This document shows, one piece after another, positions 1 through 64,000 of a stretch of 64,000 nt of DNA. Positions within the stretch are counted from its first letter, which is position 1, and every line of letters begins with the position of its first letter. The position numbers were made by a program, and so were the translations under genes. This DNA comes from a virus, in the IMG/VR virus record IMGVR_UViG_3300020045_001036, positions 31,351-95,350 of that record. The stretch is one strand, 5' to 3'. A model generated the notes under the pieces. That model was given only the letters and a program-made list of their open reading frames with translations. It searched no databases and was not told where the DNA came from.

Positions 1-10
1 TTGCACAACA

Positions 11-89
11 AAATAGAGTAGTTAAAGTTAAGTTACTTCAAAAAATATGGATTTTTAAACAACAAACTTAACTCCTGTTCTCTCTATTT
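11..89 (+). ncRNA. Structured repeat RNA copy 1 (Y RNA/YrlA-like)
   Basis: Outer stem AAATAGAG/CTCTATTT, internal loop TAGTTA / CCTGTTCT, inner stem AGTTAAGTT/AACTTAACT, conserved AGTTACTTCAA at 31-41. Confidence 0.7.
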
Positions 90-93
90 AAAT

Positions 94-167
94 TCCTCTC
101 TAGCTCAATTGGTTAGAGCTCCGCACTGTTAATGCGGAGGTTCCTGGTTCGAGCCCAGGGAGAGGAG
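94..167 (+). tRNA. tRNA-Asn(GTT)
   Basis: Acceptor TCCTCTC/GAGAGGA, anticodon arm CCGCA-CTGTTAA-TGCGG, T loop TTCGAGC. Confidence 0.95.
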
Positions 168-178
168 CAATAAAAACT

Positions 179-250
179 GGGGGAAACGATAGTTCGAACC
201 TATCTGGGGCCACAATAGTGTGGTTCTATCGTCTAGGGGATAGGACGCCC
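179..250 (+). ncRNA. Circularly permuted tRNA-like module without an anticodon loop
   Basis: Order is T arm GATAG-TTCGAAC-CTATC (188-204), acceptor stem TGGGGCCACA/TGTGGTTCTA closed by ATAG loop (205-228), then D arm GTC-TAGGGGATAG-GAC (231-246); GGG/CCC closes the ends. Confidence 0.7.
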
Positions 251-260
251 TAAAATTACA

Positions 261-383
261 AATACAAGGTAGTTATAACTAAGTTACTTCAACTTTAGCT
301 CATAGAGCAAATAACTTTTAATTATTCGGAACCAGTTAAATCTGGTATTTTGCAAACACCTTAGTTAGCATTCTCCTTGTATT
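261..383 (+). ncRNA. Structured repeat RNA copy 2 with embedded degenerate tRNA-Lys(TTT)-like body
   Basis: Outer stem AATACAAGG/CCTTGTATT, inner stem TAACTAAG/CTTAGTTA, AGTTACTTCAA at 282-292; loop has TAGCTCATAGAGCA, AATAA-CTTTTAA-TTATT and ACCAG-TTAAAT-CTGGT. Confidence 0.7.
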
Positions 384-411
384 ATTATTTCTTTATGTGA
401 ATTATATGTTG

Positions 412-419
412 TACCTTTG
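412..419 (+). promoter_or_regulatory. Bacteroidota primary-sigma -7 element TAnnTTTG (TACCTTTG) inside a hairpin
   Basis: Matches TAnnTTTG about 20 nt upstream of the ATG at 440; flanked by inverted repeat ATGTGAATTA...TAATTCACAT (395-436). Confidence 0.55.
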
Positions 420-439
420 TACATATTAATTCACATGTT

Positions 440-904
440 ATGAACACAGAACAATTTATACCTTGGTTTACAGGGTTATTTGAAGGAGAAGGATCCTTCT
501 ACATTACAAAAGGTATAGCAAAAGGCTTATCCTTGACATCTACAGATTTAGATGTGTTAGAGAGAATACAAGAGCATTTAGGTGGCAATATCTGTGCAAG
601 TACAACAAAGAGAGAGCATTGGAAACAAGCCTATATTTGGACTATACACGGTATAAATGCTAAAAGGGTTGTAGAAAATATGCAACCATACCTTTTAAAT
701 AGAAGATTAAATAGATCCCAGGAATGGATATCTTTATATGATGCTAATGTAGAAATACAAGCAACTAAGAAATTAGAACAAGAACAAAAAATTCAACAAA
801 TTTTAATTTTAAGTGAAACAGGTTTAACACATTCTCAAATAGCTTCACAAATGGGTTATGAAAGAAGTAGTGTAACTAAGATCATTAACAAGATTAGACC
901 TTAG
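440..904 (+). CDS. LAGLIDADG-family homing endonuclease with C-terminal HTH
   Basis: N-terminal WFTGLFEGEGSF motif; C-terminal GLTHSQIASQMGYERSSVTKI helix-turn-helix. Confidence 0.8.
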   Translation: MNTEQFIPWFTGLFEGEGSFYITKGIAKGLSLTSTDLDVLERIQEHLGGNICASTTKREHWKQAYIWTIHGINAKRVVENMQPYLLNRRLNRSQEWISLYDANVEIQATKKLEQEQKIQQILILSETGLTHSQIASQMGYERSSVTKIINKIRP

Positions 905-933
905 TCTCACCTTTCACACTAATCTTTATTATT

Positions 934-1119
934 ATGAGCAGAACTTTAAGAAGATCAAAAAAAGATAATAAAATATATCCAGAAGGACAATTTCCTAAAG
1001 TCTTTAGATATGTATGTAGATGTTCTTATTGTACAGGAGTAGATAAACAGACTCTAGTTAATAAGATTCAAAAAAAAGAGTTAAAACAATTAATAAACTA
1101 CAATGCAACATGGATTTAA
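934..1119 (+). CDS. Small basic hypothetical protein (CRCSYC)
   Basis: ORF track; AT-rich leader. Confidence 0.55.
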   Translation: MSRTLRRSKKDNKIYPEGQFPKVFRYVCRCSYCTGVDKQTLVNKIQKKELKQLINYNATWI

Positions 1120-1214
1120 ATAAATATCTAGTATTAGGAATATTAGGTTTAAATATTGCATTATATCTTTATATCTATATCGTAGATATAAAGAAAAATA
1201 AGATAACACAATAG
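1110..1214 (+). CDS. Possible 34-aa membrane peptide
   Basis: Manual translation MDLNKYLVLGILGLNIALYLYIYIVDIKKNKITQ; start overlaps the end of the preceding ORF. Confidence 0.35.
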   Translation: MDLNKYLVLGILGLNIALYLYIYIVDIKKNKITQ

Positions 1215-1288
1215 TAATGAGAAAGTTACTTCAACAAAATCTGTAACATTTTATAAAACCAACTTTCTTAAATGTTCTTTGTGTTTAT
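1203..1288 (+). ncRNA. Structured repeat RNA copy 3 with Tyr(GTA)-like anticodon stem-loop
   Basis: Outer stem AACACAA/TTGTGTT, inner stem TGAGAAAGTT/AACTTTCTTA, AGTTACTTCAA at 1224-1234, loop hairpin AAAAT-CTGTAAC-ATTTT (1236-1252). Confidence 0.7.
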
Positions 1289-1362
1289 GGCCCTTTAGCT
1301 CAGCTTGGTAGAGCAGTTGACTCATAATCAAAAGGTCTCAGGTTCAAATCCTGGAGGGGCCA
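1289..1362 (+). tRNA. tRNA with CAT anticodon, probably Ile2 (lysidine) rather than Met
   Basis: GGCCCTT/AGGGGCC-type acceptor typical of Ile2, loop CTCATAA, T loop TTCAAAT. Confidence 0.85.
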
Positions 1363-1393
1363 CAACTAATTAATTAACTAAACAATTAAAATC

Positions 1394-1537
1394 ATGCCTA
1401 AAGTAAAAATAAAACAACAGACTCCACAAGAACGCGCTGATGCGTTCCATAATTGGATGCAAAATAAAGTCAAATCTGTACATCTAGCTGATAATGCTAA
1501 AATGTCGGAAGCTTATGTAAAAGTATATAAAGCATAG
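1394..1537 (+). CDS. 47-aa hypothetical protein
   Basis: Manual translation MPKVKIKQQTPQERADAFHNWMQNKVKSVHLADNAKMSEAYVKVYKA; A-rich leader; followed by a hairpin at about 1536-1563. Confidence 0.55.
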   Translation: MPKVKIKQQTPQERADAFHNWMQNKVKSVHLADNAKMSEAYVKVYKA

Positions 1538-1642
1538 CCCTATACTTGATGGCTATAGGGTTTAAGTAAGCACATACATTCAGATAACATTACACACTAA
1601 GAACAATTGAATGTTCATTCTGACGTATGTGCTTTAAAATAT

Positions 1643-1713
1643 AGGATATAGTTATAAGTAAGTTACTTCAAAAACGCTATTTTTAAAAAAAACTTACTTA
1701 GCTTTCTTATCCT
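1643..1713 (+). ncRNA. Structured repeat RNA copy 4 (Y RNA/YrlA-like)
   Basis: Outer stem AGGATA/TATCCT, internal loop TAGTTA / GCTTTCT, perfect inner stem TAAGTAAGTT/AACTTACTTA, AGTTACTTCAA at 1661-1671. Confidence 0.7.
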
Positions 1714-1837
1714 TAAACTTAATGAGAGAACCGTGATATGCACCTTTAGGTAGTATAGAGCAAACGTCATACTCATTACAATACTAGTCCATACGGGTAG
1801 ATGGTTAACTTGCTAATACCATGCAAGCTAGTAAAAT

Positions 1838-1908
1838 TGGGATATGGTGTAATGGTAACACAACTGTTTTTGGTGCAGTCTTTCAAGGTTCGAGTCCTTG
1901 TATCCCTA
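1838..1908 (+). tRNA. tRNA-Gln(TTG)
   Basis: TGGGATA/TATCCCT acceptor, ACTGT-TTTTGGT-GCAGT anticodon arm, TTCGAGT T loop. Confidence 0.9.
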
Positions 1909-2092
1909 CTACTCTGTTTACACCTTTGTCATACAAAGTGGGGAGCCATGCCCAGAACACTGGTGAGTTTTGTATGTTATGTAGAAATTTAAACATTCAG
2001 GTCTTAGTTACTTGCAAATAACTAAGATAACAGTTAAGAAGTATATATCAGTATGTGCGAGTACACAGAACTATAGAGAGCTTAACTTTAAT

Positions 2093-2174
2093 GGCTATGT
2101 GGCGGAATTGGTAGACGCACTAGATTTAGGATCTAGCACCGTAAGGTTTGTGGGTTCGAGTCCCACCTAGGCCA
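2093..2174 (+). tRNA. tRNA-Leu(TAG)
   Basis: D arm GCGGAATTGGTAGACGC, CTAGA-TTTAGGA-TCTAG, long variable arm, TTCGAGT; two acceptor-stem mismatches. Confidence 0.88.
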
Positions 2175-2299
2175 CAGCAGTTACTTGATTCTCGTATAGT
2201 ACAGTAACAATTATCAGGATATGAGATGTCCATGGATAGTCCTTTAGTGATGTGGAATTCCATCCTAACATGCCTGAGTAGGAAAGCTTAGGCACCAAT

Positions 2300-2370
2300 G
2301 CGTGGGTGATGTAATGGTAACATGGTGGTCTCCAAAACCATTCTTAGAGGTTCGAGTCCTTTCCTGCGCG
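2300..2370 (+). tRNA. tRNA-Trp(CCA)
   Basis: GTGGT-CTCCAAA-ACCAT anticodon arm, TTCGAGT T loop. Confidence 0.92.
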
Positions 2371-2487
2371 CAAAGAGATAGTATATTTAAGTATATAGTA
2401 ACTAGTATAACTGTTAGAGTAATTAATAATGTATGCGAAATAGTTATTCAATTCTGAAAGCAATTTCTCTTTTTAAATGAAAAGTAT

Positions 2488-2649
2488 ATGGGATACAAAG
2501 ATGAAAATACAAAGCACAGAGTAGGAGTGTTAACACCTAAAAAAGGTTTTAAATGTCCTAAATGTGGCGATGATAAAATTAAAGTTAAAGCTACACTTGT
2601 AGTATGTCCTTCTTGTAAGAAGATAGTAGACGGTAAATATTTAAAATAA
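2488..2649 (+). CDS. 53-aa zinc-ribbon protein
   Basis: Manual translation MGYKDENTKHRVGVLTPKKGFKCPKCGDDKIKVKATLVVCPSCKKIVDGKYLK with two CxxC. Confidence 0.65.
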   Translation: MGYKDENTKHRVGVLTPKKGFKCPKCGDDKIKVKATLVVCPSCKKIVDGKYLK

Positions 2650-2716
2650 AGATTAAGGGTCTTGTAATGTATACACATCTAAGATTGTCACTTATCCATG
2701 TGGGTATCTTTATTAT

Positions 2717-2789
2717 GGTCCTGTAGCTCAGTTGGTAGAGCACCTGCCTGAAGAGCGGGGTGTCAGAAGTTCGAGTCTTCTTGGGACCA
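2717..2789 (+). tRNA. tRNA-Phe(GAA)
   Basis: GGTCCTG/TGGGACC acceptor, CCTGC-CTGAAGA-GCGGG. Confidence 0.93.
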
Positions 2790-2850
2790 CAAATGTGATT
2801 AAACTTTTTCTATGGGGTCACAAAGAGATATATCTCTACATAGAAGCAAT

Positions 2851-2922
2851 GGCCTATTCGTCTATTGGTTAGGACCCCAGGTTTTCAGCCTGGTAAGAAC
2901 AGTTCGACTCTGTTATAGGCTA
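2851..2922 (+). tRNA. tRNA-Glu(TTC)
   Basis: GGCCTAT/ATAGGCT acceptor, CCAGG-TTTTCAG-CCTGG. Confidence 0.93.
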
Positions 2923-2927
2923 CAAAT

Positions 2928-3001
2928 CGTGAGGTAGAGCAGATGGTTAGCTTGCTGGGCTCATAACCCAGAGGTCGGTGGTTCGAATCCACCCCTCGCA
3001 A
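2928..3001 (+). tRNA. Initiator tRNA-fMet(CAT)
   Basis: C1:A72 mismatch and three G-C pairs in CTGGG-CTCATAA-CCCAG. Confidence 0.93.
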
Positions 3002-3057
3002 CTAAAGTGGAGTATACGTGTAGTAACCACAAGATTGATATCATCTACTACACTCTA

Positions 3058-3136
3058 GGGTTTATGGCAGAGCGGTCGAATGCGGCAGACTGTAAATCTG
3101 TTATCCCACACCGTGGTTCGAATCCACGTGGACCCA
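3058..3136 (+). tRNA. tRNA-Tyr(GTA)
   Basis: GGGTTTA/TGGACCC acceptor, GCAGA-CTGTAAA-TCTGT, TTCGAAT. Confidence 0.9.
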
Positions 3137-3184
3137 CAACAAGTCCCTCTAGACATGGATTGTTAAGTTTGTTATTAGTTAATT

Positions 3185-3214
3185 AACCCTGCATAGCAAT
3201 ATGTGGGGTTTTTT
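3185..3214 (+). terminator. Intrinsic terminator ending the tRNA cluster
   Basis: AACCCTGCATA-GCAA-TATGTGGGGTT followed by a T run. Confidence 0.8.
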
Positions 3215-3247
3215 GTGTCTAGTAGGTCAAGATTAAATTTGAGAATT

Positions 3248-3913
3248 ATGTTGAAGAAGAATAAAAAAAGTAGAGTACTAATAATAGGAGATCTACATGA
3301 ACCTTTTAGTTTAAAAGGGTATATGAAACATTGTAAAGATGTTTACAAAAAACACAATTGTGATACAGTAGTATTTATAGGCGATATCATTGACAATCAT
3401 GCTAGTTCTTATCATGAGTCTGACCCTGATGGGCATAGTGCGGGGAGTGAGTTAGATTTAGCAATTAATAAAATTAAATGTTGGTATAGAGCTTTTCCTA
3501 AAGCCACTGTGATTATAGGTAATCATGATAGACTAATATTCAGAAAAGCATTTAGTTCCGGCATTCCAAAAAGATGGATTAAGAACTATTCAGAAATATT
3601 AAAAACTCCAGGATGGGATTTTAGGGAATCTGTTGAGATAGATGGTATATCTTATATTCACGGAGAAGGTGGTACAGCTAGAAATAGAGTTAGAAAAGAT
3701 CTTTGTTCTATAGTGCAAGGTCACTTACATACACAATCTTATACAGAATGGGTAGTAGGTAAAAACTTCAAAATATTTGCTATGCAAGTAGGTTGTGGTA
3801 TTGATGCTAAGGCCTATGCTATGGCTTATGCTAAAAACTTTCCAAAACCTGCAATTAGTTGTGGAGTAGTCTTAGAAGGAGACACAGCATTAAATGAAAT
3901 GATGAATTTATAA
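3248..3913 (+). CDS. Calcineurin-like metallophosphoesterase
   Basis: GDLH, GDIID, GNHD, HG, GHLH motifs; start moved to ATG 3248 because 3203 lies inside the terminator. Confidence 0.88.
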   Translation: MLKKNKKSRVLIIGDLHEPFSLKGYMKHCKDVYKKHNCDTVVFIGDIIDNHASSYHESDPDGHSAGSELDLAINKIKCWYRAFPKATVIIGNHDRLIFRKAFSSGIPKRWIKNYSEILKTPGWDFRESVEIDGISYIHGEGGTARNRVRKDLCSIVQGHLHTQSYTEWVVGKNFKIFAMQVGCGIDAKAYAMAYAKNFPKPAISCGVVLEGDTALNEMMNL

Positions 3914-3931
3914 TTTTCATAAAAAGTTAAA

Positions 3932-4330
3932 AACAAGTTGGTGATACTACACACCTAAGCTCTATGCATCTCAACAAATAGTATAAATTATAGTACAAAC
4001 TTGTCTGAAAGGACTTGGCTTTTATCTATTAGATAGAAGCTGAGTCCTTTACAGAAGAAGGTATTGGTGTCTTTTGTATTAGACAGATGGTTGAACATGA
4101 TCCAACTTGGTTTTATTTATTTTGAGTATTTCTTCCCAGTTATATTTACCCCGTTAGAAACTGTATGCACTTGTGCTACACTAACAAAAATTTAGTTTCT
4201 AACAGTATTCTTTGGAAACCCTCTATTTACAATATCTTATTTATTGATAACACTCTCTGCTTAGAGTGTTTACCAATGATCAGATAACGTAGATTTAGGG
4301 TTTCCTTTTTTCTTTTTCTCAAGGGATACT
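3932..4330 (+). ncRNA. Candidate large structured RNA or structured leader upstream of polA
   Basis: At least five consecutive stems with many G-U pairs on the + strand and no ORF. Confidence 0.45.
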
Positions 4331-4359
4331 AGAAGGAATGTAAATTAAATTGAGGAAAT

Positions 4360-6228
4360 ATGAGATATTGTGTATTTGACCTTGAGTCAGACGGTCTTAT
4401 AGATACTGTAACTAAAATACATTGTCTTAGTTATGCTATTTATGTAGACAACATACTTATAAGCAAAGGTTCACTAAGAAACTATATTGAAATTGGTAAC
4501 TTCATATTAGGTCAAACCATATTAGTGGGCCATAATATTATTAGGTATGATGTACCGGTATTAGAAAAAATACTAGGTATTAAGATTACAGCCAGGCTTA
4601 TAGATACATTGGCATTGTCATGGTATTTATATCCTAACAGAATTAAACATGGATTAGAAGGATTTGGTGAAGAGTTTGGCATACTAAAACCAACTATTAA
4701 CGATTGGACTAATTTAAGTGTAGAAGAGTATATACATAGATGTAATAGAGACGTTGAGATTAATTCAAAACTTTTTATTAATCAGATGCATTATCTAATG
4801 AGAATTTATATTGGTGATACAATTAAAGTTAATCAATTATTAGATTATTTAACATTTAAGTTGGATTGTGCTAGAGAGCAAGAAGAAATAGGGTGTAGAA
4901 TAGATCTAGAATTGATTAACAAATCATTAGATGAGTTATATGTACTTCAAAATGAAAAAACTCTAGCTCTTATAGAAGCAATGCCAAAAAACATTACTTA
5001 TAAAGAGTATAGAAAACCTAGTAAAATGTATAAGAAAGATTTAAGTCTATCTAGTACAGGTTATAAATGGTTAACTTTATTAGAACAAAATAATTTATCT
5101 GAAGATTTTAATGATGTGCTAACTTTACCTATACTTGAAGAAGATGGTAATCCTAGTTCTACACAACAATTGAAAAGCTGGCTAGATTCATTAGGTTGGG
5201 AACCTTGTACATTTGTCTTTAATAAAGATAAAGATGGGAATCCTAAATCAGTACCACAAATTTATGTGAGTGATGAAGTATGTATATCTATTAAAAGATT
5301 ATATAGTATAGAACCGGCATTAGAGAATCTAGATATGCTATCCTTGATTAAGCATAGAATAGGAATCTTTAAAGGTTTATTAGAAGCTCAATATAAACCA
5401 GGTTGGGTAAGAGCTGAAATAGCTGGGCTAACCAATACATTAAGGTTTAAACATAAGAAGCCTATAGTAAATCTTCCTAAAGTTTTTAAATTCTATGGGG
5501 AACAAATTAGAGGTAGTATAGTAGCACCTAGTGATAGTTATGTACTGTGCGGTAGTGATATGAGCTCATTAGAAGATAGTACTAAGCAGCACTATATGTA
5601 CTTCTATGATCCAGATTATGTGATTCAAATGAGGACACCAGGTTTTGATCCTCACTTAGATATTGGAATCTTAGCTAATATGTTAACTGTTGAACAAGCA
5701 GATAGACATAAGGCTAAAGAAGAAGATTTCTCACAGATAAGAAACCTAGCTAAAGTAGTAAACTTTAGTGCAGTATATGGAGCAGGACCACCTAAAATTG
5801 CCCAATCTACTGGCATGTCTCTACAGGAGGCTCAGGCTCTACATAGAACTTATTGGAATAGAAATAAATCAGTAAAGTTTATAGCTAGAGATGCTGTAAC
5901 TAAGACAGTAGATGGCCAGATGTGGCAGTTCAATCCAGTATCAGGATTTTGGTATACTCTAAGATTTGAAAAAGATAAATTCAGTACATTAAATCAAGGT
6001 ACGGGAGTATTTTGTTTTGATATGTGGGTTAGACAACTTAGAGCTAGAGGTATTAAAATTATGATCCAATACCATGATGAAGTAGTTATACCACTAGAGA
6101 AAGGTAGAGAAGAAGAGATTAAAGAAAAAATTGAAGAGTCTATTCAAACTGTTAATAGTATAGTCAAATTGAATGTACCATTAGGAGTATCCGTAGACTT
6201 AGGTATTAATTATGCAAAAATTCACTAG
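4360..6228 (+). CDS. polA: Family A DNA polymerase (3'-5' exonuclease + polymerase)
   Basis: Exo motifs FDLESD and GHNIIRYD; polymerase motifs DMSSLE, AKVVNFSAVYG, YHDE. Confidence 0.95.
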   Translation: MRYCVFDLESDGLIDTVTKIHCLSYAIYVDNILISKGSLRNYIEIGNFILGQTILVGHNIIRYDVPVLEKILGIKITARLIDTLALSWYLYPNRIKHGLEGFGEEFGILKPTINDWTNLSVEEYIHRCNRDVEINSKLFINQMHYLMRIYIGDTIKVNQLLDYLTFKLDCAREQEEIGCRIDLELINKSLDELYVLQNEKTLALIEAMPKNITYKEYRKPSKMYKKDLSLSSTGYKWLTLLEQNNLSEDFNDVLTLPILEEDGNPSSTQQLKSWLDSLGWEPCTFVFNKDKDGNPKSVPQIYVSDEVCISIKRLYSIEPALENLDMLSLIKHRIGIFKGLLEAQYKPGWVRAEIAGLTNTLRFKHKKPIVNLPKVFKFYGEQIRGSIVAPSDSYVLCGSDMSSLEDSTKQHYMYFYDPDYVIQMRTPGFDPHLDIGILANMLTVEQADRHKAKEEDFSQIRNLAKVVNFSAVYGAGPPKIAQSTGMSLQEAQALHRTYWNRNKSVKFIARDAVTKTVDGQMWQFNPVSGFWYTLRFEKDKFSTLNQGTGVFCFDMWVRQLRARGIKIMIQYHDEVVIPLEKGREEEIKEKIEESIQTVNSIVKLNVPLGVSVDLGINYAKIH

Positions 6229-7334
6229 TGAGTACAGAGAATGCCCAAATAACTATTTTAAATAGTTTAGCTGTGAATCCGCATGGCATTCTTAATCTAA
6301 GTCCCAGATTTGGTAAGACTAAGCTTGTCTTAGATCTCATCAAAAGAGATAAACCAAAGAAGATACTTTGGGTAACTCCTAATGCTCAGTTAAGAGATGT
6401 GGACATACCAGCAGAGTATAAAAAGTGGAAAGCATTGTTATATCTAAAAAAAACAGATATAGTGTGTTGGGGAAGTTTACATAGAGTTAGAGGTAGTTAT
6501 GATTTAGTAGTTCTAGATGAAATACAATTTATAACTATCAACAATTCTATTGGATTGCTAAATAAGATTAAGATTAAATATAAGAATATTATAGGACTCA
6601 CAGGTACAATGCCTAAACATAAAGAGAAACTTAAGTTGTATCAAACATTAAGACTTGAAGTGTTAAATAGTGTATCAATAGAGGAAGCTGTAGATCAAGG
6701 TCTAATAGCAGACTATAATATTACAATTGTAGAATGTATGCTTGACAATAAAGACAAGTATATATCTGCAGGCTCAGCAGCAGTAAAGTTTAAACAAACC
6801 GAACAAGGCCAATATGACTATTATTCTAAAACTATATCTAAGTTTAAGGATGCAGACAGATTAGTTCCTACATGGTTACTTTTACAAAGAATGAGATTCA
6901 TGTATACATTGAAGTCTAAATATCTAATAGCTAAAAGGCTGATTAGTAAATTAGAAGGTAGAACTTTAATATTTACAGGTGGAATACCTCAAGCTGAGTT
7001 CATGTGTCCACATTATTATCATTCCAAAACTGATACAACTAGTTTAGATAAATTCTTAGCAGGAACTATAAATATACTAGCTTGTGTTAATGCCGGAGGA
7101 GTAGGGTTTACCTACAGAGGAGTTGATAATTTTGTTATTGTACAAGTGGACAGTAATAAAAGTGGGAACTCAATTCAAAAGATTGCAAGATCACTAGTTC
7201 TTCAAGATGACTATAAAGCTAATATCTACATTTTAGTAGTAAAAAATACGGTTGATGAACAGTGGAAAGATTTAGCATTAGAAGAATTGAATCCTGATAA
7301 GATAACATACATAAGTTATAAAAATTATGAGTAA
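6228..7334 (+). CDS. SF2 (DExD/H-like) helicase
   Basis: PRFGKT Walker A, LDEIQ Walker B, GLTGT motif III, QKIARSL motif VI-like. Confidence 0.85.
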   Translation: MSTENAQITILNSLAVNPHGILNLSPRFGKTKLVLDLIKRDKPKKILWVTPNAQLRDVDIPAEYKKWKALLYLKKTDIVCWGSLHRVRGSYDLVVLDEIQFITINNSIGLLNKIKIKYKNIIGLTGTMPKHKEKLKLYQTLRLEVLNSVSIEEAVDQGLIADYNITIVECMLDNKDKYISAGSAAVKFKQTEQGQYDYYSKTISKFKDADRLVPTWLLLQRMRFMYTLKSKYLIAKRLISKLEGRTLIFTGGIPQAEFMCPHYYHSKTDTTSLDKFLAGTINILACVNAGGVGFTYRGVDNFVIVQVDSNKSGNSIQKIARSLVLQDDYKANIYILVVKNTVDEQWKDLALEELNPDKITYISYKNYE

Positions 7335-7860
7335 AGAAGTAATGCTAAAACCTAATTCTAGGATTAAGGTTTTACTTGATACACACAACATACCCTATTC
7401 AGATGGTTTAGCATATTTAATATGCTTACATTATGGTATAAGACCTTCATATTTACCAGAAGGACTCGAAAGGAAGGTACTGGCTACTGGAATAATTTCT
7501 ATAGATTATAGCAATAGTGTGATAAAATGGAATGAATCTCTTTTTGAAGAGACAGAAATAGGATTTGAATGGGTAACTGAATGGATGGATTTATTCAAAA
7601 GAGTTGGTGGCCCAGATAGAAGAGGTACAAAAGCAGATGTGATTAGAAGAATGAAAAAATTCTTTATTAATCATCCAGCTGTTAGAAAAGATGATGTATT
7701 TGCTGCAACTAACAAGTATTTGTTAACTGTTAGCAACCCTATTTACTGTAAAAAGTCACACAAGTTTATCTATGAAATGGATGGTAGTTCAATGTTATTG
7801 GATTATGTAGAACAAACAAAAGAAGCTAGCTCAAGCGACTATAATGATGATGTAATATGA
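7327..7860 (+). CDS. Hypothetical protein, replication module
   Basis: Overlapping start/stop between two helicase genes. Confidence 0.7.
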   Translation: MSKEVMLKPNSRIKVLLDTHNIPYSDGLAYLICLHYGIRPSYLPEGLERKVLATGIISIDYSNSVIKWNESLFEETEIGFEWVTEWMDLFKRVGGPDRRGTKADVIRRMKKFFINHPAVRKDDVFAATNKYLLTVSNPIYCKKSHKFIYEMDGSSMLLDYVEQTKEASSSDYNDDVI

Positions 7861-9011
7861 ATTTTCAAGACATCATAGGAGAAATCCAACAGAATAGTGC
7901 TAACCATGCTACCGGTTATTACAATTGTATTCCATTCGTAGGAATGGACAGATTAGAAAGGTATATACCCGGTATTGAAAACAGTACTTATTATGCAATA
8001 ATAGCAGGTACTGGAGTTGGTAAAAGTAAGTTAGCTAGATATTTGTTCATGCATAACCCAATGATGTATATGGAAGAACATCCAGATTCAGGAGTTGAAG
8101 TAACAATTAAATACTTCTCATTAGAAGAATCTAAGAAAAAGATTATTCTAGCTGAAATAAGTAAATATTTGTTTACTAAGTATGAGATGGTAATTAGTGT
8201 AAAACAATTACAATCTATTGGTAGGTACAATACACTTACTGCGGAACAACTAGAAAAGATTAGAGAGGCTGAACAACATATAAATTCTTTTTTAAGTAAA
8301 GTAGATATTATAGATACAATAAAGAATCCTACAGGTATATTTAAATATATCAGAGATTTTGCATTGACTATTGGTAAATACTACACTAAAGAAGGTAGAG
8401 CATTAACTCCACAAGAACATGAAAATGTTAGGAATGGTAAAGAAGATGCATATAAGTTGGTAGCGTATTATAAGAAGGATAATCCTAAGCACTTTGTTAT
8501 TGTGCTTATAGATCATATTTCTTTAATACAACCAGAATTATCAGATGGTAAAATGTTAACTCAGCATCAAGCTATGAGTAAACTATCTTCTGATTATTGT
8601 CTAACTTTCAGAGACAAATTTGGATTTACCCCTGTAGTAGTTCAACAACTAGCTATGGATAAAGAAAATGTAGAAACAAATTTTCAAGGTAAAACCATAG
8701 AACAAAAACTAGAACCTAGCTTAAATGCCCTAGGAGACAATAAGACCATAGGAAGAGATTACAATGTAGTGTTAGGTCTGTTTAATCCAGAAAGGTATGG
8801 TATCAACAGTCATAATGGATATGATTTAAGCTTACTGAAAAGTAGGTATAGATCTCTTAGTATCTTAAAGGATAGAGAAGGTGTAGCTGATAAAAAAGTT
8901 CCCTTATTCTTTAATGGTGCAGTAGATTTCTTTAAAGAGTTACCAAAATCTGATGATGCCCCAAGACTAGCTATAGTCCACGCACATGTAGCAGAATTAA
9001 ACAGAATATAA
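7857..9011 (+). CDS. DnaB-like (SF4) replicative helicase
   Basis: AGTGVGKS, FSLEES, LIDHISL, VVQQL, LKDREG motifs. Confidence 0.88.
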   Translation: MNFQDIIGEIQQNSANHATGYYNCIPFVGMDRLERYIPGIENSTYYAIIAGTGVGKSKLARYLFMHNPMMYMEEHPDSGVEVTIKYFSLEESKKKIILAEISKYLFTKYEMVISVKQLQSIGRYNTLTAEQLEKIREAEQHINSFLSKVDIIDTIKNPTGIFKYIRDFALTIGKYYTKEGRALTPQEHENVRNGKEDAYKLVAYYKKDNPKHFVIVLIDHISLIQPELSDGKMLTQHQAMSKLSSDYCLTFRDKFGFTPVVVQQLAMDKENVETNFQGKTIEQKLEPSLNALGDNKTIGRDYNVVLGLFNPERYGINSHNGYDLSLLKSRYRSLSILKDREGVADKKVPLFFNGAVDFFKELPKSDDAPRLAIVHAHVAELNRI

Positions 9012-9022
9012 ATAAAAAGATT

Positions 9023-9736
9023 ATGGCAAATGCAATTGCAATTGTTGGGGAAAGTGGCTCTGGGAAGAGTTCTAGTATAATGCCCGACGAAACTTTAGGA
9101 CTGATAGGTTTAAACCCTACAGAAACATTTATTATCAATGTGAAAGATAAACCTCTTCCAATGAGAGGATATAAGAAGATGTACACTCCAATTCCAGTTG
9201 GTGCACCACCTACAACAGGTAATTATTTTGCATCTACAGATTCACAAGCTATCATTAAAGTGATAGGGTATCTGGGAGCAAATAGACCTGATATTAAGAA
9301 TGTTGTATTAGATGATGGACAGTATATTATGTCAGAAGAATTCATGGCTAATGCATTAAAAGCAGGTTATGATAAGTTTAATAAGATGGCTAAGAACATG
9401 TATGATGTAATCAATGCAGGTTTATCATTGCCAGTTAATAAAAACTTTATCTTATTGACTCACTCAGAAGAAAATGATGGTAAAACAGAGATTAAGACTT
9501 TAGGTAAGATGTTATCTGATAAAGTGAATCTATCTGGTCTATTTACTTTAGTGTTATACACTAATGTTAAGACAAATATGCAAGGTTCCACTTATAGTTT
9601 TATTACCAATCAACATATTGATGATAGAGGAATTTACATTATGGCTAAATCTCCTAGAGGAATGTTTGAAGAAAAACTAATCCCTAATGATATGGGAGTA
9701 GTATTAAAACAAATTGAAGATTACAATAACGGTTAA
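9023..9736 (+). CDS. AAA-family ATPase (Sak4-like recombinase)
   Basis: GESGSGKS, VVLDDGQY, LTH, AKSP motifs. Confidence 0.8.
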   Translation: MANAIAIVGESGSGKSSSIMPDETLGLIGLNPTETFIINVKDKPLPMRGYKKMYTPIPVGAPPTTGNYFASTDSQAIIKVIGYLGANRPDIKNVVLDDGQYIMSEEFMANALKAGYDKFNKMAKNMYDVINAGLSLPVNKNFILLTHSEENDGKTEIKTLGKMLSDKVNLSGLFTLVLYTNVKTNMQGSTYSFITNQHIDDRGIYIMAKSPRGMFEEKLIPNDMGVVLKQIEDYNNG

Positions 9737-9746
9737 AATAAATAAA

Positions 9747-10097
9747 ATGGCAAGAGAAATCACAATTAGTGACCTTAAATCTAAGGTAGATGAAGGATGG
9801 AAAAAAATAGCTTTGGCAGATCATTATGGTCTACCTATGGCCCAAATGACTAGATTGTTACAAGAAGCAGGACTTAAAATTAGAAAGTTTCATGCACCAT
9901 TATACACATTAGTGGATGATACTACAACAGTAGTTGAGAATACAAGTGTTACTGCTCAAGAATCACAAGATATGTCTGTAGGACAAGAAGTAGACATTAT
10001 TCCTGTAATAACACCTGAACATCAAACAATACCTATCCAAGAAGAAGAACAAGTATTGGAGACAGTAGATTCAGCAGTAGCTAATCAAACATGGTAG
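9747..10097 (+). CDS. Hypothetical protein with HTH-like N-terminus and acidic tail
   Basis: ATG at 9747; GWKKIALADHYGLPMAQMTRLL looks HTH-like. Confidence 0.6.
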   Translation: MAREITISDLKSKVDEGWKKIALADHYGLPMAQMTRLLQEAGLKIRKFHAPLYTLVDDTTTVVENTSVTAQESQDMSVGQEVDIIPVITPEHQTIPIQEEEQVLETVDSAVANQTW

Positions 10098-10321
10098 TCA
10101 GTAGTAAAAAAAAAGAAGAAACTTTTAAACCTTTTACAATAGAGCTCTTAATAGAGACAGAAGAGGAAAGAGCAGCTCTTGAAAATATCGTAGGTAGAAC
10201 TTCAGTAATAGCATTATTAAAGTGTAGTGCCACTGAGGCAGTTCCTTATCACGGTATAAGAACTAGAGTTAGTACTACATTTTTAGATGGTATATATAAA
10301 GCTCTAAAAGACAATAAATAA
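10091..10321 (+). CDS. Hypothetical protein
   Basis: ORF track, in operon. Confidence 0.6.
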   Translation: MVVSSKKKEETFKPFTIELLIETEEERAALENIVGRTSVIALLKCSATEAVPYHGIRTRVSTTFLDGIYKALKDNK

Positions 10322-10351
10322 AAGAACAAAACAACAATTAAATATATAAAT

Positions 10352-11080
10352 ATGTACGGATTTCAAGAAAGCGCAGAAGTAGGACCAGGAAAAGAAGGTG
10401 GAAAATTTGGTTTAAACCAAGGAGTAGTTACCAAATTTGAATATAATCCTCTATCTGGAGCGGGTAAAACAGCAGGTGATGCTATTGATATTACTGTTCA
10501 AATAGGAGAAAAAGAATTTATGAAAAGATTCTTTCCAGTAGGTAAAGTATATGCTAAAAAAGGTGGAGGAGAATTAACTGATGTTACTAGTGATGCTTAT
10601 AAAGCAGCACATAAAGAAGCAATGGATTTATTTAATGCTACATTGACTGATATTGTATTAACCTTTGTTGAGAAAGCTGACTTAATGGCAGCATTAGCTC
10701 ATCCAATAGCTGACTTTAAAGCTTACGCTTCATTGCTACAAAGACTAGTACAATCTAGTCCAGCATTTATTGCTAAAGCACCGGTGGATATCTTCTTAGA
10801 ATATCAATCTAAACCATCTGGAGAAAATACAAGGACATTTTTACAACTACCTAAAGATGTAAAACATGGTCAATGGATTTGTAGACATCAAGGACCTGGA
10901 TTTGTAGAGGATAAAGCTACAACTCACATAAGATATAATTTAGGTGAAGTTGTACACCCTTTCAAAAGAGGTGAATGGTATATGGGTTCTACATTTGCTA
11001 AAGTAATTAACTTAGGTAATGATGGAGAAGCAGCACCAGCAGGTGCACCAGCAGCAACTACCGGAGGAACAGGTTGGTAA
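10352..11080 (+). CDS. Probable single-stranded DNA-binding protein
   Basis: Lies between the Sak4-like ATPase and primase; flexible Ala/Gly/Pro tail ending in Trp. Confidence 0.5.
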   Translation: MYGFQESAEVGPGKEGGKFGLNQGVVTKFEYNPLSGAGKTAGDAIDITVQIGEKEFMKRFFPVGKVYAKKGGGELTDVTSDAYKAAHKEAMDLFNATLTDIVLTFVEKADLMAALAHPIADFKAYASLLQRLVQSSPAFIAKAPVDIFLEYQSKPSGENTRTFLQLPKDVKHGQWICRHQGPGFVEDKATTHIRYNLGEVVHPFKRGEWYMGSTFAKVINLGNDGEAAPAGAPAATTGGTGW

Positions 11081-11093
11081 AATAATATAGAGT

Positions 11094-12161
11094 ATGTATG
11101 GTTATAAAGAGTTATCACCTCTAACAAATGAGGATATCTTAAATGAAGTATCTGAAGAAGATATTTTCAAAATAATCATTAAGGAACCTATATTAAAAGA
11201 TAAAGGGGCCCTTTATAGAGCCCCTTATAGAGAAGATAGTAACCCAGAATGTTACTTTGAAAATTATAATGGTGTACTTACATTTGTAGATTTTGCAGAT
11301 TATCAAAGTAGTAAAAACTGCTTTATGTTTCTGCAAAGAGTGTTAAAACTAACACATAATGAAGTACTACAATACATATATAGTCATTTTAATCTTGGTA
11401 CAGGTGATAGCAAGTTTAGATTAAAAGATAAACAAGAAAATGACTATGTAGAAGAAGAGAAATTAGTAAAATCCTTTAAGGAAAGAACCATCACCATCTT
11501 ACCAAGAGAGTTTGGGCACAAAGATAAGCAATTCTGGTCACAATATGGTATAAGTAAAGAAAATTTAATTCAAGATGGAGTTATAGCTATACAAATGTAT
11601 AGATCAACTTCTAAATATGGTAAGTATTTTACCATATCTTGTATGGACGAATCTTATGCTTATACTAAATTTGTTACTCTTAAGGGTAAAATAAAACCAG
11701 GGAAGGTTAAGATCTATAGACCACATGCAGGTAAGGATGCCAAATGGTTTACTAACTGTAATCAAAATGATATAGGGTCTTTAGAGAAATTACCTACTGA
11801 AGGAGATTTACTTCTTATTACTAAAGCTTATAAAGATTGTAGAATTGCTGCAAACTTTGGTATAATATCTTGTTGGTTTCAAGCAGAAGGTATATTTCCG
11901 AGTAAAGAAATTCTCTTAGAATTATGTATTAGATTTAAAAAAATCATAGTATGGTTTGATAATGATAGTACAGGTATAGCTCATAGTGCTAGGTTAGTAT
12001 CTATTATTAATAATATTGTCCCTGATAAGGCAAGTTTAATGATGGTGCCACCAAAACTATTAAAAGAATCTGTGAAAGACCTATCAGATTTTTATGCAAA
12101 GAAAGGCAGAGAAAAAACAATTAAATTCCTCTTAGATAGAGGTATAACAATAAATATATAA
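11094..12161 (+). CDS. DNA primase (TOPRIM)
   Basis: APYREDSNP...FVDF degenerate Zn-binding domain; ITKAYKD, WFDND.TG, KDLSDF motifs. Confidence 0.85.
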   Translation: MYGYKELSPLTNEDILNEVSEEDIFKIIIKEPILKDKGALYRAPYREDSNPECYFENYNGVLTFVDFADYQSSKNCFMFLQRVLKLTHNEVLQYIYSHFNLGTGDSKFRLKDKQENDYVEEEKLVKSFKERTITILPREFGHKDKQFWSQYGISKENLIQDGVIAIQMYRSTSKYGKYFTISCMDESYAYTKFVTLKGKIKPGKVKIYRPHAGKDAKWFTNCNQNDIGSLEKLPTEGDLLLITKAYKDCRIAANFGIISCWFQAEGIFPSKEILLELCIRFKKIIVWFDNDSTGIAHSARLVSIINNIVPDKASLMMVPPKLLKESVKDLSDFYAKKGREKTIKFLLDRGITINI

Positions 12162-12164
12162 ATT

Positions 12165-12479
12165 ATGTCAAATACAAGACCAGCTACTGCTGTAGCAAAA
12201 CCAACTTACTTAGAGTTAATTTCACAAGATGAAAAAGAAGTAAAAATTGAAGGATTGAAAATTGAAGCTCAAAGAGCATCTATTGGGGTACAAACAGTTG
12301 TTTTGGAACTAAATGGTAAAATCTCATTAGCTAAAATTGCACTTTCTGCAGCTCAAAAAAGAGTTCCTTATAGTGTACAAGCAGAATTTGATGCAGTTCA
12401 AGCTTTAGAGAGCTTAGAATCTAAATTAGAGTTTGCTAAAACTATCAAAGATGAAAGATTCTCAGATGTAACAATCTAA
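12165..12479 (+). CDS. Coiled-coil hypothetical protein
   Basis: Heptad-rich helical sequence immediately upstream of the Ubl gene. Confidence 0.65.
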   Translation: MSNTRPATAVAKPTYLELISQDEKEVKIEGLKIEAQRASIGVQTVVLELNGKISLAKIALSAAQKRVPYSVQAEFDAVQALESLESKLEFAKTIKDERFSDVTI

Positions 12480-12525
12480 GAATAAAAAGTTAAGTTAAGT
12501 ATTAAATAAATTAAATAAGAATAAG

Positions 12526-12945
12526 ATGAGAGTTATTAAAGTATATTCAACAGTAGGTGCATCAGGAGAAGTTGTAACAAATGTAGAAACATTAAGAGAA
12601 TTGAAGCCAATTCTAACAAGTAAAGGTATTGATATTACTGGTATGAAACTAGTGGTAGGGGAAACAAGAAATGAGTTATCTATTGATGAAGCAGTTCTTC
12701 CAACGGGGGATTTCAAATTATATTTGATGCCTCAAAAGACTAAATCTGGTAGCCTTGAGGATCAAGTAGAAGAAGTTGAAAGTATTGTGTATAGAATTGA
12801 AGGTAAGTTAGATACTGTTTTATCTATATTACAAAAAGGAGTAGGAGCTTCTAGCAGCCCATCTTTAAAAGTTCTAAGAAGTGCAGAAGATGAAGCAGCT
12901 ATGAGAGATATGGCAGCATTATCTGGTGAAAACAGAGAATGGTAA
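12526..12945 (+). CDS. Ubiquitin-like (beta-grasp) protein precursor with C-terminal extension
   Basis: Residues 1-75 follow a beta-beta-alpha-beta-beta-beta pattern (RVIKVY..., TLRELKPIL, MKLVVG, FKLYLMP) ending KTKSG75; context of E2/JAB/E1 genes. Confidence 0.65.
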   Translation: MRVIKVYSTVGASGEVVTNVETLRELKPILTSKGIDITGMKLVVGETRNELSIDEAVLPTGDFKLYLMPQKTKSGSLEDQVEEVESIVYRIEGKLDTVLSILQKGVGASSSPSLKVLRSAEDEAAMRDMAALSGENREW

Positions 12946-12953
12946 TAATAACT

Positions 12954-12995
12954 AAGAGAGAGGCTATCCATTAGGGTGGTCTCTTTCTTTTTTTT
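12954..12995 (+). terminator. Intrinsic terminator between the Ubl and E2-like genes
   Basis: AAGAGAGAGGCTATCC-ATTA-GGGTGGTCTCTTTCTT followed by a T run. Confidence 0.8.
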
Positions 12996-13004
12996 AACTA
13001 CAAC

Positions 13005-14207
13005 ATGAATATAGAAATATTAGAAAGAAAGTTAAGAACTGGGTCTAGATCTAGAGATTTTCAATGGTATAGAAAATTGTTTGTAAAAGATCGATTGTAT
13101 ATAGGAGCTGATCCTATGACTGCGGCAGTTTTTGAACATTTTAGACTAGCAGTAAAAACTGTAGAAGAAATATACCCGGGAGCTTGGGATATAGAATTTG
13201 GTGTGGATAGTTATCAATACCTAGATAATAAAGTTATAATAAATCTTAGAGGTATAAATATAAAATTTCCAGAAGTTACAATAAGAAATTCTGTAAGAAA
13301 AAGTCATTTAATTAAAGATCTATTTATATTGACTAGATTTAGAATCTATGATAATAAATTAAGAATAGAAGGTGTGTATGGTACCAGAACTACTTTAACC
13401 TATGCAGAATATAATAGTAGATACCTACATAGTCACCTAAATAAAAATAGAATAGATCCTTCGTATGAACATTTTTATTTCCAAAAATTCTGTACAGGAT
13501 CTGGTTCTATTAATATTGCTATGGCGGATTTGAATGCCCAAGGATTTAATGCTGAAAGATTTATAAGTTATCTTTTAAATTTAGATACATTAGCTTCATG
13601 GGAATCTTTAGAGGGAGTACCTTATGTAAAGATAGCTAGTATTAATTCTTTAGAAGAAGGTACACAAATGTATAACTCAGCTAGAAGTGATGTTGCAAAA
13701 ATGTTTATTACTGCTTTAAAAAGATTTGCAACTAGTGTTTATAAACCGGAAATTGATTTTATGTTAGAACACTCTGGAGTATCTCTTGCAGATAATGATA
13801 GGTATAAAGAATTTTTACACAGAGTGCCTTTAACAGACACAGATAAGAAATACTTATTATGCTTTAAGAGTGAAGAGGGTGTATATTACTCTTATGGACA
13901 AACTCCAAGAGCTGCACCATTACTTTTATATCCTAATAAATATCTATTTCAAGGAGAAGAAATAGAAATTAAAATAACAAATCCTCCAGAAAATGCAACT
14001 ACTGAAATACAGTATGAGTTTCATCCAAAAATTAAATTAGAAATTAAAAAACAATTAGAATATGCAGCCAATAAAGCAATCCTTAGAAAGACTACAGTTG
14101 ACAGATACAAAAATTCAACTAGTGATATCAGAGAGAATCCTCAACCAGATCCAGTACCTGTGCCAACAGATAGCGAAAGTGGAGTGGAGTGGGATATTGT
14201 ATTATAG
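13005..14207 (+). CDS. Putative prokaryotic E2/UBC-like conjugating enzyme
   Basis: YLHSHL...QKFCTG (HxH/HPN-like motif followed by Cys), then helix and WESLEGVPY; sits between Ubl and JAB genes. Confidence 0.55.
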   Translation: MNIEILERKLRTGSRSRDFQWYRKLFVKDRLYIGADPMTAAVFEHFRLAVKTVEEIYPGAWDIEFGVDSYQYLDNKVIINLRGINIKFPEVTIRNSVRKSHLIKDLFILTRFRIYDNKLRIEGVYGTRTTLTYAEYNSRYLHSHLNKNRIDPSYEHFYFQKFCTGSGSINIAMADLNAQGFNAERFISYLLNLDTLASWESLEGVPYVKIASINSLEEGTQMYNSARSDVAKMFITALKRFATSVYKPEIDFMLEHSGVSLADNDRYKEFLHRVPLTDTDKKYLLCFKSEEGVYYSYGQTPRAAPLLLYPNKYLFQGEEIEIKITNPPENATTEIQYEFHPKIKLEIKKQLEYAANKAILRKTTVDRYKNSTSDIRENPQPDPVPVPTDSESGVEWDIVL

Positions 14208-15276
14208 TATAAATGGGTCAATTAAAGATCCTGGTGCTATGATATTAACAGTAGAAGATATTCTACCAATGAATAAAGGTACACAAGCTTACACAGAATA
14301 TAATTTAGATGAAAGAGTTATCGATTATATGATGGATAATGAAACTATGGAAAAAGGTTGGAAAATGGGGCACATACATAGCCATAATACCATGGGAGTA
14401 TTCTTTAGTGGTACAGATTGGTCTGAACTAGAAGATAATGCACCACATCATAATTTCTATTTATCTCTTATTGTAAACAACTTTATGGACTTTTGTGCTA
14501 AAGTATGTTTCATATCTGAAGTAAAAGGTACTAAAGATTTTGAGTTCATGGCTAAAGATGAGGAAGGTAATGAATATGTGTATATGGCCAAACCTTATGA
14601 AGTTAAACAAAAGAAACTAATAGTATTTGACTGTGATATTAAATCACCAGTATCAGCTATAGCAATAGAAGAAAGTTTCAGAACTAAAGTAACAGGTATT
14701 ATTACAGATGCAGAAAAGAAAGCTGCAGCACTTGTAGCAGCTAGAGCTGCTAATCCATCTACTACATCTTATGCTGGATGGGATGGAGGACAAAGAGGTG
14801 TTATTCAAGACCCTAAGAAACATATGGGTAAAGTTATTCCAATGACTCCTGCACATGGCTCAGAGATTAAAAGATGGACACAAGCAGATTTTAGTTCTTC
14901 TGTAAAAACATCTGTGGGAGATGCACAAGATTTAGAAGATACAATAGAAGATTTTGCTCAACATATACTATTATTAGGTAAAGATTTGGAAACTTTTGTA
15001 GACTTAGAAGATGTATGTGAACATTATGCTAAATATAAAGTGTCCCATGATTTTGTAGCGGGAGAAGTTGTAAAACAATATTTTGAGTTGTATAGTAGTT
15101 TCTTTAAAGATTCTAAAGAAGAAGATGAGATGACTGCATTTATAGTTAACACTGAACTAGTAATAGATGAGTATAGACATGAAGTTAAAATGGCAGATTC
15201 TGACGATGTATCCGGATTACTTACTAAAGTAGCTGATAGTTTAGATATTATGCTATCTGCATTTAAAACAATTTAG
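14062..15276 (+). CDS. JAB/MPN+ metallo-isopeptidase with long C-terminal extension
   Basis: EWSG catalytic Glu and HIHSHNTMGVFFSGTD = HxH-x7-S-xx-D JAMM motif. Confidence 0.88.
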   Translation: MQPIKQSLERLQLTDTKIQLVISERILNQIQYLCQQIAKVEWSGILYYSINGSIKDPGAMILTVEDILPMNKGTQAYTEYNLDERVIDYMMDNETMEKGWKMGHIHSHNTMGVFFSGTDWSELEDNAPHHNFYLSLIVNNFMDFCAKVCFISEVKGTKDFEFMAKDEEGNEYVYMAKPYEVKQKKLIVFDCDIKSPVSAIAIEESFRTKVTGIITDAEKKAAALVAARAANPSTTSYAGWDGGQRGVIQDPKKHMGKVIPMTPAHGSEIKRWTQADFSSSVKTSVGDAQDLEDTIEDFAQHILLLGKDLETFVDLEDVCEHYAKYKVSHDFVAGEVVKQYFELYSSFFKDSKEEDEMTAFIVNTELVIDEYRHEVKMADSDDVSGLLTKVADSLDIMLSAFKTI

Positions 15277-15277
15277 T

Positions 15278-15391
15278 ATGAAATGTGAACATTGTAAAAA
15301 AGAAAAAGAGACAGTAGAAACAAGACCTACCAGAAATGGAGATTGTAACTATTGTGAAGAATGTTATGAGGTACAAATATTAATGAGTTAA
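15278..15391 (+). CDS. 37-aa zinc-finger microprotein
   Basis: Manual translation MKCEHCKKEKETVETRPTRNGDCNYCEECYEVQILMS; fills the gap between JAB and E1 genes. Confidence 0.6.
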   Translation: MKCEHCKKEKETVETRPTRNGDCNYCEECYEVQILMS

Positions 15392-15394
15392 AAT

Positions 15395-16120
15395 ATGAAT
15401 TTAGAACAAGCAGGTAGATTTAAAGATGCACCATGGTTCCCTCTAGATGAGGTAAATGTAATTGTAGGTGGTGTAGGTGGTATAGGTTCATGGTTAACAT
15501 TAATGTTATCTAGAGCCGGATTTATACCAATGGTGTATGATTTTGACACATTTGAGATACATAATATGTCAGGTCAGTTAGTACCGGAAAGATTAATAGG
15601 TACAATTAAAGTAGATGCAGTAGCAGAAGTAGTAAAAGAATTTACTGGAACTACGATACATACCTTCAATGAGAAGTATACAGCTGAGTCAATGTCTCAT
15701 CACTATGTATTCTCTGGGTTTGATAATATGCAAGCTAGAAAGGATATGTTTAAAGCTTGGTGTGATTATGTAGTAGATTGGCAAGCTGAAGGGCATAAAG
15801 CTAAAATGTTAGACACTACATATCTTCAAGACATACCAATCTTTATAGATGGTAGACTCTTAATGGAGCAAATGCAGATATTCTGTGTTACTCCAGATAG
15901 AATTGAAGACTATAAGAAACATTTGTTTGATGATGCTGAGGTAGCAGAAGCTCCTTGTACATTGAAACAAACATCACATTCAGCAGCTATGATAGCTTCT
16001 CATATGGTAGGCTTCTTTACTAACCACATGACTAATGTATATGCTAAGGATGTGATTAGAAATGTTCCATTTCAATGGGAATACTTTATTCCTCTTGATT
16101 TAATAACAGTAGAAGAATGA
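15395..16120 (+). CDS. ThiF/E1-like adenylating enzyme
   Basis: VGGVGGIGS, YDFDTFEIHNMSGQ, K..AV, FDNMQAR, FIDGR motifs and candidate catalytic Cys in EAPCTLK. Confidence 0.9.
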   Translation: MNLEQAGRFKDAPWFPLDEVNVIVGGVGGIGSWLTLMLSRAGFIPMVYDFDTFEIHNMSGQLVPERLIGTIKVDAVAEVVKEFTGTTIHTFNEKYTAESMSHHYVFSGFDNMQARKDMFKAWCDYVVDWQAEGHKAKMLDTTYLQDIPIFIDGRLLMEQMQIFCVTPDRIEDYKKHLFDDAEVAEAPCTLKQTSHSAAMIASHMVGFFTNHMTNVYAKDVIRNVPFQWEYFIPLDLITVEE

Positions 16121-16797
16121 CAGCATCACAAATAATTTACATTCCAGATCTTTCCAGTTATGTATATACCAACTCTACTTACTTAACTCATTTTAGAGGT
16201 TCTAAAACAGGAACCTCTGATTGTAACTTTTATGTGCCACTACATGCTATAATGGCACATGAATTACTTACATTTGATGTTGGTATTAGAGTGATGGAAT
16301 ATAAAACTTGTAGTATACCTATAGACTATCAAAGGTCATGTTTTAGTAGATATGATGCATTTTTAAGTATACTACTAAATGGTACTTATGCAGGAAGTTT
16401 TAAGTACTCTGTAGCAGGAGAGATCTGCTATGTTATAGTACAAAGAGGTATTATTTTAAATACTGAAGGAGAGATTCTTATGTGCTTAGCACTAGATAGG
16501 GATTATGTGATGAATACAGATACAAATACAATTAGGAATAACCCTGATGCAAAGAAAGGTGCTGTATTTATTAGTAATGACTATGTAAACAATCCTAAAT
16601 ATAAGAATTTAAAAAAGAAAATAGACGCAATATATGTAGCTGAATGTTTAGCTTTAGGTATGGATGTTATCCAAACTGAGAAGATAGATAAATGGCTATA
16701 TAAGAACAACTTTAGTGCAATGAAATTTAAAACAGTTGCTGCACAGCAAAAGTTTTTAAAAGAAGATGTGCCTAAAGAAATGATAAAAGAATTATAA
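16117..16797 (+). CDS. Hypothetical protein coupled to the E1 gene
   Basis: ATGA overlap with the E1 stop codon. Confidence 0.7.
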   Translation: MTASQIIYIPDLSSYVYTNSTYLTHFRGSKTGTSDCNFYVPLHAIMAHELLTFDVGIRVMEYKTCSIPIDYQRSCFSRYDAFLSILLNGTYAGSFKYSVAGEICYVIVQRGIILNTEGEILMCLALDRDYVMNTDTNTIRNNPDAKKGAVFISNDYVNNPKYKNLKKKIDAIYVAECLALGMDVIQTEKIDKWLYKNNFSAMKFKTVAAQQKFLKEDVPKEMIKEL

Positions 16798-17231
16798 TGG
16801 CAGAAGAAGTAAAATTAACTCCAAACAAGGAGGTTAATAGAGCAAAATTGGGTAAAACTAACAAAAGAAAAGGTTCTAATGCTGAAAGGCATTATGCTAT
16901 TATCTTTAGAGATGATTTAGGATTTAAGCACTGCAAAACTGCAAGAATGGGTTCTAAGCTACATGATGATGCTGGGATAGATTTAATATTTATCCCATAC
17001 AATATTCAAATTAAAGCTGGAAAACAAGTTGGCTTAAACTTTGGAAGAGAATTGACTTATATGAAGACTAGGATGATTGAATTATTCCCAGAAACTTCAT
17101 TAGAGCATGGATATCCAAGACTAGTTATTCATAAAAAAGAGGTAGGAGCAGGTAAAAGAAGAACCGATGAAGATGAGTTAGTTTGTATGACCTTTGTTGA
17201 TTTCTGTAGAATAATTAAAGCACAAGGATAA
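16797..17231 (+). CDS. Holliday-junction resolvase-like PD-(D/E)XK nuclease
   Basis: NKRKGSNAER...GIDL...IQIK pattern. Confidence 0.7.
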   Translation: MAEEVKLTPNKEVNRAKLGKTNKRKGSNAERHYAIIFRDDLGFKHCKTARMGSKLHDDAGIDLIFIPYNIQIKAGKQVGLNFGRELTYMKTRMIELFPETSLEHGYPRLVIHKKEVGAGKRRTDEDELVCMTFVDFCRIIKAQG

Positions 17232-17860
17232 TGGAGGTAAGTAATGGGAAGTTATACGCCAATAGGACTTGGAAATATCTAGTACCTTGTTTAAAGGATT
17301 ATGAAGCAGATTTAGTATTGAATTTAGCTTCATTCTTTAAATTAGGAGTAGGTATAGCAGATTTTAATTTCAAGACAGAAGAAGAGAATTGTATTTATAT
17401 ATTAATAGATACAAAAACTTTAGTTTCTAGTGACAGAACTCTTCAAGAATATCAGGAGAGATTTGCTAGATTTTTAGATTGGTTGACACATAAATATTAT
17501 TTTGTAGCAGAGTATCCTTATGATACTAGTGGCAAACATATGGTAGTCCTAAGAATACCTCTAAAACATAGAGATATATTAGGTAAATTCATAGAAGGTA
17601 AGTACAGTGAATTATACACAAGTACAGATATGAATGCATATTTTAAATTTTGTGTGATAGCTAATAAGAAAACTGAAGAAGAAAAAAATAAATCTATTAC
17701 ACATACTAGAAATATTTTAACTAAAGATAAGAAATATATTTCTATCTTTGTAGATATTGTGAAAGAAAAATATGTATGTGATGCATATGTAGAAGACTTT
17801 CAAGAATGTGAATTAGATTTTCCACCTAAATTAGAAGAAGAAATTTTTAATTATGAGTGA
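17231..17860 (+). CDS. Hypothetical protein
   Basis: ORF track, coupled start/stop. Confidence 0.7.
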   Translation: MEVSNGKLYANRTWKYLVPCLKDYEADLVLNLASFFKLGVGIADFNFKTEEENCIYILIDTKTLVSSDRTLQEYQERFARFLDWLTHKYYFVAEYPYDTSGKHMVVLRIPLKHRDILGKFIEGKYSELYTSTDMNAYFKFCVIANKKTEEEKNKSITHTRNILTKDKKYISIFVDIVKEKYVCDAYVEDFQECELDFPPKLEEEIFNYE

Positions 17861-18047
17861 ATTTAAACCAGGTCAAGTAGTAACAGTACTAAATACTGAT
17901 AATTACAAAGCAAGTTATGCTGAACCTGTACCATTTCAAGCAAGGATAAGTGAGGTTACTCCTCATCCTTGTGTTTGGGTGGTAAGTTTAGTAACTGAGA
18001 AGCTTTATGAATTGTATTTAGATCAAGTAGAAGAAAACAATGAGTAG
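17853..18047 (+). CDS. Small SH3-like hypothetical protein
   Basis: FKPGQVV start and beta-rich pattern. Confidence 0.55.
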   Translation: MSEFKPGQVVTVLNTDNYKASYAEPVPFQARISEVTPHPCVWVVSLVTEKLYELYLDQVEENNE

Positions 18048-18408
18048 TAAAAAAGAAATGGGTGCAAGAGCCAATATAGGTAAACCAAAATGGTCTTTAT
18101 TACCACAGTCTACCTTAATACCTATGATTAGAGTGTTAGAGTTTGGGGCTGTAAAATATGGAGCACTTAATTGGCAAAAAGGATTAAGTGTCACAGAGAT
18201 ATGTGAGAGTCTTAAAAGACACTTAGATTCCTTTATGGAAGGAGAAGATTTTGATAAAGAATCTTTAATTCATCATGTTGGGCATATACAGTGTAATGCT
18301 ATGTTTTTAGCATGGATGTTACAACATAGAACAGATTTAGATGATAGAGTTTTTTCTATGGAAGATACTATTTCTATAGAATATAAAATACCAACACATG
18401 AAGAATAA
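18040..18408 (+). CDS. dATP/dGTP diphosphohydrolase-domain protein (DUF5664-like)
   Basis: GKPKWSLLP...VLEFGAVKYG..NWQKG...RHL...GEDFDKES.IHH.GH..CN..FL. Confidence 0.85.
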   Translation: MSSKKEMGARANIGKPKWSLLPQSTLIPMIRVLEFGAVKYGALNWQKGLSVTEICESLKRHLDSFMEGEDFDKESLIHHVGHIQCNAMFLAWMLQHRTDLDDRVFSMEDTISIEYKIPTHEE

Positions 18409-19120
18409 AATAGAATTATTAGGTTATTATGGTTCAGATGAAATCATAGCTTGTTCAGCTTGGACAAGTACCTCTAGAGATTTATCAGAAGATAAGAAAG
18501 CCAGAGTACCGGCTTTAATCAATATGTTATGGAGTGATGGACATGAAACTCCTTTTGAAAAAGGTATAGTTCATTTTTTAGTAGATACAGATATAGCTAG
18601 TCACATTCATTTATTGAAGCACAGGATTAGTTCTATGAATGCCGAATCAGCTAGGTATAAAGAACTTAAAGAGGATAAAACATATCTTCCAGAAGATTGG
18701 ATAGGTATTACATTGTCTGAACCTTTATTTATACACGATGATGCTCCGGATGGAGCTGAATTGTCTTGGAATGCAGGTTCTGAATGGATAGGTGTATTAG
18801 AGGAATATACTGCAATAGGAAATTATTTATATCATAACGCTTTAAAAGACTTGACACCAGTATTAGGTAGAAAGAGAGCTAAAGAATCAGCTAGATATTT
18901 TAAAACTTATAACAGTATGATTCAAGCAGATGTTAGTTTTAATATGAGAAGTTTTGCTAATTTCTTAAAATTAAGAAATAGTGAGCATGCACAAGTTGAA
19001 ATTAGAGAGATAGCTGCTGCAATGCTTAAAATAGTACAAGAAATTCCAGGAAATCCTTTTGAGTATACCTTAAAAGCATTTGAAACAAAAAATAAAAAAC
19101 ATACACTATGTGGGAAATAA
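18398..19120 (+). CDS. thyX: Flavin-dependent thymidylate synthase
   Basis: GHETPFE, KHRISSMNAESARY, ESARY, NMRSF..F..LR..HAQ.EIR. Confidence 0.92.
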   Translation: MKNKIELLGYYGSDEIIACSAWTSTSRDLSEDKKARVPALINMLWSDGHETPFEKGIVHFLVDTDIASHIHLLKHRISSMNAESARYKELKEDKTYLPEDWIGITLSEPLFIHDDAPDGAELSWNAGSEWIGVLEEYTAIGNYLYHNALKDLTPVLGRKRAKESARYFKTYNSMIQADVSFNMRSFANFLKLRNSEHAQVEIREIAAAMLKIVQEIPGNPFEYTLKAFETKNKKHTLCGK

Positions 19121-19281
19121 TTATAACAATACTTATACTGTATATTTTACTCTATTTAACTACTGGATCAGTGTTTACTATAGATAGTGAAGGCTTTTCT
19201 TTGTGGTATTGGAAAAAGGATGCAATAGGTATTTGGAGGCCAAAACAAATCCTCCTATGGAAAAGGAATAATAAAAAGTAA
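19108..19281 (+). CDS. 57-aa membrane protein
   Basis: Manual translation MWEIIITILILYILLYLTTG...; fills the thyX-nrdJ gap. Confidence 0.55.
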   Translation: MWEIIITILILYILLYLTTGSVFTIDSEGFSLWYWKKDAIGIWRPKQILLWKRNNKK

Positions 19282-19286
19282 ATAGA

Positions 19287-21464
19287 ATGAACAAAGGGAA
19301 GAATTTATTAGGGAATCTTAAATTTTATGATTCATATAGCAAGTATTTAGAGGATAAAGGTAGAAAAGAAACTTGGAAAGAGTCTGCTGTAGATGTAATG
19401 TCTATGCACTATAACAAATTTGGCCACATAAAAGAGGTAGTACCTTATCTAGATCTTGCAACAGAGGCTTATATAAATAAGCAGGTATTAGCCTCACAAA
19501 GAAATTTACAATATAGAGAAACACAGATCTTAAAACATAACACAAGATTATTTAACTGTAGTTCAACTTTCATAGATAGACCTGAAGTATTTAAGCAGAT
19601 ACTTTATATCTTATTGACTGGTTGTGGTGCCGGATATTCTGTAGAACAAAGATTTATTGACAAATTACCTTCTATTCAAAAGAGAATGGATCATACCGTA
19701 ACTCATGTAATAGAAGATACTATAGAAGGATGGGCACTAGCACTAGATGCATTAATGAACTCATTCTTTTATGGTACAGAACAAATTAGATTTGATGGTT
19801 CTCTTGTTAGAGCCGAAGGTTCATTCATATCAGGAGGATTTAAAGCTCCTGGATATGCTCCTTTGAAATTAGCTTTAGAAAAGATTGAGAGTTTATTACA
19901 ATCTAAAGTACATGCTGGTGAAACTAGATTAACATCATTAGATGCACATAGAATTATTTGTTTCTCTGCAGATTCAGTACTTAGTGCTGGAGTGAGAAGA
20001 TCCGCATTGATTTGTTTGTTTGACAAAGATGATTTGTTAATGAGAAACTGTAAGACTGGTAATTGGTTTGATACCAATCCAGAATTATCTAGAGCTAATA
20101 ATACTATCAAATTAATTGAAGGAGAGTTTACTAAAGAAGAATTTGATGGATTAAAAGAATCTGTTAAACAATTTGGTGAACCGGGTATAGCTTTGGTTAA
20201 AGATAGAGATTTTACAACTAATCCGTGTTTTGAAATAGGATTTATTCCTATTAATCCAAATAATGGTAAGTCTTGTATTAGTTTCTGTAATCTTAATGAA
20301 GTTAATGGAGGTCATTGTGATACTGAAGAAAAGTTTTATGCGGCATGTAAAGCAGCTGCTATTATTGGAACTTTACAGGCATCATATACTGATATGCCAT
20401 TCTTAGGACAAGATACTAAAGAGCTTATAGAGCATGAGGCTTTATTGGGTATATCTATTACAGGTATAATGGATAATCCACATATCTTACTTAACCCTAC
20501 TATCTTACAAGAAGGCGCTAGAATTGTTAAAGAAACAAATGCTTTTATAGCTGAATTGATTGGCATTAATCCAGCAGCTAGAACTACTTGTGTTAAACCA
20601 TCTGGTAATGCGTCTGTATTATTAGGTACTTCATCAGGTATTCATCCAGCTCACTCTAAAAGATATTTTAGAGTTATGCAAATGAACAGACATACAGAGA
20701 TGGCTAAGTTCTTAAAAGACTTTAATCCTGTATTATTAGAAGATTCAGCATATGGCCCAGAAGACTACGCAACTTATATTCCTACTATAGAGCCAGAAGG
20801 TTCCATTACTAAAGATGAATTAAGAGATGTAGAATTTACTGCGCATGTTAAAACAGTGTATCAAAACTGGGTTCTTCCAGGCACTAATTGGGAGAGAGGA
20901 TATTCTAACAGAGTAACTCACAATGTATCTAATACTATCACTGTATCTGACTGGGATAAAGTCTTTGACTATATCTATGAGAACAAAGAATCATTCTGTG
21001 GTTTATCTTTTATAGGTGCTTCAGGTGGTAGACAATACAGACAAGCTCCTATGACTGAAGTAGCAACCTTTGAAGAGATAGTATCTAAATATGGTAAAGG
21101 AGTTTTATTTGCTTCTGGATTGATTGTAGATGCTATACATGCATTTAGAGGAGATTTGTGGGGAGCTTGTGAAGCTGTAGAAGATAAAACTATAGAATTT
21201 ACAGGTGATAGAGTTACTGTATTAGTGAAGAAGGATATTGTAAAAAGAATTAAAAAGTTTGCTAAAAATAACTTTAAAGGAAATTTAAGTAAAACTGTAT
21301 TATGCCTTAAAGATGTGCATCTACTTCATAAGTGGGAGTTAGTAGATAGAGAATTCAAGGAAATTGATTTCACTAAACTAGATATGAAACCATCTTATAA
21401 AGATGCTAATAGTTTTGCTGGAGCAGCTTGTGCTGGTGGAGCATGTGAATTAGAAGTATTATAA
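19287..21464 (+). CDS. nrdJ: Class II (B12-dependent) ribonucleotide reductase
   Basis: FNCS, GVRRSA, GEPG, TNPCFEI, FCNL, TCVKPSG, C-terminal CAGGAC; no beta-subunit gene nearby. Confidence 0.88.
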   Translation: MNKGKNLLGNLKFYDSYSKYLEDKGRKETWKESAVDVMSMHYNKFGHIKEVVPYLDLATEAYINKQVLASQRNLQYRETQILKHNTRLFNCSSTFIDRPEVFKQILYILLTGCGAGYSVEQRFIDKLPSIQKRMDHTVTHVIEDTIEGWALALDALMNSFFYGTEQIRFDGSLVRAEGSFISGGFKAPGYAPLKLALEKIESLLQSKVHAGETRLTSLDAHRIICFSADSVLSAGVRRSALICLFDKDDLLMRNCKTGNWFDTNPELSRANNTIKLIEGEFTKEEFDGLKESVKQFGEPGIALVKDRDFTTNPCFEIGFIPINPNNGKSCISFCNLNEVNGGHCDTEEKFYAACKAAAIIGTLQASYTDMPFLGQDTKELIEHEALLGISITGIMDNPHILLNPTILQEGARIVKETNAFIAELIGINPAARTTCVKPSGNASVLLGTSSGIHPAHSKRYFRVMQMNRHTEMAKFLKDFNPVLLEDSAYGPEDYATYIPTIEPEGSITKDELRDVEFTAHVKTVYQNWVLPGTNWERGYSNRVTHNVSNTITVSDWDKVFDYIYENKESFCGLSFIGASGGRQYRQAPMTEVATFEEIVSKYGKGVLFASGLIVDAIHAFRGDLWGACEAVEDKTIEFTGDRVTVLVKKDIVKRIKKFAKNNFKGNLSKTVLCLKDVHLLHKWELVDREFKEIDFTKLDMKPSYKDANSFAGAACAGGACELEVL

Positions 21465-21760
21465 TGAGTTGGGTAGTAGATTTATACCATAAAGAACAAA
21501 GAGCCTTGAAAGAGGCTCTTTTAAAAAAAGAAAAGATGAAAACAATTAAAGTATTTACAAAAGAGGGTTGCCCTCCATGTGCAGCATTAAAACCTATAAT
21601 TAGTGAGTTTAAGAATGTAACATTTCATGATGCTATAGAGAATATGTCATTGTATGGTCTAAGACAAGCACCAACTACTATTGTATATGAAGGTGGTGTA
21701 GAAGTCTGTAGATTTACTGGATTTAGAACTAAAGAAGAAATAGAATTATTAATAGCTTAA
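21464..21760 (+). CDS. Thioredoxin/glutaredoxin-like protein
   Basis: CPPC motif and APT cis-Pro, downstream of RNR. Confidence 0.85.
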   Translation: MSWVVDLYHKEQRALKEALLKKEKMKTIKVFTKEGCPPCAALKPIISEFKNVTFHDAIENMSLYGLRQAPTTIVYEGGVEVCRFTGFRTKEEIELLIA

Positions 21761-21761
21761 G

Positions 21762-22007
21762 ATGACTAAAGAACAGTATATAAGTTTTAGGCAAACAAAT
21801 GATTTCTTAAGTATTGCATTTGAATCCTATAAGGAAAGATTAAAAGAGAAAGGAATACAAACAGGAATGGGTAAAGATTTATTTAGTACCACATTCAGTA
21901 TATGGCCTTTCAATCAACAAGCTATTAATGACGTCATTGCTTATTATGATGCACAATTTAGTGTAACTACAATAGATAAAGACGGTAAAACAATTAAAAT
22001 ATCATGA
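21762..22007 (+). CDS. Hypothetical protein
   Basis: ORF track. Confidence 0.6.
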   Translation: MTKEQYISFRQTNDFLSIAFESYKERLKEKGIQTGMGKDLFSTTFSIWPFNQQAINDVIAYYDAQFSVTTIDKDGKTIKIS

Positions 22008-22717
22008 CAGAAATACAAAAATTTAAAGTAAAAGCTATATCAGTAATGTTACTTGTAATATTTGGAATTGTGTACTTATTATTACAGGTACCTTCAAATC
22101 CTAAAACTAATGGTACAGAACATGTAGCTGTAGCTCCCAAAGTATGGAAAGATAAGGATAGTGCCATTCATCATGTGAGTGCTCCTATTATGGCTAGCAA
22201 TCCTAAAGAATTTCTTAAGATTCAAGCACAAGATAAAATCATTCAAGATCTACAAAAAGAAGTAACTAAGTATAAGAGACAACTAGGTAAGAAAGGATCT
22301 GCTACTGTAGTGCAAGGTACTAACAGTATAGATACTGTATATGTAAAAGTAATGACACCTAGTCCTAATTTTATATGGAGTGATAGTATACATAATAAGT
22401 ACATTGATTGGACTTATACAGTAAATAAAGATTCCACTAAAGCTCAAATAGGATTTAAGCTTAAAACTGTTGATGACTTAGTTATTATTAACAAAGTACA
22501 ATCTAATGGTTGGTTTAAAGCTAAAACAGTAGTTACAGAAGTGATTAATAAGAACCCTTATTCTAAGACAGTTAATTCTGCTACTTTTAATATAGATACT
22601 AAGGTCCCTAAAAGACCTTGGAGTGTAGGTCCATACGTAGGATATGGATTTAGTGATGAATTAACACCTAAAGTTAATTTTGGTGTAAGTTTACAATATG
22701 GATTTATAAGATTCTAA
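22004..22717 (+). CDS. Membrane-anchored protein, possibly spanin-like
   Basis: N-terminal TM helix, coiled coil, C-terminal amphipathic beta hairpin (WSVGPYVGYG...GVSLQYGFIRF). Confidence 0.55.
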   Translation: MTEIQKFKVKAISVMLLVIFGIVYLLLQVPSNPKTNGTEHVAVAPKVWKDKDSAIHHVSAPIMASNPKEFLKIQAQDKIIQDLQKEVTKYKRQLGKKGSATVVQGTNSIDTVYVKVMTPSPNFIWSDSIHNKYIDWTYTVNKDSTKAQIGFKLKTVDDLVIINKVQSNGWFKAKTVVTEVINKNPYSKTVNSATFNIDTKVPKRPWSVGPYVGYGFSDELTPKVNFGVSLQYGFIRF

Positions 22718-23226
22718 TGAGCACTTTTTATATTTCAGACCTTCATCTTGGCCATTTAAATATGGCCATTAAAAGAGGTTTTGCAACAGTGGAAGAACAT
22801 GATAATCATATTATTAAATGTTGGAATAAGGTAGTACATAAAAAGGATACTGTTTATATTCTAGGAGATCTTACAATGGAAAGAGATACTTATAGTATCT
22901 ATTTACCTAAATTACTAGGGTATAAGAAAGTTATACTTGGTAATCACGATAAACCTCAACATATACCTTCATTACTTAGATATGTGAATAGTGTATGTTC
23001 TTGTCTTTATGTTAAAAATAAAGAGTTTGGTAAATTTGTGTTATCACACATACCAATACATCCTACAGAGTTATCTTATAGATATGGTACTAATATACAT
23101 GGCCATGTTCATGAGAAAACATTAGAAGACAGTAGGTATATTAATGTATCTTGTGAAGTAGTGGATTTTACTCCACAAACATTAGAACAATTAATAGATA
23201 GACAATTTAAAAAAGAATTAATATGA
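22717..23226 (+). CDS. Metallophosphoesterase
   Basis: SDLHLGH, LGD, GNHD, SHIP, HGHVH. Confidence 0.88.
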   Translation: MSTFYISDLHLGHLNMAIKRGFATVEEHDNHIIKCWNKVVHKKDTVYILGDLTMERDTYSIYLPKLLGYKKVILGNHDKPQHIPSLLRYVNSVCSCLYVKNKEFGKFVLSHIPIHPTELSYRYGTNIHGHVHEKTLEDSRYINVSCEVVDFTPQTLEQLIDRQFKKELI

Positions 23227-23426
23227 GATATTTAGTAACAGAAGAATTAAAAACTTCTTTCCTTTTGAAGGTAAAGAGGTTTTTTAGATTAGCAAAACCT
23301 CGAATGGAATTTTTTGCAAATTCTTATGCTACAGGATTTTATCCTGAAGACAAGTCCTACTATATGTGTAGGAATACAGTAAAAATAATTAAAAGAGCAA
23401 AACAAAGATTAGTATGGAAGCAGTAA
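23223..23426 (+). CDS. Hypothetical protein
   Basis: ORF track, coupled. Confidence 0.5.
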   Translation: MRYLVTEELKTSFLLKVKRFFRLAKPRMEFFANSYATGFYPEDKSYYMCRNTVKIIKRAKQRLVWKQ

Positions 23427-24583
23427 TTTTAGTGACAATAAAAAATAAAATTCCTTTATTTAAGGGGAAAGATAAGGCAACTTCAATTGAGTTAATTGAA
23501 TTAGAAGAAGTAGGTTATGAACTAGTTTCTCAAAAAGATTTATATGCGGTAGGAGATAAAGCTATATTAGTACAGCCAGATTATTGTGTAAGTGATACAG
23601 AATTGTTTGAATCGTTTATTAGACCAGATGGTAATGAGTCCAAATCTATGTTGGGTAAAGTAGGAGGATTACCAAGAAGAATTAGAGCTAAGAAATTTAC
23701 TCTATCTAAAGAACCTGAAGGAGCTCCCGTATATTCTAATGGTATCTTACTGAGATACAAAGATGTAGTTAGATATATTGGTAAAGAAATGGATAGCACT
23801 ACTATTACAGCAGACTTAGGAATCACTAAATATGAAGAACCAGAAGCTGGTACTCCAGGGTTAGCTGGTAGAGGTGGTAGAGATTTTCCAACATGGTTGT
23901 ATAAAACAGATGAAACTAACATCAATAACTTGTGGAATCATTTAGAGAAAGTTGTTAAGTGGCCTGTATTCCTTGTGGGTACAGAAAAAGAAGATGGTTC
24001 TAGTATTACTATAGGTAGAAAGGATATGGATGAATACGTATGTTCTAGAAACTTAATTAAACCTTTTGTAGAGACTAGATTTAGTCATATGAGAGATCTT
24101 ACACTTAAGGAAAGATTTAATAAGTTCTTTACTGGTTTAACACCTAACTTAGCTACTTATAAAAAGGTACCTACTACAGACACATTTGTATTGCAAGGTA
24201 AGCCTTACTTAGAACAATTAGAAGGTTATGATAATTTCTTCTTAAGAGGAGAGTTAAATGGTTCTAGTGCTAAAGGATCCGGAAATAAAAACAATCCCGC
24301 AGCTAAAAGAGAATTAAACATCAAATTCTTTGGATTAGATTATATCAATGAAGTTGGTATAGCTGTTAAAGCTAGTAAAGAACAATTTGATAAGTTCTGT
24401 GTAATCAATGAACTACCTCAAGTTAAAACAGTGTTTAGAAAGAAATTCAAAAACAAAGCAGCTCTTGTAAAAGAATGTGAAGCTTATTTCAAAAAGAATC
24501 TTATTGAAGGTATTGTTGTTAGAACTTTGGATAGCTCTTTTAGTGCTAAATACATGAATCTAGAGTATGATTCTAAAAAATAA
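23414..24583 (+). CDS. RNA ligase (Rnl2/DRB0094-like with N-terminal OB domain)
   Basis: KTDE, TEKEDGSS (motif I), CSRN, RGEL.G, EGIVVR, AKY. Confidence 0.85.
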   Translation: MEAVILVTIKNKIPLFKGKDKATSIELIELEEVGYELVSQKDLYAVGDKAILVQPDYCVSDTELFESFIRPDGNESKSMLGKVGGLPRRIRAKKFTLSKEPEGAPVYSNGILLRYKDVVRYIGKEMDSTTITADLGITKYEEPEAGTPGLAGRGGRDFPTWLYKTDETNINNLWNHLEKVVKWPVFLVGTEKEDGSSITIGRKDMDEYVCSRNLIKPFVETRFSHMRDLTLKERFNKFFTGLTPNLATYKKVPTTDTFVLQGKPYLEQLEGYDNFFLRGELNGSSAKGSGNKNNPAAKRELNIKFFGLDYINEVGIAVKASKEQFDKFCVINELPQVKTVFRKKFKNKAALVKECEAYFKKNLIEGIVVRTLDSSFSAKYMNLEYDSKK

Positions 24584-24588
24584 AAATT

Positions 24589-25035
24589 ATGTCAGGAAGA
24601 GCACCACATAAAGTGTATGAGTATGACTTTGAGGGTAATTACCTTCAAAGTTATGCTAACATACAATTAGTAAGAGTAAAGTATTATTCAGAAGATCAAG
24701 GTTCTAGACCTATTTTTGTTAAACAGGAAATGGGGGAAGATTACCATATTACATTTAATAATACAATACTAATTAAAAATAGAATAGGTAGAGAAAATAT
24801 TGTATTTCTATTAAGAAGGATACAATCTCAATATTCATATCTATCAGAATGGGAGGATAGGCCAGTAGAAGTTTACAATATTAGAGGTGAACTTTTAGCT
24901 GAATTTCCTAATGCATTAACGGCATCTAGATTGATGCCACAAATATCTTATAACTTAATAATGAAACATCTTAGATCTCCTAGAAGAGCTAGATATCATA
25001 AGAGTTTAGATTTAACCTTTAAATACAAAGAGTAA
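24589..25035 (+). CDS. NUMOD1-like repeat DNA-binding protein
   Basis: Two repeats KVYEYDFEGNYLQSY / PVEVYNIRGELLAEFPN..TA. Confidence 0.55.
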   Translation: MSGRAPHKVYEYDFEGNYLQSYANIQLVRVKYYSEDQGSRPIFVKQEMGEDYHITFNNTILIKNRIGRENIVFLLRRIQSQYSYLSEWEDRPVEVYNIRGELLAEFPNALTASRLMPQISYNLIMKHLRSPRRARYHKSLDLTFKYKE

Positions 25036-25250
25036 TGGTAGGTATACAAAAACACGAATACTTATTAAAAGAGGAATTTTATGAGTTTCAACATGTAGGT
25101 ACTAGAGCTAGATCAGATAAACAGTGTGGTCATTGTGGAAAAATTATACCTAAAGGTGAACCACACTTAAGGGCTAAATTCTATCCTGAGTTTGAAGGTC
25201 CTGCAATACATGAAGAGTGTGAAAAAGATTTTTTAAAAAGTTTAAACTAA
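25035..25250 (+). CDS. Small zinc-finger protein
   Basis: RARSDKQCGHCGKIIPKGE...HEEC. Confidence 0.65.
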   Translation: MVGIQKHEYLLKEEFYEFQHVGTRARSDKQCGHCGKIIPKGEPHLRAKFYPEFEGPAIHEECEKDFLKSLN

Positions 25251-25255
25251 AAGAT

Positions 25256-26083
25256 ATGCTAATAGATTTAACACAAGGTTATGGTGAGTTTAGTACTCAC
25301 AAGCTATTCCAATTTCCTGATGGTTCAATTAAATTTGAATTATCAGTGTACATAGATCCTTCTGACAGTTTTAGAGGAGATACTATTGTAAAAACTAGGT
25401 TAAGAAATCATGAGGATATTTTCACTCTAGCATTAGTAAAAGATGTATTAGACAGAAGATTACCTACACAAACACATAGAGTTAAGATAGATTATATGAT
25501 GTATCAACAAGATGATAGATTATTTGATATTAAAGAATCTTTTGGTCTTAAAGTTGTATGTAAATTCATTAATGATATGAAGTGGGATGAAGTAATTATA
25601 TTTGCTCCACATTCTGATAAAGTAGAATTTATTGACAAGGTAAGAATTGTAGATAACGAATTATTTGTAGCTCAGGCTTTAAGAGAAATAGAATTTGGGC
25701 ATGGAGCTGTATGGGTAATACCTGATGCTGGAGCTTTTAAAACTCAAATGAAGATGATTCAAAAAATGCATCATAAAAGATTTATTTCTTGTTCTAAGTC
25801 TAGAGATTCTAAAACAGGTGTCATAACTACTAGTATACCAGATGGGGATTTAGGTGGACAAGATTGTTTTATAGTAGATGATATTTGTTTAGGTGGAGCT
25901 ACATTTGTAGCTATAGCTGAGAAATTAAAAGCGCAGAACTGTGGTAAAATATATCTTGTAATATCTCATGGTATATTTAATAGAGGTTTAACACATTTAT
26001 TTGATGAATTTGAATATATCTATACTACAAATTCTATCTGTGATTATGAAGGATCTGGTAACTTAAAAGTATTCAAGATATGA
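25256..26083 (+). CDS. Ribose-phosphate pyrophosphokinase-like (probable ADPR-PP synthetase, NARP1 Adps)
   Basis: FPDG, QDDR, PHS, PDAGA, KSRD, IVDDICLGGATF, SHGIF. Confidence 0.85.
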   Translation: MLIDLTQGYGEFSTHKLFQFPDGSIKFELSVYIDPSDSFRGDTIVKTRLRNHEDIFTLALVKDVLDRRLPTQTHRVKIDYMMYQQDDRLFDIKESFGLKVVCKFINDMKWDEVIIFAPHSDKVEFIDKVRIVDNELFVAQALREIEFGHGAVWVIPDAGAFKTQMKMIQKMHHKRFISCSKSRDSKTGVITTSIPDGDLGGQDCFIVDDICLGGATFVAIAEKLKAQNCGKIYLVISHGIFNRGLTHLFDEFEYIYTTNSICDYEGSGNLKVFKI

Positions 26084-26229
26084 AAAAACAATTAGAAAGA
26101 GAGTATTTAGAATGCCCTAGATGTAAACTAAACAACTTCGATGAGTCTGAATTTTGGGGTTGTCCTAGAGGTTCTTGTGAAGTAGAGTGTAAAGGAACTT
26201 TAGTAACTACAGTAGAAGTTATAGAATGA
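26080..26229 (+). CDS. 49-aa Cys-rich microprotein
   Basis: Manual translation MKKQLEREYLECPRCKLNNFDESEFWGCPRGSCEVECKG...; ATGA overlaps at both ends. Confidence 0.6.
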   Translation: MKKQLEREYLECPRCKLNNFDESEFWGCPRGSCEVECKGTLVTTVEVIE

Positions 26230-26417
26230 TGAAAGACTATAATAAGCTGGTTAGAGAAATAGAAAAAGATCCTGCTTATGTCCTTAATAAATCTGGAAGA
26301 AGGAATACGATGAAGTTAACTCATATTGAGACTAATCAAATGTATTCCATTCATCCGGGTAATAACGCAGTAATGCCATTAAAAAGATGGATGGCTAAAA
26401 TAAAAAACAATGAGTAA
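26226..26417 (+). CDS. Small protein, HicA-like pattern
   Basis: KLVREIEK...SG..TMKLTH.....SIHPG alpha-beta-beta-beta-alpha pattern. Confidence 0.4.
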   Translation: MMKDYNKLVREIEKDPAYVLNKSGRRNTMKLTHIETNQMYSIHPGNNAVMPLKRWMAKIKNNE

Positions 26418-27198
26418 AAGATTTGTAATGGGAGACATTCATGGGAATTATAAAGCTCTTATGCAATGTCTAGAAAGATCTGGTTTTGATTATGAAAAAG
26501 ATACACTAATCCAATTAGGAGATGTAGTAGATGGTCATTCAGAATCTTTTGAAGTAGTAGAGGAACTACTTAAAATAAAAAACCTCATAAGTATTAAAGG
26601 TAATCATGATGATTGGTTCTTTAAGTGGATACAAACTGGAATTAATCCTTCGGGATGGGCACAAGGTCAAAAGGCCACGGGATTAAGTTACTTAACTCAA
26701 GCTAAACCAGCTTGGCCTTGGATGGTTTCTAATGAAGATTTATCAGGATTTACAGAAGCTATAGTAGTAACAGATATACCTTACAGACATAAAGAATTCT
26801 TTAAAAATCAGTTATCTTATTATAGAGATGAAGAGAATAATCTCTTTATCCACGGTGGATTTAATAGACATTTCTATCTTAAAGAACAAATTCAAGAAAC
26901 TTTTTGGTGGGATAGAGACTTATGGAATGCGGCTCTATCTTTTGGGCACATGTCAGAAATGGAAGGTACACCCAAGTATAAGTTTAAGATGATAGAGAAC
27001 TTTAAAGAAGTTTTTATTGGTCATACAACTACAGAATGTTGGAAGAAAACAGTACCTATGCATGCAGCTAATATCTGGAATTTAGATACTGGTGCTGGAA
27101 TGTTTGGTAAGTTATCTATCATGAATGTAGACACTAAAGAATATTTCCAAAGTGATACAGGAAAAGAGTTGTATCCAGAATATACAGGAAGAAACTAG
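26410..27198 (+). CDS. Ser/Thr phosphatase-like metallophosphoesterase
   Basis: GDIHG, GDVVD, GNHD, HGG, GHT, LDTG. Confidence 0.88.
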   Translation: MSKRFVMGDIHGNYKALMQCLERSGFDYEKDTLIQLGDVVDGHSESFEVVEELLKIKNLISIKGNHDDWFFKWIQTGINPSGWAQGQKATGLSYLTQAKPAWPWMVSNEDLSGFTEAIVVTDIPYRHKEFFKNQLSYYRDEENNLFIHGGFNRHFYLKEQIQETFWWDRDLWNAALSFGHMSEMEGTPKYKFKMIENFKEVFIGHTTTECWKKTVPMHAANIWNLDTGAGMFGKLSIMNVDTKEYFQSDTGKELYPEYTGRN

Positions 27199-28250
27199 TG
27201 GAACAAACAGTTTATAAAATAGATAGTAAAGGTAAATTAAGATTTATTACTATTTCAGCAGTAGATGATACTATAGTACAAATAAGTGGATTACTGGGTG
27301 GTAACCCAGTTTCCAATATAAGTAAGTGTGAAGGAAAAAATATAGGAAAAACTAATTCTACAACACCTCAAGAACAAGCTATAGTAGAAACTGCAGCTAA
27401 GATTAAGAAAAAACTTGATGAAGGTTACTATATAACTACAGAAGAAGCTATTCAAGGTACTCTTATCTTACCAATGTTAGCTAAGGAATTTCAAGATGAT
27501 AAAGTAATTTATCCTTGTTATGTACAACCTAAACTAGATGGTATGAGATGCTTAAAGGAGAGAGCTTCTATGAGATCCAGAAAAAATAAAGAGATAGAAA
27601 CTGTAGGCCATATAGCCAAAGAAGATAGTGGAGATATTATTCTAGATGGAGAATTATATTCTCATGGATTAAGTTTTCAAGAAAATATGAAGCTTATTAA
27701 GAAGTATAGAAAGAATGTGACTGAAGCCATAAGATATCATGTGTATGATGTAGTTCTAGATAAACCTTTTAGAGAAAGAATGATAATCTTACAAGAATTA
27801 CTACTTACTTTAAAATCTAATGTTATACTACTTGTACCTACATATACGGTGAATAATAAGAAGGAGTTAGAAGCATATCATATTCAGTTTATACAAGAAG
27901 GATATGAAGGTACTATAGTAAGACATACAGAGGCTTCTTATGAAATTAATAAAAGAAGTTCACAATTGCTTAAGTATAAAGATTTCTTAGATGAAACTTT
28001 TACTATTGTAGATATATTACCTTCTGAAAGTAGACCGGAGCAAGGTGTTATACATTGCGTAGGAATAGGTAATCAAAACCAAGCTTTTACTTTTGGTTGT
28101 GGTATGAAATTTTCTCATGCTGAAAGAGAAGAATTTTTAATTAATAAAATAGACTACATAGGAAAGACTGCTGAGGTAAGATTCTTTGAACTTACTGATA
28201 ATGGTATACCAAGATTTCCTGTATGTGTAGGTATAAGGTTAGATAAATAA
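27198..28250 (+). CDS. ATP-dependent DNA ligase
   Basis: PMLA, PKLDGMR, LDGELY, YDV, GYEG, LLKYK, PRFP. Confidence 0.93.
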   Translation: MEQTVYKIDSKGKLRFITISAVDDTIVQISGLLGGNPVSNISKCEGKNIGKTNSTTPQEQAIVETAAKIKKKLDEGYYITTEEAIQGTLILPMLAKEFQDDKVIYPCYVQPKLDGMRCLKERASMRSRKNKEIETVGHIAKEDSGDIILDGELYSHGLSFQENMKLIKKYRKNVTEAIRYHVYDVVLDKPFRERMIILQELLLTLKSNVILLVPTYTVNNKKELEAYHIQFIQEGYEGTIVRHTEASYEINKRSSQLLKYKDFLDETFTIVDILPSESRPEQGVIHCVGIGNQNQAFTFGCGMKFSHAEREEFLINKIDYIGKTAEVRFFELTDNGIPRFPVCVGIRLDK

Positions 28251-28262
28251 TAAAGATAAAAA

Positions 28263-28559
28263 ATGCAAACTAGTAAAGAGTATAAGGCAATTAAAAATTT
28301 CTTTCACAATGATCTTGGATTAAGTAGAGAAGAAATTAGAAAAATAGCTGTTGAAGCTATTAAAGAAGAAGCTCAATCTGTAGTTCATAGATTTGTACAA
28401 ACAAAAGAAATTAGTGTAAGCACTATTTTAGAGGATCAACTTAAAAAAGAAATCAATAGACTTTTAAATGGATCTACGTACAACTCTCAATCTAGAGAAT
28501 TAATGGGTATGATTGGTACACAGATAGCTAAACAAATTGAAATAAAAGTTAAGGTATGA
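28263..28559 (+). CDS. Hypothetical protein
   Basis: ORF track. Confidence 0.6.
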   Translation: MQTSKEYKAIKNFFHNDLGLSREEIRKIAVEAIKEEAQSVVHRFVQTKEISVSTILEDQLKKEINRLLNGSTYNSQSRELMGMIGTQIAKQIEIKVKV

Positions 28560-28849
28560 CAGCAACAGAATTTAATACTAAATACGATAAGTTCATAGAG
28601 AGAAGAACTTACTTGAATAAGTACAGTGAACTTATAGAACAAAAATTTGATGGATTAGAGTTTGATATTCCTGAAGTAACAGAGTATTTAGATGTGGCAT
28701 TCACACCTTTAGTTCTAATGCCAGGATTTACATTTACTCAAATTAAGTTAAAATTTGGAAGTGCTAGAGTTTATACTACAGCCCCTGGGGATATTAATCT
28801 TACAATAGAAAGAACAATCGATAAAATAATCAAAGAATTAAAAGTATGA
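28556..28849 (+). CDS. Hypothetical protein (QIKLKFG.ARVY)
   Basis: ORF track, coupled. Confidence 0.6.
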   Translation: MTATEFNTKYDKFIERRTYLNKYSELIEQKFDGLEFDIPEVTEYLDVAFTPLVLMPGFTFTQIKLKFGSARVYTTAPGDINLTIERTIDKIIKELKV

Positions 28850-30405
28850 TAGCAATGATAGCAGCCTTCCTTGCAGATGGCTACAAATTTGGCCATGCGC
28901 CAATGTTTCCTGTTGGAACAGAATATGCATATAGTAACTTTACTCCTAGAAGTAATAAATACGCACCTAAAGGATGTGATGAAGTAGTAGTATTTGGTAC
29001 TACTTATGCAATGAAACAAATTCATAATGCATTTAAACATAGTTTCTTTGATATTCCTAAGAGTCTTGTATTAGATCAAATTGAAGAAGTGTTAACTCCA
29101 TACTTTGGTATGCCGTATGATTCAACTCCATTTGCTAAATTACATGATTTAGGTTATTTACCTATCAGGGTTAAAGCTTTACCGGAAGGTAGCTTATGCC
29201 CTATGAAAGTACCTATGTTGACTATAATAAATACTCATAAAGAGTTTTATTGGTTACCTAACTTCTTAGAAACTATTCTTAGTAATTCTATGTGGAAACC
29301 AATGACATCTGCTACTATAGCATTTGGTTACAAGAAACTGTTAACTAAATGGGCTTTAGCTACAGATAAGGATAATGTCGGATTTGTAGACTTTCAAGCA
29401 CATGATTTCTCTATGAGAGGACTTGATAGTGTAGATGCTACTATTGCTTCAGGATTGGGCCATTTAACTTCATTTAAAGGAACAGATAGTCTACCTGCTA
29501 TTATAGGAGCTAGACAATATTACAATGCTACTGGATTTGTAGCTGGTAGTGTACCTGCTTCTGAGCATTCAGTAATGTGTGCAGGAGGTAAAGAATCTGA
29601 GATTGAAACATTCAGAAGACTACTTAGAACTTTTGCTAAAGCTCCTGTATTATCTGTAGTTTCAGATACATGGGACTTATGGAAAGTAGTAGGACCTGGT
29701 GGATATGTAGAGCAACTTAAAGAAGAGATACTAGCTGGTAATACTAAGTTAGTTATTAGGCCTGATAGTGGTGATCCAGTAGATATTATCTGTGGAGAAC
29801 AAGTATTTGAGCATAAAGGTAAACTTTGTGTCGAAAGAGAAGTTAATCATTTTCCAGGTTTAGAAACAATACCATTAACTGATGAAAGAGTTTCTACTAA
29901 TCAAGTAAAAGGAGTAATTGAACTTCTATGGGATACTTTTGGAGGTACCGTTAATGAACAAGGTTATAAAGTATTACACCCTAAGATTGGAGCTATCTAT
30001 GGTGATAGTATTACTCTTGATAGAGCTGAAGCTATATGTTCTAGATTAGCAGCTAAAGGATTTGCTAGTACTAATATTGTATTAGGAGTAGGTTCTTATA
30101 CCTATCAAATGAATACTAGAGATACTTTTGGATTTGCTATGAAAGCTACTTGGGTTCAAGTAAATGGATTAGGTATTAGTATCTTTAAAGATCCTATTAC
30201 TGATGATGGTATGAAGAAATCTGCTAGAGGTTTAATTCAAATTATCAAACAAGATGGAAAACTTAAACTTAGAGATGGTATTGGTTGGAAAGAAGAGAGA
30301 GAAGGAGAATTAAAAGATCTTTATGTAGATGGAGTATTTTCTAATAAAGTAACTCTAGATCAAATTAGAGAGAAACTAAGTGATAAAGTATTAGGATGGA
30401 CATAA
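28846..30405 (+). CDS. Nicotinamide phosphoribosyltransferase-like (probable NARP1 Namat)
   Basis: DGYKFGH, HDFSMRG, PASEHSVM, SVVSDTWD, IRPDSG, IYGDSIT, KDPITD. Confidence 0.9.
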   Translation: MIAMIAAFLADGYKFGHAPMFPVGTEYAYSNFTPRSNKYAPKGCDEVVVFGTTYAMKQIHNAFKHSFFDIPKSLVLDQIEEVLTPYFGMPYDSTPFAKLHDLGYLPIRVKALPEGSLCPMKVPMLTIINTHKEFYWLPNFLETILSNSMWKPMTSATIAFGYKKLLTKWALATDKDNVGFVDFQAHDFSMRGLDSVDATIASGLGHLTSFKGTDSLPAIIGARQYYNATGFVAGSVPASEHSVMCAGGKESEIETFRRLLRTFAKAPVLSVVSDTWDLWKVVGPGGYVEQLKEEILAGNTKLVIRPDSGDPVDIICGEQVFEHKGKLCVEREVNHFPGLETIPLTDERVSTNQVKGVIELLWDTFGGTVNEQGYKVLHPKIGAIYGDSITLDRAEAICSRLAAKGFASTNIVLGVGSYTYQMNTRDTFGFAMKATWVQVNGLGISIFKDPITDDGMKKSARGLIQIIKQDGKLKLRDGIGWKEEREGELKDLYVDGVFSNKVTLDQIREKLSDKVLGWT

Positions 30406-30614
30406 GAACGGATATAATTGGTAGAATAATAGAAATAGGTTGCAGGGTAGTTTATAATCCTCCTTATTATAAAGGTATAAAGGTTGCTATAGTTGTGGGC
30501 TTTGCTAAATCAGGCTTACCTATAATTGTGCCACAAGATCAGTATGAAGAGTATTTAGAAGATAATCACGGTTATAATGATACACCTAAAACAGGATTTG
30601 CAAGAATAGATTAA
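30396..30614 (+). CDS. Hypothetical protein
   Basis: ORF track; last gene of the + arm. Confidence 0.6.
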   Translation: MDIRTDIIGRIIEIGCRVVYNPPYYKGIKVAIVVGFAKSGLPIIVPQDQYEEYLEDNHGYNDTPKTGFARID

Positions 30615-30617
30615 AAC

Positions 30618-30663
30618 AAAAAAGAGAGATGTACCTTACGGTATGTCTCTCTTTATTTTTTTT
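30618..30663. terminator. Bidirectional terminator between convergent genome arms
   Basis: A run, AAAGAGAGATGTACC-TTAC-GGTATGTCTCTCTTT, T run. Confidence 0.85.
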
Positions 30664-33600
30664 CTAATATGAACTTTTTCTTTTCTTATGTCCAACTGAA
30701 CCTTGTTGTCCTGATTCTATTCTTTCCATTATAGAAATATTAGACTCATCTTTTTTCTTTCTTGGGAATTTCTTTCTCATAGCTTTCTTAACAGCTTTAT
30801 CTTTTTCTTCTTGAGGTAAGTTTGAATATTCTTCTTCAAATACAGTTCTAGCATCTTCTCTAAGAGCTTCATATCTCTTAGTAGCAATATATTCATCACC
30901 ACCTTCACCATGTGTCTTAGCATAAGTATCAGTCCATTGAGTTTGATTAAACTCATAAGAATCATGCCAAGGTAATTCTCCTTTAGTTAAAATACTAGGT
31001 AATGGAGATATTTTAGCTAAATCTTTCATAAATTTACCCTTCTCATTACCTGTCATTATATCTCCCATAACCTTCTTAGTATTTACTAGATATTCAAAGA
31101 AAGCTAATCTTTGAGCTGTAGTATATAATGCAGTAGGATCTGACCAAAGATTAAATGAATCCACCATTCTAGATACTTGATTATCAAAGAAGGTGGCTAA
31201 TTTTTTATCCTCATCGTCATCATCCGGACCAGTTAATAATGACTTACCTGCCCATAATAGAGCTACAAAAGTTAACTTAATAGCTACTTCTTTAGAGATA
31301 GCTTGTAGATTATTAATATCTGTTTGATTTAAATTAGTTCTTTCATCTAAAGGAACTTGTTCCTCAAGGCCTACCATTTTCTTTAAAGATACATTAGCAT
31401 TGACAAATTCTAATGGATAATTTAAAGTATTGAATACCACATCAATAGCAAAATCAGTTAGACTATATAAAGTTTGAGCTTCAGCTACTAAATTTTTCTT
31501 ATTATAATATTTTTTAGCCTGATCATAGCCTACACCTATAGCAATAGAACTTGCAGCTATACTCACTGGGATAGCACCTATACCAAAACCAGCAATAGCA
31601 CTTAATCCTAATACAGGAAACATGATATTCTTATTAGCCCATAAAGATCTATATCTACCTTTTAATTTAGCCTCTCCTGTAGTTAAATCAAATCCTTCCC
31701 CAGAAGCATATCTTTGCATAAAATGCTCAGGCATCCATCTCATAAACATAGTAGACATTTTACCTAATAGATTGTTGGTAGCTTGAGTTACATCTAAGTT
31801 ATCATAATTACCTTGTGATCTAGAGATAGCATTCTTAATCTTCATCCTAGTTAGGAAGTAAGAGTTATTTGAGGCATCTTGTTCATCTATATTAAAGTAC
31901 TCCCAAGTAGTTAAATTCTTCTCTGTGGCAAATTCAGATTTAAGAACTAAGTTACCCTCTTTTACCTCATGTGCTGGGAATCCTTTTCCATCAAATATGG
32001 AAACTTCATTACCATCTTTATCTGTAATTTTAGTATCTTTTAAAATACTTAATAGGATAGCTCCTTGATTTTTCATTTCAGGATTATCTACAGCAAATTG
32101 AAAAGGATTTAACTTCTCTTCTATAATACCTGTTATACCAGATCCTGTACTTTTTTCTAAATCACTTTTTCTATCTTGTATAAGACCCATACCATTAACA
32201 AGCATTTGAAACTTCTTTAATTCCTGTATGTGTTTATTTTTTAAACTATCTAAACCTGTAACTTTCATAAAATTACTACCAGCCATAAATTGATTAGCTT
32301 CTTGTAAATTACCTTTAGTCCAATACTTACCGGAAGCATCCATTATAAGTCCGGAATTCATACCTTCAATTCTATTAAAGACACCTGAAATAGGATTTAA
32401 GGCCATAGACTTTAACATTATTATTTTCATAATACCTTGAGCTATACCTGCAGCACTTGTATGTAATCCTAAAGATTCTATATGAGCATCAATTGTAGCT
32501 TTATCTAAACCTTCTATATCTCTACCTTTTAAATCTTGTAAATGTTTAAGCAATTCCTTCTCATTATCTGAAAGTAAGGCAGTACTTTTTGTATTTAGAT
32601 AGTCTTTAAGCCAAGGTATAGTACCTGTTTTATCTAGTATCATATCTAATAAGCTTTCTTTACTCATTGATTGACCTAGTACACTTTCTGAACCTCTGGC
32701 CTTATCATTTTGACTTTTAATAACTCTATTTATATAGTTTTCCATTCTAGCTATACTTCTTTTTCTTTTACCATCAGAAGCAATGCTATGTGCATCTAAA
32801 ATCAGATTAGCCACTGGTAATGTATCCTCTTTAGCTTTTTGAAGAGCTGTCATAGATAGTATAGCAGATGTCACTTTATTTATATCTGAAGAGTAATTAC
32901 TAAGAACTTGATTTGTTGCTATAGCTTTTGCTAAAGCAGCTTTATCTTTATATACTTTAGGATTAGGTACTATACCTTCTTTAATAGCTAATTCTTCTAA
33001 TTCTGTTTGAGTTTTCAAAACAAGTACACTAGCTAATCTAGATATTTCAAATTTACTTTTATCTCTATAAGCTTTTTTAACTTCATTGGAATCTTCTGGT
33101 TTAGAACCTACCTCATAGAAATATTCTTTAAAACCTTTTATAGCATTGCCAACAGCTTTACCAACCTTAGCAACACCTTGAGCACTAGCAATAGTTTCTA
33201 AGTAGTTTTCTTCAAACTTGGCATAAGATAAATCCTTTACACCGGATTTAGTATTAAATACAGGATTAACATAATCTCCATATATCTCAGTCATAAGTTG
33301 CCAATAAGCTAACTTGTTAGGATCACTTTGTATTTCATTAAAATCTGTATTGTAGTAACCGGAAGCCTTTTTAATAGGCACTTCTTCAAAATCATCAGTT
33401 TCTTCGTTATATTCAGATACCCAATCTGATATTACATCTTTTTTAGGTATAAATCTAGTACTAGATATATCTGGGTATACAAATTCAGTATTACCAGATG
33501 GTGTACTATATGGCATAATCTCATTTTTCTTATCACTATTAAAGTGTTTAATGAAACTCCAAGGATCTATTCTAGCTGTATTTTTATGTTTAAATTGATC

Positions 33601-35115
33601 TTCAGATTCTTTTAGAGCTTCTTTAGATTCCTGATAATTTTCTAATGCATTTAATAGCTTATCTATTTCTGAATCATATAGTGGCCCTAACTTATCTTTA
33701 AGTTCTCTCTCATAAGTATCCATCTCTTCTTGAGTGTGAGTAAAATATTGACTATACCTATCCTCATATAATTGTTTTACTATATTAAGTTTAGTTTGGT
33801 CTATTACTTCAGCATTGTCAGAAAGCCATTGAACTTTTTGTTTATACTTAGATTCAGCATCTAATAGTTTATTATGATTTATTTGAGAGTAAGCATATAA
33901 CTTACCTCTATATAAAGGAGAAAACACAGATACTATGTTACCTGTCTTTCTACCTTGTACATCTTTTTCAAAAATAAAGTCAAAGTTATCCCCTAATTTT
34001 TTTATTAATGTATTTAATCTGGTTTCATAACTTTTAGCCTCTGACTCTCTAATAGTAACTTTTTCTTCTAATGTAGATTTAAGTATTTGAGGTAAGACAG
34101 TATCATTAGTAGAGGATTCTGTGATACCTAAAAATATGGACTCTAAAGCATTAATGTCCCCTTTAGTCTCAAACATAGCTTCCATTTGTTCTGGAGATAC
34201 AGTATCATTATTAGTTACATTATTGATAAAAGATATATTAGATTCAATAATTTCTTTTTTAAAATTTTCTAACTCAGCTCTATACTTTAAATTTAAATCA
34301 TCTAGAGCTAAAGATATTTTTTCAAAATCCGGATGATTAAATCCTTTTAAATGTTCTATGCCTAAATCTTTTCTATCATCTATAGAAGTGCCTTTAACAA
34401 ATTTATATAGAAATCCTAATCTTTCTTTAAAGTCCACAATGTTATTATTGTTACTAATATCTAGAGATCTACTTAAATCTTTAATTTCTTTGTCTATAGA
34501 ATAAAACATAAGGGCTACATCTTTTTTATCTAAAGCTTCTATGTCATTCTCCAAATCAGATTTCATAATGACTAACTTCTTAATACTCTCCATCGTCTTA
34601 GTCAAATCTTTTTTAGGATTCTTTTTATCTTGTTTATAAGATTTAAGTAATCCTTCCACTCTGTTTAATTGAGCTTCTTTATGATTTCTATACTCTGTAA
34701 AGTTATCTGTAAGTGGTCTTTTAGCATTCTGTTGTAATCTTGGGGAGAATGCATACTCTTCTTCTTGATCTCTTAGAGCTTCGTCACCCATGTAAAAATC
34801 AGGGCCCATTTCATCTATAATGTTTTGAGCATACATAGCATCCGCTAAATCTTGATTTGGCACAAATTCTACAGTAATACCAAAGTCATTTTTAGTCATT
34901 TTCTTAAAATTAGACCCAAATACTTTAGAATTAAATTCAGCATCTACTTCATCAATAGCAGTCTTAACTTGACTAGCTAATTTCTCTTTATTACTAGTAT
35001 TATAAGCAGCAAAAACTGCTGACCCACCATTGATGGGTCTAGCAGTCCTTAGCTTATCTACTAGCTTGTTGGATATTTCTTTAAAGATATCCTTTATATT
35101 CACCTCACAAGCCAT
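30664..35115 (-). CDS. Large virion cargo/ejection protein
   Basis: About 1483 aa (ATG at 35115), helical with hydrophobic segments near the C-terminus; directly downstream of the virion RNAP as in crAss-like phages. Confidence 0.7.
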   Translation of the reverse strand: MACEVNIKDIFKEISNKLVDKLRTARPINGGSAVFAAYNTSNKEKLASQVKTAIDEVDAEFNSKVFGSNFKKMTKNDFGITVEFVPNQDLADAMYAQNIIDEMGPDFYMGDEALRDQEEEYAFSPRLQQNAKRPLTDNFTEYRNHKEAQLNRVEGLLKSYKQDKKNPKKDLTKTMESIKKLVIMKSDLENDIEALDKKDVALMFYSIDKEIKDLSRSLDISNNNNIVDFKERLGFLYKFVKGTSIDDRKDLGIEHLKGFNHPDFEKISLALDDLNLKYRAELENFKKEIIESNISFINNVTNNDTVSPEQMEAMFETKGDINALESIFLGITESSTNDTVLPQILKSTLEEKVTIRESEAKSYETRLNTLIKKLGDNFDFIFEKDVQGRKTGNIVSVFSPLYRGKLYAYSQINHNKLLDAESKYKQKVQWLSDNAEVIDQTKLNIVKQLYEDRYSQYFTHTQEEMDTYERELKDKLGPLYDSEIDKLLNALENYQESKEALKESEDQFKHKNTARIDPWSFIKHFNSDKKNEIMPYSTPSGNTEFVYPDISSTRFIPKKDVISDWVSEYNEETDDFEEVPIKKASGYYNTDFNEIQSDPNKLAYWQLMTEIYGDYVNPVFNTKSGVKDLSYAKFEENYLETIASAQGVAKVGKAVGNAIKGFKEYFYEVGSKPEDSNEVKKAYRDKSKFEISRLASVLVLKTQTELEELAIKEGIVPNPKVYKDKAALAKAIATNQVLSNYSSDINKVTSAILSMTALQKAKEDTLPVANLILDAHSIASDGKRKRSIARMENYINRVIKSQNDKARGSESVLGQSMSKESLLDMILDKTGTIPWLKDYLNTKSTALLSDNEKELLKHLQDLKGRDIEGLDKATIDAHIESLGLHTSAAGIAQGIMKIIMLKSMALNPISGVFNRIEGMNSGLIMDASGKYWTKGNLQEANQFMAGSNFMKVTGLDSLKNKHIQELKKFQMLVNGMGLIQDRKSDLEKSTGSGITGIIEEKLNPFQFAVDNPEMKNQGAILLSILKDTKITDKDGNEVSIFDGKGFPAHEVKEGNLVLKSEFATEKNLTTWEYFNIDEQDASNNSYFLTRMKIKNAISRSQGNYDNLDVTQATNNLLGKMSTMFMRWMPEHFMQRYASGEGFDLTTGEAKLKGRYRSLWANKNIMFPVLGLSAIAGFGIGAIPVSIAASSIAIGVGYDQAKKYYNKKNLVAEAQTLYSLTDFAIDVVFNTLNYPLEFVNANVSLKKMVGLEEQVPLDERTNLNQTDINNLQAISKEVAIKLTFVALLWAGKSLLTGPDDDDEDKKLATFFDNQVSRMVDSFNLWSDPTALYTTAQRLAFFEYLVNTKKVMGDIMTGNEKGKFMKDLAKISPLPSILTKGELPWHDSYEFNQTQWTDTYAKTHGEGGDEYIATKRYEALREDARTVFEEEYSNLPQEEKDKAVKKAMRKKFPRKKKDESNISIMERIESGQQGSVGHKKRKSSY

Positions 35116-35143
35116 TGGCAATTGTTTTAATATTAATATTATA

Positions 35144-35151
35144 CAAAGTTA
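35144..35151 (-). promoter_or_regulatory. TAnnTTTG -7 promoter element (TAACTTTG)
   Basis: In the short gap between the RNAP and cargo genes, about 30 nt upstream of the ATG. Confidence 0.5.
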
Positions 35152-35158
35152 AACATTT

Positions 35159-38100
35159 TTATTTACACTTCTTAATCTCAGGCAATCTAAATTCCTGTGC
35201 GCTATAACTATCCGGCCCACCAGAACTAAAATTAAATCCTCCTATAGATATTGTAGCAGCTACTACAGTTTTAGGTTTCATTTTAATAGTTTGAGTATTC
35301 TCATCTATAGTCTTAATATCAACTAAATCAGTAGGAGTAACTCCTTGTTGTTTGGCTAAAACACCTAAATGAGCTAGTATATCTTGCATGTATAGATACT
35401 CAGCAGAACCTCCTAACCTCTTTTTAGAAGGAGTAATAGTAAACTCAGTACCATTATCTAACATAACTAACAACCTTTTAGAATTATCTTCAGAATAATT
35501 ACCAGAAGTTTTAAGATTAGTTATACTTGTTTTAGGAGTTAACTTATCTAATTCTTCTTCTATTTTATCATCACCTTTTTTCAAAGTCTCCATAGGATTC
35601 TTACTAGATGCCTCTATATGTTCCGGCTTAGTATAATCTAATAATTCATATACGGAATTGACTACTTCATCTGAATAAGTAGAACCTGTTATAGTTCTAA
35701 GTAAACTAGCAATGATATTTTTAAAGTGCTCAAACATAGACTTACCGTTATAAGTAGCACTATCTAAAGACTCTTTAAATGAATCAGATACAAATGCACC
35801 TGCTACAAACTCATATATATCTTTAGTATAGTAATTTTCACCAGTTATCTCATTGTAAGGTAATGTAGCTTGAGCTACAGTAAATAATTTAGATAGTCTA
35901 GTTATAAATGCTGGGGCATCTTCATTAGGTGTATACACACTTCCCAATTTAGTTCCAAATTTATCTAGCTGTGAAATGGTCATACTGTGTACTAACTCTT
36001 CCATTACAACTTCTTCTAAGATATCCATAGTATTTTCAGGGTGTGTTTGAGTTAATTTATCTATGATAGATGGGCTGATAAAAATAGTATTACTAGATTT
36101 TTCATATACGCCGGTATTCAATACATTACCATTAATAATTTTATCCTCAATAGATATTTTAGTACTGTTATCTATGAAAGGAGCTAACTTCTGAGCAAAT
36201 TCTTTATATCTAGCATTAGGAGAAGCATTGAATTGTTCTAATACTGAAACTACACCATCACTTGTATCTAAGGCTTCTTCAACGTTAACACCTGTAATTT
36301 GTTTACTTATAGGTTGTTCTTGTACTATATCTCTACCTACACTAGGATACATTAAAGATTTTTGATTGATACTATCAGGATTGTACTCATTGAATCCAAA
36401 AGATCCAAGTACCGGTATTCTAACATATCTATTACCTACCTTTTGATATAATCTATAACCTTTAGTAGATTTCTCTATAGAGTTATCCTCAATAGTTACA
36501 AAAGCATCTGTTACACCTTCCATAGCAAATTCCTCTAAGTTTTGGAAGAACGTATGAGGTTCTTCTATTTTAGCCTCAGGATTAGTCATTTTAAAAGTAG
36601 ACAATTTAGATTTTCTACTAATAGGTCTAGCTTCCTGTGGATTATGTTGGAAGAATTGAGTAGTAAAATTAGATACTTGTTGGCTTAATGAACCTAAATC
36701 CTTAGTTACATCTCTCATATTTTTGGATACTCCGATAGCTTCTAAATATTTCACATTAATGAAATCTCTAAATCCTACTGCACCACTTTCATTATTAGCT
36801 AGATAAGCATATGATGCCAAGTCTTGTGCTAATTTTCTAGGTGTCATAACTTCACCATTAAACTCACCTAATATAGTACTATTATCTTGTAGTAACTCTA
36901 AGTAAGCATTATACTCATCTGTTCTATCAAAGTTAGTATTAGTACCAGAGATATGTTTAATTATAGAAGGAGCTCCTATAATACTTATACCATCAAATCC
37001 TAAGTTTTTGATTAACTCGTTGTTCTCCAATAAAGGATGATTACCACTCTCTATTGTTTCTTTTAAGTATTTAGCTAAAGAAGTATTATTAGGAGTATCA
37101 AAGAATAATCTCTGTCTCTCCTGATTAATATCCCCTTGGAAGATTCCTAAAGATGGTATAGAGTACATAAAATCTTTTAATGCATCTTTAATTTGGTATC
37201 TTAATTCTAGCTTTCTTTTCTTACCTATGTTTTCACCTTTAAGAGCTAACACATTTTCTATACTCTCATCTATAATAGATTGTTTGTATGGAAATAGTGG
37301 GTCCATAATACTTTCTGCAGAAGATAAAGCTTGAACTAACATAGTTCCTTCAGTAGTAGTAGGTTTAATATAATAGTCACCTATCAATGTATACCCACCT
37401 TTATCTTCAGGTACTAAACCAGTCTCTGGATCTATAAAGGTATCTACATGTATAAAATCCCCTACTAAGTCTCTAACATTAGATATACTCTCTTCTTCAC
37501 CCATTTCATTTAAGGTCTGAATTCTATCTAATACATTAAAGTAAGATATACCTAATCCAGATGTAGATAGATTTAACATTCCAGTATATTTAGTAAGTAA
37601 CTTAGCTTCCTTATCTATTTCAAAGAACTTTTGTAATACAGCTAACTGTATATCTGATTCAGCAGACTCTTTGACCAAATTAGTATATAGAGCATCTCCA
37701 GTCATTTTCTTAGAAGCTGAAGCATATAGTTTATCATCTAAGAATTTTAAACCATCTATATTACCTTCACCATCTCTTTTAATCTCATGTTTATCTATAT
37801 TAAATTCCTCAATCAGTTGATTCAAAATAGCTTTTTCTTTATTTGCAGTAAAGTCAGAAGTAAGTGATTTAGATTGTTCTTGTAACTCTACATATCTTCT
37901 TAAGATAGGTTGAGCAATAAACAATGAAGGTACTTGCACTTCTGTTAACTTACTACTATTAGGTATAGTGAACTTAGCTTGGTCAAATCCTCTGAAAGTT
38001 AACTGAATAAGAACATTCATAGTATATGGATTCTCATTCCTTTTACCCATAATCTGAGCTTTGATGTTATCTGTAGCAGAGTTTTGATTCTCTGTATGCA

Positions 38101-41100
38101 CATCTCCAACAGATCTAGCTCCATCTAAGGTGCTAACTGCACCTAAAATTCCATTAGATACTAAATCTCCTATTACTAATTCTGAATTTCTATATTCAGA
38201 CATAAATACTGTCCTACCTTGACCTATCATCTGGCCGGCACTATTTGTTTTAAAAGCTTTAATAGGCTCTTTCTTTTTAAGAATCAAAGGTTTAGCTAAT
38301 CTTTCCATTTGAGCTTGTGCTGTTACTGCATTGGAGTGACCTCCAATACCAGTTTTACCATCAGCACCTAACTTCATTTGTTCTCTCTGATACTCATCTG
38401 TATAAGTAGAGAAGTTTGATTCATCTTTACTAGAGTTAACTTTATTATTAATTAAATTAGCTGTATCAGATGCTACATCAAAAGATAAAATCTTATTAAC
38501 TTTCTTTTGTACTTCTACACTAGGAGATTGATAAACTGACTTGTAAATATCAATCATAGCATTCTCCAATACTTTAGCCTTATCTTTAGATCTAGCTTTT
38601 TCATTGTATAATTGCTTAATAATTTTACCATCTTTATCTACTACATAGTTAGATTTGTATAATGTTCTTTTATCAACATCATAATCCTCTCCTAACTGAA
38701 CTGTTTGTTCTTTAGGTACCACAAGCATATCCCCAGAAGCTTCAGGTAAGAATCCTACAACTTTTAAAATAGCTCCAGACTGATGAGAAGAAGTTGGAAT
38801 CCTAAATGAGAAATTAGATAACAATGCATCTTCAATCATTTCTTTGTTAAGGATCAATCTACCATCAACCATATTAGAATAAGGTGCTTTAGTTAAATCT
38901 ATTAACTTAGTTTTACCATCTTTAGTAACTCTAAATTTAGATTGAATCAATACTTCAGCTTCTTTTAATTTACCATCTACTGTAGTAGCTTTTAAATCTC
39001 CTGTATGATTAGGATCAACCCAAACTACACCAGATTTAATACTAGTATCTACATCATCCATATTAGTAACTCTACTAAATCCTTCAGAAGATGCTGATAT
39101 ATGTTGGTTACCCGGTAACTTAATTTTAATTAGTCTAGTAGTTATAATAGATTGTAGTAAAGATTCAAACTTGTTACTACTATTAGATAACCAGATAGGT
39201 AGTAAGAATTCAGCTTCTGCTTGGTCTTTAACTAAACCTAAATTGTCCATAACAGCTTCTGGATATTGCCCACTAGCAGTTTCTTTTAATAATAACTCAT
39301 GTACTTTTTTAATAGTCTCACTTCTATCTATAGGTAAACCATTGGTCCCTATTCCTAACTCATCCATTAAGCTTTGTTTCTGTATGTCAAAGTACATTTT
39401 CTCAGCATGGAATTTGATCTGATCAAGATCTTTACCTGAAACCATTCCGTTACTAGGTATAATAGGTTTATCTCCTACTAACATATTTATGTGTGCTATT
39501 AAAGCTTGATCAAATATATTAGGAAATACTTTCTCAGATATCTTATTGATACCATTACCTAGTATAATCTTCCACATTTGAGATCCCATTGTAGTAGAAT
39601 CATCTTTACCAGCTTTAAGATTCTTAGCAGTCTTGTATGGAGTATCTTGTTGTATTCTAAAGTTATCTCTATCTAGTTCTAAGAAAGAGTTACCTAAATT
39701 ACCTTTCATTACTTCATCAAATGTACTGTGATATAAATCATCAACAGTCAACTTAGTATCTATAGCTCCTACTTTATTAGCAGTTTGATAAGATAATCTA
39801 ACATTTTTACCATGTAAACTTTGTAAGTTTTCCATGTGTTGTCTAATCTTATCTAATTGGAAATCTCTAGTTAATTGTGGTAACAATGGAAAACTAGATG
39901 ATTTGATATATACAATTCTATTTACATTAGGTTTACCGGTATTATCATTAAACATATTATTACCAGAGTAAACTGGTTTAATAGGATTCATTACTACTGA
40001 TAGTTCATCTTGATTTAAATCTTCACCTCTCTCTAATTTCTTGTAAGCAGATTGTAAGATATTTTGATCTTTTTCTGTAAGTCTACCTTGTCTAAACAAT
40101 ACATCTACATGTTCTTTCCAAGTAGTATATTCTTGAGCATCTGTCCCTTCTATAGAGAAGTAACCACTAATATCAGGATTACTTTGAGCTAACTCTTTAA
40201 GTACAGCATCCATATCATCTTTAACATTTGATATAGCTTTCTTAGTAGCTTCACTTGTACTAGCTCCTTTATATAATTGCTCTAATATGTCTTCTAAATT
40301 CTCTAAAGTTTGAAGTGATCTTTCTTTAGATTCTGATACAGTACCATAATATTGTTTAATTAACTCCCTAGCAGTACTAGTCATTTTAACTGAGTCATTC
40401 AAGAAAATTTGTAAATACTTATCTCCTTTAGAATTGGCTAACTTACTACCCGGTGCAATCAACATTGCCATCCTTTTAGTGATAGACTCCCCAGTCATTT
40501 TAACTAACTTCAAGAAATCAACTTTTTTAGTGGCTTTGTTAGTAGCTTTACCTATAGATGGTGCATATAATGCCATATCTCCAGCAACTAATTGATAAGT
40601 CATATGTTGGTTCAAAAACTGATTTACAACAAAGTCATAAGCAGCTATTTGAGCTAAAGCATCGTTAGATATTTTAGTATTATTACCTCTCTTTCTAGCT
40701 AAATATTGTCCATCAAAATATTTAATTTGAGTTTCTTGACCAGATTTAATTAAGAAACCAGCTTCATACCAACTACCTTTACCTTCAGCTATATTAACTT
40801 TACTTTTAACATTTGCTTCCAAAGTTTCCTTAACTACACTTCTAGCTTGATTTAACACTTCAGCTTTAACAACTTCTACAGCTGCAGGACTATGAGCAGC
40901 TTCTTGCATTGCAGTAAAGATATCCTTACCCTTAAAAGTTATATTATTTAACTTAGGTATAGATAAAAATCTTTTAGCAGCTCCATCATAATTTTTAATA
41001 TTAGTAGGGTTGTTAAATGTACTAATGATTCTATCAAACTCTGAACCAAATACTTGATCAGTAACAAAATCATTAACATCTTCTCCTAACACTACAGCAC

Positions 41101-44100
41101 TACCATTAATAGTATAATTACTGTAATCAGTATCTACTAATGCAGTAGTATATAATATCATTTGTTCTTTATCAGATAAAGAAGGATTAAACATTTGACC
41201 CATTCTAAATTGTAATGAAGAACCTGGTAATTGTTGACCTATTTCTTTTTGTGTATTCTGAAAGAATGCATATTGAGTTAACATATGATCTGTAGTAGTA
41301 AGTTTATTTACTTTTTTATCTCCAGAATCTTTTTGTTTCATTTTCTTAATAGCTTGTAAGGATACAAAACCTATATCAAAATTCTTTCTAAACTTGTCTC
41401 CTACTTCACCTTCAAGACCTAAGAAGTTTAATATGTAGTTATTAGCAGAATAAGGTATTTGTTTTAAATCTTGGAATAATTGAGAAGTAGGATCTTTTAA
41501 TCCTTCCTTAATTTCATATACCATCATCTTTTGGATAGCTCCTTGTATAGATTTACCAGCAGTTCTAAATGACTTAGCCACTTTAGTACCATTAATTTCT
41601 ATTTCTTTTTGAATCAAACTATTGATTACTCCTTTAGCATCAGTATAAGGATTGTTATCCTCTAATAATACTTCAGAATCTTTATTATTATTTAAAGCAT
41701 TTCTAATATCCACTTTAAATAGATATAGTATACCTGTCTTATCTTTATATAAACCATTCTTTTGTTCATCTAAAATTCTAGATAGTGTACTATCAGAAAT
41801 TCTAACTCCTATTCTTTCCATTATAGGTTTTACTGTATCTAAGTTAGCAGAGGATAACTGTGGTATAGAACTTAATCCTTCTATATCAGCTAGTAATTTC
41901 TCCATTGCAGGTTTATCATACACTCTTTGATCTTTAATAGATTTCATTAAAGAAGAGTTACTAAAGTTAGCATTCCATTCTAATTTCATTTTAACTTCAG
42001 AAGCTGAACTATTAGGATTAATTACTTTTAAAGAGAAAGCTCCTTCTTTCTGATTTACTGTAACCATATACATATCTAATTTAGATTGTATCATTTTGTA
42101 TAATAACTCATTCTGAATATCTGTAGGAGCAGTTCTAACTTTTCTTAATACATCACCATATATTGGTAAAAACTGTTTAGTTTCTAATACATCTAATAAA
42201 GATTGTTTATCAGAAGCTAATCCAACCATAACTTCAGTTAAAGACTGTATTACAGTATCTACTGATTCATAGTCTGGCAAATAAGAAAAGTTTCTAGCTG
42301 TCTTATTAGATACAGGATCCTTTTTCATTACACCAGCAAAAAATACTTTCAAGTTACTTGAGAAACTTAGTTTAACATCTTTTTCCAAAGCTGTAGCACT
42401 AAAATCATTTTCTGTTTCCCCAGTATCATTAATATCTTCTAATGTAGTTTCTTCTGTAATATCTTCACTTAAGAAAGCTTGTATTTTTCTAACTAAATCT
42501 CCTTTATTACCTACTTCAGTACTGGTTAACTTATCTTGTTGTTTTAAAACAGATTCTAATCTCTTAGCTTGGTTGTTTAAATTATCAATAAGAGGTTGAG
42601 CTGAAACTCCGGAAGTCTCTATTTGAGATACGAAAGCTTTCAACCTATCAATCTCAGGTTGTAGTAAATCATTAGGAGCATTCTTAACTTTATCTAAAAT
42701 GTCTTGAACATTAATAGTTCCTTTCTTTAAAGATATACTAGCCAATACTTCATTAAACATAGAATTAACTAACTGCTTTTGTTGTAACACAGTAAGACCA
42801 ATCATTTGATTATTCTTAAGTCCTTCAATAGCGTTAACTTCAGCAGTACCTAACTCTCTTCTAGAAAAAGTTACATCATCATTAAAATCTTCAATTCTAA
42901 ATTCAGACATTCTATCTCTTAAATCTTGAGGTAAAGAGTTAATAGCTTCTTGTATAGACACTTTTTCTTTAGTAGGTATAGTAGCTTCTACTACAGGAAC
43001 TTCTCTGATCTCTTGATCAAGTTCTTTAGCTGTAGCTTCAGTAGCTAATTTAGCAGGTTCTACTTGAGTAGCTTCTACAGGTCTTTCAATTTCTACATTG
43101 GCACCAGCTGATTTATAGTAAACCATTGGTTGTATATCAGTAATCCATTTAGTATTACCTTCAGCATTTTTAATGGGGAAGGATTTGATATTACTTTTTA
43201 CATTATCTTTAATGAAATCATCATATGTATTACCAGTTCCCTTAGCATTTTTATACTCTAATACAGAACCTGTTTCTGTTATTTTATGGAAAGGTATGTG
43301 TTTACCTAGATGTTCCACACTAGCATTGAAAGAAGATTTTCTAAAATTACCTGTAGCTCCTCCAAAATTTTCATCAAATACTTTAAAAGCCATAGCTACA
43401 GCTCTATCAGACATTGATTTATAATTAAATCCTTGTAAAGCATCATACTTAGGATTTTTAGGATTTCTAGGAACAGGGTTACCATCTTTATTAGCAATTT
43501 TAATAATTCCTGAAGCTTCTACTGTAATATAATTTACCCCTACAGGATATTTTAAATTAACAGAATCCTTCTTAGTCTCAATACTTTCTAAGTTAGATAT
43601 AAACTGATCATTCTTGAAATCTACTCTAGCAAATAAATTTATGTAATTTTGAATAGAGTGTTCTATATCTATACCAGTAGACTCCATCACTGATTTTTGT
43701 ATAGCTCTAGCTTTAACTAAATCCATACTTCTAGCTTCTAATTGAGACAATACGTCTGGTCTAGTAGCGTGGTTTAGAGTTATACCGGCTAAAATAGCAA
43801 ACTTAGTGTTATAATAAGCTGTATCATTAATCATTTCACCATTAACTACATTATTAGTAAGTACAGGCAAAGCAATATGTTCTCCTGTATTAACCTTTCT
43901 AACTTCATATAGTTGGCCAGGATTAAAATCTTTTTGATTTACAAACTTCAAATTAGTTTGATCAGTTCTACCTGCTCTTAAATTACTAACTCCTGTAGCT
44001 ATAGCTAAGTTAGTATCTCCAGTAGCCTCACTTAAAACTAAAGGTTGATTATTTTCTTTAAGGGTATTAATTCTAAATACTTGACCAAACTTTCTTTCTT

Positions 44101-47100
44101 CAATTTCTATTGTATTATTACCTGCTAAGATTTGACCTCTTATGTTTTGAGTTTGCATCTTACCAGATTTAATGTTGGCCATTTGATCTGCTGTATCAAT
44201 ACCAGACATATTCTTAGTATTATACCAATCAGTATCATGTATTAAGAAAATACCTTTACCTTCTACACTAGCTACCATAGGTACCTTATTATTATATTTC
44301 AAAGAACCTGGAGTAGCATTATTTCTTTTTGCCCAATCTCCAAAAGACATAGTCTCTTTAACCAAAACATTCTCATCATTTAAAGTCCATTGAGATACAG
44401 GGTGTGAATCCACATTCTCCGGTACTTTAACTTCTAATTTCAAACCTACTTTAGTAAAAGTAGGATCTAGTACTAAATGATTATCTATTGTAGTTGATTC
44501 ATTAAGTTGAGCCAATACCGGTACATTAACTTCACCGTTCTCTGTTTGTACAGTAGTATACTCCATCCCTAAGAATGCAGCTTTAGGTGTAGCTATAGAG
44601 GTTTTACTTTTACTTGTATTAGTACCATCTTTGACTATAGGTTGATTGTTAATATCAAATGTAGCAATCTTAGAAGATTCAATAATAGCAGGAACTACAG
44701 TATTAGTAGTATCCTCCACGAATTCTTCTGTATCAAAAAACATACCTGCCATATCTAAAAAGTTTTCTCTGGCACTCAAATATTTATTATATACTTCCTG
44801 TGCATTAGAAACATCTCTACCAGATAACTCCCAACCTAACTTATATACTTCAAAAGCTTCATCTACTTTTTTCATAGAGGATCTTTCGATAAGATCTTTA
44901 ACTACATCATCAAATGTAGGGGTCTTACTTAATTCTCTTTCTAAGAAATCAGCATAAGTATTTGTAGTACTTATCATTTGTTGCTTTTTAGCATTTGAGA
45001 TATTCTTATCTATCTCTCTAGGAGAGAAAGCTTGTTCGTCAAATCCCCCTTGTGAGAAGTTGAATCCTCCTATTGATATCATACCACTAGCTTCAGGAGT
45101 CATTTCTTTAGATCCCTCTATAACTTCAGGGATATTAACCTCGGGCATTGTTACATTATTAGGTGTAAACTCTGGTACTACATCTGCTAATATTACTTGT
45201 GTTTCTAATTGATTTTTCTTTTCAGCTAATCCTGCAATAGTAGGAGTAGATTGTTCTACTCTAACTTCTCCTGTAGTAGTATTAGTTACTTCTACAATAG
45301 GGATGCCATCTACATTTTTAACCTCTACAGACTCTTCTTCAGTAGCTTCTACTAGATCTCTAGTTAAAGCATCTGCATCTTCTATAGTTCTTATAGCTTG
45401 AGGTTGGGCATCTATAGCTTCTTCTTGAGCTTTTTTTAATTTTGCTTTAATAGCAGATAAATTCTTTCTATTAGTTTGATAAGCTAATTCTTCAGTATTT
45501 TTAATAGCATGCTCATTAGTAATAGCTAAACCGGCTTGTAATTCAACTAATCTATCTAAATCTTCTCCAACAATAGAATTAACTACTGTAGGTATTTCTT
45601 TATTAGGTCCTTCTTCAGTTACATAAGGAATAGTTTCTACTAGTTGCGTATTTAGTATATTGTGTACATCAAAACTCTCAGGTACATGCCCTTGTTCTTT
45701 TAATTTAGCTACTTTATCACTAATACTTTTTTGAGTCTTAGTTATAGCTTCCTTATAATGTTTATTATCTAAACTATGTACTTGATCATTAGTAGCTAAC
45801 CTTTGAATAGTTTCATAGTTAGGTCTTTCTTTATACCTAAATTCTACATCTCTCATATTAGGAATGGTAGTAGCTAATGCTTCTTGAGCATTAGTTACAG
45901 TATCTTCATGTAATCCTCCATTCTTAGTCATTCTCTTCATAGCCAATTCAAATTCATCTAATGAATTTGTTCTTAAAGCTTGAGCAGCTAAATTTTGGAA
46001 TGCCATACTTTCTAACATCTTAGCTTCAGTTTCTTTACCTTTATTTCTAAGGTCAGCTACTTTACCTTCATATTGTGGCACACTATATAAAGTATTACCA
46101 GCTCTCATTGTAATAGAATCAGCTAATTCTTTATCAGTAGTATTTTTATCTAGCTTACCATAGAAATCACCTAAGTCTTCCATAGATTTTTTTTGTGCAT
46201 CATAGGCTTCTCTGTAATCAGAACTAGCTTTATAATTTACTTTATGTTGTGCTGCAGCTAGTGCAGCAGGTATACCTCCCATCAATATGGTAGATGCTGC
46301 TATTTGTGCATAGAAGTTAGGATCTTTAAATTGTTCTAATTGTTGATAATAATCTTTAATATTATATTCACCTTTTTCTGCATTGTAAGTAGGTACTACA
46401 CCAGTAACTAGCTCCTCCATAAATTCTTCGGGAACACTTTGAAATACTTCATTGAAATTAGTATGATACCCTAAAGCAGAAGTAATTTTACCCACTTTAG
46501 TTGTAGAGATACTAGGAGTTACTTTATTTAAAACTTTACCTACACCATTAACAAATGTTTCAGCATTGGTTCCAGCAATGGCTTTTTTAAGACTATGCCC
46601 AGTTTTACCAGCTAAAGGACCTACCCACATCTCAGAAGCTATTTCTTTAGCAGATTCTGTTGCAGCGTATATAGCAGCATTACTTTTAGTAATATCTTCA
46701 CTTACTTTATGTGTCTCTGGATCGTATATCCTAGACATACTATCAAAGATTTGATTCAACTGTGTTTGTAACTCTGCAGCTTCTTTAGAATTTCCTTGCC
46801 CTGCTTTTTGCAGTCTATTTAATTTCTCTGTAACTACCGCAGTGGCATTCATAGATTGTTTCTCAAAAGCTTCTTTTTGAGGTTTAGATGTAAGTATAAC
46901 TTCTCTTCCTTCTGCATCCTGTGTTACTACCATAGGGCTAGTAAATTTTTGTGCATATTGATTATAAGTGAAAGGTGTCATGGCAACCTGTGCTCCTAAA
47001 TCTATAGCACCTACTGCTGTTTTAACACCTATGTTCTTTATAGTGTTAGCAGCTCCTACATTAAAAGCTTCTAAAGCTAATGCTTTAGCTCCTTTAGTGA

Positions 47101-48121
47101 CTCCAGACCCAATACCCATTCCCATACCTAATTCCAAAGAAGTTTCTAGTCCTTCTCCTAATTGAGAATAAAATCCTTTCTCTCCTATAGATTTTTGTGT
47201 ATCTTGTTTATATGCTCCAGCATCTAATATAGTTTGTTCAGTAGGTGTAAGTAATTCTCCAGCTCTTTGCTTTTCCATTACTCTAGCTACTTTATAAGAA
47301 TCTATTGCAGGTATTACACCTACAGATAGTAAACTTTTAATTTTATTACCAGTATGCCCAAAAAATCCATTAAAGATATTATTTTTTTCATCTAAAGAAG
47401 ATTCTAATTCATCTCTTTCAGCCCAAGCTAAGTTGTTAGCAGTTTGTAAATTTCTAGCTTCATATCCTACACCAAATGTACCCCATCTTTCAGCTTCTTT
47501 GTCTATTCTTTTTACTAACTCATCATTTCTTTTAAGTCTAGCTTCTACAATAGGTCTGATAATTGTATTTTTTTTAGCTCTAAGTTGTTCTAGTTCTTTA
47601 CTTTGCTTCTCACTCATGTAAGCAGCATTAGGGGATAGCAATTCTGCTAACCCTAATGTTTTACCTACTATAACTTCAGATATATAATCTACAGGGGATT
47701 CAGTCAATTTAGTATCTTTAGTAACTGCTTTATAAGCTCTTTCAGTTTTACCAACTGTATTTAAATCTTCTAGTTGTTGTATTCTAGCTGTGATATCTTT
47801 TAGTCCTTTATATTGATCTGGTTCAAAGGTAGCTTTAGCTTCAACTTCTACAGCATTAGTAGGAGTTAAAGTTTCTTCTTCAGCTTGCTTATTAAGCAAT
47901 TCAATTTGAGCATCTTCTTCAGCTTGAATTGCAGCTTCATGATCTTGTATTTCTTTCATATTAGCTTGGTACTCTTCATCCATAGCTAATTGATCTACTA
48001 CAGATTCTGTCTTAGCTAAAGCTGCAGTATCTTTTACAGCTCTAAAAGATTGTAATCCTTGTCCACCATATCCACCTGCATAACCTGCATATTGATTATC
48101 TGTATACCTTTTTTTTCCCAT
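35159..48121 (-). CDS. Giant virion-packaged DNA-dependent RNA polymerase (crAss-like)
   Basis: 4320 aa; GEDYDVDK (DxDxD) at about 38672-38686, RIPTSSHQS, GTDAQ, KSSSFPL motifs of crAss-like double-psi-barrel RNAPs. Confidence 0.85.
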   Translation of the reverse strand: MGKKRYTDNQYAGYAGGYGGQGLQSFRAVKDTAALAKTESVVDQLAMDEEYQANMKEIQDHEAAIQAEEDAQIELLNKQAEEETLTPTNAVEVEAKATFEPDQYKGLKDITARIQQLEDLNTVGKTERAYKAVTKDTKLTESPVDYISEVIVGKTLGLAELLSPNAAYMSEKQSKELEQLRAKKNTIIRPIVEARLKRNDELVKRIDKEAERWGTFGVGYEARNLQTANNLAWAERDELESSLDEKNNIFNGFFGHTGNKIKSLLSVGVIPAIDSYKVARVMEKQRAGELLTPTEQTILDAGAYKQDTQKSIGEKGFYSQLGEGLETSLELGMGMGIGSGVTKGAKALALEAFNVGAANTIKNIGVKTAVGAIDLGAQVAMTPFTYNQYAQKFTSPMVVTQDAEGREVILTSKPQKEAFEKQSMNATAVVTEKLNRLQKAGQGNSKEAAELQTQLNQIFDSMSRIYDPETHKVSEDITKSNAAIYAATESAKEIASEMWVGPLAGKTGHSLKKAIAGTNAETFVNGVGKVLNKVTPSISTTKVGKITSALGYHTNFNEVFQSVPEEFMEELVTGVVPTYNAEKGEYNIKDYYQQLEQFKDPNFYAQIAASTILMGGIPAALAAAQHKVNYKASSDYREAYDAQKKSMEDLGDFYGKLDKNTTDKELADSITMRAGNTLYSVPQYEGKVADLRNKGKETEAKMLESMAFQNLAAQALRTNSLDEFELAMKRMTKNGGLHEDTVTNAQEALATTIPNMRDVEFRYKERPNYETIQRLATNDQVHSLDNKHYKEAITKTQKSISDKVAKLKEQGHVPESFDVHNILNTQLVETIPYVTEEGPNKEIPTVVNSIVGEDLDRLVELQAGLAITNEHAIKNTEELAYQTNRKNLSAIKAKLKKAQEEAIDAQPQAIRTIEDADALTRDLVEATEEESVEVKNVDGIPIVEVTNTTTGEVRVEQSTPTIAGLAEKKNQLETQVILADVVPEFTPNNVTMPEVNIPEVIEGSKEMTPEASGMISIGGFNFSQGGFDEQAFSPREIDKNISNAKKQQMISTTNTYADFLERELSKTPTFDDVVKDLIERSSMKKVDEAFEVYKLGWELSGRDVSNAQEVYNKYLSARENFLDMAGMFFDTEEFVEDTTNTVVPAIIESSKIATFDINNQPIVKDGTNTSKSKTSIATPKAAFLGMEYTTVQTENGEVNVPVLAQLNESTTIDNHLVLDPTFTKVGLKLEVKVPENVDSHPVSQWTLNDENVLVKETMSFGDWAKRNNATPGSLKYNNKVPMVASVEGKGIFLIHDTDWYNTKNMSGIDTADQMANIKSGKMQTQNIRGQILAGNNTIEIEERKFGQVFRINTLKENNQPLVLSEATGDTNLAIATGVSNLRAGRTDQTNLKFVNQKDFNPGQLYEVRKVNTGEHIALPVLTNNVVNGEMINDTAYYNTKFAILAGITLNHATRPDVLSQLEARSMDLVKARAIQKSVMESTGIDIEHSIQNYINLFARVDFKNDQFISNLESIETKKDSVNLKYPVGVNYITVEASGIIKIANKDGNPVPRNPKNPKYDALQGFNYKSMSDRAVAMAFKVFDENFGGATGNFRKSSFNASVEHLGKHIPFHKITETGSVLEYKNAKGTGNTYDDFIKDNVKSNIKSFPIKNAEGNTKWITDIQPMVYYKSAGANVEIERPVEATQVEPAKLATEATAKELDQEIREVPVVEATIPTKEKVSIQEAINSLPQDLRDRMSEFRIEDFNDDVTFSRRELGTAEVNAIEGLKNNQMIGLTVLQQKQLVNSMFNEVLASISLKKGTINVQDILDKVKNAPNDLLQPEIDRLKAFVSQIETSGVSAQPLIDNLNNQAKRLESVLKQQDKLTSTEVGNKGDLVRKIQAFLSEDITEETTLEDINDTGETENDFSATALEKDVKLSFSSNLKVFFAGVMKKDPVSNKTARNFSYLPDYESVDTVIQSLTEVMVGLASDKQSLLDVLETKQFLPIYGDVLRKVRTAPTDIQNELLYKMIQSKLDMYMVTVNQKEGAFSLKVINPNSSASEVKMKLEWNANFSNSSLMKSIKDQRVYDKPAMEKLLADIEGLSSIPQLSSANLDTVKPIMERIGVRISDSTLSRILDEQKNGLYKDKTGILYLFKVDIRNALNNNKDSEVLLEDNNPYTDAKGVINSLIQKEIEINGTKVAKSFRTAGKSIQGAIQKMMVYEIKEGLKDPTSQLFQDLKQIPYSANNYILNFLGLEGEVGDKFRKNFDIGFVSLQAIKKMKQKDSGDKKVNKLTTTDHMLTQYAFFQNTQKEIGQQLPGSSLQFRMGQMFNPSLSDKEQMILYTTALVDTDYSNYTINGSAVVLGEDVNDFVTDQVFGSEFDRIISTFNNPTNIKNYDGAAKRFLSIPKLNNITFKGKDIFTAMQEAAHSPAAVEVVKAEVLNQARSVVKETLEANVKSKVNIAEGKGSWYEAGFLIKSGQETQIKYFDGQYLARKRGNNTKISNDALAQIAAYDFVVNQFLNQHMTYQLVAGDMALYAPSIGKATNKATKKVDFLKLVKMTGESITKRMAMLIAPGSKLANSKGDKYLQIFLNDSVKMTSTARELIKQYYGTVSESKERSLQTLENLEDILEQLYKGASTSEATKKAISNVKDDMDAVLKELAQSNPDISGYFSIEGTDAQEYTTWKEHVDVLFRQGRLTEKDQNILQSAYKKLERGEDLNQDELSVVMNPIKPVYSGNNMFNDNTGKPNVNRIVYIKSSSFPLLPQLTRDFQLDKIRQHMENLQSLHGKNVRLSYQTANKVGAIDTKLTVDDLYHSTFDEVMKGNLGNSFLELDRDNFRIQQDTPYKTAKNLKAGKDDSTTMGSQMWKIILGNGINKISEKVFPNIFDQALIAHINMLVGDKPIIPSNGMVSGKDLDQIKFHAEKMYFDIQKQSLMDELGIGTNGLPIDRSETIKKVHELLLKETASGQYPEAVMDNLGLVKDQAEAEFLLPIWLSNSSNKFESLLQSIITTRLIKIKLPGNQHISASSEGFSRVTNMDDVDTSIKSGVVWVDPNHTGDLKATTVDGKLKEAEVLIQSKFRVTKDGKTKLIDLTKAPYSNMVDGRLILNKEMIEDALLSNFSFRIPTSSHQSGAILKVVGFLPEASGDMLVVPKEQTVQLGEDYDVDKRTLYKSNYVVDKDGKIIKQLYNEKARSKDKAKVLENAMIDIYKSVYQSPSVEVQKKVNKILSFDVASDTANLINNKVNSSKDESNFSTYTDEYQREQMKLGADGKTGIGGHSNAVTAQAQMERLAKPLILKKKEPIKAFKTNSAGQMIGQGRTVFMSEYRNSELVIGDLVSNGILGAVSTLDGARSVGDVHTENQNSATDNIKAQIMGKRNENPYTMNVLIQLTFRGFDQAKFTIPNSSKLTEVQVPSLFIAQPILRRYVELQEQSKSLTSDFTANKEKAILNQLIEEFNIDKHEIKRDGEGNIDGLKFLDDKLYASASKKMTGDALYTNLVKESAESDIQLAVLQKFFEIDKEAKLLTKYTGMLNLSTSGLGISYFNVLDRIQTLNEMGEEESISNVRDLVGDFIHVDTFIDPETGLVPEDKGGYTLIGDYYIKPTTTEGTMLVQALSSAESIMDPLFPYKQSIIDESIENVLALKGENIGKKRKLELRYQIKDALKDFMYSIPSLGIFQGDINQERQRLFFDTPNNTSLAKYLKETIESGNHPLLENNELIKNLGFDGISIIGAPSIIKHISGTNTNFDRTDEYNAYLELLQDNSTILGEFNGEVMTPRKLAQDLASYAYLANNESGAVGFRDFINVKYLEAIGVSKNMRDVTKDLGSLSQQVSNFTTQFFQHNPQEARPISRKSKLSTFKMTNPEAKIEEPHTFFQNLEEFAMEGVTDAFVTIEDNSIEKSTKGYRLYQKVGNRYVRIPVLGSFGFNEYNPDSINQKSLMYPSVGRDIVQEQPISKQITGVNVEEALDTSDGVVSVLEQFNASPNARYKEFAQKLAPFIDNSTKISIEDKIINGNVLNTGVYEKSSNTIFISPSIIDKLTQTHPENTMDILEEVVMEELVHSMTISQLDKFGTKLGSVYTPNEDAPAFITRLSKLFTVAQATLPYNEITGENYYTKDIYEFVAGAFVSDSFKESLDSATYNGKSMFEHFKNIIASLLRTITGSTYSDEVVNSVYELLDYTKPEHIEASSKNPMETLKKGDDKIEEELDKLTPKTSITNLKTSGNYSEDNSKRLLVMLDNGTEFTITPSKKRLGGSAEYLYMQDILAHLGVLAKQQGVTPTDLVDIKTIDENTQTIKMKPKTVVAATISIGGFNFSSGGPDSYSAQEFRLPEIKKCK

Positions 48122-48124
48122 GTT

Positions 48125-49777
48125 TTATTTTCTTTTTTGTGATGCATTTTGTGCCATCCCTATACCTAATTTTTCAAAACTTGCTTGTTGTGATATTGGA
48201 ATACCTTCTATGTTATATTCCATTTTCATATCATTATATCTCCATTCACTAGGATCTTCTGATACCATTACAGGCATTTCAGAACCTTGTACATAATAAT
48301 CTTTATATCCTTGTCTATCTAATAGTTCTCCATTAACATCCTTAGCAATACCTTTTATTCTAGCTATTTCTTCAGGATGTAACCCATATTTCTTATTCTC
48401 TGGGTGAGCTAGTAAATCTGTTATAGAAGTATCTGGTATTACTTTACCTCTAATAACTAAATCTCCTTTAACCGGATACAAAGCTCTTGGATCTGCTGTA
48501 TAAGTTGCAAATTGTTTTTGAGCTGAATCTGCATTCTCTACTCCAAAAGTATTAGCAAATGGTGCAAAGCCTGCTTGAGTTTTATTACCTACCCACATTC
48601 TACCAGTTTCTTGTAATTCTTTAGATAAACTTTCTAACTTCTTAAGAGTAGCAGGAGTAGCTCTAGGATTACTTCTAACTCTTTTAAGAGCTTTCCATAC
48701 ATCATTTATACTCAACATACCATCTCTACCTGTAGCTTTAGCACCTACTTGGCTTCCTATTGTAGTCAACCTTTGTCCAAATTCCTTGTTAAGGATATTT
48801 ATTTGTTGTTGAGAATTAACAATAGCCTCTTTTGTAGGACCAGATAGTAACACCATTTTAGCCGCCTTTTCAGCCTTGCTTCCCATATACTCCTCCCAAG
48901 AATGATCTCTAGCTTCTTTAGATAGAATATCTACTTTACTATCTACATCTTTCTTAGTTTGAGTATACTCTGCAGATTGTACATAATCTCCCATAGCACC
49001 TAAACTACTTCTTTTATCATCAAGACTCATTAGTTTACCTGTCTCCGGATCAAAGTAATTACCTAACCCAAACTGTTCTTGTTGTTGAAGATAAGGTTCA
49101 TATCCCTTAGCTTTAATAAAACTACCAAAAGCATTCTTTAATCCTTTTAATGCTGTAGTTGTAACTTTAGAAGTATTAATATAACCATCTTTCTTAAATT
49201 GTCTAATAGCCTCATCAGTGTCAGGATTACCTGTTTCTTTAAGTTCTTTTAAGAACTCACCAGTTAAATCTTTCTTATCATAAGTTTGATCATAACTAAA
49301 AACCCCATCTAAACTTCCTCTAGTTTGTTGATTAAACTTATTCAAATAAGCTTCTTTAGCTTTTTGTTTAGTGATAGGATCCTTAATAGTTTCTAAATGT
49401 TTATTCATTGCAGCATACTGAGCTGCTGAACCTTCTATTTTAGAAATATCACCTGTTTTATAATCAGCTTCTAACTCTCTTCCTAATTTAGTTAAAGCTG
49501 GCATTGATTGTCTCCAATCCATACCTGCAGTTTGCATTTGTTGTGTTAACTCATCTGCCTTTTGCGCATAGGCTTGACTAATTCTAGCAGCATTTTCTCT
49601 TTCTGCAGGAGTATCCATATGTTCTACATCTACACTACCAAATAAATTAGCTTTAGTTGTAGCTACATCATAGTCTCCTTGCTCTTTTTGTAAAACCTCC
49701 TTAGCTAATTCCCAAGGTGGTCTATACATTATGTCTTGAACAAACTCTGGTTGTGCTGTTTGATAATATCTTCCCAT
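48125..49777 (-). CDS. Virion cargo protein
   Basis: Position upstream of RNAP; MGRYY...YRPPWEL start and helical composition. Confidence 0.6.
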   Translation of the reverse strand: MGRYYQTAQPEFVQDIMYRPPWELAKEVLQKEQGDYDVATTKANLFGSVDVEHMDTPAERENAARISQAYAQKADELTQQMQTAGMDWRQSMPALTKLGRELEADYKTGDISKIEGSAAQYAAMNKHLETIKDPITKQKAKEAYLNKFNQQTRGSLDGVFSYDQTYDKKDLTGEFLKELKETGNPDTDEAIRQFKKDGYINTSKVTTTALKGLKNAFGSFIKAKGYEPYLQQQEQFGLGNYFDPETGKLMSLDDKRSSLGAMGDYVQSAEYTQTKKDVDSKVDILSKEARDHSWEEYMGSKAEKAAKMVLLSGPTKEAIVNSQQQINILNKEFGQRLTTIGSQVGAKATGRDGMLSINDVWKALKRVRSNPRATPATLKKLESLSKELQETGRMWVGNKTQAGFAPFANTFGVENADSAQKQFATYTADPRALYPVKGDLVIRGKVIPDTSITDLLAHPENKKYGLHPEEIARIKGIAKDVNGELLDRQGYKDYYVQGSEMPVMVSEDPSEWRYNDMKMEYNIEGIPISQQASFEKLGIGMAQNASQKRK

Positions 49778-52170
49778 TACTCTTTAGCTTTTATTTCTTT
49801 TTTAGTTTTCTTATCTAGTATTCTACCTGTACCCGGTTCTATATAGAAGGTACCTGCTTTAGCTACTGTAGTTCCATTTTTAGTTAAATGACCAGTCATT
49901 GGATCTACATCAAAATTCTCAGAGAGTTGATTTAACAATTTACCAGTAGTATCTCTAGTCTTCATTTCATTAATGTTTTTACCCATATATTGTAGACCTG
50001 TATTTTTAGTAGCAATATCTTTAGCCATTGCAGAGTAATAAGCATCCTTATCAGCTCTATCAGCAGCATCTCTACCTGCTTCTCCTTGCATAACTATTTG
50101 ATCTTGTTGATTGAGCATTCCAGCATTCTTTTCATATAGTCCTGCCATCATCTGATTAAACTGATTGTTTACAGCTTCTTTAGCTTTATTAGCCTGTGCA
50201 TCTGTAGCTATATCTAAAGCTCTTAATGTGTTAATTCCTCTAGCCCCTGCTCTATTTCTATTACTAGATGTAGTTCTATCTAAATTTATATCTTGTAAAG
50301 CACTAGCTTTTTGACCTGCTATATACCCTTTAGTTTTATCTAATTCTTCAATACCTCTTTTACCGTAATCTTTATAAGCATTTACATTAGGTACATCTGT
50401 AGCTCTTTGAGCTCTAGTATTTTTTAAAGGATCTGTAGAAGCTTTATACTGGCCATATAATCCTAAGGCATCCCCAGCAGTTATATTACCAAATACATTT
50501 CCTAAATCAAATCCTGGAGATTCTACAGTAGGATTAGCAGCTTCTAACTTATCTAAAGTTAAATTACTTTCTACAAAAGGAGTATCAACAGATGTATAGT
50601 CTGGAGCATTATTACCAAATAAATCAAAAGTAGGTACTTCTGGTTTAGGAAATCTATATTCCTCTGGACCAGCTACACCTCCATTAGCAAAGGTTTGACC
50701 TATTTGAGAGATCATCTGAGCTATTTTCATCTTATTCATATCCTGAGCATCAACTACAGCATTACCTTGTTTAGTTCTTTTAAAAGCATTCCTTAGTAAT
50801 TTATCTGAGGGAGCATCTTTTAAAGTTCTGCTTAATCTAGCTTCTTTACTTTCTCTTGCTTTTTTTCTTGTTGCCATAGTTTTACCATCAGGTCCTTTTA
50901 ATTGTTGTGAGTATATCTCAGTACCAGAAGGTACTTCCATATTTATTCCTCCTTCAGCATGTGAAGCTCCTTCAAGTTCTTGTGGTTCTCCACCCGGAGT
51001 CTCTATAATTTCTCCTCCTTCAGCATTAATAGGAACTCCTCCTGTAGCAAATTTAGTTCTTTTAGTTTTCTTTACTTGTCCACCTAAAGCAAAACTAGCT
51101 CCAGCCCCTGCTCCTTGTAATACACCAAATAGTGAATTTAATTCTCCTTGATTCTTATTAAGAAATCCTGCCATACCTTTACCATCTGCACCTTCACCTT
51201 TAGCTATACCTTGACTCATCATACCTTGTCCTACTTGCATAGCAAGATTCCCAAATATGTTTAAACCTTGTACCAAAGGATCTCCATTAGATTTAACCTG
51301 AGCTTTAACTTTAGATATTTGATCTCTCGTTAAAGCCATGTTAGGATCTTCTGGTACAGGAGAACCTAATGCATATTTCTTTCTCATAACTCCTCCATAT
51401 TTAGCGTAGGTAGGAGATTCTCCGTTACCTGTTTGTGCTATTGTATTTATTGCTTTTAATATCTTTTCATCATCAAATGTTTGGTAGAAGTTTTCAGTAT
51501 TAGCTCCAGCTGCTTTAGTTCTTTTTTGAAGATCTTTAACATCTTTAATAGTTTCTCCAGGTTTTAAACCTAGTTTTGTTCTATACTGATGAAAATTACC
51601 ATAAGCTTCTTCTGGTATACTCATATATCTTTTAACTTCTCTTTTAGCATTTTTAGAGGTCTGTTTTGTAGGATCTCCTAATACCTTCATAAGAGAAGGT
51701 CCTAATACTGTATCTTGACCACCTGCATGTATTCTTTCATGTGCTATAACATCTTTACCTACTCCAGGTTCATATATAATTTGTTCTTTAGGAGCAACAT
51801 CATAACCCTGAAATTCTGCTTGGCTATCTTCACCTAACAAAGGATATGATTTATTAGCTTTCTTAGTAGGAACTTTAGCACCATAAGATACTAAAGATTT
51901 TAAATCCTTTTCTTTTAACCCTGTATTTTTTTTAGCTCTACTCATTGTAGCAGGATTAGAGTACCAATCTATATACGCTTGTGTACCTGCTTGCACATTT
52001 GGATCAGCATTCTTAGCTGAAGGTATAATAGAACTACTTGGTATGTATCTAGGTACTACATGTTTCAACTGTTTAATAGGAGGTAATACTAATTCATTGT
52101 TAGAGTTATATTTAGGAGGCCCTACTGGACCTCCGTTAGCACATTTTTTTCTCATTACTTTTCTAGCCAT
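49777..52170 (-). CDS. Virion cargo protein with zincin-like HExxH segment
   Basis: IAHERIH...EE; NAEGGE and GASHAEGG motifs; repeated (F/Y/C)AxG(G). Confidence 0.65.
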   Translation of the reverse strand: MARKVMRKKCANGGPVGPPKYNSNNELVLPPIKQLKHVVPRYIPSSSIIPSAKNADPNVQAGTQAYIDWYSNPATMSRAKKNTGLKEKDLKSLVSYGAKVPTKKANKSYPLLGEDSQAEFQGYDVAPKEQIIYEPGVGKDVIAHERIHAGGQDTVLGPSLMKVLGDPTKQTSKNAKREVKRYMSIPEEAYGNFHQYRTKLGLKPGETIKDVKDLQKRTKAAGANTENFYQTFDDEKILKAINTIAQTGNGESPTYAKYGGVMRKKYALGSPVPEDPNMALTRDQISKVKAQVKSNGDPLVQGLNIFGNLAMQVGQGMMSQGIAKGEGADGKGMAGFLNKNQGELNSLFGVLQGAGAGASFALGGQVKKTKRTKFATGGVPINAEGGEIIETPGGEPQELEGASHAEGGINMEVPSGTEIYSQQLKGPDGKTMATRKKARESKEARLSRTLKDAPSDKLLRNAFKRTKQGNAVVDAQDMNKMKIAQMISQIGQTFANGGVAGPEEYRFPKPEVPTFDLFGNNAPDYTSVDTPFVESNLTLDKLEAANPTVESPGFDLGNVFGNITAGDALGLYGQYKASTDPLKNTRAQRATDVPNVNAYKDYGKRGIEELDKTKGYIAGQKASALQDINLDRTTSSNRNRAGARGINTLRALDIATDAQANKAKEAVNNQFNQMMAGLYEKNAGMLNQQDQIVMQGEAGRDAADRADKDAYYSAMAKDIATKNTGLQYMGKNINEMKTRDTTGKLLNQLSENFDVDPMTGHLTKNGTTVAKAGTFYIEPGTGRILDKKTKKEIKAKE

Positions 52171-52204
52171 TCTTTTTAATCTTTAATTTTTTAAATATTT
52201 ATAT

Positions 52205-55200
52205 TTAAGTAAAGGATTGTTGTTCATTTTCAATTGAAAAATTTGTAATGAGTTTTGTATTTGCAAAGTTATCAAATATTAACCTCACAAACAAGAACTT
52301 ATCCCTAAAACTTTCTAATTGTGTCCAATCTTTTAAAGGATCCATTGTAACTGTATTTAATACCTTATCTATATAGCCAGGTTGAGTTGCTAATAAACTA
52401 GAATCCCATACAGGTTGTGTATAATCTATCCTAATATCTCTTATATCATTCATATCCCAATCTCTCTCATTTCTATCTACAATAACAATATTGTTATTTG
52501 AATTTATAATTTGTTGAGTTAAATAGTTCTCAGAATTAGCTTGAGTATCTTTTGGTACTAAGTTTAATAATCCAGTACATTGTCTACTATTGTATAGCAC
52601 TGCTTTATTAAAAGTTCTATACCTTTGATCTACATATTCTTGTGTGTCAGTATCAAAAGATTTAGCTTCAGTTAATAATTTAATACTATTTGTAATCTTA
52701 GTCTCTAAAGGATTATTATTAGTCACGTACTCTACAATATGTGGATACTGTACTCCATAGAAATTTTGATACTCTCCTTTAACATTATGCTTCCATATTT
52801 TATTATCGTCTGATTTAATAGAATATAAAGCTTCTGGAGTAGATATATATATGTTAGGTAAATATGAATGCCATGAAATCCAAGAGTTAGCTTTTAAAGA
52901 AAAACTCATAGTTAAAGAAGTATTAGCCTCTATAGGATTTGGTACTATTACACCTGCTATAGAAGTGTAGTCTACAACAACCTTATCTACTAGCATACTA
53001 ATAGGATCCCCATTATCATCATATCTAATTTCTGTAACAGGAATTGTAGTTAATTTTTCAAATTGCAATTCAGAATCTTTTATACCTATATAGTTATATC
53101 CTAAAGCAGATTGATTTGCTATAGTAACACTGAAGTTAATAAAAGCTGTCATAATACCTGCTGTAACATCTATTTCAAAGTCATTACCAGCAGAGATGAT
53201 AGGACTTAAACTATAATCTTTTTTAGTAATTAATAATCTCTCTTTCTTAGTATCATATGTAGATATGTAACCAATACCTAATGGGTTAGAAGGGTTATCA
53301 TTATATTTGTAACTTTCTCCTAAAGCTTTATTGTATTGTTTGTCAGCTACTAACTCTATATGTTCCTTAAAGTAATTAGATAATCCTAAGTCACTCAACA
53401 CTTTTAAGCTAGCACCATTAAAAGAATAAATCTTTCTTTGATTTGCTGATACAAATAAATATCCTTGAGGTGTTTTTAAACCACTCCATTTATGTTGTAA
53501 CCCAGCAGAAGAACCTGTGTCATCATCTAGAATCTTTTGAGGTGGTATTTCAAAGTAAGAACCTGTACCTATAAAGGATACTATCTGATCTGTAACTCTT
53601 TCTTGATAGTTTTTAGGCATTTGCCATAAAGCTTCTTCTGTATGTAAAAACAAATTATTGTTTATCTTAAATACATTAGTGATAGGTCCAGTTTCACCAT
53701 CTATATCTCTATAGTTATTAGGTAAAAATATTCTGTAGTTATCTATAAGTTCTTCTTGAAAAGATTGTTCAGAATAATGAATCCTATGTGGAAATGTTTC
53801 AATACAATCAGAACAACAGTCATACTCTAAAGGTAGATGAAAATAAGACTTTTGTTTATTTAATCTTAAATAATCCGGATTTATTTTATAGTGTACACCT
53901 AAAGGAATTCCTAAATACAATCTATTATCCTTTCTTGTAGAATCGAATACTAAAAGTTTTCTATTACCATATGTATCTAATAAAGAAATAGGATATCTAG
54001 ATTTAGCATTCTCATAATGTATACCAAAATACTCCCAACCATTTAAAGGTTCTTTATTACCTGTTTCTCTTTTGCCTGGGGCATCTAAAAAAGTTGGTAC
54101 ATCAGATATCATCTTAGTTCTTAGACTCATATTAATCTGAGTTTCAAACCAAAGATCTGTAATAGAATCTGTAACCCATTGAATCTCATCATCAGAAGGA
54201 CCATCACTAGTATTACTATTACCTGTAGTTCCAAAATCAGAAGTATTTTGCTTATAGTATTTATCAACCCAATCATCTAAAGCTGTTTCTCTAAGGCCTT
54301 TACCCCACTCTTCAGTGTAAGCTTTATTATATGCATCTTTAGAAACACCTGAAGCTACTAAAAGAGCTCCACCACCTATTAAGGATATACCAGCACCTAG
54401 TACTAATAAAGAAGCTCCTCCAGTGAATATAGATAAAGCTGCACCTATAACAACTAATACAGCACCAGCTACATATTTCCAACCATTAGTTTTACCAGCT
54501 CTTCTAGCTATTCTGTTATCCCAGAATACTGTATTTGTATATCTCATAGGAGCTACATAAGAATCTCCATTAAATACACTACTAGTACTACCTGTAGATA
54601 TGTTAGCACTTTCCTTATAGTAAGGTAAAGTTCTAAAGTTAGAATAGTGATCAGCTAGGTTTCTTTTTAGTAGTACATAAGGTAATTTATCCTTACTAGC
54701 ATTTACTAAGTTATCTTCTGTAAGATGTATAAAACCTACTCTATTATCTGCAGCTATATTGTATACTGTATTGGCCCCATCATTGATATCCCTATTAGCT
54801 AAAGCTTTTAAATAGAATATTTCTTTAATCTGACTTTTAGTTATATTGAAGACTTTCTCTTTGAAAAATTTAGTAAAAGTATCTCTAAATATAATACCTA
54901 AACTCCAACCATCTTTAACAGCAGCATCGTCATTACCTCCTTTATGGTTTTCTGGATCATAAGAAGAACCCTCTTGTACATCATTATACCTAGTCTTACT
55001 ATAAGTTTTAGATGTTGGTGAACTTAATCCAAAATAACCCTCCTGTTCTATATTATCAAAATCTGTGAACTCCTTATTAAAGAACTTGTGTTCAGGAGAT
55101 ATTAACCCATAAACTCTTTTATCAATTTTAGAAGCATCTACATCTGGATTTAATAATCCATGGGCACTGTACTTAGTCCCTGGGTTTATTACATTAGGAA

Positions 55201-57166
55201 CCAATACTGCTGAATCTATAATAGTTTTTTCAGAATCTGTTCTTTCACTTCTTACAATATAATATCCAACACATTGCATTCCTGCTGTATCTGTAATATC
55301 AGGTAAATCTACTCCAGAAAATTTAGCTCCAAATATTTGTGTACTATATAAATCAGATCCTATGACAGTGGTATTAGTTATAATACTATCAGTATAGACT
55401 GATCCCATTTGAGAAGTCCCTGGATTAGCTATTAAATCTATAGTAGAACCATCTGGTTGTAACTCTTCAATCTTAGTTACTACTATACTATTGCTAGCGT
55501 AATAAGGAGAAAAGAATGTTTCATCTACACTAGAACCCGGTGGGTATAAAGCTATATCTATAACAAAAGTAAATATTTGAGATTGCCCATCTACAGTATA
55601 AGAGACATTTACAGGAAATGAACTTGTAACTAAAGCTGTTAAGGTAACTTGTATGTTAATACTTAAACTATAGTAATTACTAGGAGTACTAGTAGTAGCT
55701 TCAATAGTAACTAAATCTAAATCTAAATCTGATCTTTTAGGAAATCTATGATGTCTTACAGGAGTATTTTTTAAAGAGACTCCTTCAGAATCCAGTCCCC
55801 AATAATCTGAATTAGGACAAGTACCCAAATCTACATATAAATCACTAGTACTAGTGTTGTTAACATTAGACATAGGGTAAGCTGTGATAGGATCTGTATA
55901 AGTTAGTTTATTACTCACTAAAGGACTCTTACCTGGTATATGATAAGTAGGTGATACAGAACCATCTTCAAACACATATACAATACCAAACGAATATATC
56001 TCACCAGGCATATAACCTGTGTTATGAATTCTATGAGAAGGATTCTTAGGATTACTTAAATCTTTTATATCATTTAAAAGAACTTTTTGTAACACTACAT
56101 CAGTCTTAATTCTAGAGGCATATTTCTGTAGATCGCAAAATTGTATTTGAGGACCTTTAGTATTAGCTAATAGTAATCTATTTTCTAATTGTTCTATAGA
56201 ACCTGCAGTATGTATTGTAGAGTTAAAGAAAGCTATCTCTTCAGCTGTACCTGTAGTTTCTGCATTAATACCTGTATACACATAGTATGTTTTACTAGTG
56301 GGTATAACTCCAGTTATCTTTACTGCATTAATAACACCAGAACCGGTACTAGCCTCTATAAAAGCTAATCTATAAAAAGGAAACTCTAAATCTAAATTAT
56401 CTAAATCTACTCTAATAGCTTTAGAAGTTATTGGAAAGTTTTCAGCTTCTACATCTGAATGTATACTTCCTTGTATATCTAAAAATTCCTGTGTAATGCT
56501 GTCATTATATACATAAAGTATTTCAGAAGTTGTTATCCACTCTGTAGGATTTAAACCTGAATCTACATATTGTATAGCTACATTATAAGAACCAGGAAAG
56601 ATTTCTCCACCAGAATCTAAGACTTGTATATCTGTAAATGTAGGTATCATAGAGTATTCCCTAACTAAGGAAAACTTTCTAGCTACAAACTCTCCAGCAG
56701 TTTGAAAATCTTCTGGTTTATTAAAATTAAAGTATCTAGGTCTATTGTAATTATCTGTAAAGTAGATAGTTTTTTCTCCACCTCTTCTTAATCTATAACT
56801 AGCTTGTATTTGTTTAGATACTTTGAAATTAAGTTTATCTATTGTATCACTAGTAGAATCATTTACATATACTTCATACTTACCATTATCTTTTAGTATA
56901 CCTATTTCAGATATAGTATCATCTTTAGATACAGAGAATATACCTGTTTCATTATCTCCTAGGTATACTTTTCCTATTATAATAAAATTAGGTTTTATTG
57001 TGGAAAAGATAGTATTACTTTCTTCATTACCTATAAATGAAAGATCCCCTAACTCAGTTTCATTAACTGAATTAAGGGCAAATCTATAAGTATCCTGTGG
57101 TTGCAAGATAGGAGAATTATCTAAATGTAATCCTCTACCTAATGTTGTTGGTTTATTTTGCGCCAT
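52205..57166 (-). CDS. Tail stabilisation/muzzle protein (P22 gp10-like)
   Basis: GLHLD.SP..QP.DTYRFALN start, YFTDNYNRPR, W.SWHSY.P; internal hydrophobic stretch. Confidence 0.7.
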   Translation of the reverse strand: MAQNKPTTLGRGLHLDNSPILQPQDTYRFALNSVNETELGDLSFIGNEESNTIFSTIKPNFIIIGKVYLGDNETGIFSVSKDDTISEIGILKDNGKYEVYVNDSTSDTIDKLNFKVSKQIQASYRLRRGGEKTIYFTDNYNRPRYFNFNKPEDFQTAGEFVARKFSLVREYSMIPTFTDIQVLDSGGEIFPGSYNVAIQYVDSGLNPTEWITTSEILYVYNDSITQEFLDIQGSIHSDVEAENFPITSKAIRVDLDNLDLEFPFYRLAFIEASTGSGVINAVKITGVIPTSKTYYVYTGINAETTGTAEEIAFFNSTIHTAGSIEQLENRLLLANTKGPQIQFCDLQKYASRIKTDVVLQKVLLNDIKDLSNPKNPSHRIHNTGYMPGEIYSFGIVYVFEDGSVSPTYHIPGKSPLVSNKLTYTDPITAYPMSNVNNTSTSDLYVDLGTCPNSDYWGLDSEGVSLKNTPVRHHRFPKRSDLDLDLVTIEATTSTPSNYYSLSINIQVTLTALVTSSFPVNVSYTVDGQSQIFTFVIDIALYPPGSSVDETFFSPYYASNSIVVTKIEELQPDGSTIDLIANPGTSQMGSVYTDSIITNTTVIGSDLYSTQIFGAKFSGVDLPDITDTAGMQCVGYYIVRSERTDSEKTIIDSAVLVPNVINPGTKYSAHGLLNPDVDASKIDKRVYGLISPEHKFFNKEFTDFDNIEQEGYFGLSSPTSKTYSKTRYNDVQEGSSYDPENHKGGNDDAAVKDGWSLGIIFRDTFTKFFKEKVFNITKSQIKEIFYLKALANRDINDGANTVYNIAADNRVGFIHLTEDNLVNASKDKLPYVLLKRNLADHYSNFRTLPYYKESANISTGSTSSVFNGDSYVAPMRYTNTVFWDNRIARRAGKTNGWKYVAGAVLVVIGAALSIFTGGASLLVLGAGISLIGGGALLVASGVSKDAYNKAYTEEWGKGLRETALDDWVDKYYKQNTSDFGTTGNSNTSDGPSDDEIQWVTDSITDLWFETQINMSLRTKMISDVPTFLDAPGKRETGNKEPLNGWEYFGIHYENAKSRYPISLLDTYGNRKLLVFDSTRKDNRLYLGIPLGVHYKINPDYLRLNKQKSYFHLPLEYDCCSDCIETFPHRIHYSEQSFQEELIDNYRIFLPNNYRDIDGETGPITNVFKINNNLFLHTEEALWQMPKNYQERVTDQIVSFIGTGSYFEIPPQKILDDDTGSSAGLQHKWSGLKTPQGYLFVSANQRKIYSFNGASLKVLSDLGLSNYFKEHIELVADKQYNKALGESYKYNDNPSNPLGIGYISTYDTKKERLLITKKDYSLSPIISAGNDFEIDVTAGIMTAFINFSVTIANQSALGYNYIGIKDSELQFEKLTTIPVTEIRYDDNGDPISMLVDKVVVDYTSIAGVIVPNPIEANTSLTMSFSLKANSWISWHSYLPNIYISTPEALYSIKSDDNKIWKHNVKGEYQNFYGVQYPHIVEYVTNNNPLETKITNSIKLLTEAKSFDTDTQEYVDQRYRTFNKAVLYNSRQCTGLLNLVPKDTQANSENYLTQQIINSNNNIVIVDRNERDWDMNDIRDIRIDYTQPVWDSSLLATQPGYIDKVLNTVTMDPLKDWTQLESFRDKFLFVRLIFDNFANTKLITNFSIENEQQSFT

Positions 57167-58098
57167 TATCTTCTATTAGTTAAGTGAGTACCTCCATGAA
57201 GGTTACCTCTAGTCCAACCTTGATCTTGATTCCTACCAAGATTACCAAAAAAACCATAATATTTATTATGCCTAGGAATCATTTGCTTTCTACCTTCTAG
57301 TATATTTTGGAAATCATCTTCTCCATAAGGAGCCATCAAAGTATTACCGGCTTGTTTACAATACCAGTGCCAATCTTGTTCGGCTTTTTGAAATTTATCT
57401 GCATAACCTTCTCTGCCTAAATACCACAACCTCCCCATATACTTCATTGTAACATACATAGTAATAGCTGTAGTGACTGAGTAGTCATCTGGTATTAACG
57501 GATATCCAGTATCTGAATCTGTCATAGTTCTATGGTAAGCTATAGCAACTATACCTTCTTTAAAAGAAAATCTTATTTGATCTTGAATAATATTATATTC
57601 ATCATTACCAAATGAATCATATATTTCTGAACCTGATCCTATAGTATTAAAAAAAGTGTGTGTGGATTTTCTAATAGGAGAGTATCTTTTGTAAAATGTA
57701 GAATTAGACCAACCGTCATATTCACCTTTAAGATCAAAATTAGGTTTATAGTAAGTTTGTTCTATAGGTAGCATAAAGGTACTACAATCAAACACTTTAG
57801 GATCATATGTAGATATACTTTCTACAAGTTCCTTTTTTATAACTTGTATATCATTACAAGTACTATTGTCTCTAGCTATCTGAATTACAGAATGTAAACC
57901 ACAAGGTATCTCTACTTTATGATTTTTTACTTCAGCAAATGTTACAGCTTCTTCATAAAGATTAATCACTCCAATAGCTTCTAAAGCTTCTCCAGACCAT
58001 TCTACAATATCAGTTTCTGAAATTTCTTCAAGCCCTAAGTCTCTATATAATTTAGAAATTACTCTATCTATAGGAACCCATTGCAATTCTTTTGCCAT
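57166..58098 (-). CDS. Tail ring/tubular protein
   Basis: Synteny and I.IAY....D..GYPLIPDD pattern. Confidence 0.6.
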   Translation of the reverse strand: MAKELQWVPIDRVISKLYRDLGLEEISETDIVEWSGEALEAIGVINLYEEAVTFAEVKNHKVEIPCGLHSVIQIARDNSTCNDIQVIKKELVESISTYDPKVFDCSTFMLPIEQTYYKPNFDLKGEYDGWSNSTFYKRYSPIRKSTHTFFNTIGSGSEIYDSFGNDEYNIIQDQIRFSFKEGIVAIAYHRTMTDSDTGYPLIPDDYSVTTAITMYVTMKYMGRLWYLGREGYADKFQKAEQDWHWYCKQAGNTLMAPYGEDDFQNILEGRKQMIPRHNKYYGFFGNLGRNQDQGWTRGNLHGGTHLTNRR

Positions 58099-58101
58099 GT
58101 T

Positions 58102-58563
58102 TTATTTTATTAAATATTCTTTTCCTTGCTTTACTAAGGCAGACAAGGCCCTTTTATTTGCTCTACACATTCTAATAGAATAAAGTGTTTTATTAGAAAC
58201 CATAACTCTATTCTTACTCCATCTAAATCTATACCTAACTCCGGCTGTATCCTCATTAAAATGATATACTAAAGTTTTATTAATTTTAGCTTCATTATCA
58301 TTATCCCACAATTGTTTAGTTTTAGCCCAATCTGGAGCTAGACCTTTAATTTCACCATCTATTATTTCTACAGTAGGTTTATGGCCTATTATATCTATAT
58401 TTCCCAATCTTTCAGGTAACATAACTTCTCCTCTATGAAATAACTTTGTTACTATAAACTTCATGAACCCATTAACAATTGATATATAAATTTTAATATC
58501 AACAGGTTCTTCTACTTGAATTTTATAATCTTTATAACTGGTTCTTAAGTTATGTCTATCCAT
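58102..58563 (-). CDS. IHF/HU-like protein of the crAss-like tail module
   Basis: GEVMLPERLG.I.I...DW.KT pattern and synteny. Confidence 0.6.
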   Translation of the reverse strand: MDRHNLRTSYKDYKIQVEEPVDIKIYISIVNGFMKFIVTKLFHRGEVMLPERLGNIDIIGHKPTVEIIDGEIKGLAPDWAKTKQLWDNDNEAKINKTLVYHFNEDTAGVRYRFRWSKNRVMVSNKTLYSIRMCRANKRALSALVKQGKEYLIK

Positions 58564-59258
58564 TATTTAGTTTGTTGTGTAGACTCTACACTATCATTAT
58601 AATTATCCGGTGCAATTTGTTTATACATTTGTACTAATTCTTGAGAGATTAATTCTATCATAGTATCAACTTGATCTAAACTTATAGGAAATTCAATCTC
58701 ATTATAATCTAAACAAGTATCACAAGTATCACAATCACACATATTAGCAAACTTAACTACTTCTATAGGGTCCTCAAATAGTCCTTGAATAGCTACTACT
58801 TTAATTTTTTTAGGTGTACTAATATATAAGTATCCTTCTAATATAAAGTAATTCATTTTTCTAGCACTATATTTATTACCTCTACTACTTTTATAAGCAT
58901 TTAAAGTAATGTAATCTATCTTATGTTCTAAATCTATTGTGGTTACAGATCTAATTAAATCATTAGATAATCCTGTCAAAGGACTAGGTAACACATGTTT
59001 ACTCCTAAGAATAGTACATCCACTTGCAGGTAAACAAGGACACATATGAGTGGGCACTTCTATAAGTTCTACACAAGGTATATAACTATAGTCCCAATCT
59101 CCTACCCTCTGTTTTTTAGATACTGACTGTGTGATTAATTTACTTCTCACAGTTAGCATCTTATTAAATATTAATTGTGAGCTAAGTCTCACATCATCAC
59201 TAGGAATCCCAGAACTATATAAAGCCTGTACCCTACTGATTATTTCTCCTATTACCAT
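58563..59258 (-). CDS. Tail ring/adaptor protein
   Basis: Synteny; CVELIEV...C..C..LRS..LP, GYLYI, FEDP, EFPI pattern. Confidence 0.6.
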   Translation of the reverse strand: MVIGEIISRVQALYSSGIPSDDVRLSSQLIFNKMLTVRSKLITQSVSKKQRVGDWDYSYIPCVELIEVPTHMCPCLPASGCTILRSKHVLPSPLTGLSNDLIRSVTTIDLEHKIDYITLNAYKSSRGNKYSARKMNYFILEGYLYISTPKKIKVVAIQGLFEDPIEVVKFANMCDCDTCDTCLDYNEIEFPISLDQVDTMIELISQELVQMYKQIAPDNYNDSVESTQQTK

Positions 59259-59274
59259 AATTTTAATTTTTTAA

Positions 59275-59979
59275 TTACCAACCTTCTTTTAATTCTTTTG
59301 TATAATCCTCACAGTTCAACATATCGTAAGTACCATCTGGTTTAACCCATACTATAATTCTTCTAGAAACCTTAATACCAGGTATTTGTTCTATCATATT
59401 TTGGTAGTAACTTAATTGTAATTGATACTTATTAAAACTATTATCTAGTAAGTGTGAGAACTTACCTGTCATTTTTTTACCTTTAAAATTTTTATAAAGA
59501 TCTTGATTAGTTTTCCAATCTATAATATAATAAGTATCTGTTATTGTACAATATCCTAAACAATCTAAAGTACCAGCAAACAAATTAACCTTATCTACCA
59601 TTCTAAGTTCAGCTGTAATATATTTAATAGACTTAGGGGTATTATCAAAGAATCTTTTAATAGCTATTTCTTCTATACAACTTGGTAATACTGTTCTATC
59701 TGATTGATACATTTCAGCAAAGTAGTGAATACTAGTTCCTCTATCTGTAGCTATCTTACCTTTAGCTGCCCATTCTGCTAATATCACATCTGCAGTAGTA
59801 TTTTGTTTTCTAGCTACATATCCTGCTATTCTTGGTGCATCAAATTCTTCATAGAATTTTTTTAGTTTACCTGATACTGATTTGGATATTTTAATACCAT
59901 TATAATGATATACGTGTTCTACTTCATTGAATTCAAGACCTTTAAAAAAGTCTTTTAAATATTGTTCTGAATATTCCAT
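59275..59979 (-). CDS. PD-(D/E)XK exonuclease (Cas4/RecB-like)
   Basis: F.EVEHVY, RGTSIH, AGTLD, IIDWKTN, YQLQLSYY. Confidence 0.85.
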   Translation of the reverse strand: MEYSEQYLKDFFKGLEFNEVEHVYHYNGIKISKSVSGKLKKFYEEFDAPRIAGYVARKQNTTADVILAEWAAKGKIATDRGTSIHYFAEMYQSDRTVLPSCIEEIAIKRFFDNTPKSIKYITAELRMVDKVNLFAGTLDCLGYCTITDTYYIIDWKTNQDLYKNFKGKKMTGKFSHLLDNSFNKYQLQLSYYQNMIEQIPGIKVSRRIIVWVKPDGTYDMLNCEDYTKELKEGW

Positions 59980-60013
59980 AATTTTGTTATTTATATATTA
60001 ACTTTTGTGAATA

Positions 60014-60021
60014 CAAAAGTA
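60014..60021 (-). promoter_or_regulatory. TAnnTTTG -7 promoter element (TACTTTTG)
   Basis: About 35 nt upstream of the nuclease ATG, just after a terminator. Confidence 0.55.
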
Positions 60022-60050
60022 CAATAAATATTTGACAATAAAGCTATATA

Positions 60051-60082
60051 AAACAAAAATCCCCAGATTTCTCTGAGGATTA
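60051..60082 (-). terminator. Intrinsic terminator after the holin-like genes
   Basis: Minus strand AATCCTCAGA-GAAA-TCTGGGGATT followed by T-rich tract. Confidence 0.7.
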
Positions 60083-60084
60083 TT

Positions 60085-60483
60085 TTACTTATTATGTAAT
60101 AATCTATTAACCCAAGTTCTACCATGTAATGCTTCACCTGTAAGTACTAATAGAAATATAAAGTTTAAACCTAACATGCCAAATTTTATAGGGTAGAATA
60201 AGCCTAACGAGGCACATACAAAAATACCTATATATTTAATCTTACAGATCCACTCTTCAAAATCTGTCATCTTATCATCTAATTTATGTATTAATACCAG
60301 TATTGACATTATCATTACTAGAAATAGTAATATATAATTTAATGTAAATATTTCTAAAGGAACATTTGCTACATGTCCTAATACATTCTTGACATGTAGT
60401 GATGCATGCCCTGATGTAGGTATCGAATCTAAGGCTATGTTGTTTGCATCTATTATTTTAAAGTTACTAATTATCTTACTCAT
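60085..60483 (-). CDS. Membrane protein (three TM segments), lysis-module candidate
   Basis: Hydrophobic segments; overlaps the holin-like gene. Confidence 0.6.
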   Translation of the reverse strand: MSKIISNFKIIDANNIALDSIPTSGHASLHVKNVLGHVANVPLEIFTLNYILLFLVMIMSILVLIHKLDDKMTDFEEWICKIKYIGIFVCASLGLFYPIKFGMLGLNFIFLLVLTGEALHGRTWVNRLLHNK

Positions 60484-60799
60484 CTTTATTCTTATTAAGT
60501 TTATCTACTATATATTTTTTTAATGTAGAAATTCCAATAACACCTATTAATCCAGCTATAGCAAAAGAACTCCCTTGAGATACTTTTAATCCTAAGTTAG
60601 ATAATATTTCCAATACTAAAGGTGTAAGTATTGTGCACATTATAGTAGTTAGTATTACCAATGTAGTCTTCTGTAATTTACTTTTAATATTCTTAGGAAT
60701 ATTAAGAAGTGTACCAATAAGAGCTGCAACTATTAAGTGTTTTTGTATTCCTATACTTTCTAAATCTATACTAGAAAACCACTCCATCATTTTTTCCAT
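60476..60799 (-). CDS. Holin-like protein
   Basis: 107 aa, three hydrophobic helices, charged C-terminus, multiple Met starts (MEKMME). Confidence 0.6.
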   Translation of the reverse strand: MEKMMEWFSSIDLESIGIQKHLIVAALIGTLLNIPKNIKSKLQKTTLVILTTIMCTILTPLVLEILSNLGLKVSQGSSFAIAGLIGVIGISTLKKYIVDKLNKNKDE

Positions 60800-60812
60800 A
60801 TTTTTTATTTAA

Positions 60813-60840
60813 ACTCAAGAGTTATTACTAACTCTTGAGT
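60813..60840 (-). terminator. Hairpin / probable terminator after the tail fibre gene
   Basis: Perfect 12-bp stem ACTCAAGAGTTA/TAACTCTTGAGT; poly-U tail weak. Confidence 0.5.
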
Positions 60841-60853
60841 ATATTATTATTTA

Positions 60854-63853
60854 TTACACTAAACTTATTGTTTTAGTTACTCCTGCGATTCTTATTTTTA
60901 ATCCTGTGTTTGTATTCGACTCTAACCATATGTCACCATCATTTGGAGAAGTAGGAGCAACACCAACATTAAGTTTTATCTGTGCTCTTGAAGTAGTTCC
61001 TGCTGCTAAAGTCAATAAAGCTGTTATTGAAGTTGTTAATCCTACACCTAACTTACCACCTCCTGCTACAACGGATACATCACCAGTATTATAAGAATTT
61101 ATATATACAGGTGCACTAACTCCTTTTGTTTTAGCTCCTTCTATAACCAAATCAGTCTCTCCAGATATACTTGCAAAATTTGGTGTTCTCCTAACTCCAA
61201 GCATGGCATCACCTAAAGTAGAACCAGGGATACTTAGCGCAGCAGTAGTATTAATTCTCATTATACCTGTACTCGTCTGTTGAATTAAAGCTCTAGGTTG
61301 ACCTGCATTATTCCAAACATCCCCAGCTGAAGCGGATGCTGGTGCATACTGCATTTGCCAAAAAGAATCACCAATTGCCAACCAAGTAGCGTCTTTAGTA
61401 TTGTCATAAAACCTGTGAACTCCTGGACTTGTTGTGTAATCCATATTAGTAGACATATTCATCTCATAGCTACCTAATGCTCCTACAGTACCTCTTATAT
61501 TGAATCCTGTTTTTGGAAATTCTATGACCGATGGGTTTGACCCGTTTGTTATAGTCATTTGTGGTTGTGTAGTATTTGTAGATGTTCCAAACTGCCCATA
61601 AGTAGTATACAAGCTTCCATCATGCTTAATACCACCCGTAGTCACTTCATTCTTTGAAAATTGTAATAAATCACCTAGACTTCCTGTTTTAGAATCTAAT
61701 GCGAGCAGTGTTCCTATAGACTGATTAAATCCATAACCTCCCCATCCTAAAGATTGATTGTCAAAGTGAAAGCCTATTCCTCCAAAATTATTTTGAATAC
61801 TTAAAGGAACGTTATCTACTGTTCTGTTGTTAGATACTGAATTATAACTATTTACAAAATCAAAATAATTAGTTCTTGTATAAACATTATTATTTATAGT
61901 CTTAGCTCCACCTATAGTTTCGTTACCTGTTGTATGTATTACGTTTGCGTCATTAGCAGGAGTATATCCATTCCAAGATGTACCTATAACAGCTCCATTA
62001 CCATCTATACTTGCTGTTTCTGTTCCTGCTAGATTCTGAACAGCTAAAACTTTTATTGTATTGTTTGCTCCTCCTTCTTTAAATGTTACTGCTCCAGCAT
62101 TAGTCTCTATTTGAGGTATTAAAGATATATTATAACTTGTTTGTAATGTAGGTGTCACACTTCCTGTTACTCCTGTACTCGTTACGTCTCTAAAAGAGTA
62201 GTCAACTCCATTAGTACCAGTACCACCTGTACCCCAAGAAGTATTTCTTCTAAATATAATCCATCCTATATGGATACCATTTCTTAAACCATTTGGAGAA
62301 TCCACATAAGGGTCTCTAAAAATACCTACAGATGCTTCATCATAATTAGCGTAAGAATATTGTCCTCTTTGTATTCTAATTAAACCTGATGAAAATTTCC
62401 ATACTTTACATGCACCAAATCTATTATTATTTGCTAATGCTGTAGTAACTCCAGCCACATCTATATTTAAAACATCTAATGTTTGTGTATCTGCACCTTC
62501 TACATCATTTTGATTTCTCATTCTAAATGTAGAGTCAACAGCACCAATTAAAGATAAAACAGGTCTTTTAGTTGTATTACCTATTCCACTTTTAAGTACA
62601 TTACCTCCTGTATGGGTAACTCTAGTACCTGTAGTACCAGGACTAACTATATTAGTTCCTTTAAATTTACTAAAACCTAAGAAATATAGTAACTGATTAA
62701 ATTTTGTTCCAATCCCATCAGCATAATATGGAAAAGAGTTGATAATATTTATAGTACTTAAATTAGAGTGTATTAATACCCAATATCCTATTATACTATC
62801 TAATTGCATCGTATCTGGAGGAACTAAGCTTTGAATAACTGTTCCTGTACTATCTACCCACACAAAACTCTCCGTTTGCGTTGTTCTATATGTAGCTAAT
62901 ATTCCCGTAGTGTTAACATTAATATTTGTAGGAATAAAAGTTATAGGGTCTACAATTTCTCCAACTACTTGTATATCAAACTTAGTAGTATCTGCATTTA
63001 TAGTAACTCCTGTACCACTAATAAATCTAGTGACTTGTAAGTAATTTGATTGTTTTTGTAATAAACTAATTGCGTTTTGTAGTGTTGTACTTGTAGTTAC
63101 TCTTGCCCATGTAATTGCAGAGTTGAATCCTGTTAAAACAACATTTCTCACATCTGTAGCTAAATCTCTAAATGTTTTATTACCTGACCAAAAATCAGTA
63201 ATACTTCCTGAAGCAGTTATGCTAGATTCTTTACTATTTAATTGAGTTTGTATACTACTTGTAGCATCGTTATAGAGTTTTTGACTATCTGTTTGGTAAT
63301 TTTTATTTGTGGCTTCTGTAACTAAAGCTGTAGTGTAATCTCCTGATTGTGCTACTACTGCTCCAGCTCTTCCAAAAACTGAATTTACATCATCAGCCCC
63401 TCCTTTAGACTTTTCCCAAATAGTTCCGTTATATATGGCATAATCGCTTACTTTAAAATTTAAACTATTAACTCCTAATCCTGCTACAGTTGTTTTATAA
63501 ACATCTCCTGTATTACCAATACCATCTACAAGTGTGGGAATATTGGTTGAAGCATTATAAAGACCTTTATACTCCATTATAGAATTTGGTAGTTGAGATA
63601 CTGGTACTTTACCTCCACTATCTAAACTTGCATAGCCATTTGAAACACCTTTACTAACTTTATCTTCTTTTAAATTTAAAGCATCGTATACTATATTTTG
63701 AGATGGAGCTTTAGTTGTAACTCCATCTACTATAATATCCTCAACTTGTATTTCTGTAGAGGTAGCTGTTTCTACTATTTTAAGTCTTTCATGTATATTT
63801 AATAACATATGGGAGATTTGATCCCTATTCCTTACAGCACTTTTTAAATCCAT
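60854..63853 (-). CDS. Tail fibre/spike protein
   Basis: NGYASLDSGGKVP..QLP, SVFGRAGAV, GNETIGGAKT fibre motifs; Thr/Gly/Asn-rich; C-terminal APTSPNDGDIW. Confidence 0.8.
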   Translation of the reverse strand: MDLKSAVRNRDQISHMLLNIHERLKIVETATSTEIQVEDIIVDGVTTKAPSQNIVYDALNLKEDKVSKGVSNGYASLDSGGKVPVSQLPNSIMEYKGLYNASTNIPTLVDGIGNTGDVYKTTVAGLGVNSLNFKVSDYAIYNGTIWEKSKGGADDVNSVFGRAGAVVAQSGDYTTALVTEATNKNYQTDSQKLYNDATSSIQTQLNSKESSITASGSITDFWSGNKTFRDLATDVRNVVLTGFNSAITWARVTTSTTLQNAISLLQKQSNYLQVTRFISGTGVTINADTTKFDIQVVGEIVDPITFIPTNINVNTTGILATYRTTQTESFVWVDSTGTVIQSLVPPDTMQLDSIIGYWVLIHSNLSTINIINSFPYYADGIGTKFNQLLYFLGFSKFKGTNIVSPGTTGTRVTHTGGNVLKSGIGNTTKRPVLSLIGAVDSTFRMRNQNDVEGADTQTLDVLNIDVAGVTTALANNNRFGACKVWKFSSGLIRIQRGQYSYANYDEASVGIFRDPYVDSPNGLRNGIHIGWIIFRRNTSWGTGGTGTNGVDYSFRDVTSTGVTGSVTPTLQTSYNISLIPQIETNAGAVTFKEGGANNTIKVLAVQNLAGTETASIDGNGAVIGTSWNGYTPANDANVIHTTGNETIGGAKTINNNVYTRTNYFDFVNSYNSVSNNRTVDNVPLSIQNNFGGIGFHFDNQSLGWGGYGFNQSIGTLLALDSKTGSLGDLLQFSKNEVTTGGIKHDGSLYTTYGQFGTSTNTTQPQMTITNGSNPSVIEFPKTGFNIRGTVGALGSYEMNMSTNMDYTTSPGVHRFYDNTKDATWLAIGDSFWQMQYAPASASAGDVWNNAGQPRALIQQTSTGIMRINTTAALSIPGSTLGDAMLGVRRTPNFASISGETDLVIEGAKTKGVSAPVYINSYNTGDVSVVAGGGKLGVGLTTSITALLTLAAGTTSRAQIKLNVGVAPTSPNDGDIWLESNTNTGLKIRIAGVTKTISLV

Positions 63854-63872
63854 TATATATATAATTATATGA

Positions 63873-64000
63873 TTAAATAACTACTCTTAGTTCTCCTGTA
63901 GCTGTTTTGTACCAATTATCTACTACAAGTCCTCCTGTAATAGCTGATGCATTATCTGCATATGTAGACAAGGGTGCTTGTATATCGTCTAAAGTGGCTA
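63873..64000 (-). CDS. C-terminal end of another fibre-like protein (partial)
   Basis: Manual translation ...ATLDDIQAPLSTYADNASAITGGLVVDNWYKTATGELRVVI*. Confidence 0.6.
   Translation of the reverse strand, partial: ATLDDIQAPLSTYADNASAITGGLVVDNWYKTATGELRVVI

What the first reader, a model, noticed from the sequence alone, without database searches (positions are those of the whole stretch)
12526..12995. Ubl made as a capped precursor and apparently over-transcribed relative to its enzymes
Seen: the presumptive conjugating Gly75 (codon ends 12750) is internal and followed by a 64-aa tail with a heptad pattern (LEDQVEEVESIVYRIEGKLDTVLSIL); a strong intrinsic terminator lies right after this gene and before E2/JAB/E1. 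Inference: JAB must cleave after G75 to activate the modifier, the tail may oligomerise or act separately, and partial termination gives the modifier-over-enzyme ratio expected of a conjugation system.
Basis: partly seen in the sequence, partly recalled or inferred. Interest (0 to 1): 0.7.

Follow-up and report, generated by a model that had tools for sequence, protein, structure and literature searches.

The report
Phage ubiquitin-like protein made as capped precursor
A 95-kb phage of Flavobacterium-type hosts makes its own ubiquitin-like tag with the reactive glycine buried inside the protein. A conserved transcription stop signal separates this gene from the enzymes that would trim and attach the tag, a layout shared by hundreds of related phages and not described in any paper I could find.

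Summary
ORF 12526-12945 encodes a 75-residue ubiquitin-fold domain ending in an invariant T-K-S-G. Gly75 aligns with ubiquitin Gly76. A 64-residue tail follows, and a strong intrinsic terminator (12954-12995) ends 9 nt before the E2-like gene.

Comparative data:
- 495 family representatives carry the domain, in every listed hit at the N-terminus and ending in K[TV]K[SA]G.
- Their tails run from 1 to 276 residues and are mostly unrelated to each other.
- One lineage with a complete cassette has only a 3-residue cap.
- Nine distinct lineages keep a non-homologous GC hairpin plus T-run in the Ubl-E2 gap.
- A complex prediction places residues 68-78, spanning Gly75-Ser76, against the JAMM active-site residues of the neighbouring JAB (0.76 against 0.00 for the best control).

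Cleavage by JAB to expose Gly75 is therefore well supported but not shown.

Within this phage's clade the tail keeps a conserved heptad helix, an acidic helix and a terminal Trp, so it is more than a disposable cap.

I rate it a new variant of a known kind; the closest precedents are Bil pro-Ubl processing and ubiquitin fusion precursors. Earlier first-reader notes of this scan on this same genome describe the cassette. The scan has not found it on other DNA.

The parts
12526..12750 (+). Ubl beta-grasp domain, residues 1-75, ending in invariant T72-K73-S74-G75
   Evidence: AF2 model has strand-strand-helix-strand-strand-strand order with pLDDT 72-81. Foldseek top hits are NEDD8, ubiquitin and ISG15. 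VIA aligns model 2..75 to ubiquitin 1ubq 1..76 with Z 8.4 and rmsd 2.6 over 70 residues. Invariant columns are listed.
12751..12945 (+). C-terminal cap/tail, residues 76-139 plus stop. Heptad amphipathic helix 77-102 (12754-12831), Ser-rich linker 105-120, acidic helix 121-133 (12886-12924), terminal Trp139
   Evidence: Secondary structure (pLDDT 43-58). The a/d positions, E121, D122 and W139 are conserved within the 34-sequence clade. Tails across the family are unrelated and 1-276 aa long.
12954..12995 (+). Intrinsic terminator: 16-bp stem, 4-nt loop, 8-T run ending 9 nt before the E2-like ATG
   Evidence: Equivalent hairpin plus T-run lies in the Ubl-E2 gap of L001, L003, L004, L005, L007/8, L009-12, L013 and L014/15.
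13005..14207 (+). E2-like protein (400 aa); UBC-like core at about 36-220; invariant H142, H144, C163, E200
   Evidence: Alignment. AF2 pLDDT 81. The top VIA rows are almost all UBC/UEV/RWD folds, Z 4.4-6.0, including Citrobacter BubCD-BubB entry 9eav_D at Z 4.7. Foldseek found nothing significant.
14062..15276 (+). JAB/JAMM metallopeptidase (404 aa), the predicted processing and deconjugating enzyme; overlaps the E2-like gene by 146 nt
   Evidence: E41, H106, H108, S116 and D119 are invariant in 31 sequences. PADLOC JAB model matches at 5e-5. Complex prediction with the Ubl scores 0.76 against 0.00 for the best control.
15395..16120 (+). Minimal ThiF-type E1 (241 aa) with invariant Cys188
   Evidence: Pfam ThiF at 2e-13. 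Distant matches to Uba5 and the NEDD8 E1. Invariant glycine-rich nucleotide-binding motif (GG.GG in the alignment) and P-C-T motif in 8 lineages.
12165..12479 (+). Conserved 104-aa helical protein just upstream of the Ubl, probably co-transcribed; ends in R-F-S-D-V-T-I
   Evidence: Present in WIN, L003, L004, L005, L007/8 and L013. No terminator between it and the Ubl.

Best explanation
The gene encodes a pro-form of a phage ubiquitin-like modifier. Residues 1-75 are a ubiquitin-fold domain whose reactive carboxylate (Gly75) is blocked by a 64-residue tail, so the primary product cannot be adenylated by the E1. The JAMM peptidase encoded two genes downstream cuts between Gly75 and Ser76. The 241-aa ThiF-type E1 then activates Gly75, and the E2-like protein (Cys163) passes it on to target lysines. 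JAB can probably also reverse the conjugation. In this clade, however, it is a conserved helical module that is released or acts before cleavage. The modifier gene is probably the last gene of the primase/104-aa/Ubl transcript. That transcript ends at a strong terminator 9 nt before the E2-like gene. E2, JAB and E1 are therefore made only by read-through, which gives more modifier than enzymes and makes activation of the stored pro-form depend on the scarcer JAB. Shown here: fold, invariance of the Gly, tail variability, terminator structure and its conserved position, and intact catalytic motifs. Inferred: cleavage, conjugation, partial termination.
For: The fold is ubiquitin-like, with Gly75 aligned to ubiquitin Gly76. 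There are 495 family representatives at E<=1e-3; in every listed hit the domain is N-terminal and the match ends at residue 74 or 75 of the query. In a motif scan of 150 of these proteins, 144 matched, mostly with K[TV]K[SA]G, and their tails run from 1 to 276 aa with net charge -35 to +29. All 29 cultured FpV4-like phage hits align only to residues 2-75. FpV4 itself has V-K-S-G followed by a 206-aa tail. L014 and L015, in the middle of 35-41 kb contigs, carry a complete cassette with an 83-aa Ubl that ends K-S-G plus 3 residues. The JAB has invariant E41, H106, H108, S116 and D119. The JAB-Ubl complex prediction scores 0.76 against a best control of 0.00; that mark was reached by 58 of 80 solved complexes and 2 of 110 mismatched pairs. 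The runs agree in at least 58% of contacts and partner pLDDT is at least 78. The interface includes JAB residues 41, 104, 106, 108 and 116-119 and Ubl residues 68-78. As precedent, E. aridi BilC cleaves BilA between Gly97 and Ala98, and the Bil gene order is Ubl-E2-DUB-E1. Terminator: -24.1 kcal/mol, z -5.4; one of three strong + strand terminators in 64 kb; a non-homologous hairpin plus T-run lies in the same gap in eight further lineages, with only 1-4 other such sites per roughly 12 kb locus. T-runs end 9-26 nt before the E2 ATG, which leaves no room for a conventional promoter.
Against: No cleavage product, conjugate or transcript level has been observed. The complex prediction may pass from memory of solved JAB-Ubl complexes, and it used my own alignments with a zinc ion riding along, which differs from the tool's calibration. 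The tail is conserved within the clade, which also fits an uncleaved two-part protein. The Ubl, the E2-like protein and the unknown 226-aa protein downstream of E1 match no PADLOC Bil or CBASS model at E<=1. The E2-like fold match is modest, at Z 6 or less. The promoters of this phage and its host are not known to me, so a promoter overlapping the hairpin cannot be excluded.
Confidence: 0.6

Rival explanations
1. The terminator is an operon boundary or timing switch, not a ratio-setting attenuator. Transcription of the primase-to-Ubl unit stops fully there. E2, JAB and E1 are then expressed later or separately, by antitermination or from a phage-specific promoter overlapping the hairpin. The pro-Ubl would be made first and activated only in a later phase. 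The precursor reading is unchanged.
For: The hairpin is very strong (16 bp, -24 kcal/mol, 8 T's), which in model bacteria usually means efficient termination. A short T-T-A-C-T-A-like motif recurs 8-12 nt upstream of the E2 ATG in five lineages and could be a start signal.
Against: Only 9-26 nt lie between the T-run and the ATG. The sigma-70-type consensus scan lists no + strand promoter-like site in the gap; the nearest downstream one is at 13211. A cassette whose enzymes need their substrate would normally be co-expressed with it.
Confidence: 0.25
2. The protein is never cleaved. It is a two-part adaptor, with a Ubl domain that docks onto the enzymes or onto host factors and a tail that carries the function. 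E1, E2 and JAB would then act on another substrate, as CBASS Cap2/Cap3 act on a CD-NTase C-terminus.
For: The tail has clade-conserved helices and a terminal Trp. In a motif scan of 150 family proteins, 46 of the 144 with a recognised domain end carry a shared [FLM]-x-D-[VILM] motif in their last 10 residues, against a 2.8% background. The same motif ends the upstream 104-aa protein. This suggests that the true C-termini matter.
Against: The invariant Gly sits at exactly the ubiquitin Gly76 position, followed by a sharp drop in conservation. The true C-termini are chemically diverse, which makes them unsuitable as an E1 substrate. The model places Gly75-Ser76 at the JAMM site. No other Ubl-like or Gly-ended candidate substrate is conserved in the cassette.
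Confidence: 0.1
3. It is a sulfur-carrier system of the ThiS/MoaD type. JAB trims the carrier, as Mec+ does with CysO or QbsD with QbsE (my own knowledge of those systems). The E1 forms a thiocarboxylate at Gly75 for a nucleotide or cofactor modification that serves replication.
For: The E1 is a minimal single-domain ThiF-like enzyme, annotated as a thiamine biosynthesis protein in FpV4. The cassette sits among nucleotide-metabolism genes: ThyX-like, ribonucleotide reductase and NAMPT.
Against: A conserved E2-like protein with an invariant Cys is always present. No rhodanese, cysteine desulfurase or sulfur-insertion enzyme was seen in the conserved block. The closest folds are ubiquitin, NEDD8 and ISG15 rather than ThiS/MoaD. 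The domain ends in S-G, not G-G.
Confidence: 0.05

Closest known systems
Bacterial BilABCD (Bil, types I and II) ubiquitination-like defence operons; Chambers et al., bioRxiv 10.1101/2023.09.26.559546
   Same: Gene order is Ubl-E2-JAB(DUB)-E1. The Ubl has a single beta-grasp domain in type II. The JAB pre-processes the Ubl to expose its reactive Gly (BilC cuts BilA at Gly97|Ala98) and also removes conjugates.
   Different: The cassette is encoded by a lytic-type phage in its replication arm, not in a bacterial defence island. The cap is 64 aa here and 1-276 aa across the family, against 1 aa in BilA. The E1 is a 241-aa single ThiF domain rather than a multidomain IAD+AAD+CYS enzyme. The E2-like protein is 400 aa, with H-x-H about 20 residues before the Cys instead of the C-E-H-H order of BilB. 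The Ubl and the E2-like protein match no PADLOC model at E<=1, and E1 matches BilD only weakly at 1.2e-5.
Eukaryotic ubiquitin precursor genes: ubiquitin fused to ribosomal proteins eL40/eS31, and polyubiquitin with an extra terminal residue (established knowledge)
   Same: The modifier is translated with its Gly blocked by a C-terminal extension that a deubiquitinase removes. In the ribosomal fusions the extension is itself a functional protein.
   Different: The extensions here are hypervariable between lineages and belong to no known family. The processing enzyme is a cognate JAMM peptidase encoded in the same cassette.
Lambda/T1 tail assembly protein I (TAPI) with the TAPK JAB domain; Iyer, Burroughs & Aravind 2006, PMC1779556
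   Same: A phage protein with an N-terminal Ub-like domain, a conserved Gly at the domain end and a C-terminal extension, predicted to be cut at that Gly by a neighbouring JAB.
   Different: TAPI lies in tail-assembly modules and has no E1 or E2. The present family lies in replication modules and always has an E1 and an E2-like protein.
Operon-internal attenuating terminators that set stoichiometry, such as the rplJL-rpoBC attenuator of E. coli (established knowledge)
   Same: A hairpin plus U-tract sits between an abundant upstream product and less abundant downstream enzymes of one transcription unit.
   Different: Termination efficiency has not been measured here. The host and phage transcription machinery are uncharacterised.

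Membership tests
Conjugatable ubiquitin-like modifier (beta-grasp Ubl) | Ubiquitin-type beta-grasp fold | tested here: met
   AF2 pLDDT 72-81 over residues 1-70. Foldseek gives NEDD8, ubiquitin and ISG15 at E 2e-4 to 2e-3. VIA gives 1ubq at Z 8.4, rmsd 2.6 over 70 residues.
Conjugatable ubiquitin-like modifier (beta-grasp Ubl) | Conserved Gly at the end of a flexible stretch after the last strand, equivalent to ubiquitin Gly76 | tested here: met
   G75 is invariant in 34 and in 36 sequences. K[TV]K[SA]G is the commonest domain end among the 144 family proteins in which the motif scan found one. Model 2..75 aligns to ubiquitin 1..76.
Conjugatable ubiquitin-like modifier (beta-grasp Ubl) | Free C-terminal Gly in the translated product | tested here: not met
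   64 residues follow Gly75, so processing is required. This is the point of the finding.
Conjugatable ubiquitin-like modifier (beta-grasp Ubl) | Covalent attachment to target lysines | not testable with these tools
   Needs proteomics. Trypsin would leave a Ser-Gly remnant (+144.05 Da) after cutting at K73.
BilABCD operon | Gene order Ubl-E2-DUB-E1 | tested here: met
   order as stated.
BilABCD operon | Multidomain E1 with inactive and active adenylation domains and a mobile Cys domain | tested here: not met
   The E1 is 241 aa with one ThiF domain.
BilABCD operon | E2 (BilB) with the Cys followed by conserved His (C138...H151; CEHH in type II) | tested here: not met
   The invariant residues here run H142, H144, C163, E200, against C138, E144, H146, H151 in BilB. 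No PADLOC model matches.
BilABCD operon | Encoded by the bacterium as an anti-phage system | tested here: not met
   The cassette lies in a 95,350-bp virus record with terminal repeats. It is a conserved core block of related phages. A pattern scan of 185,579 species genomes found no relatives; sensitivity is limited to the close clade.
Intrinsic (Rho-independent) terminator | Stable GC-containing stem-loop directly followed by a U-tract | tested here: met
   16 bp, 4-nt loop, 8 T's; -24.1 kcal/mol, z -5.4.
Intrinsic (Rho-independent) terminator | Position conserved in relatives more than expected by chance | tested here: met
   Present in the Ubl-E2 gap of all eight other lineages examined, with unrelated stem sequences.
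Intrinsic (Rho-independent) terminator | Termination, full or partial, in vivo | not testable with these tools
JAMM/MPN+ metallopeptidase | E ... H-x-H ... S-x-x-D zinc and catalytic motif | tested here: met
   E41, H106, H108, S116 and D119 are invariant in 31 sequences.
JAMM/MPN+ metallopeptidase | Match to curated family models | tested here: inconclusive
   Pfam Prok-JAB scores 13.5 bits against a cut-off of 25. PADLOC JAB matches at 5e-5.
UBC-fold E2 | UBC/UEV/RWD-type fold with a catalytic Cys in the loop after strand 4 | tested here: inconclusive
   The top VIA rows are almost all UBC-superfamily folds, but Z is only 4.4-6.0. Foldseek is not significant. Cys163 is invariant.

The most novel reading that the evidence does not exclude
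The Ubl works as a cleavable N-terminal carrier for a hypervariable set of effector peptides. One JAB cut would free both an active modifier and a lineage-specific tail, whether acidic, lysine/alanine-rich or helical with a C-terminal docking motif. This would be a phage counterpart of eukaryotic ubiquitin-fusion genes. Tail diversity would reflect an arms race with hosts, and the terminator would ensure that both products outnumber the enzymes.
Probability: 0.25. Interest if true: 0.8.

Novelty: new variant of a known kind. Interest (0 to 1): 0.62.

Why it matters
Ubiquitin-like conjugation in bacteria has so far been described as a host defence (Bil, CBASS Cap2/Cap3). Here a large family of phages carries its own complete set, and every searched paper left it undescribed.

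Three design features are visible from sequence alone: a blocked modifier, a cognate peptidase and a conserved internal terminator. They suggest two levels of control, abundance and activation.

They also give concrete handles for experiments. Cultured FpV4-type Flavobacterium psychrophilum phages carry the same arrangement. Trypsin digestion should leave a diagnostic Ser-Gly remnant on target lysines.

The hypervariable tails on an otherwise strongly conserved modifier are unexplained and may mark a host-interaction surface.

Tried and rejected
I could not check whether the very short family members P0196, P0252 and P0255 are complete genes. Scans of viral contigs for P0196 and P0252 found nothing. 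The scan for P0255 gave L014/L015, which do show a complete 83-aa gene.
- Complex prediction could not be reached six times before it ran.
- I first thought that the invariant H, H, C and E of the E2-like protein equalled the 'CEHH' signature of type II BilB. The order and spacing differ, so I dropped this.
- I tested whether the upstream 104-aa protein is homologous to the long tails of other lineages (a fusion or fission). A profile search found no similarity (best E 0.15 in a database of 150 proteins). Only a short C-terminal motif is shared.
- I tested whether the 41-aa ORF after the short Ubl of L015 is a detached tail. No significant similarity was found, so only its position suggests it.
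- Pfam finds no domain in the Ubl, in its tail or in ten long-tailed relatives.
- A profile of the E2-like family finds no solved structure by sequence, and Foldseek on its model is not significant.
- No conserved promoter-like motif was found upstream of the Ubl gene in eight lineages.
- Six literature searches found no description of a phage-encoded Ubl/E1/E2/JAB system or of this FpV4 gene block.

Full report
**Setting.** The window is bases 31351-95350 of a 95,350-bp virus record with direct terminal repeats, estimated complete. Its nearest cultured relatives are the roughly 90-kb FpV4-type phages of Flavobacterium psychrophilum, genus Fipvunavirus. The finding lies in the + strand replication and nucleotide-metabolism arm. 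That arm carries a DnaB-like helicase, a Sak4-like protein, a primase, a RusA-like resolvase, a ThyX-like protein, ribonucleotide reductase and NAMPT.

**Observation.** ORF 12526-12945 encodes 139 residues. Gly75 (codon 12748-12750) follows K-T-K-S and is itself followed by 64 residues. Residues 77, 81, 84, 88, 91, 95, 98 and 102 are all hydrophobic, a 4-3-4-3 heptad spacing. In an alignment of 34 clade members (50-81% identical), these positions are hydrophobic in 76-100% of sequences, while the positions between them are acidic or polar.

The terminator is a 16-bp stem with a 4-nt loop at 12954-12989, and an 8-T run ends at 12995. Its free energy is -24.1 kcal/mol, against -10.6 +/- 2.5 for shuffles (z -5.4), and no shuffle reaches it. 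With one criterion applied to the whole window, only three strong + strand terminators exist in 64 kb, and this is the strongest.

**The domain.** The AlphaFold2 model built from the 34-sequence alignment has the strand-strand-helix-strand-strand-strand order of a beta-grasp, with pLDDT 72-81 for residues 1-70. The linker 73-80 has low confidence. A helix is predicted at 77-104, a disordered Ser-rich stretch at 105-120 and a second helix at 121-133. Foldseek returns NEDD8, ubiquitin and ISG15 (E 2e-4 to 2e-3, 73-76 aligned columns). The VIA second look aligns model residues 2-75 with ubiquitin 1-76 (1ubq, Z 8.4, rmsd 2.6 A over 70 residues). Gly75 therefore stands where ubiquitin Gly76 stands.

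**The family.**
- A HMMER search of 1.84 billion representatives with residues 1-75 found 495 proteins at E<=1e-3. In every listed hit the domain is N-terminal and the match runs to residue 74 or 75 of the query.
- A motif scan of 150 of these proteins found a recognisable domain end in 144. The commonest ends are K-T-K-S-G (70) and K-V-K-S-G (30).
- In those 144, the sequence after the Gly is 1 to 276 residues long (median 126), with net charge from -35 to +29. Some tails are acidic, some lysine/alanine-rich, some helical, and none matches Pfam.
- FpV4 has V-K-S-G followed by 206 residues.
- All 29 GenBank phage hits align to residues 2-75 only.
- In loci L014 and L015, which lie in the middle of 35-41 kb viral contigs, the gene is complete at 83 residues. 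It ends K-S-G plus three residues and a stop codon, and the E2-like, JAB and E1 genes follow.

**The enzymes.**
- **JAB.** The 404-aa ORF has invariant E41, H106, H108, S116 and D119 in 31 sequences. The database gene call starts 45 residues later and would lose E41. The 146-nt overlap with the E2-like gene is therefore real, and a similar overlap is seen in relatives.
- **E1.** It is a 241-aa single ThiF domain (Pfam 2e-13). Eight lineages share an invariant glycine-rich nucleotide-binding motif and an invariant P-C-T (Cys188).
- **E2-like protein.** The 400-aa protein has invariant H142, H144, C163 and E200. A confident model (pLDDT 81) has a core at residues 36-220 that matches almost only UBC, UEV and RWD folds at the top of an all-against-all structural search. 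Z is modest, at 4.4-6.0, and Foldseek is not significant. I therefore treat the E2 assignment as probable, not certain.

**Does JAB meet the Ubl at Gly75?** I folded JAB residues 1-215 with Ubl residues 1-92, using my own alignments and a zinc ion. The score was 0.76 (three runs: 0.76, 0.70, 0.76) against 0.00 for the best of three controls. That mark was reached by 58 of 80 solved complexes and by 2 of 110 mismatched pairs. The runs agree in at least 58% of contacts, and partner pLDDT is at least 78. The confident interface includes JAB residues 41, 104, 106, 108 and 116-119 and Ubl residues 68-78, so the Gly75-Ser76 bond lies on the catalytic centre. Complexes of JAMM peptidases with ubiquitin-like proteins have been solved, so the pass may reflect that likeness. 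It supports binding but does not show it.

As a biochemical precedent, E. aridi BilC cleaves BilA between Gly97 and Ala98 to expose the reactive Gly. Bil operons also have the same gene order, Ubl-E2-DUB-E1. Iyer et al. predicted the same kind of cut for lambda TAPI.

It is established chemistry of E1 enzymes that only a free C-terminal carboxylate can be adenylated. The true C-termini of this family (Trp, Asp, Gly, Tyr, Asn and others) vary too much to be that substrate.

**The tail.** Within this clade the tail is not random. The heptad helix, an S-x-E-D ... hydrophobic-x-D-hydrophobic second helix and a terminal Trp (31 of 34 sequences) are conserved. Outside the clade it is replaced by unrelated sequence.

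Two observations hint at docking roles for the extreme C-terminus. In the motif scan of 150 family proteins, 46 of the 144 with a recognised domain end carry [FLM]-x-D-[VILM] in their last ten residues, against 2.8% of other 10-residue windows. The 104-aa protein encoded just upstream of the Ubl in short-tail phages ends in R-F-[ST]-D-x-x-x. No wider homology between that protein and the tails was found. What the tail does is open: oligomerisation, a separate role after release, or holding the pro-form somewhere.

**The terminator in relatives.** The block primase / (104-aa protein) / Ubl / E2-like / JAB / E1 / unknown protein (226 aa in this phage) / RusA-like is conserved, in whole or in part, in 11 viral contigs and in FpV4.

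In each of eight further distinct lineages (FpV4, L003, L004, L005, L007/8, L009-12, L013, L014/15), the 52-80 nt gap before the E2-like gene holds a GC-rich hairpin followed by a T-run. The stems are unrelated in sequence. Folds of the whole gap give -16 to -23 kcal/mol, and the L015 hairpin gives -21.5 kcal/mol with z -4.5. Each roughly 12-kb locus has only 1-4 other such sites.

In L015 the terminator comes after an extra 41-aa ORF that follows the short Ubl, not directly after the Ubl. The T-runs end 9-26 nt before the E2 start codon. No terminator and no conserved promoter-like motif separates the Ubl from the genes upstream.

The simplest reading is that the Ubl is the last gene of an upstream transcript and that the enzymes depend on read-through. 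That would give more modifier than enzymes. Because JAB is beyond the terminator, it would also tie activation of the pro-form to the scarcer product. This step is inference: I could obtain no RNA data. Full termination with later antitermination, or a phage promoter overlapping the hairpin, would fit the same geometry.

**Comparison and novelty.** Processing of a pro-Ubl by a cognate JAMM peptidase is known (Bil; eukaryotic ubiquitin, SUMO and NEDD8 precursors), and internal attenuators are known. Four things are new here:
- the setting, a phage-encoded cassette that is a conserved core block of a large, mostly uncultured phage family;
- the size and extreme variability of the cap on a strongly conserved modifier;
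- the minimal E1 and the atypical E2-like protein;
- the strictly conserved terminator between modifier and enzymes.

The system fails several Bil membership tests: E1 architecture, E2 motif, PADLOC models and host encoding. I do not file it as Bil, although it most likely works like one. Six full-text searches found no paper describing it. In GenBank the FpV4 genes are 'hypothetical protein' and 'thiamine biosynthesis protein'.

First-reader notes of this scan on this same genome already describe the cassette, the terminator, the gene overlap and a zinc-finger microgene.

**Verdict.** The precursor reading is well supported by comparative and modelling evidence. The expression reading is plausible but untested. 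I rate it a new variant of a known kind, with interest 0.62.

Noticed in passing
window 14062-14207: The E2-like and JAB genes overlap by 146 nt in different frames. The database gene call for JAB starts 45 residues later and would drop the invariant catalytic Glu41, so the overlap is real. Overlaps of about 30-145 nt recur in FpV4 and in the viral loci.
   Followed up: partly
window 15278-15391: A 37-aa ORF with a C-x-x-C ... C-x-x-C-x-x-C pattern fills the JAB-E1 gap. I found no counterpart between JAB and E1 in seven related loci, where the two genes nearly abut. It is therefore an accessory of this phage, not a core part of the cassette.
   Followed up: partly
window 12165-12479; also L003, L004, L005, L008, L013: The conserved 104-aa helical protein just upstream of the Ubl ends in R-F-[ST]-D-x-x-x. 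The same kind of motif ends 46 of the 144 Ubl tails scanned in other lineages, mostly long tails. Among the loci I examined, the lineages with this upstream protein have short tails. No wider sequence similarity was found.
   Followed up: partly
L015 4995-5435 (same in L014): In this lineage the Ubl is 83 aa with a 3-residue cap. An acidic 41-aa ORF starts 10 nt later, and the terminator follows that ORF, 15 nt before the E2-like ATG. The ORF occupies the place of the tail but shows no significant similarity to any tail.
   Followed up: partly
window 12996-13004 and the equivalent sites in L003, L004, L005, L008: A short T-[TA]-A-C-T-A motif recurs 8-12 nt upstream of the E2-like start codon, between the terminator T-run and the ATG. 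It could be a translation or transcription start signal.
   Followed up: no
window 16117-16797: An unknown 226-aa protein overlaps the E1 stop codon by 4 nt. It is conserved after E1 in most related loci (phrog_15446, no known function) and could be an adaptor or a target of the system.
   Followed up: no
window 3209, 30623/30656, 35015, 60059: These are the only other strong hairpin plus T-run terminators in the 64-kb window. One follows the tRNA/ncRNA region, a two-way pair sits where the two gene arms converge, and two lie on the minus-strand arm.
   Followed up: no
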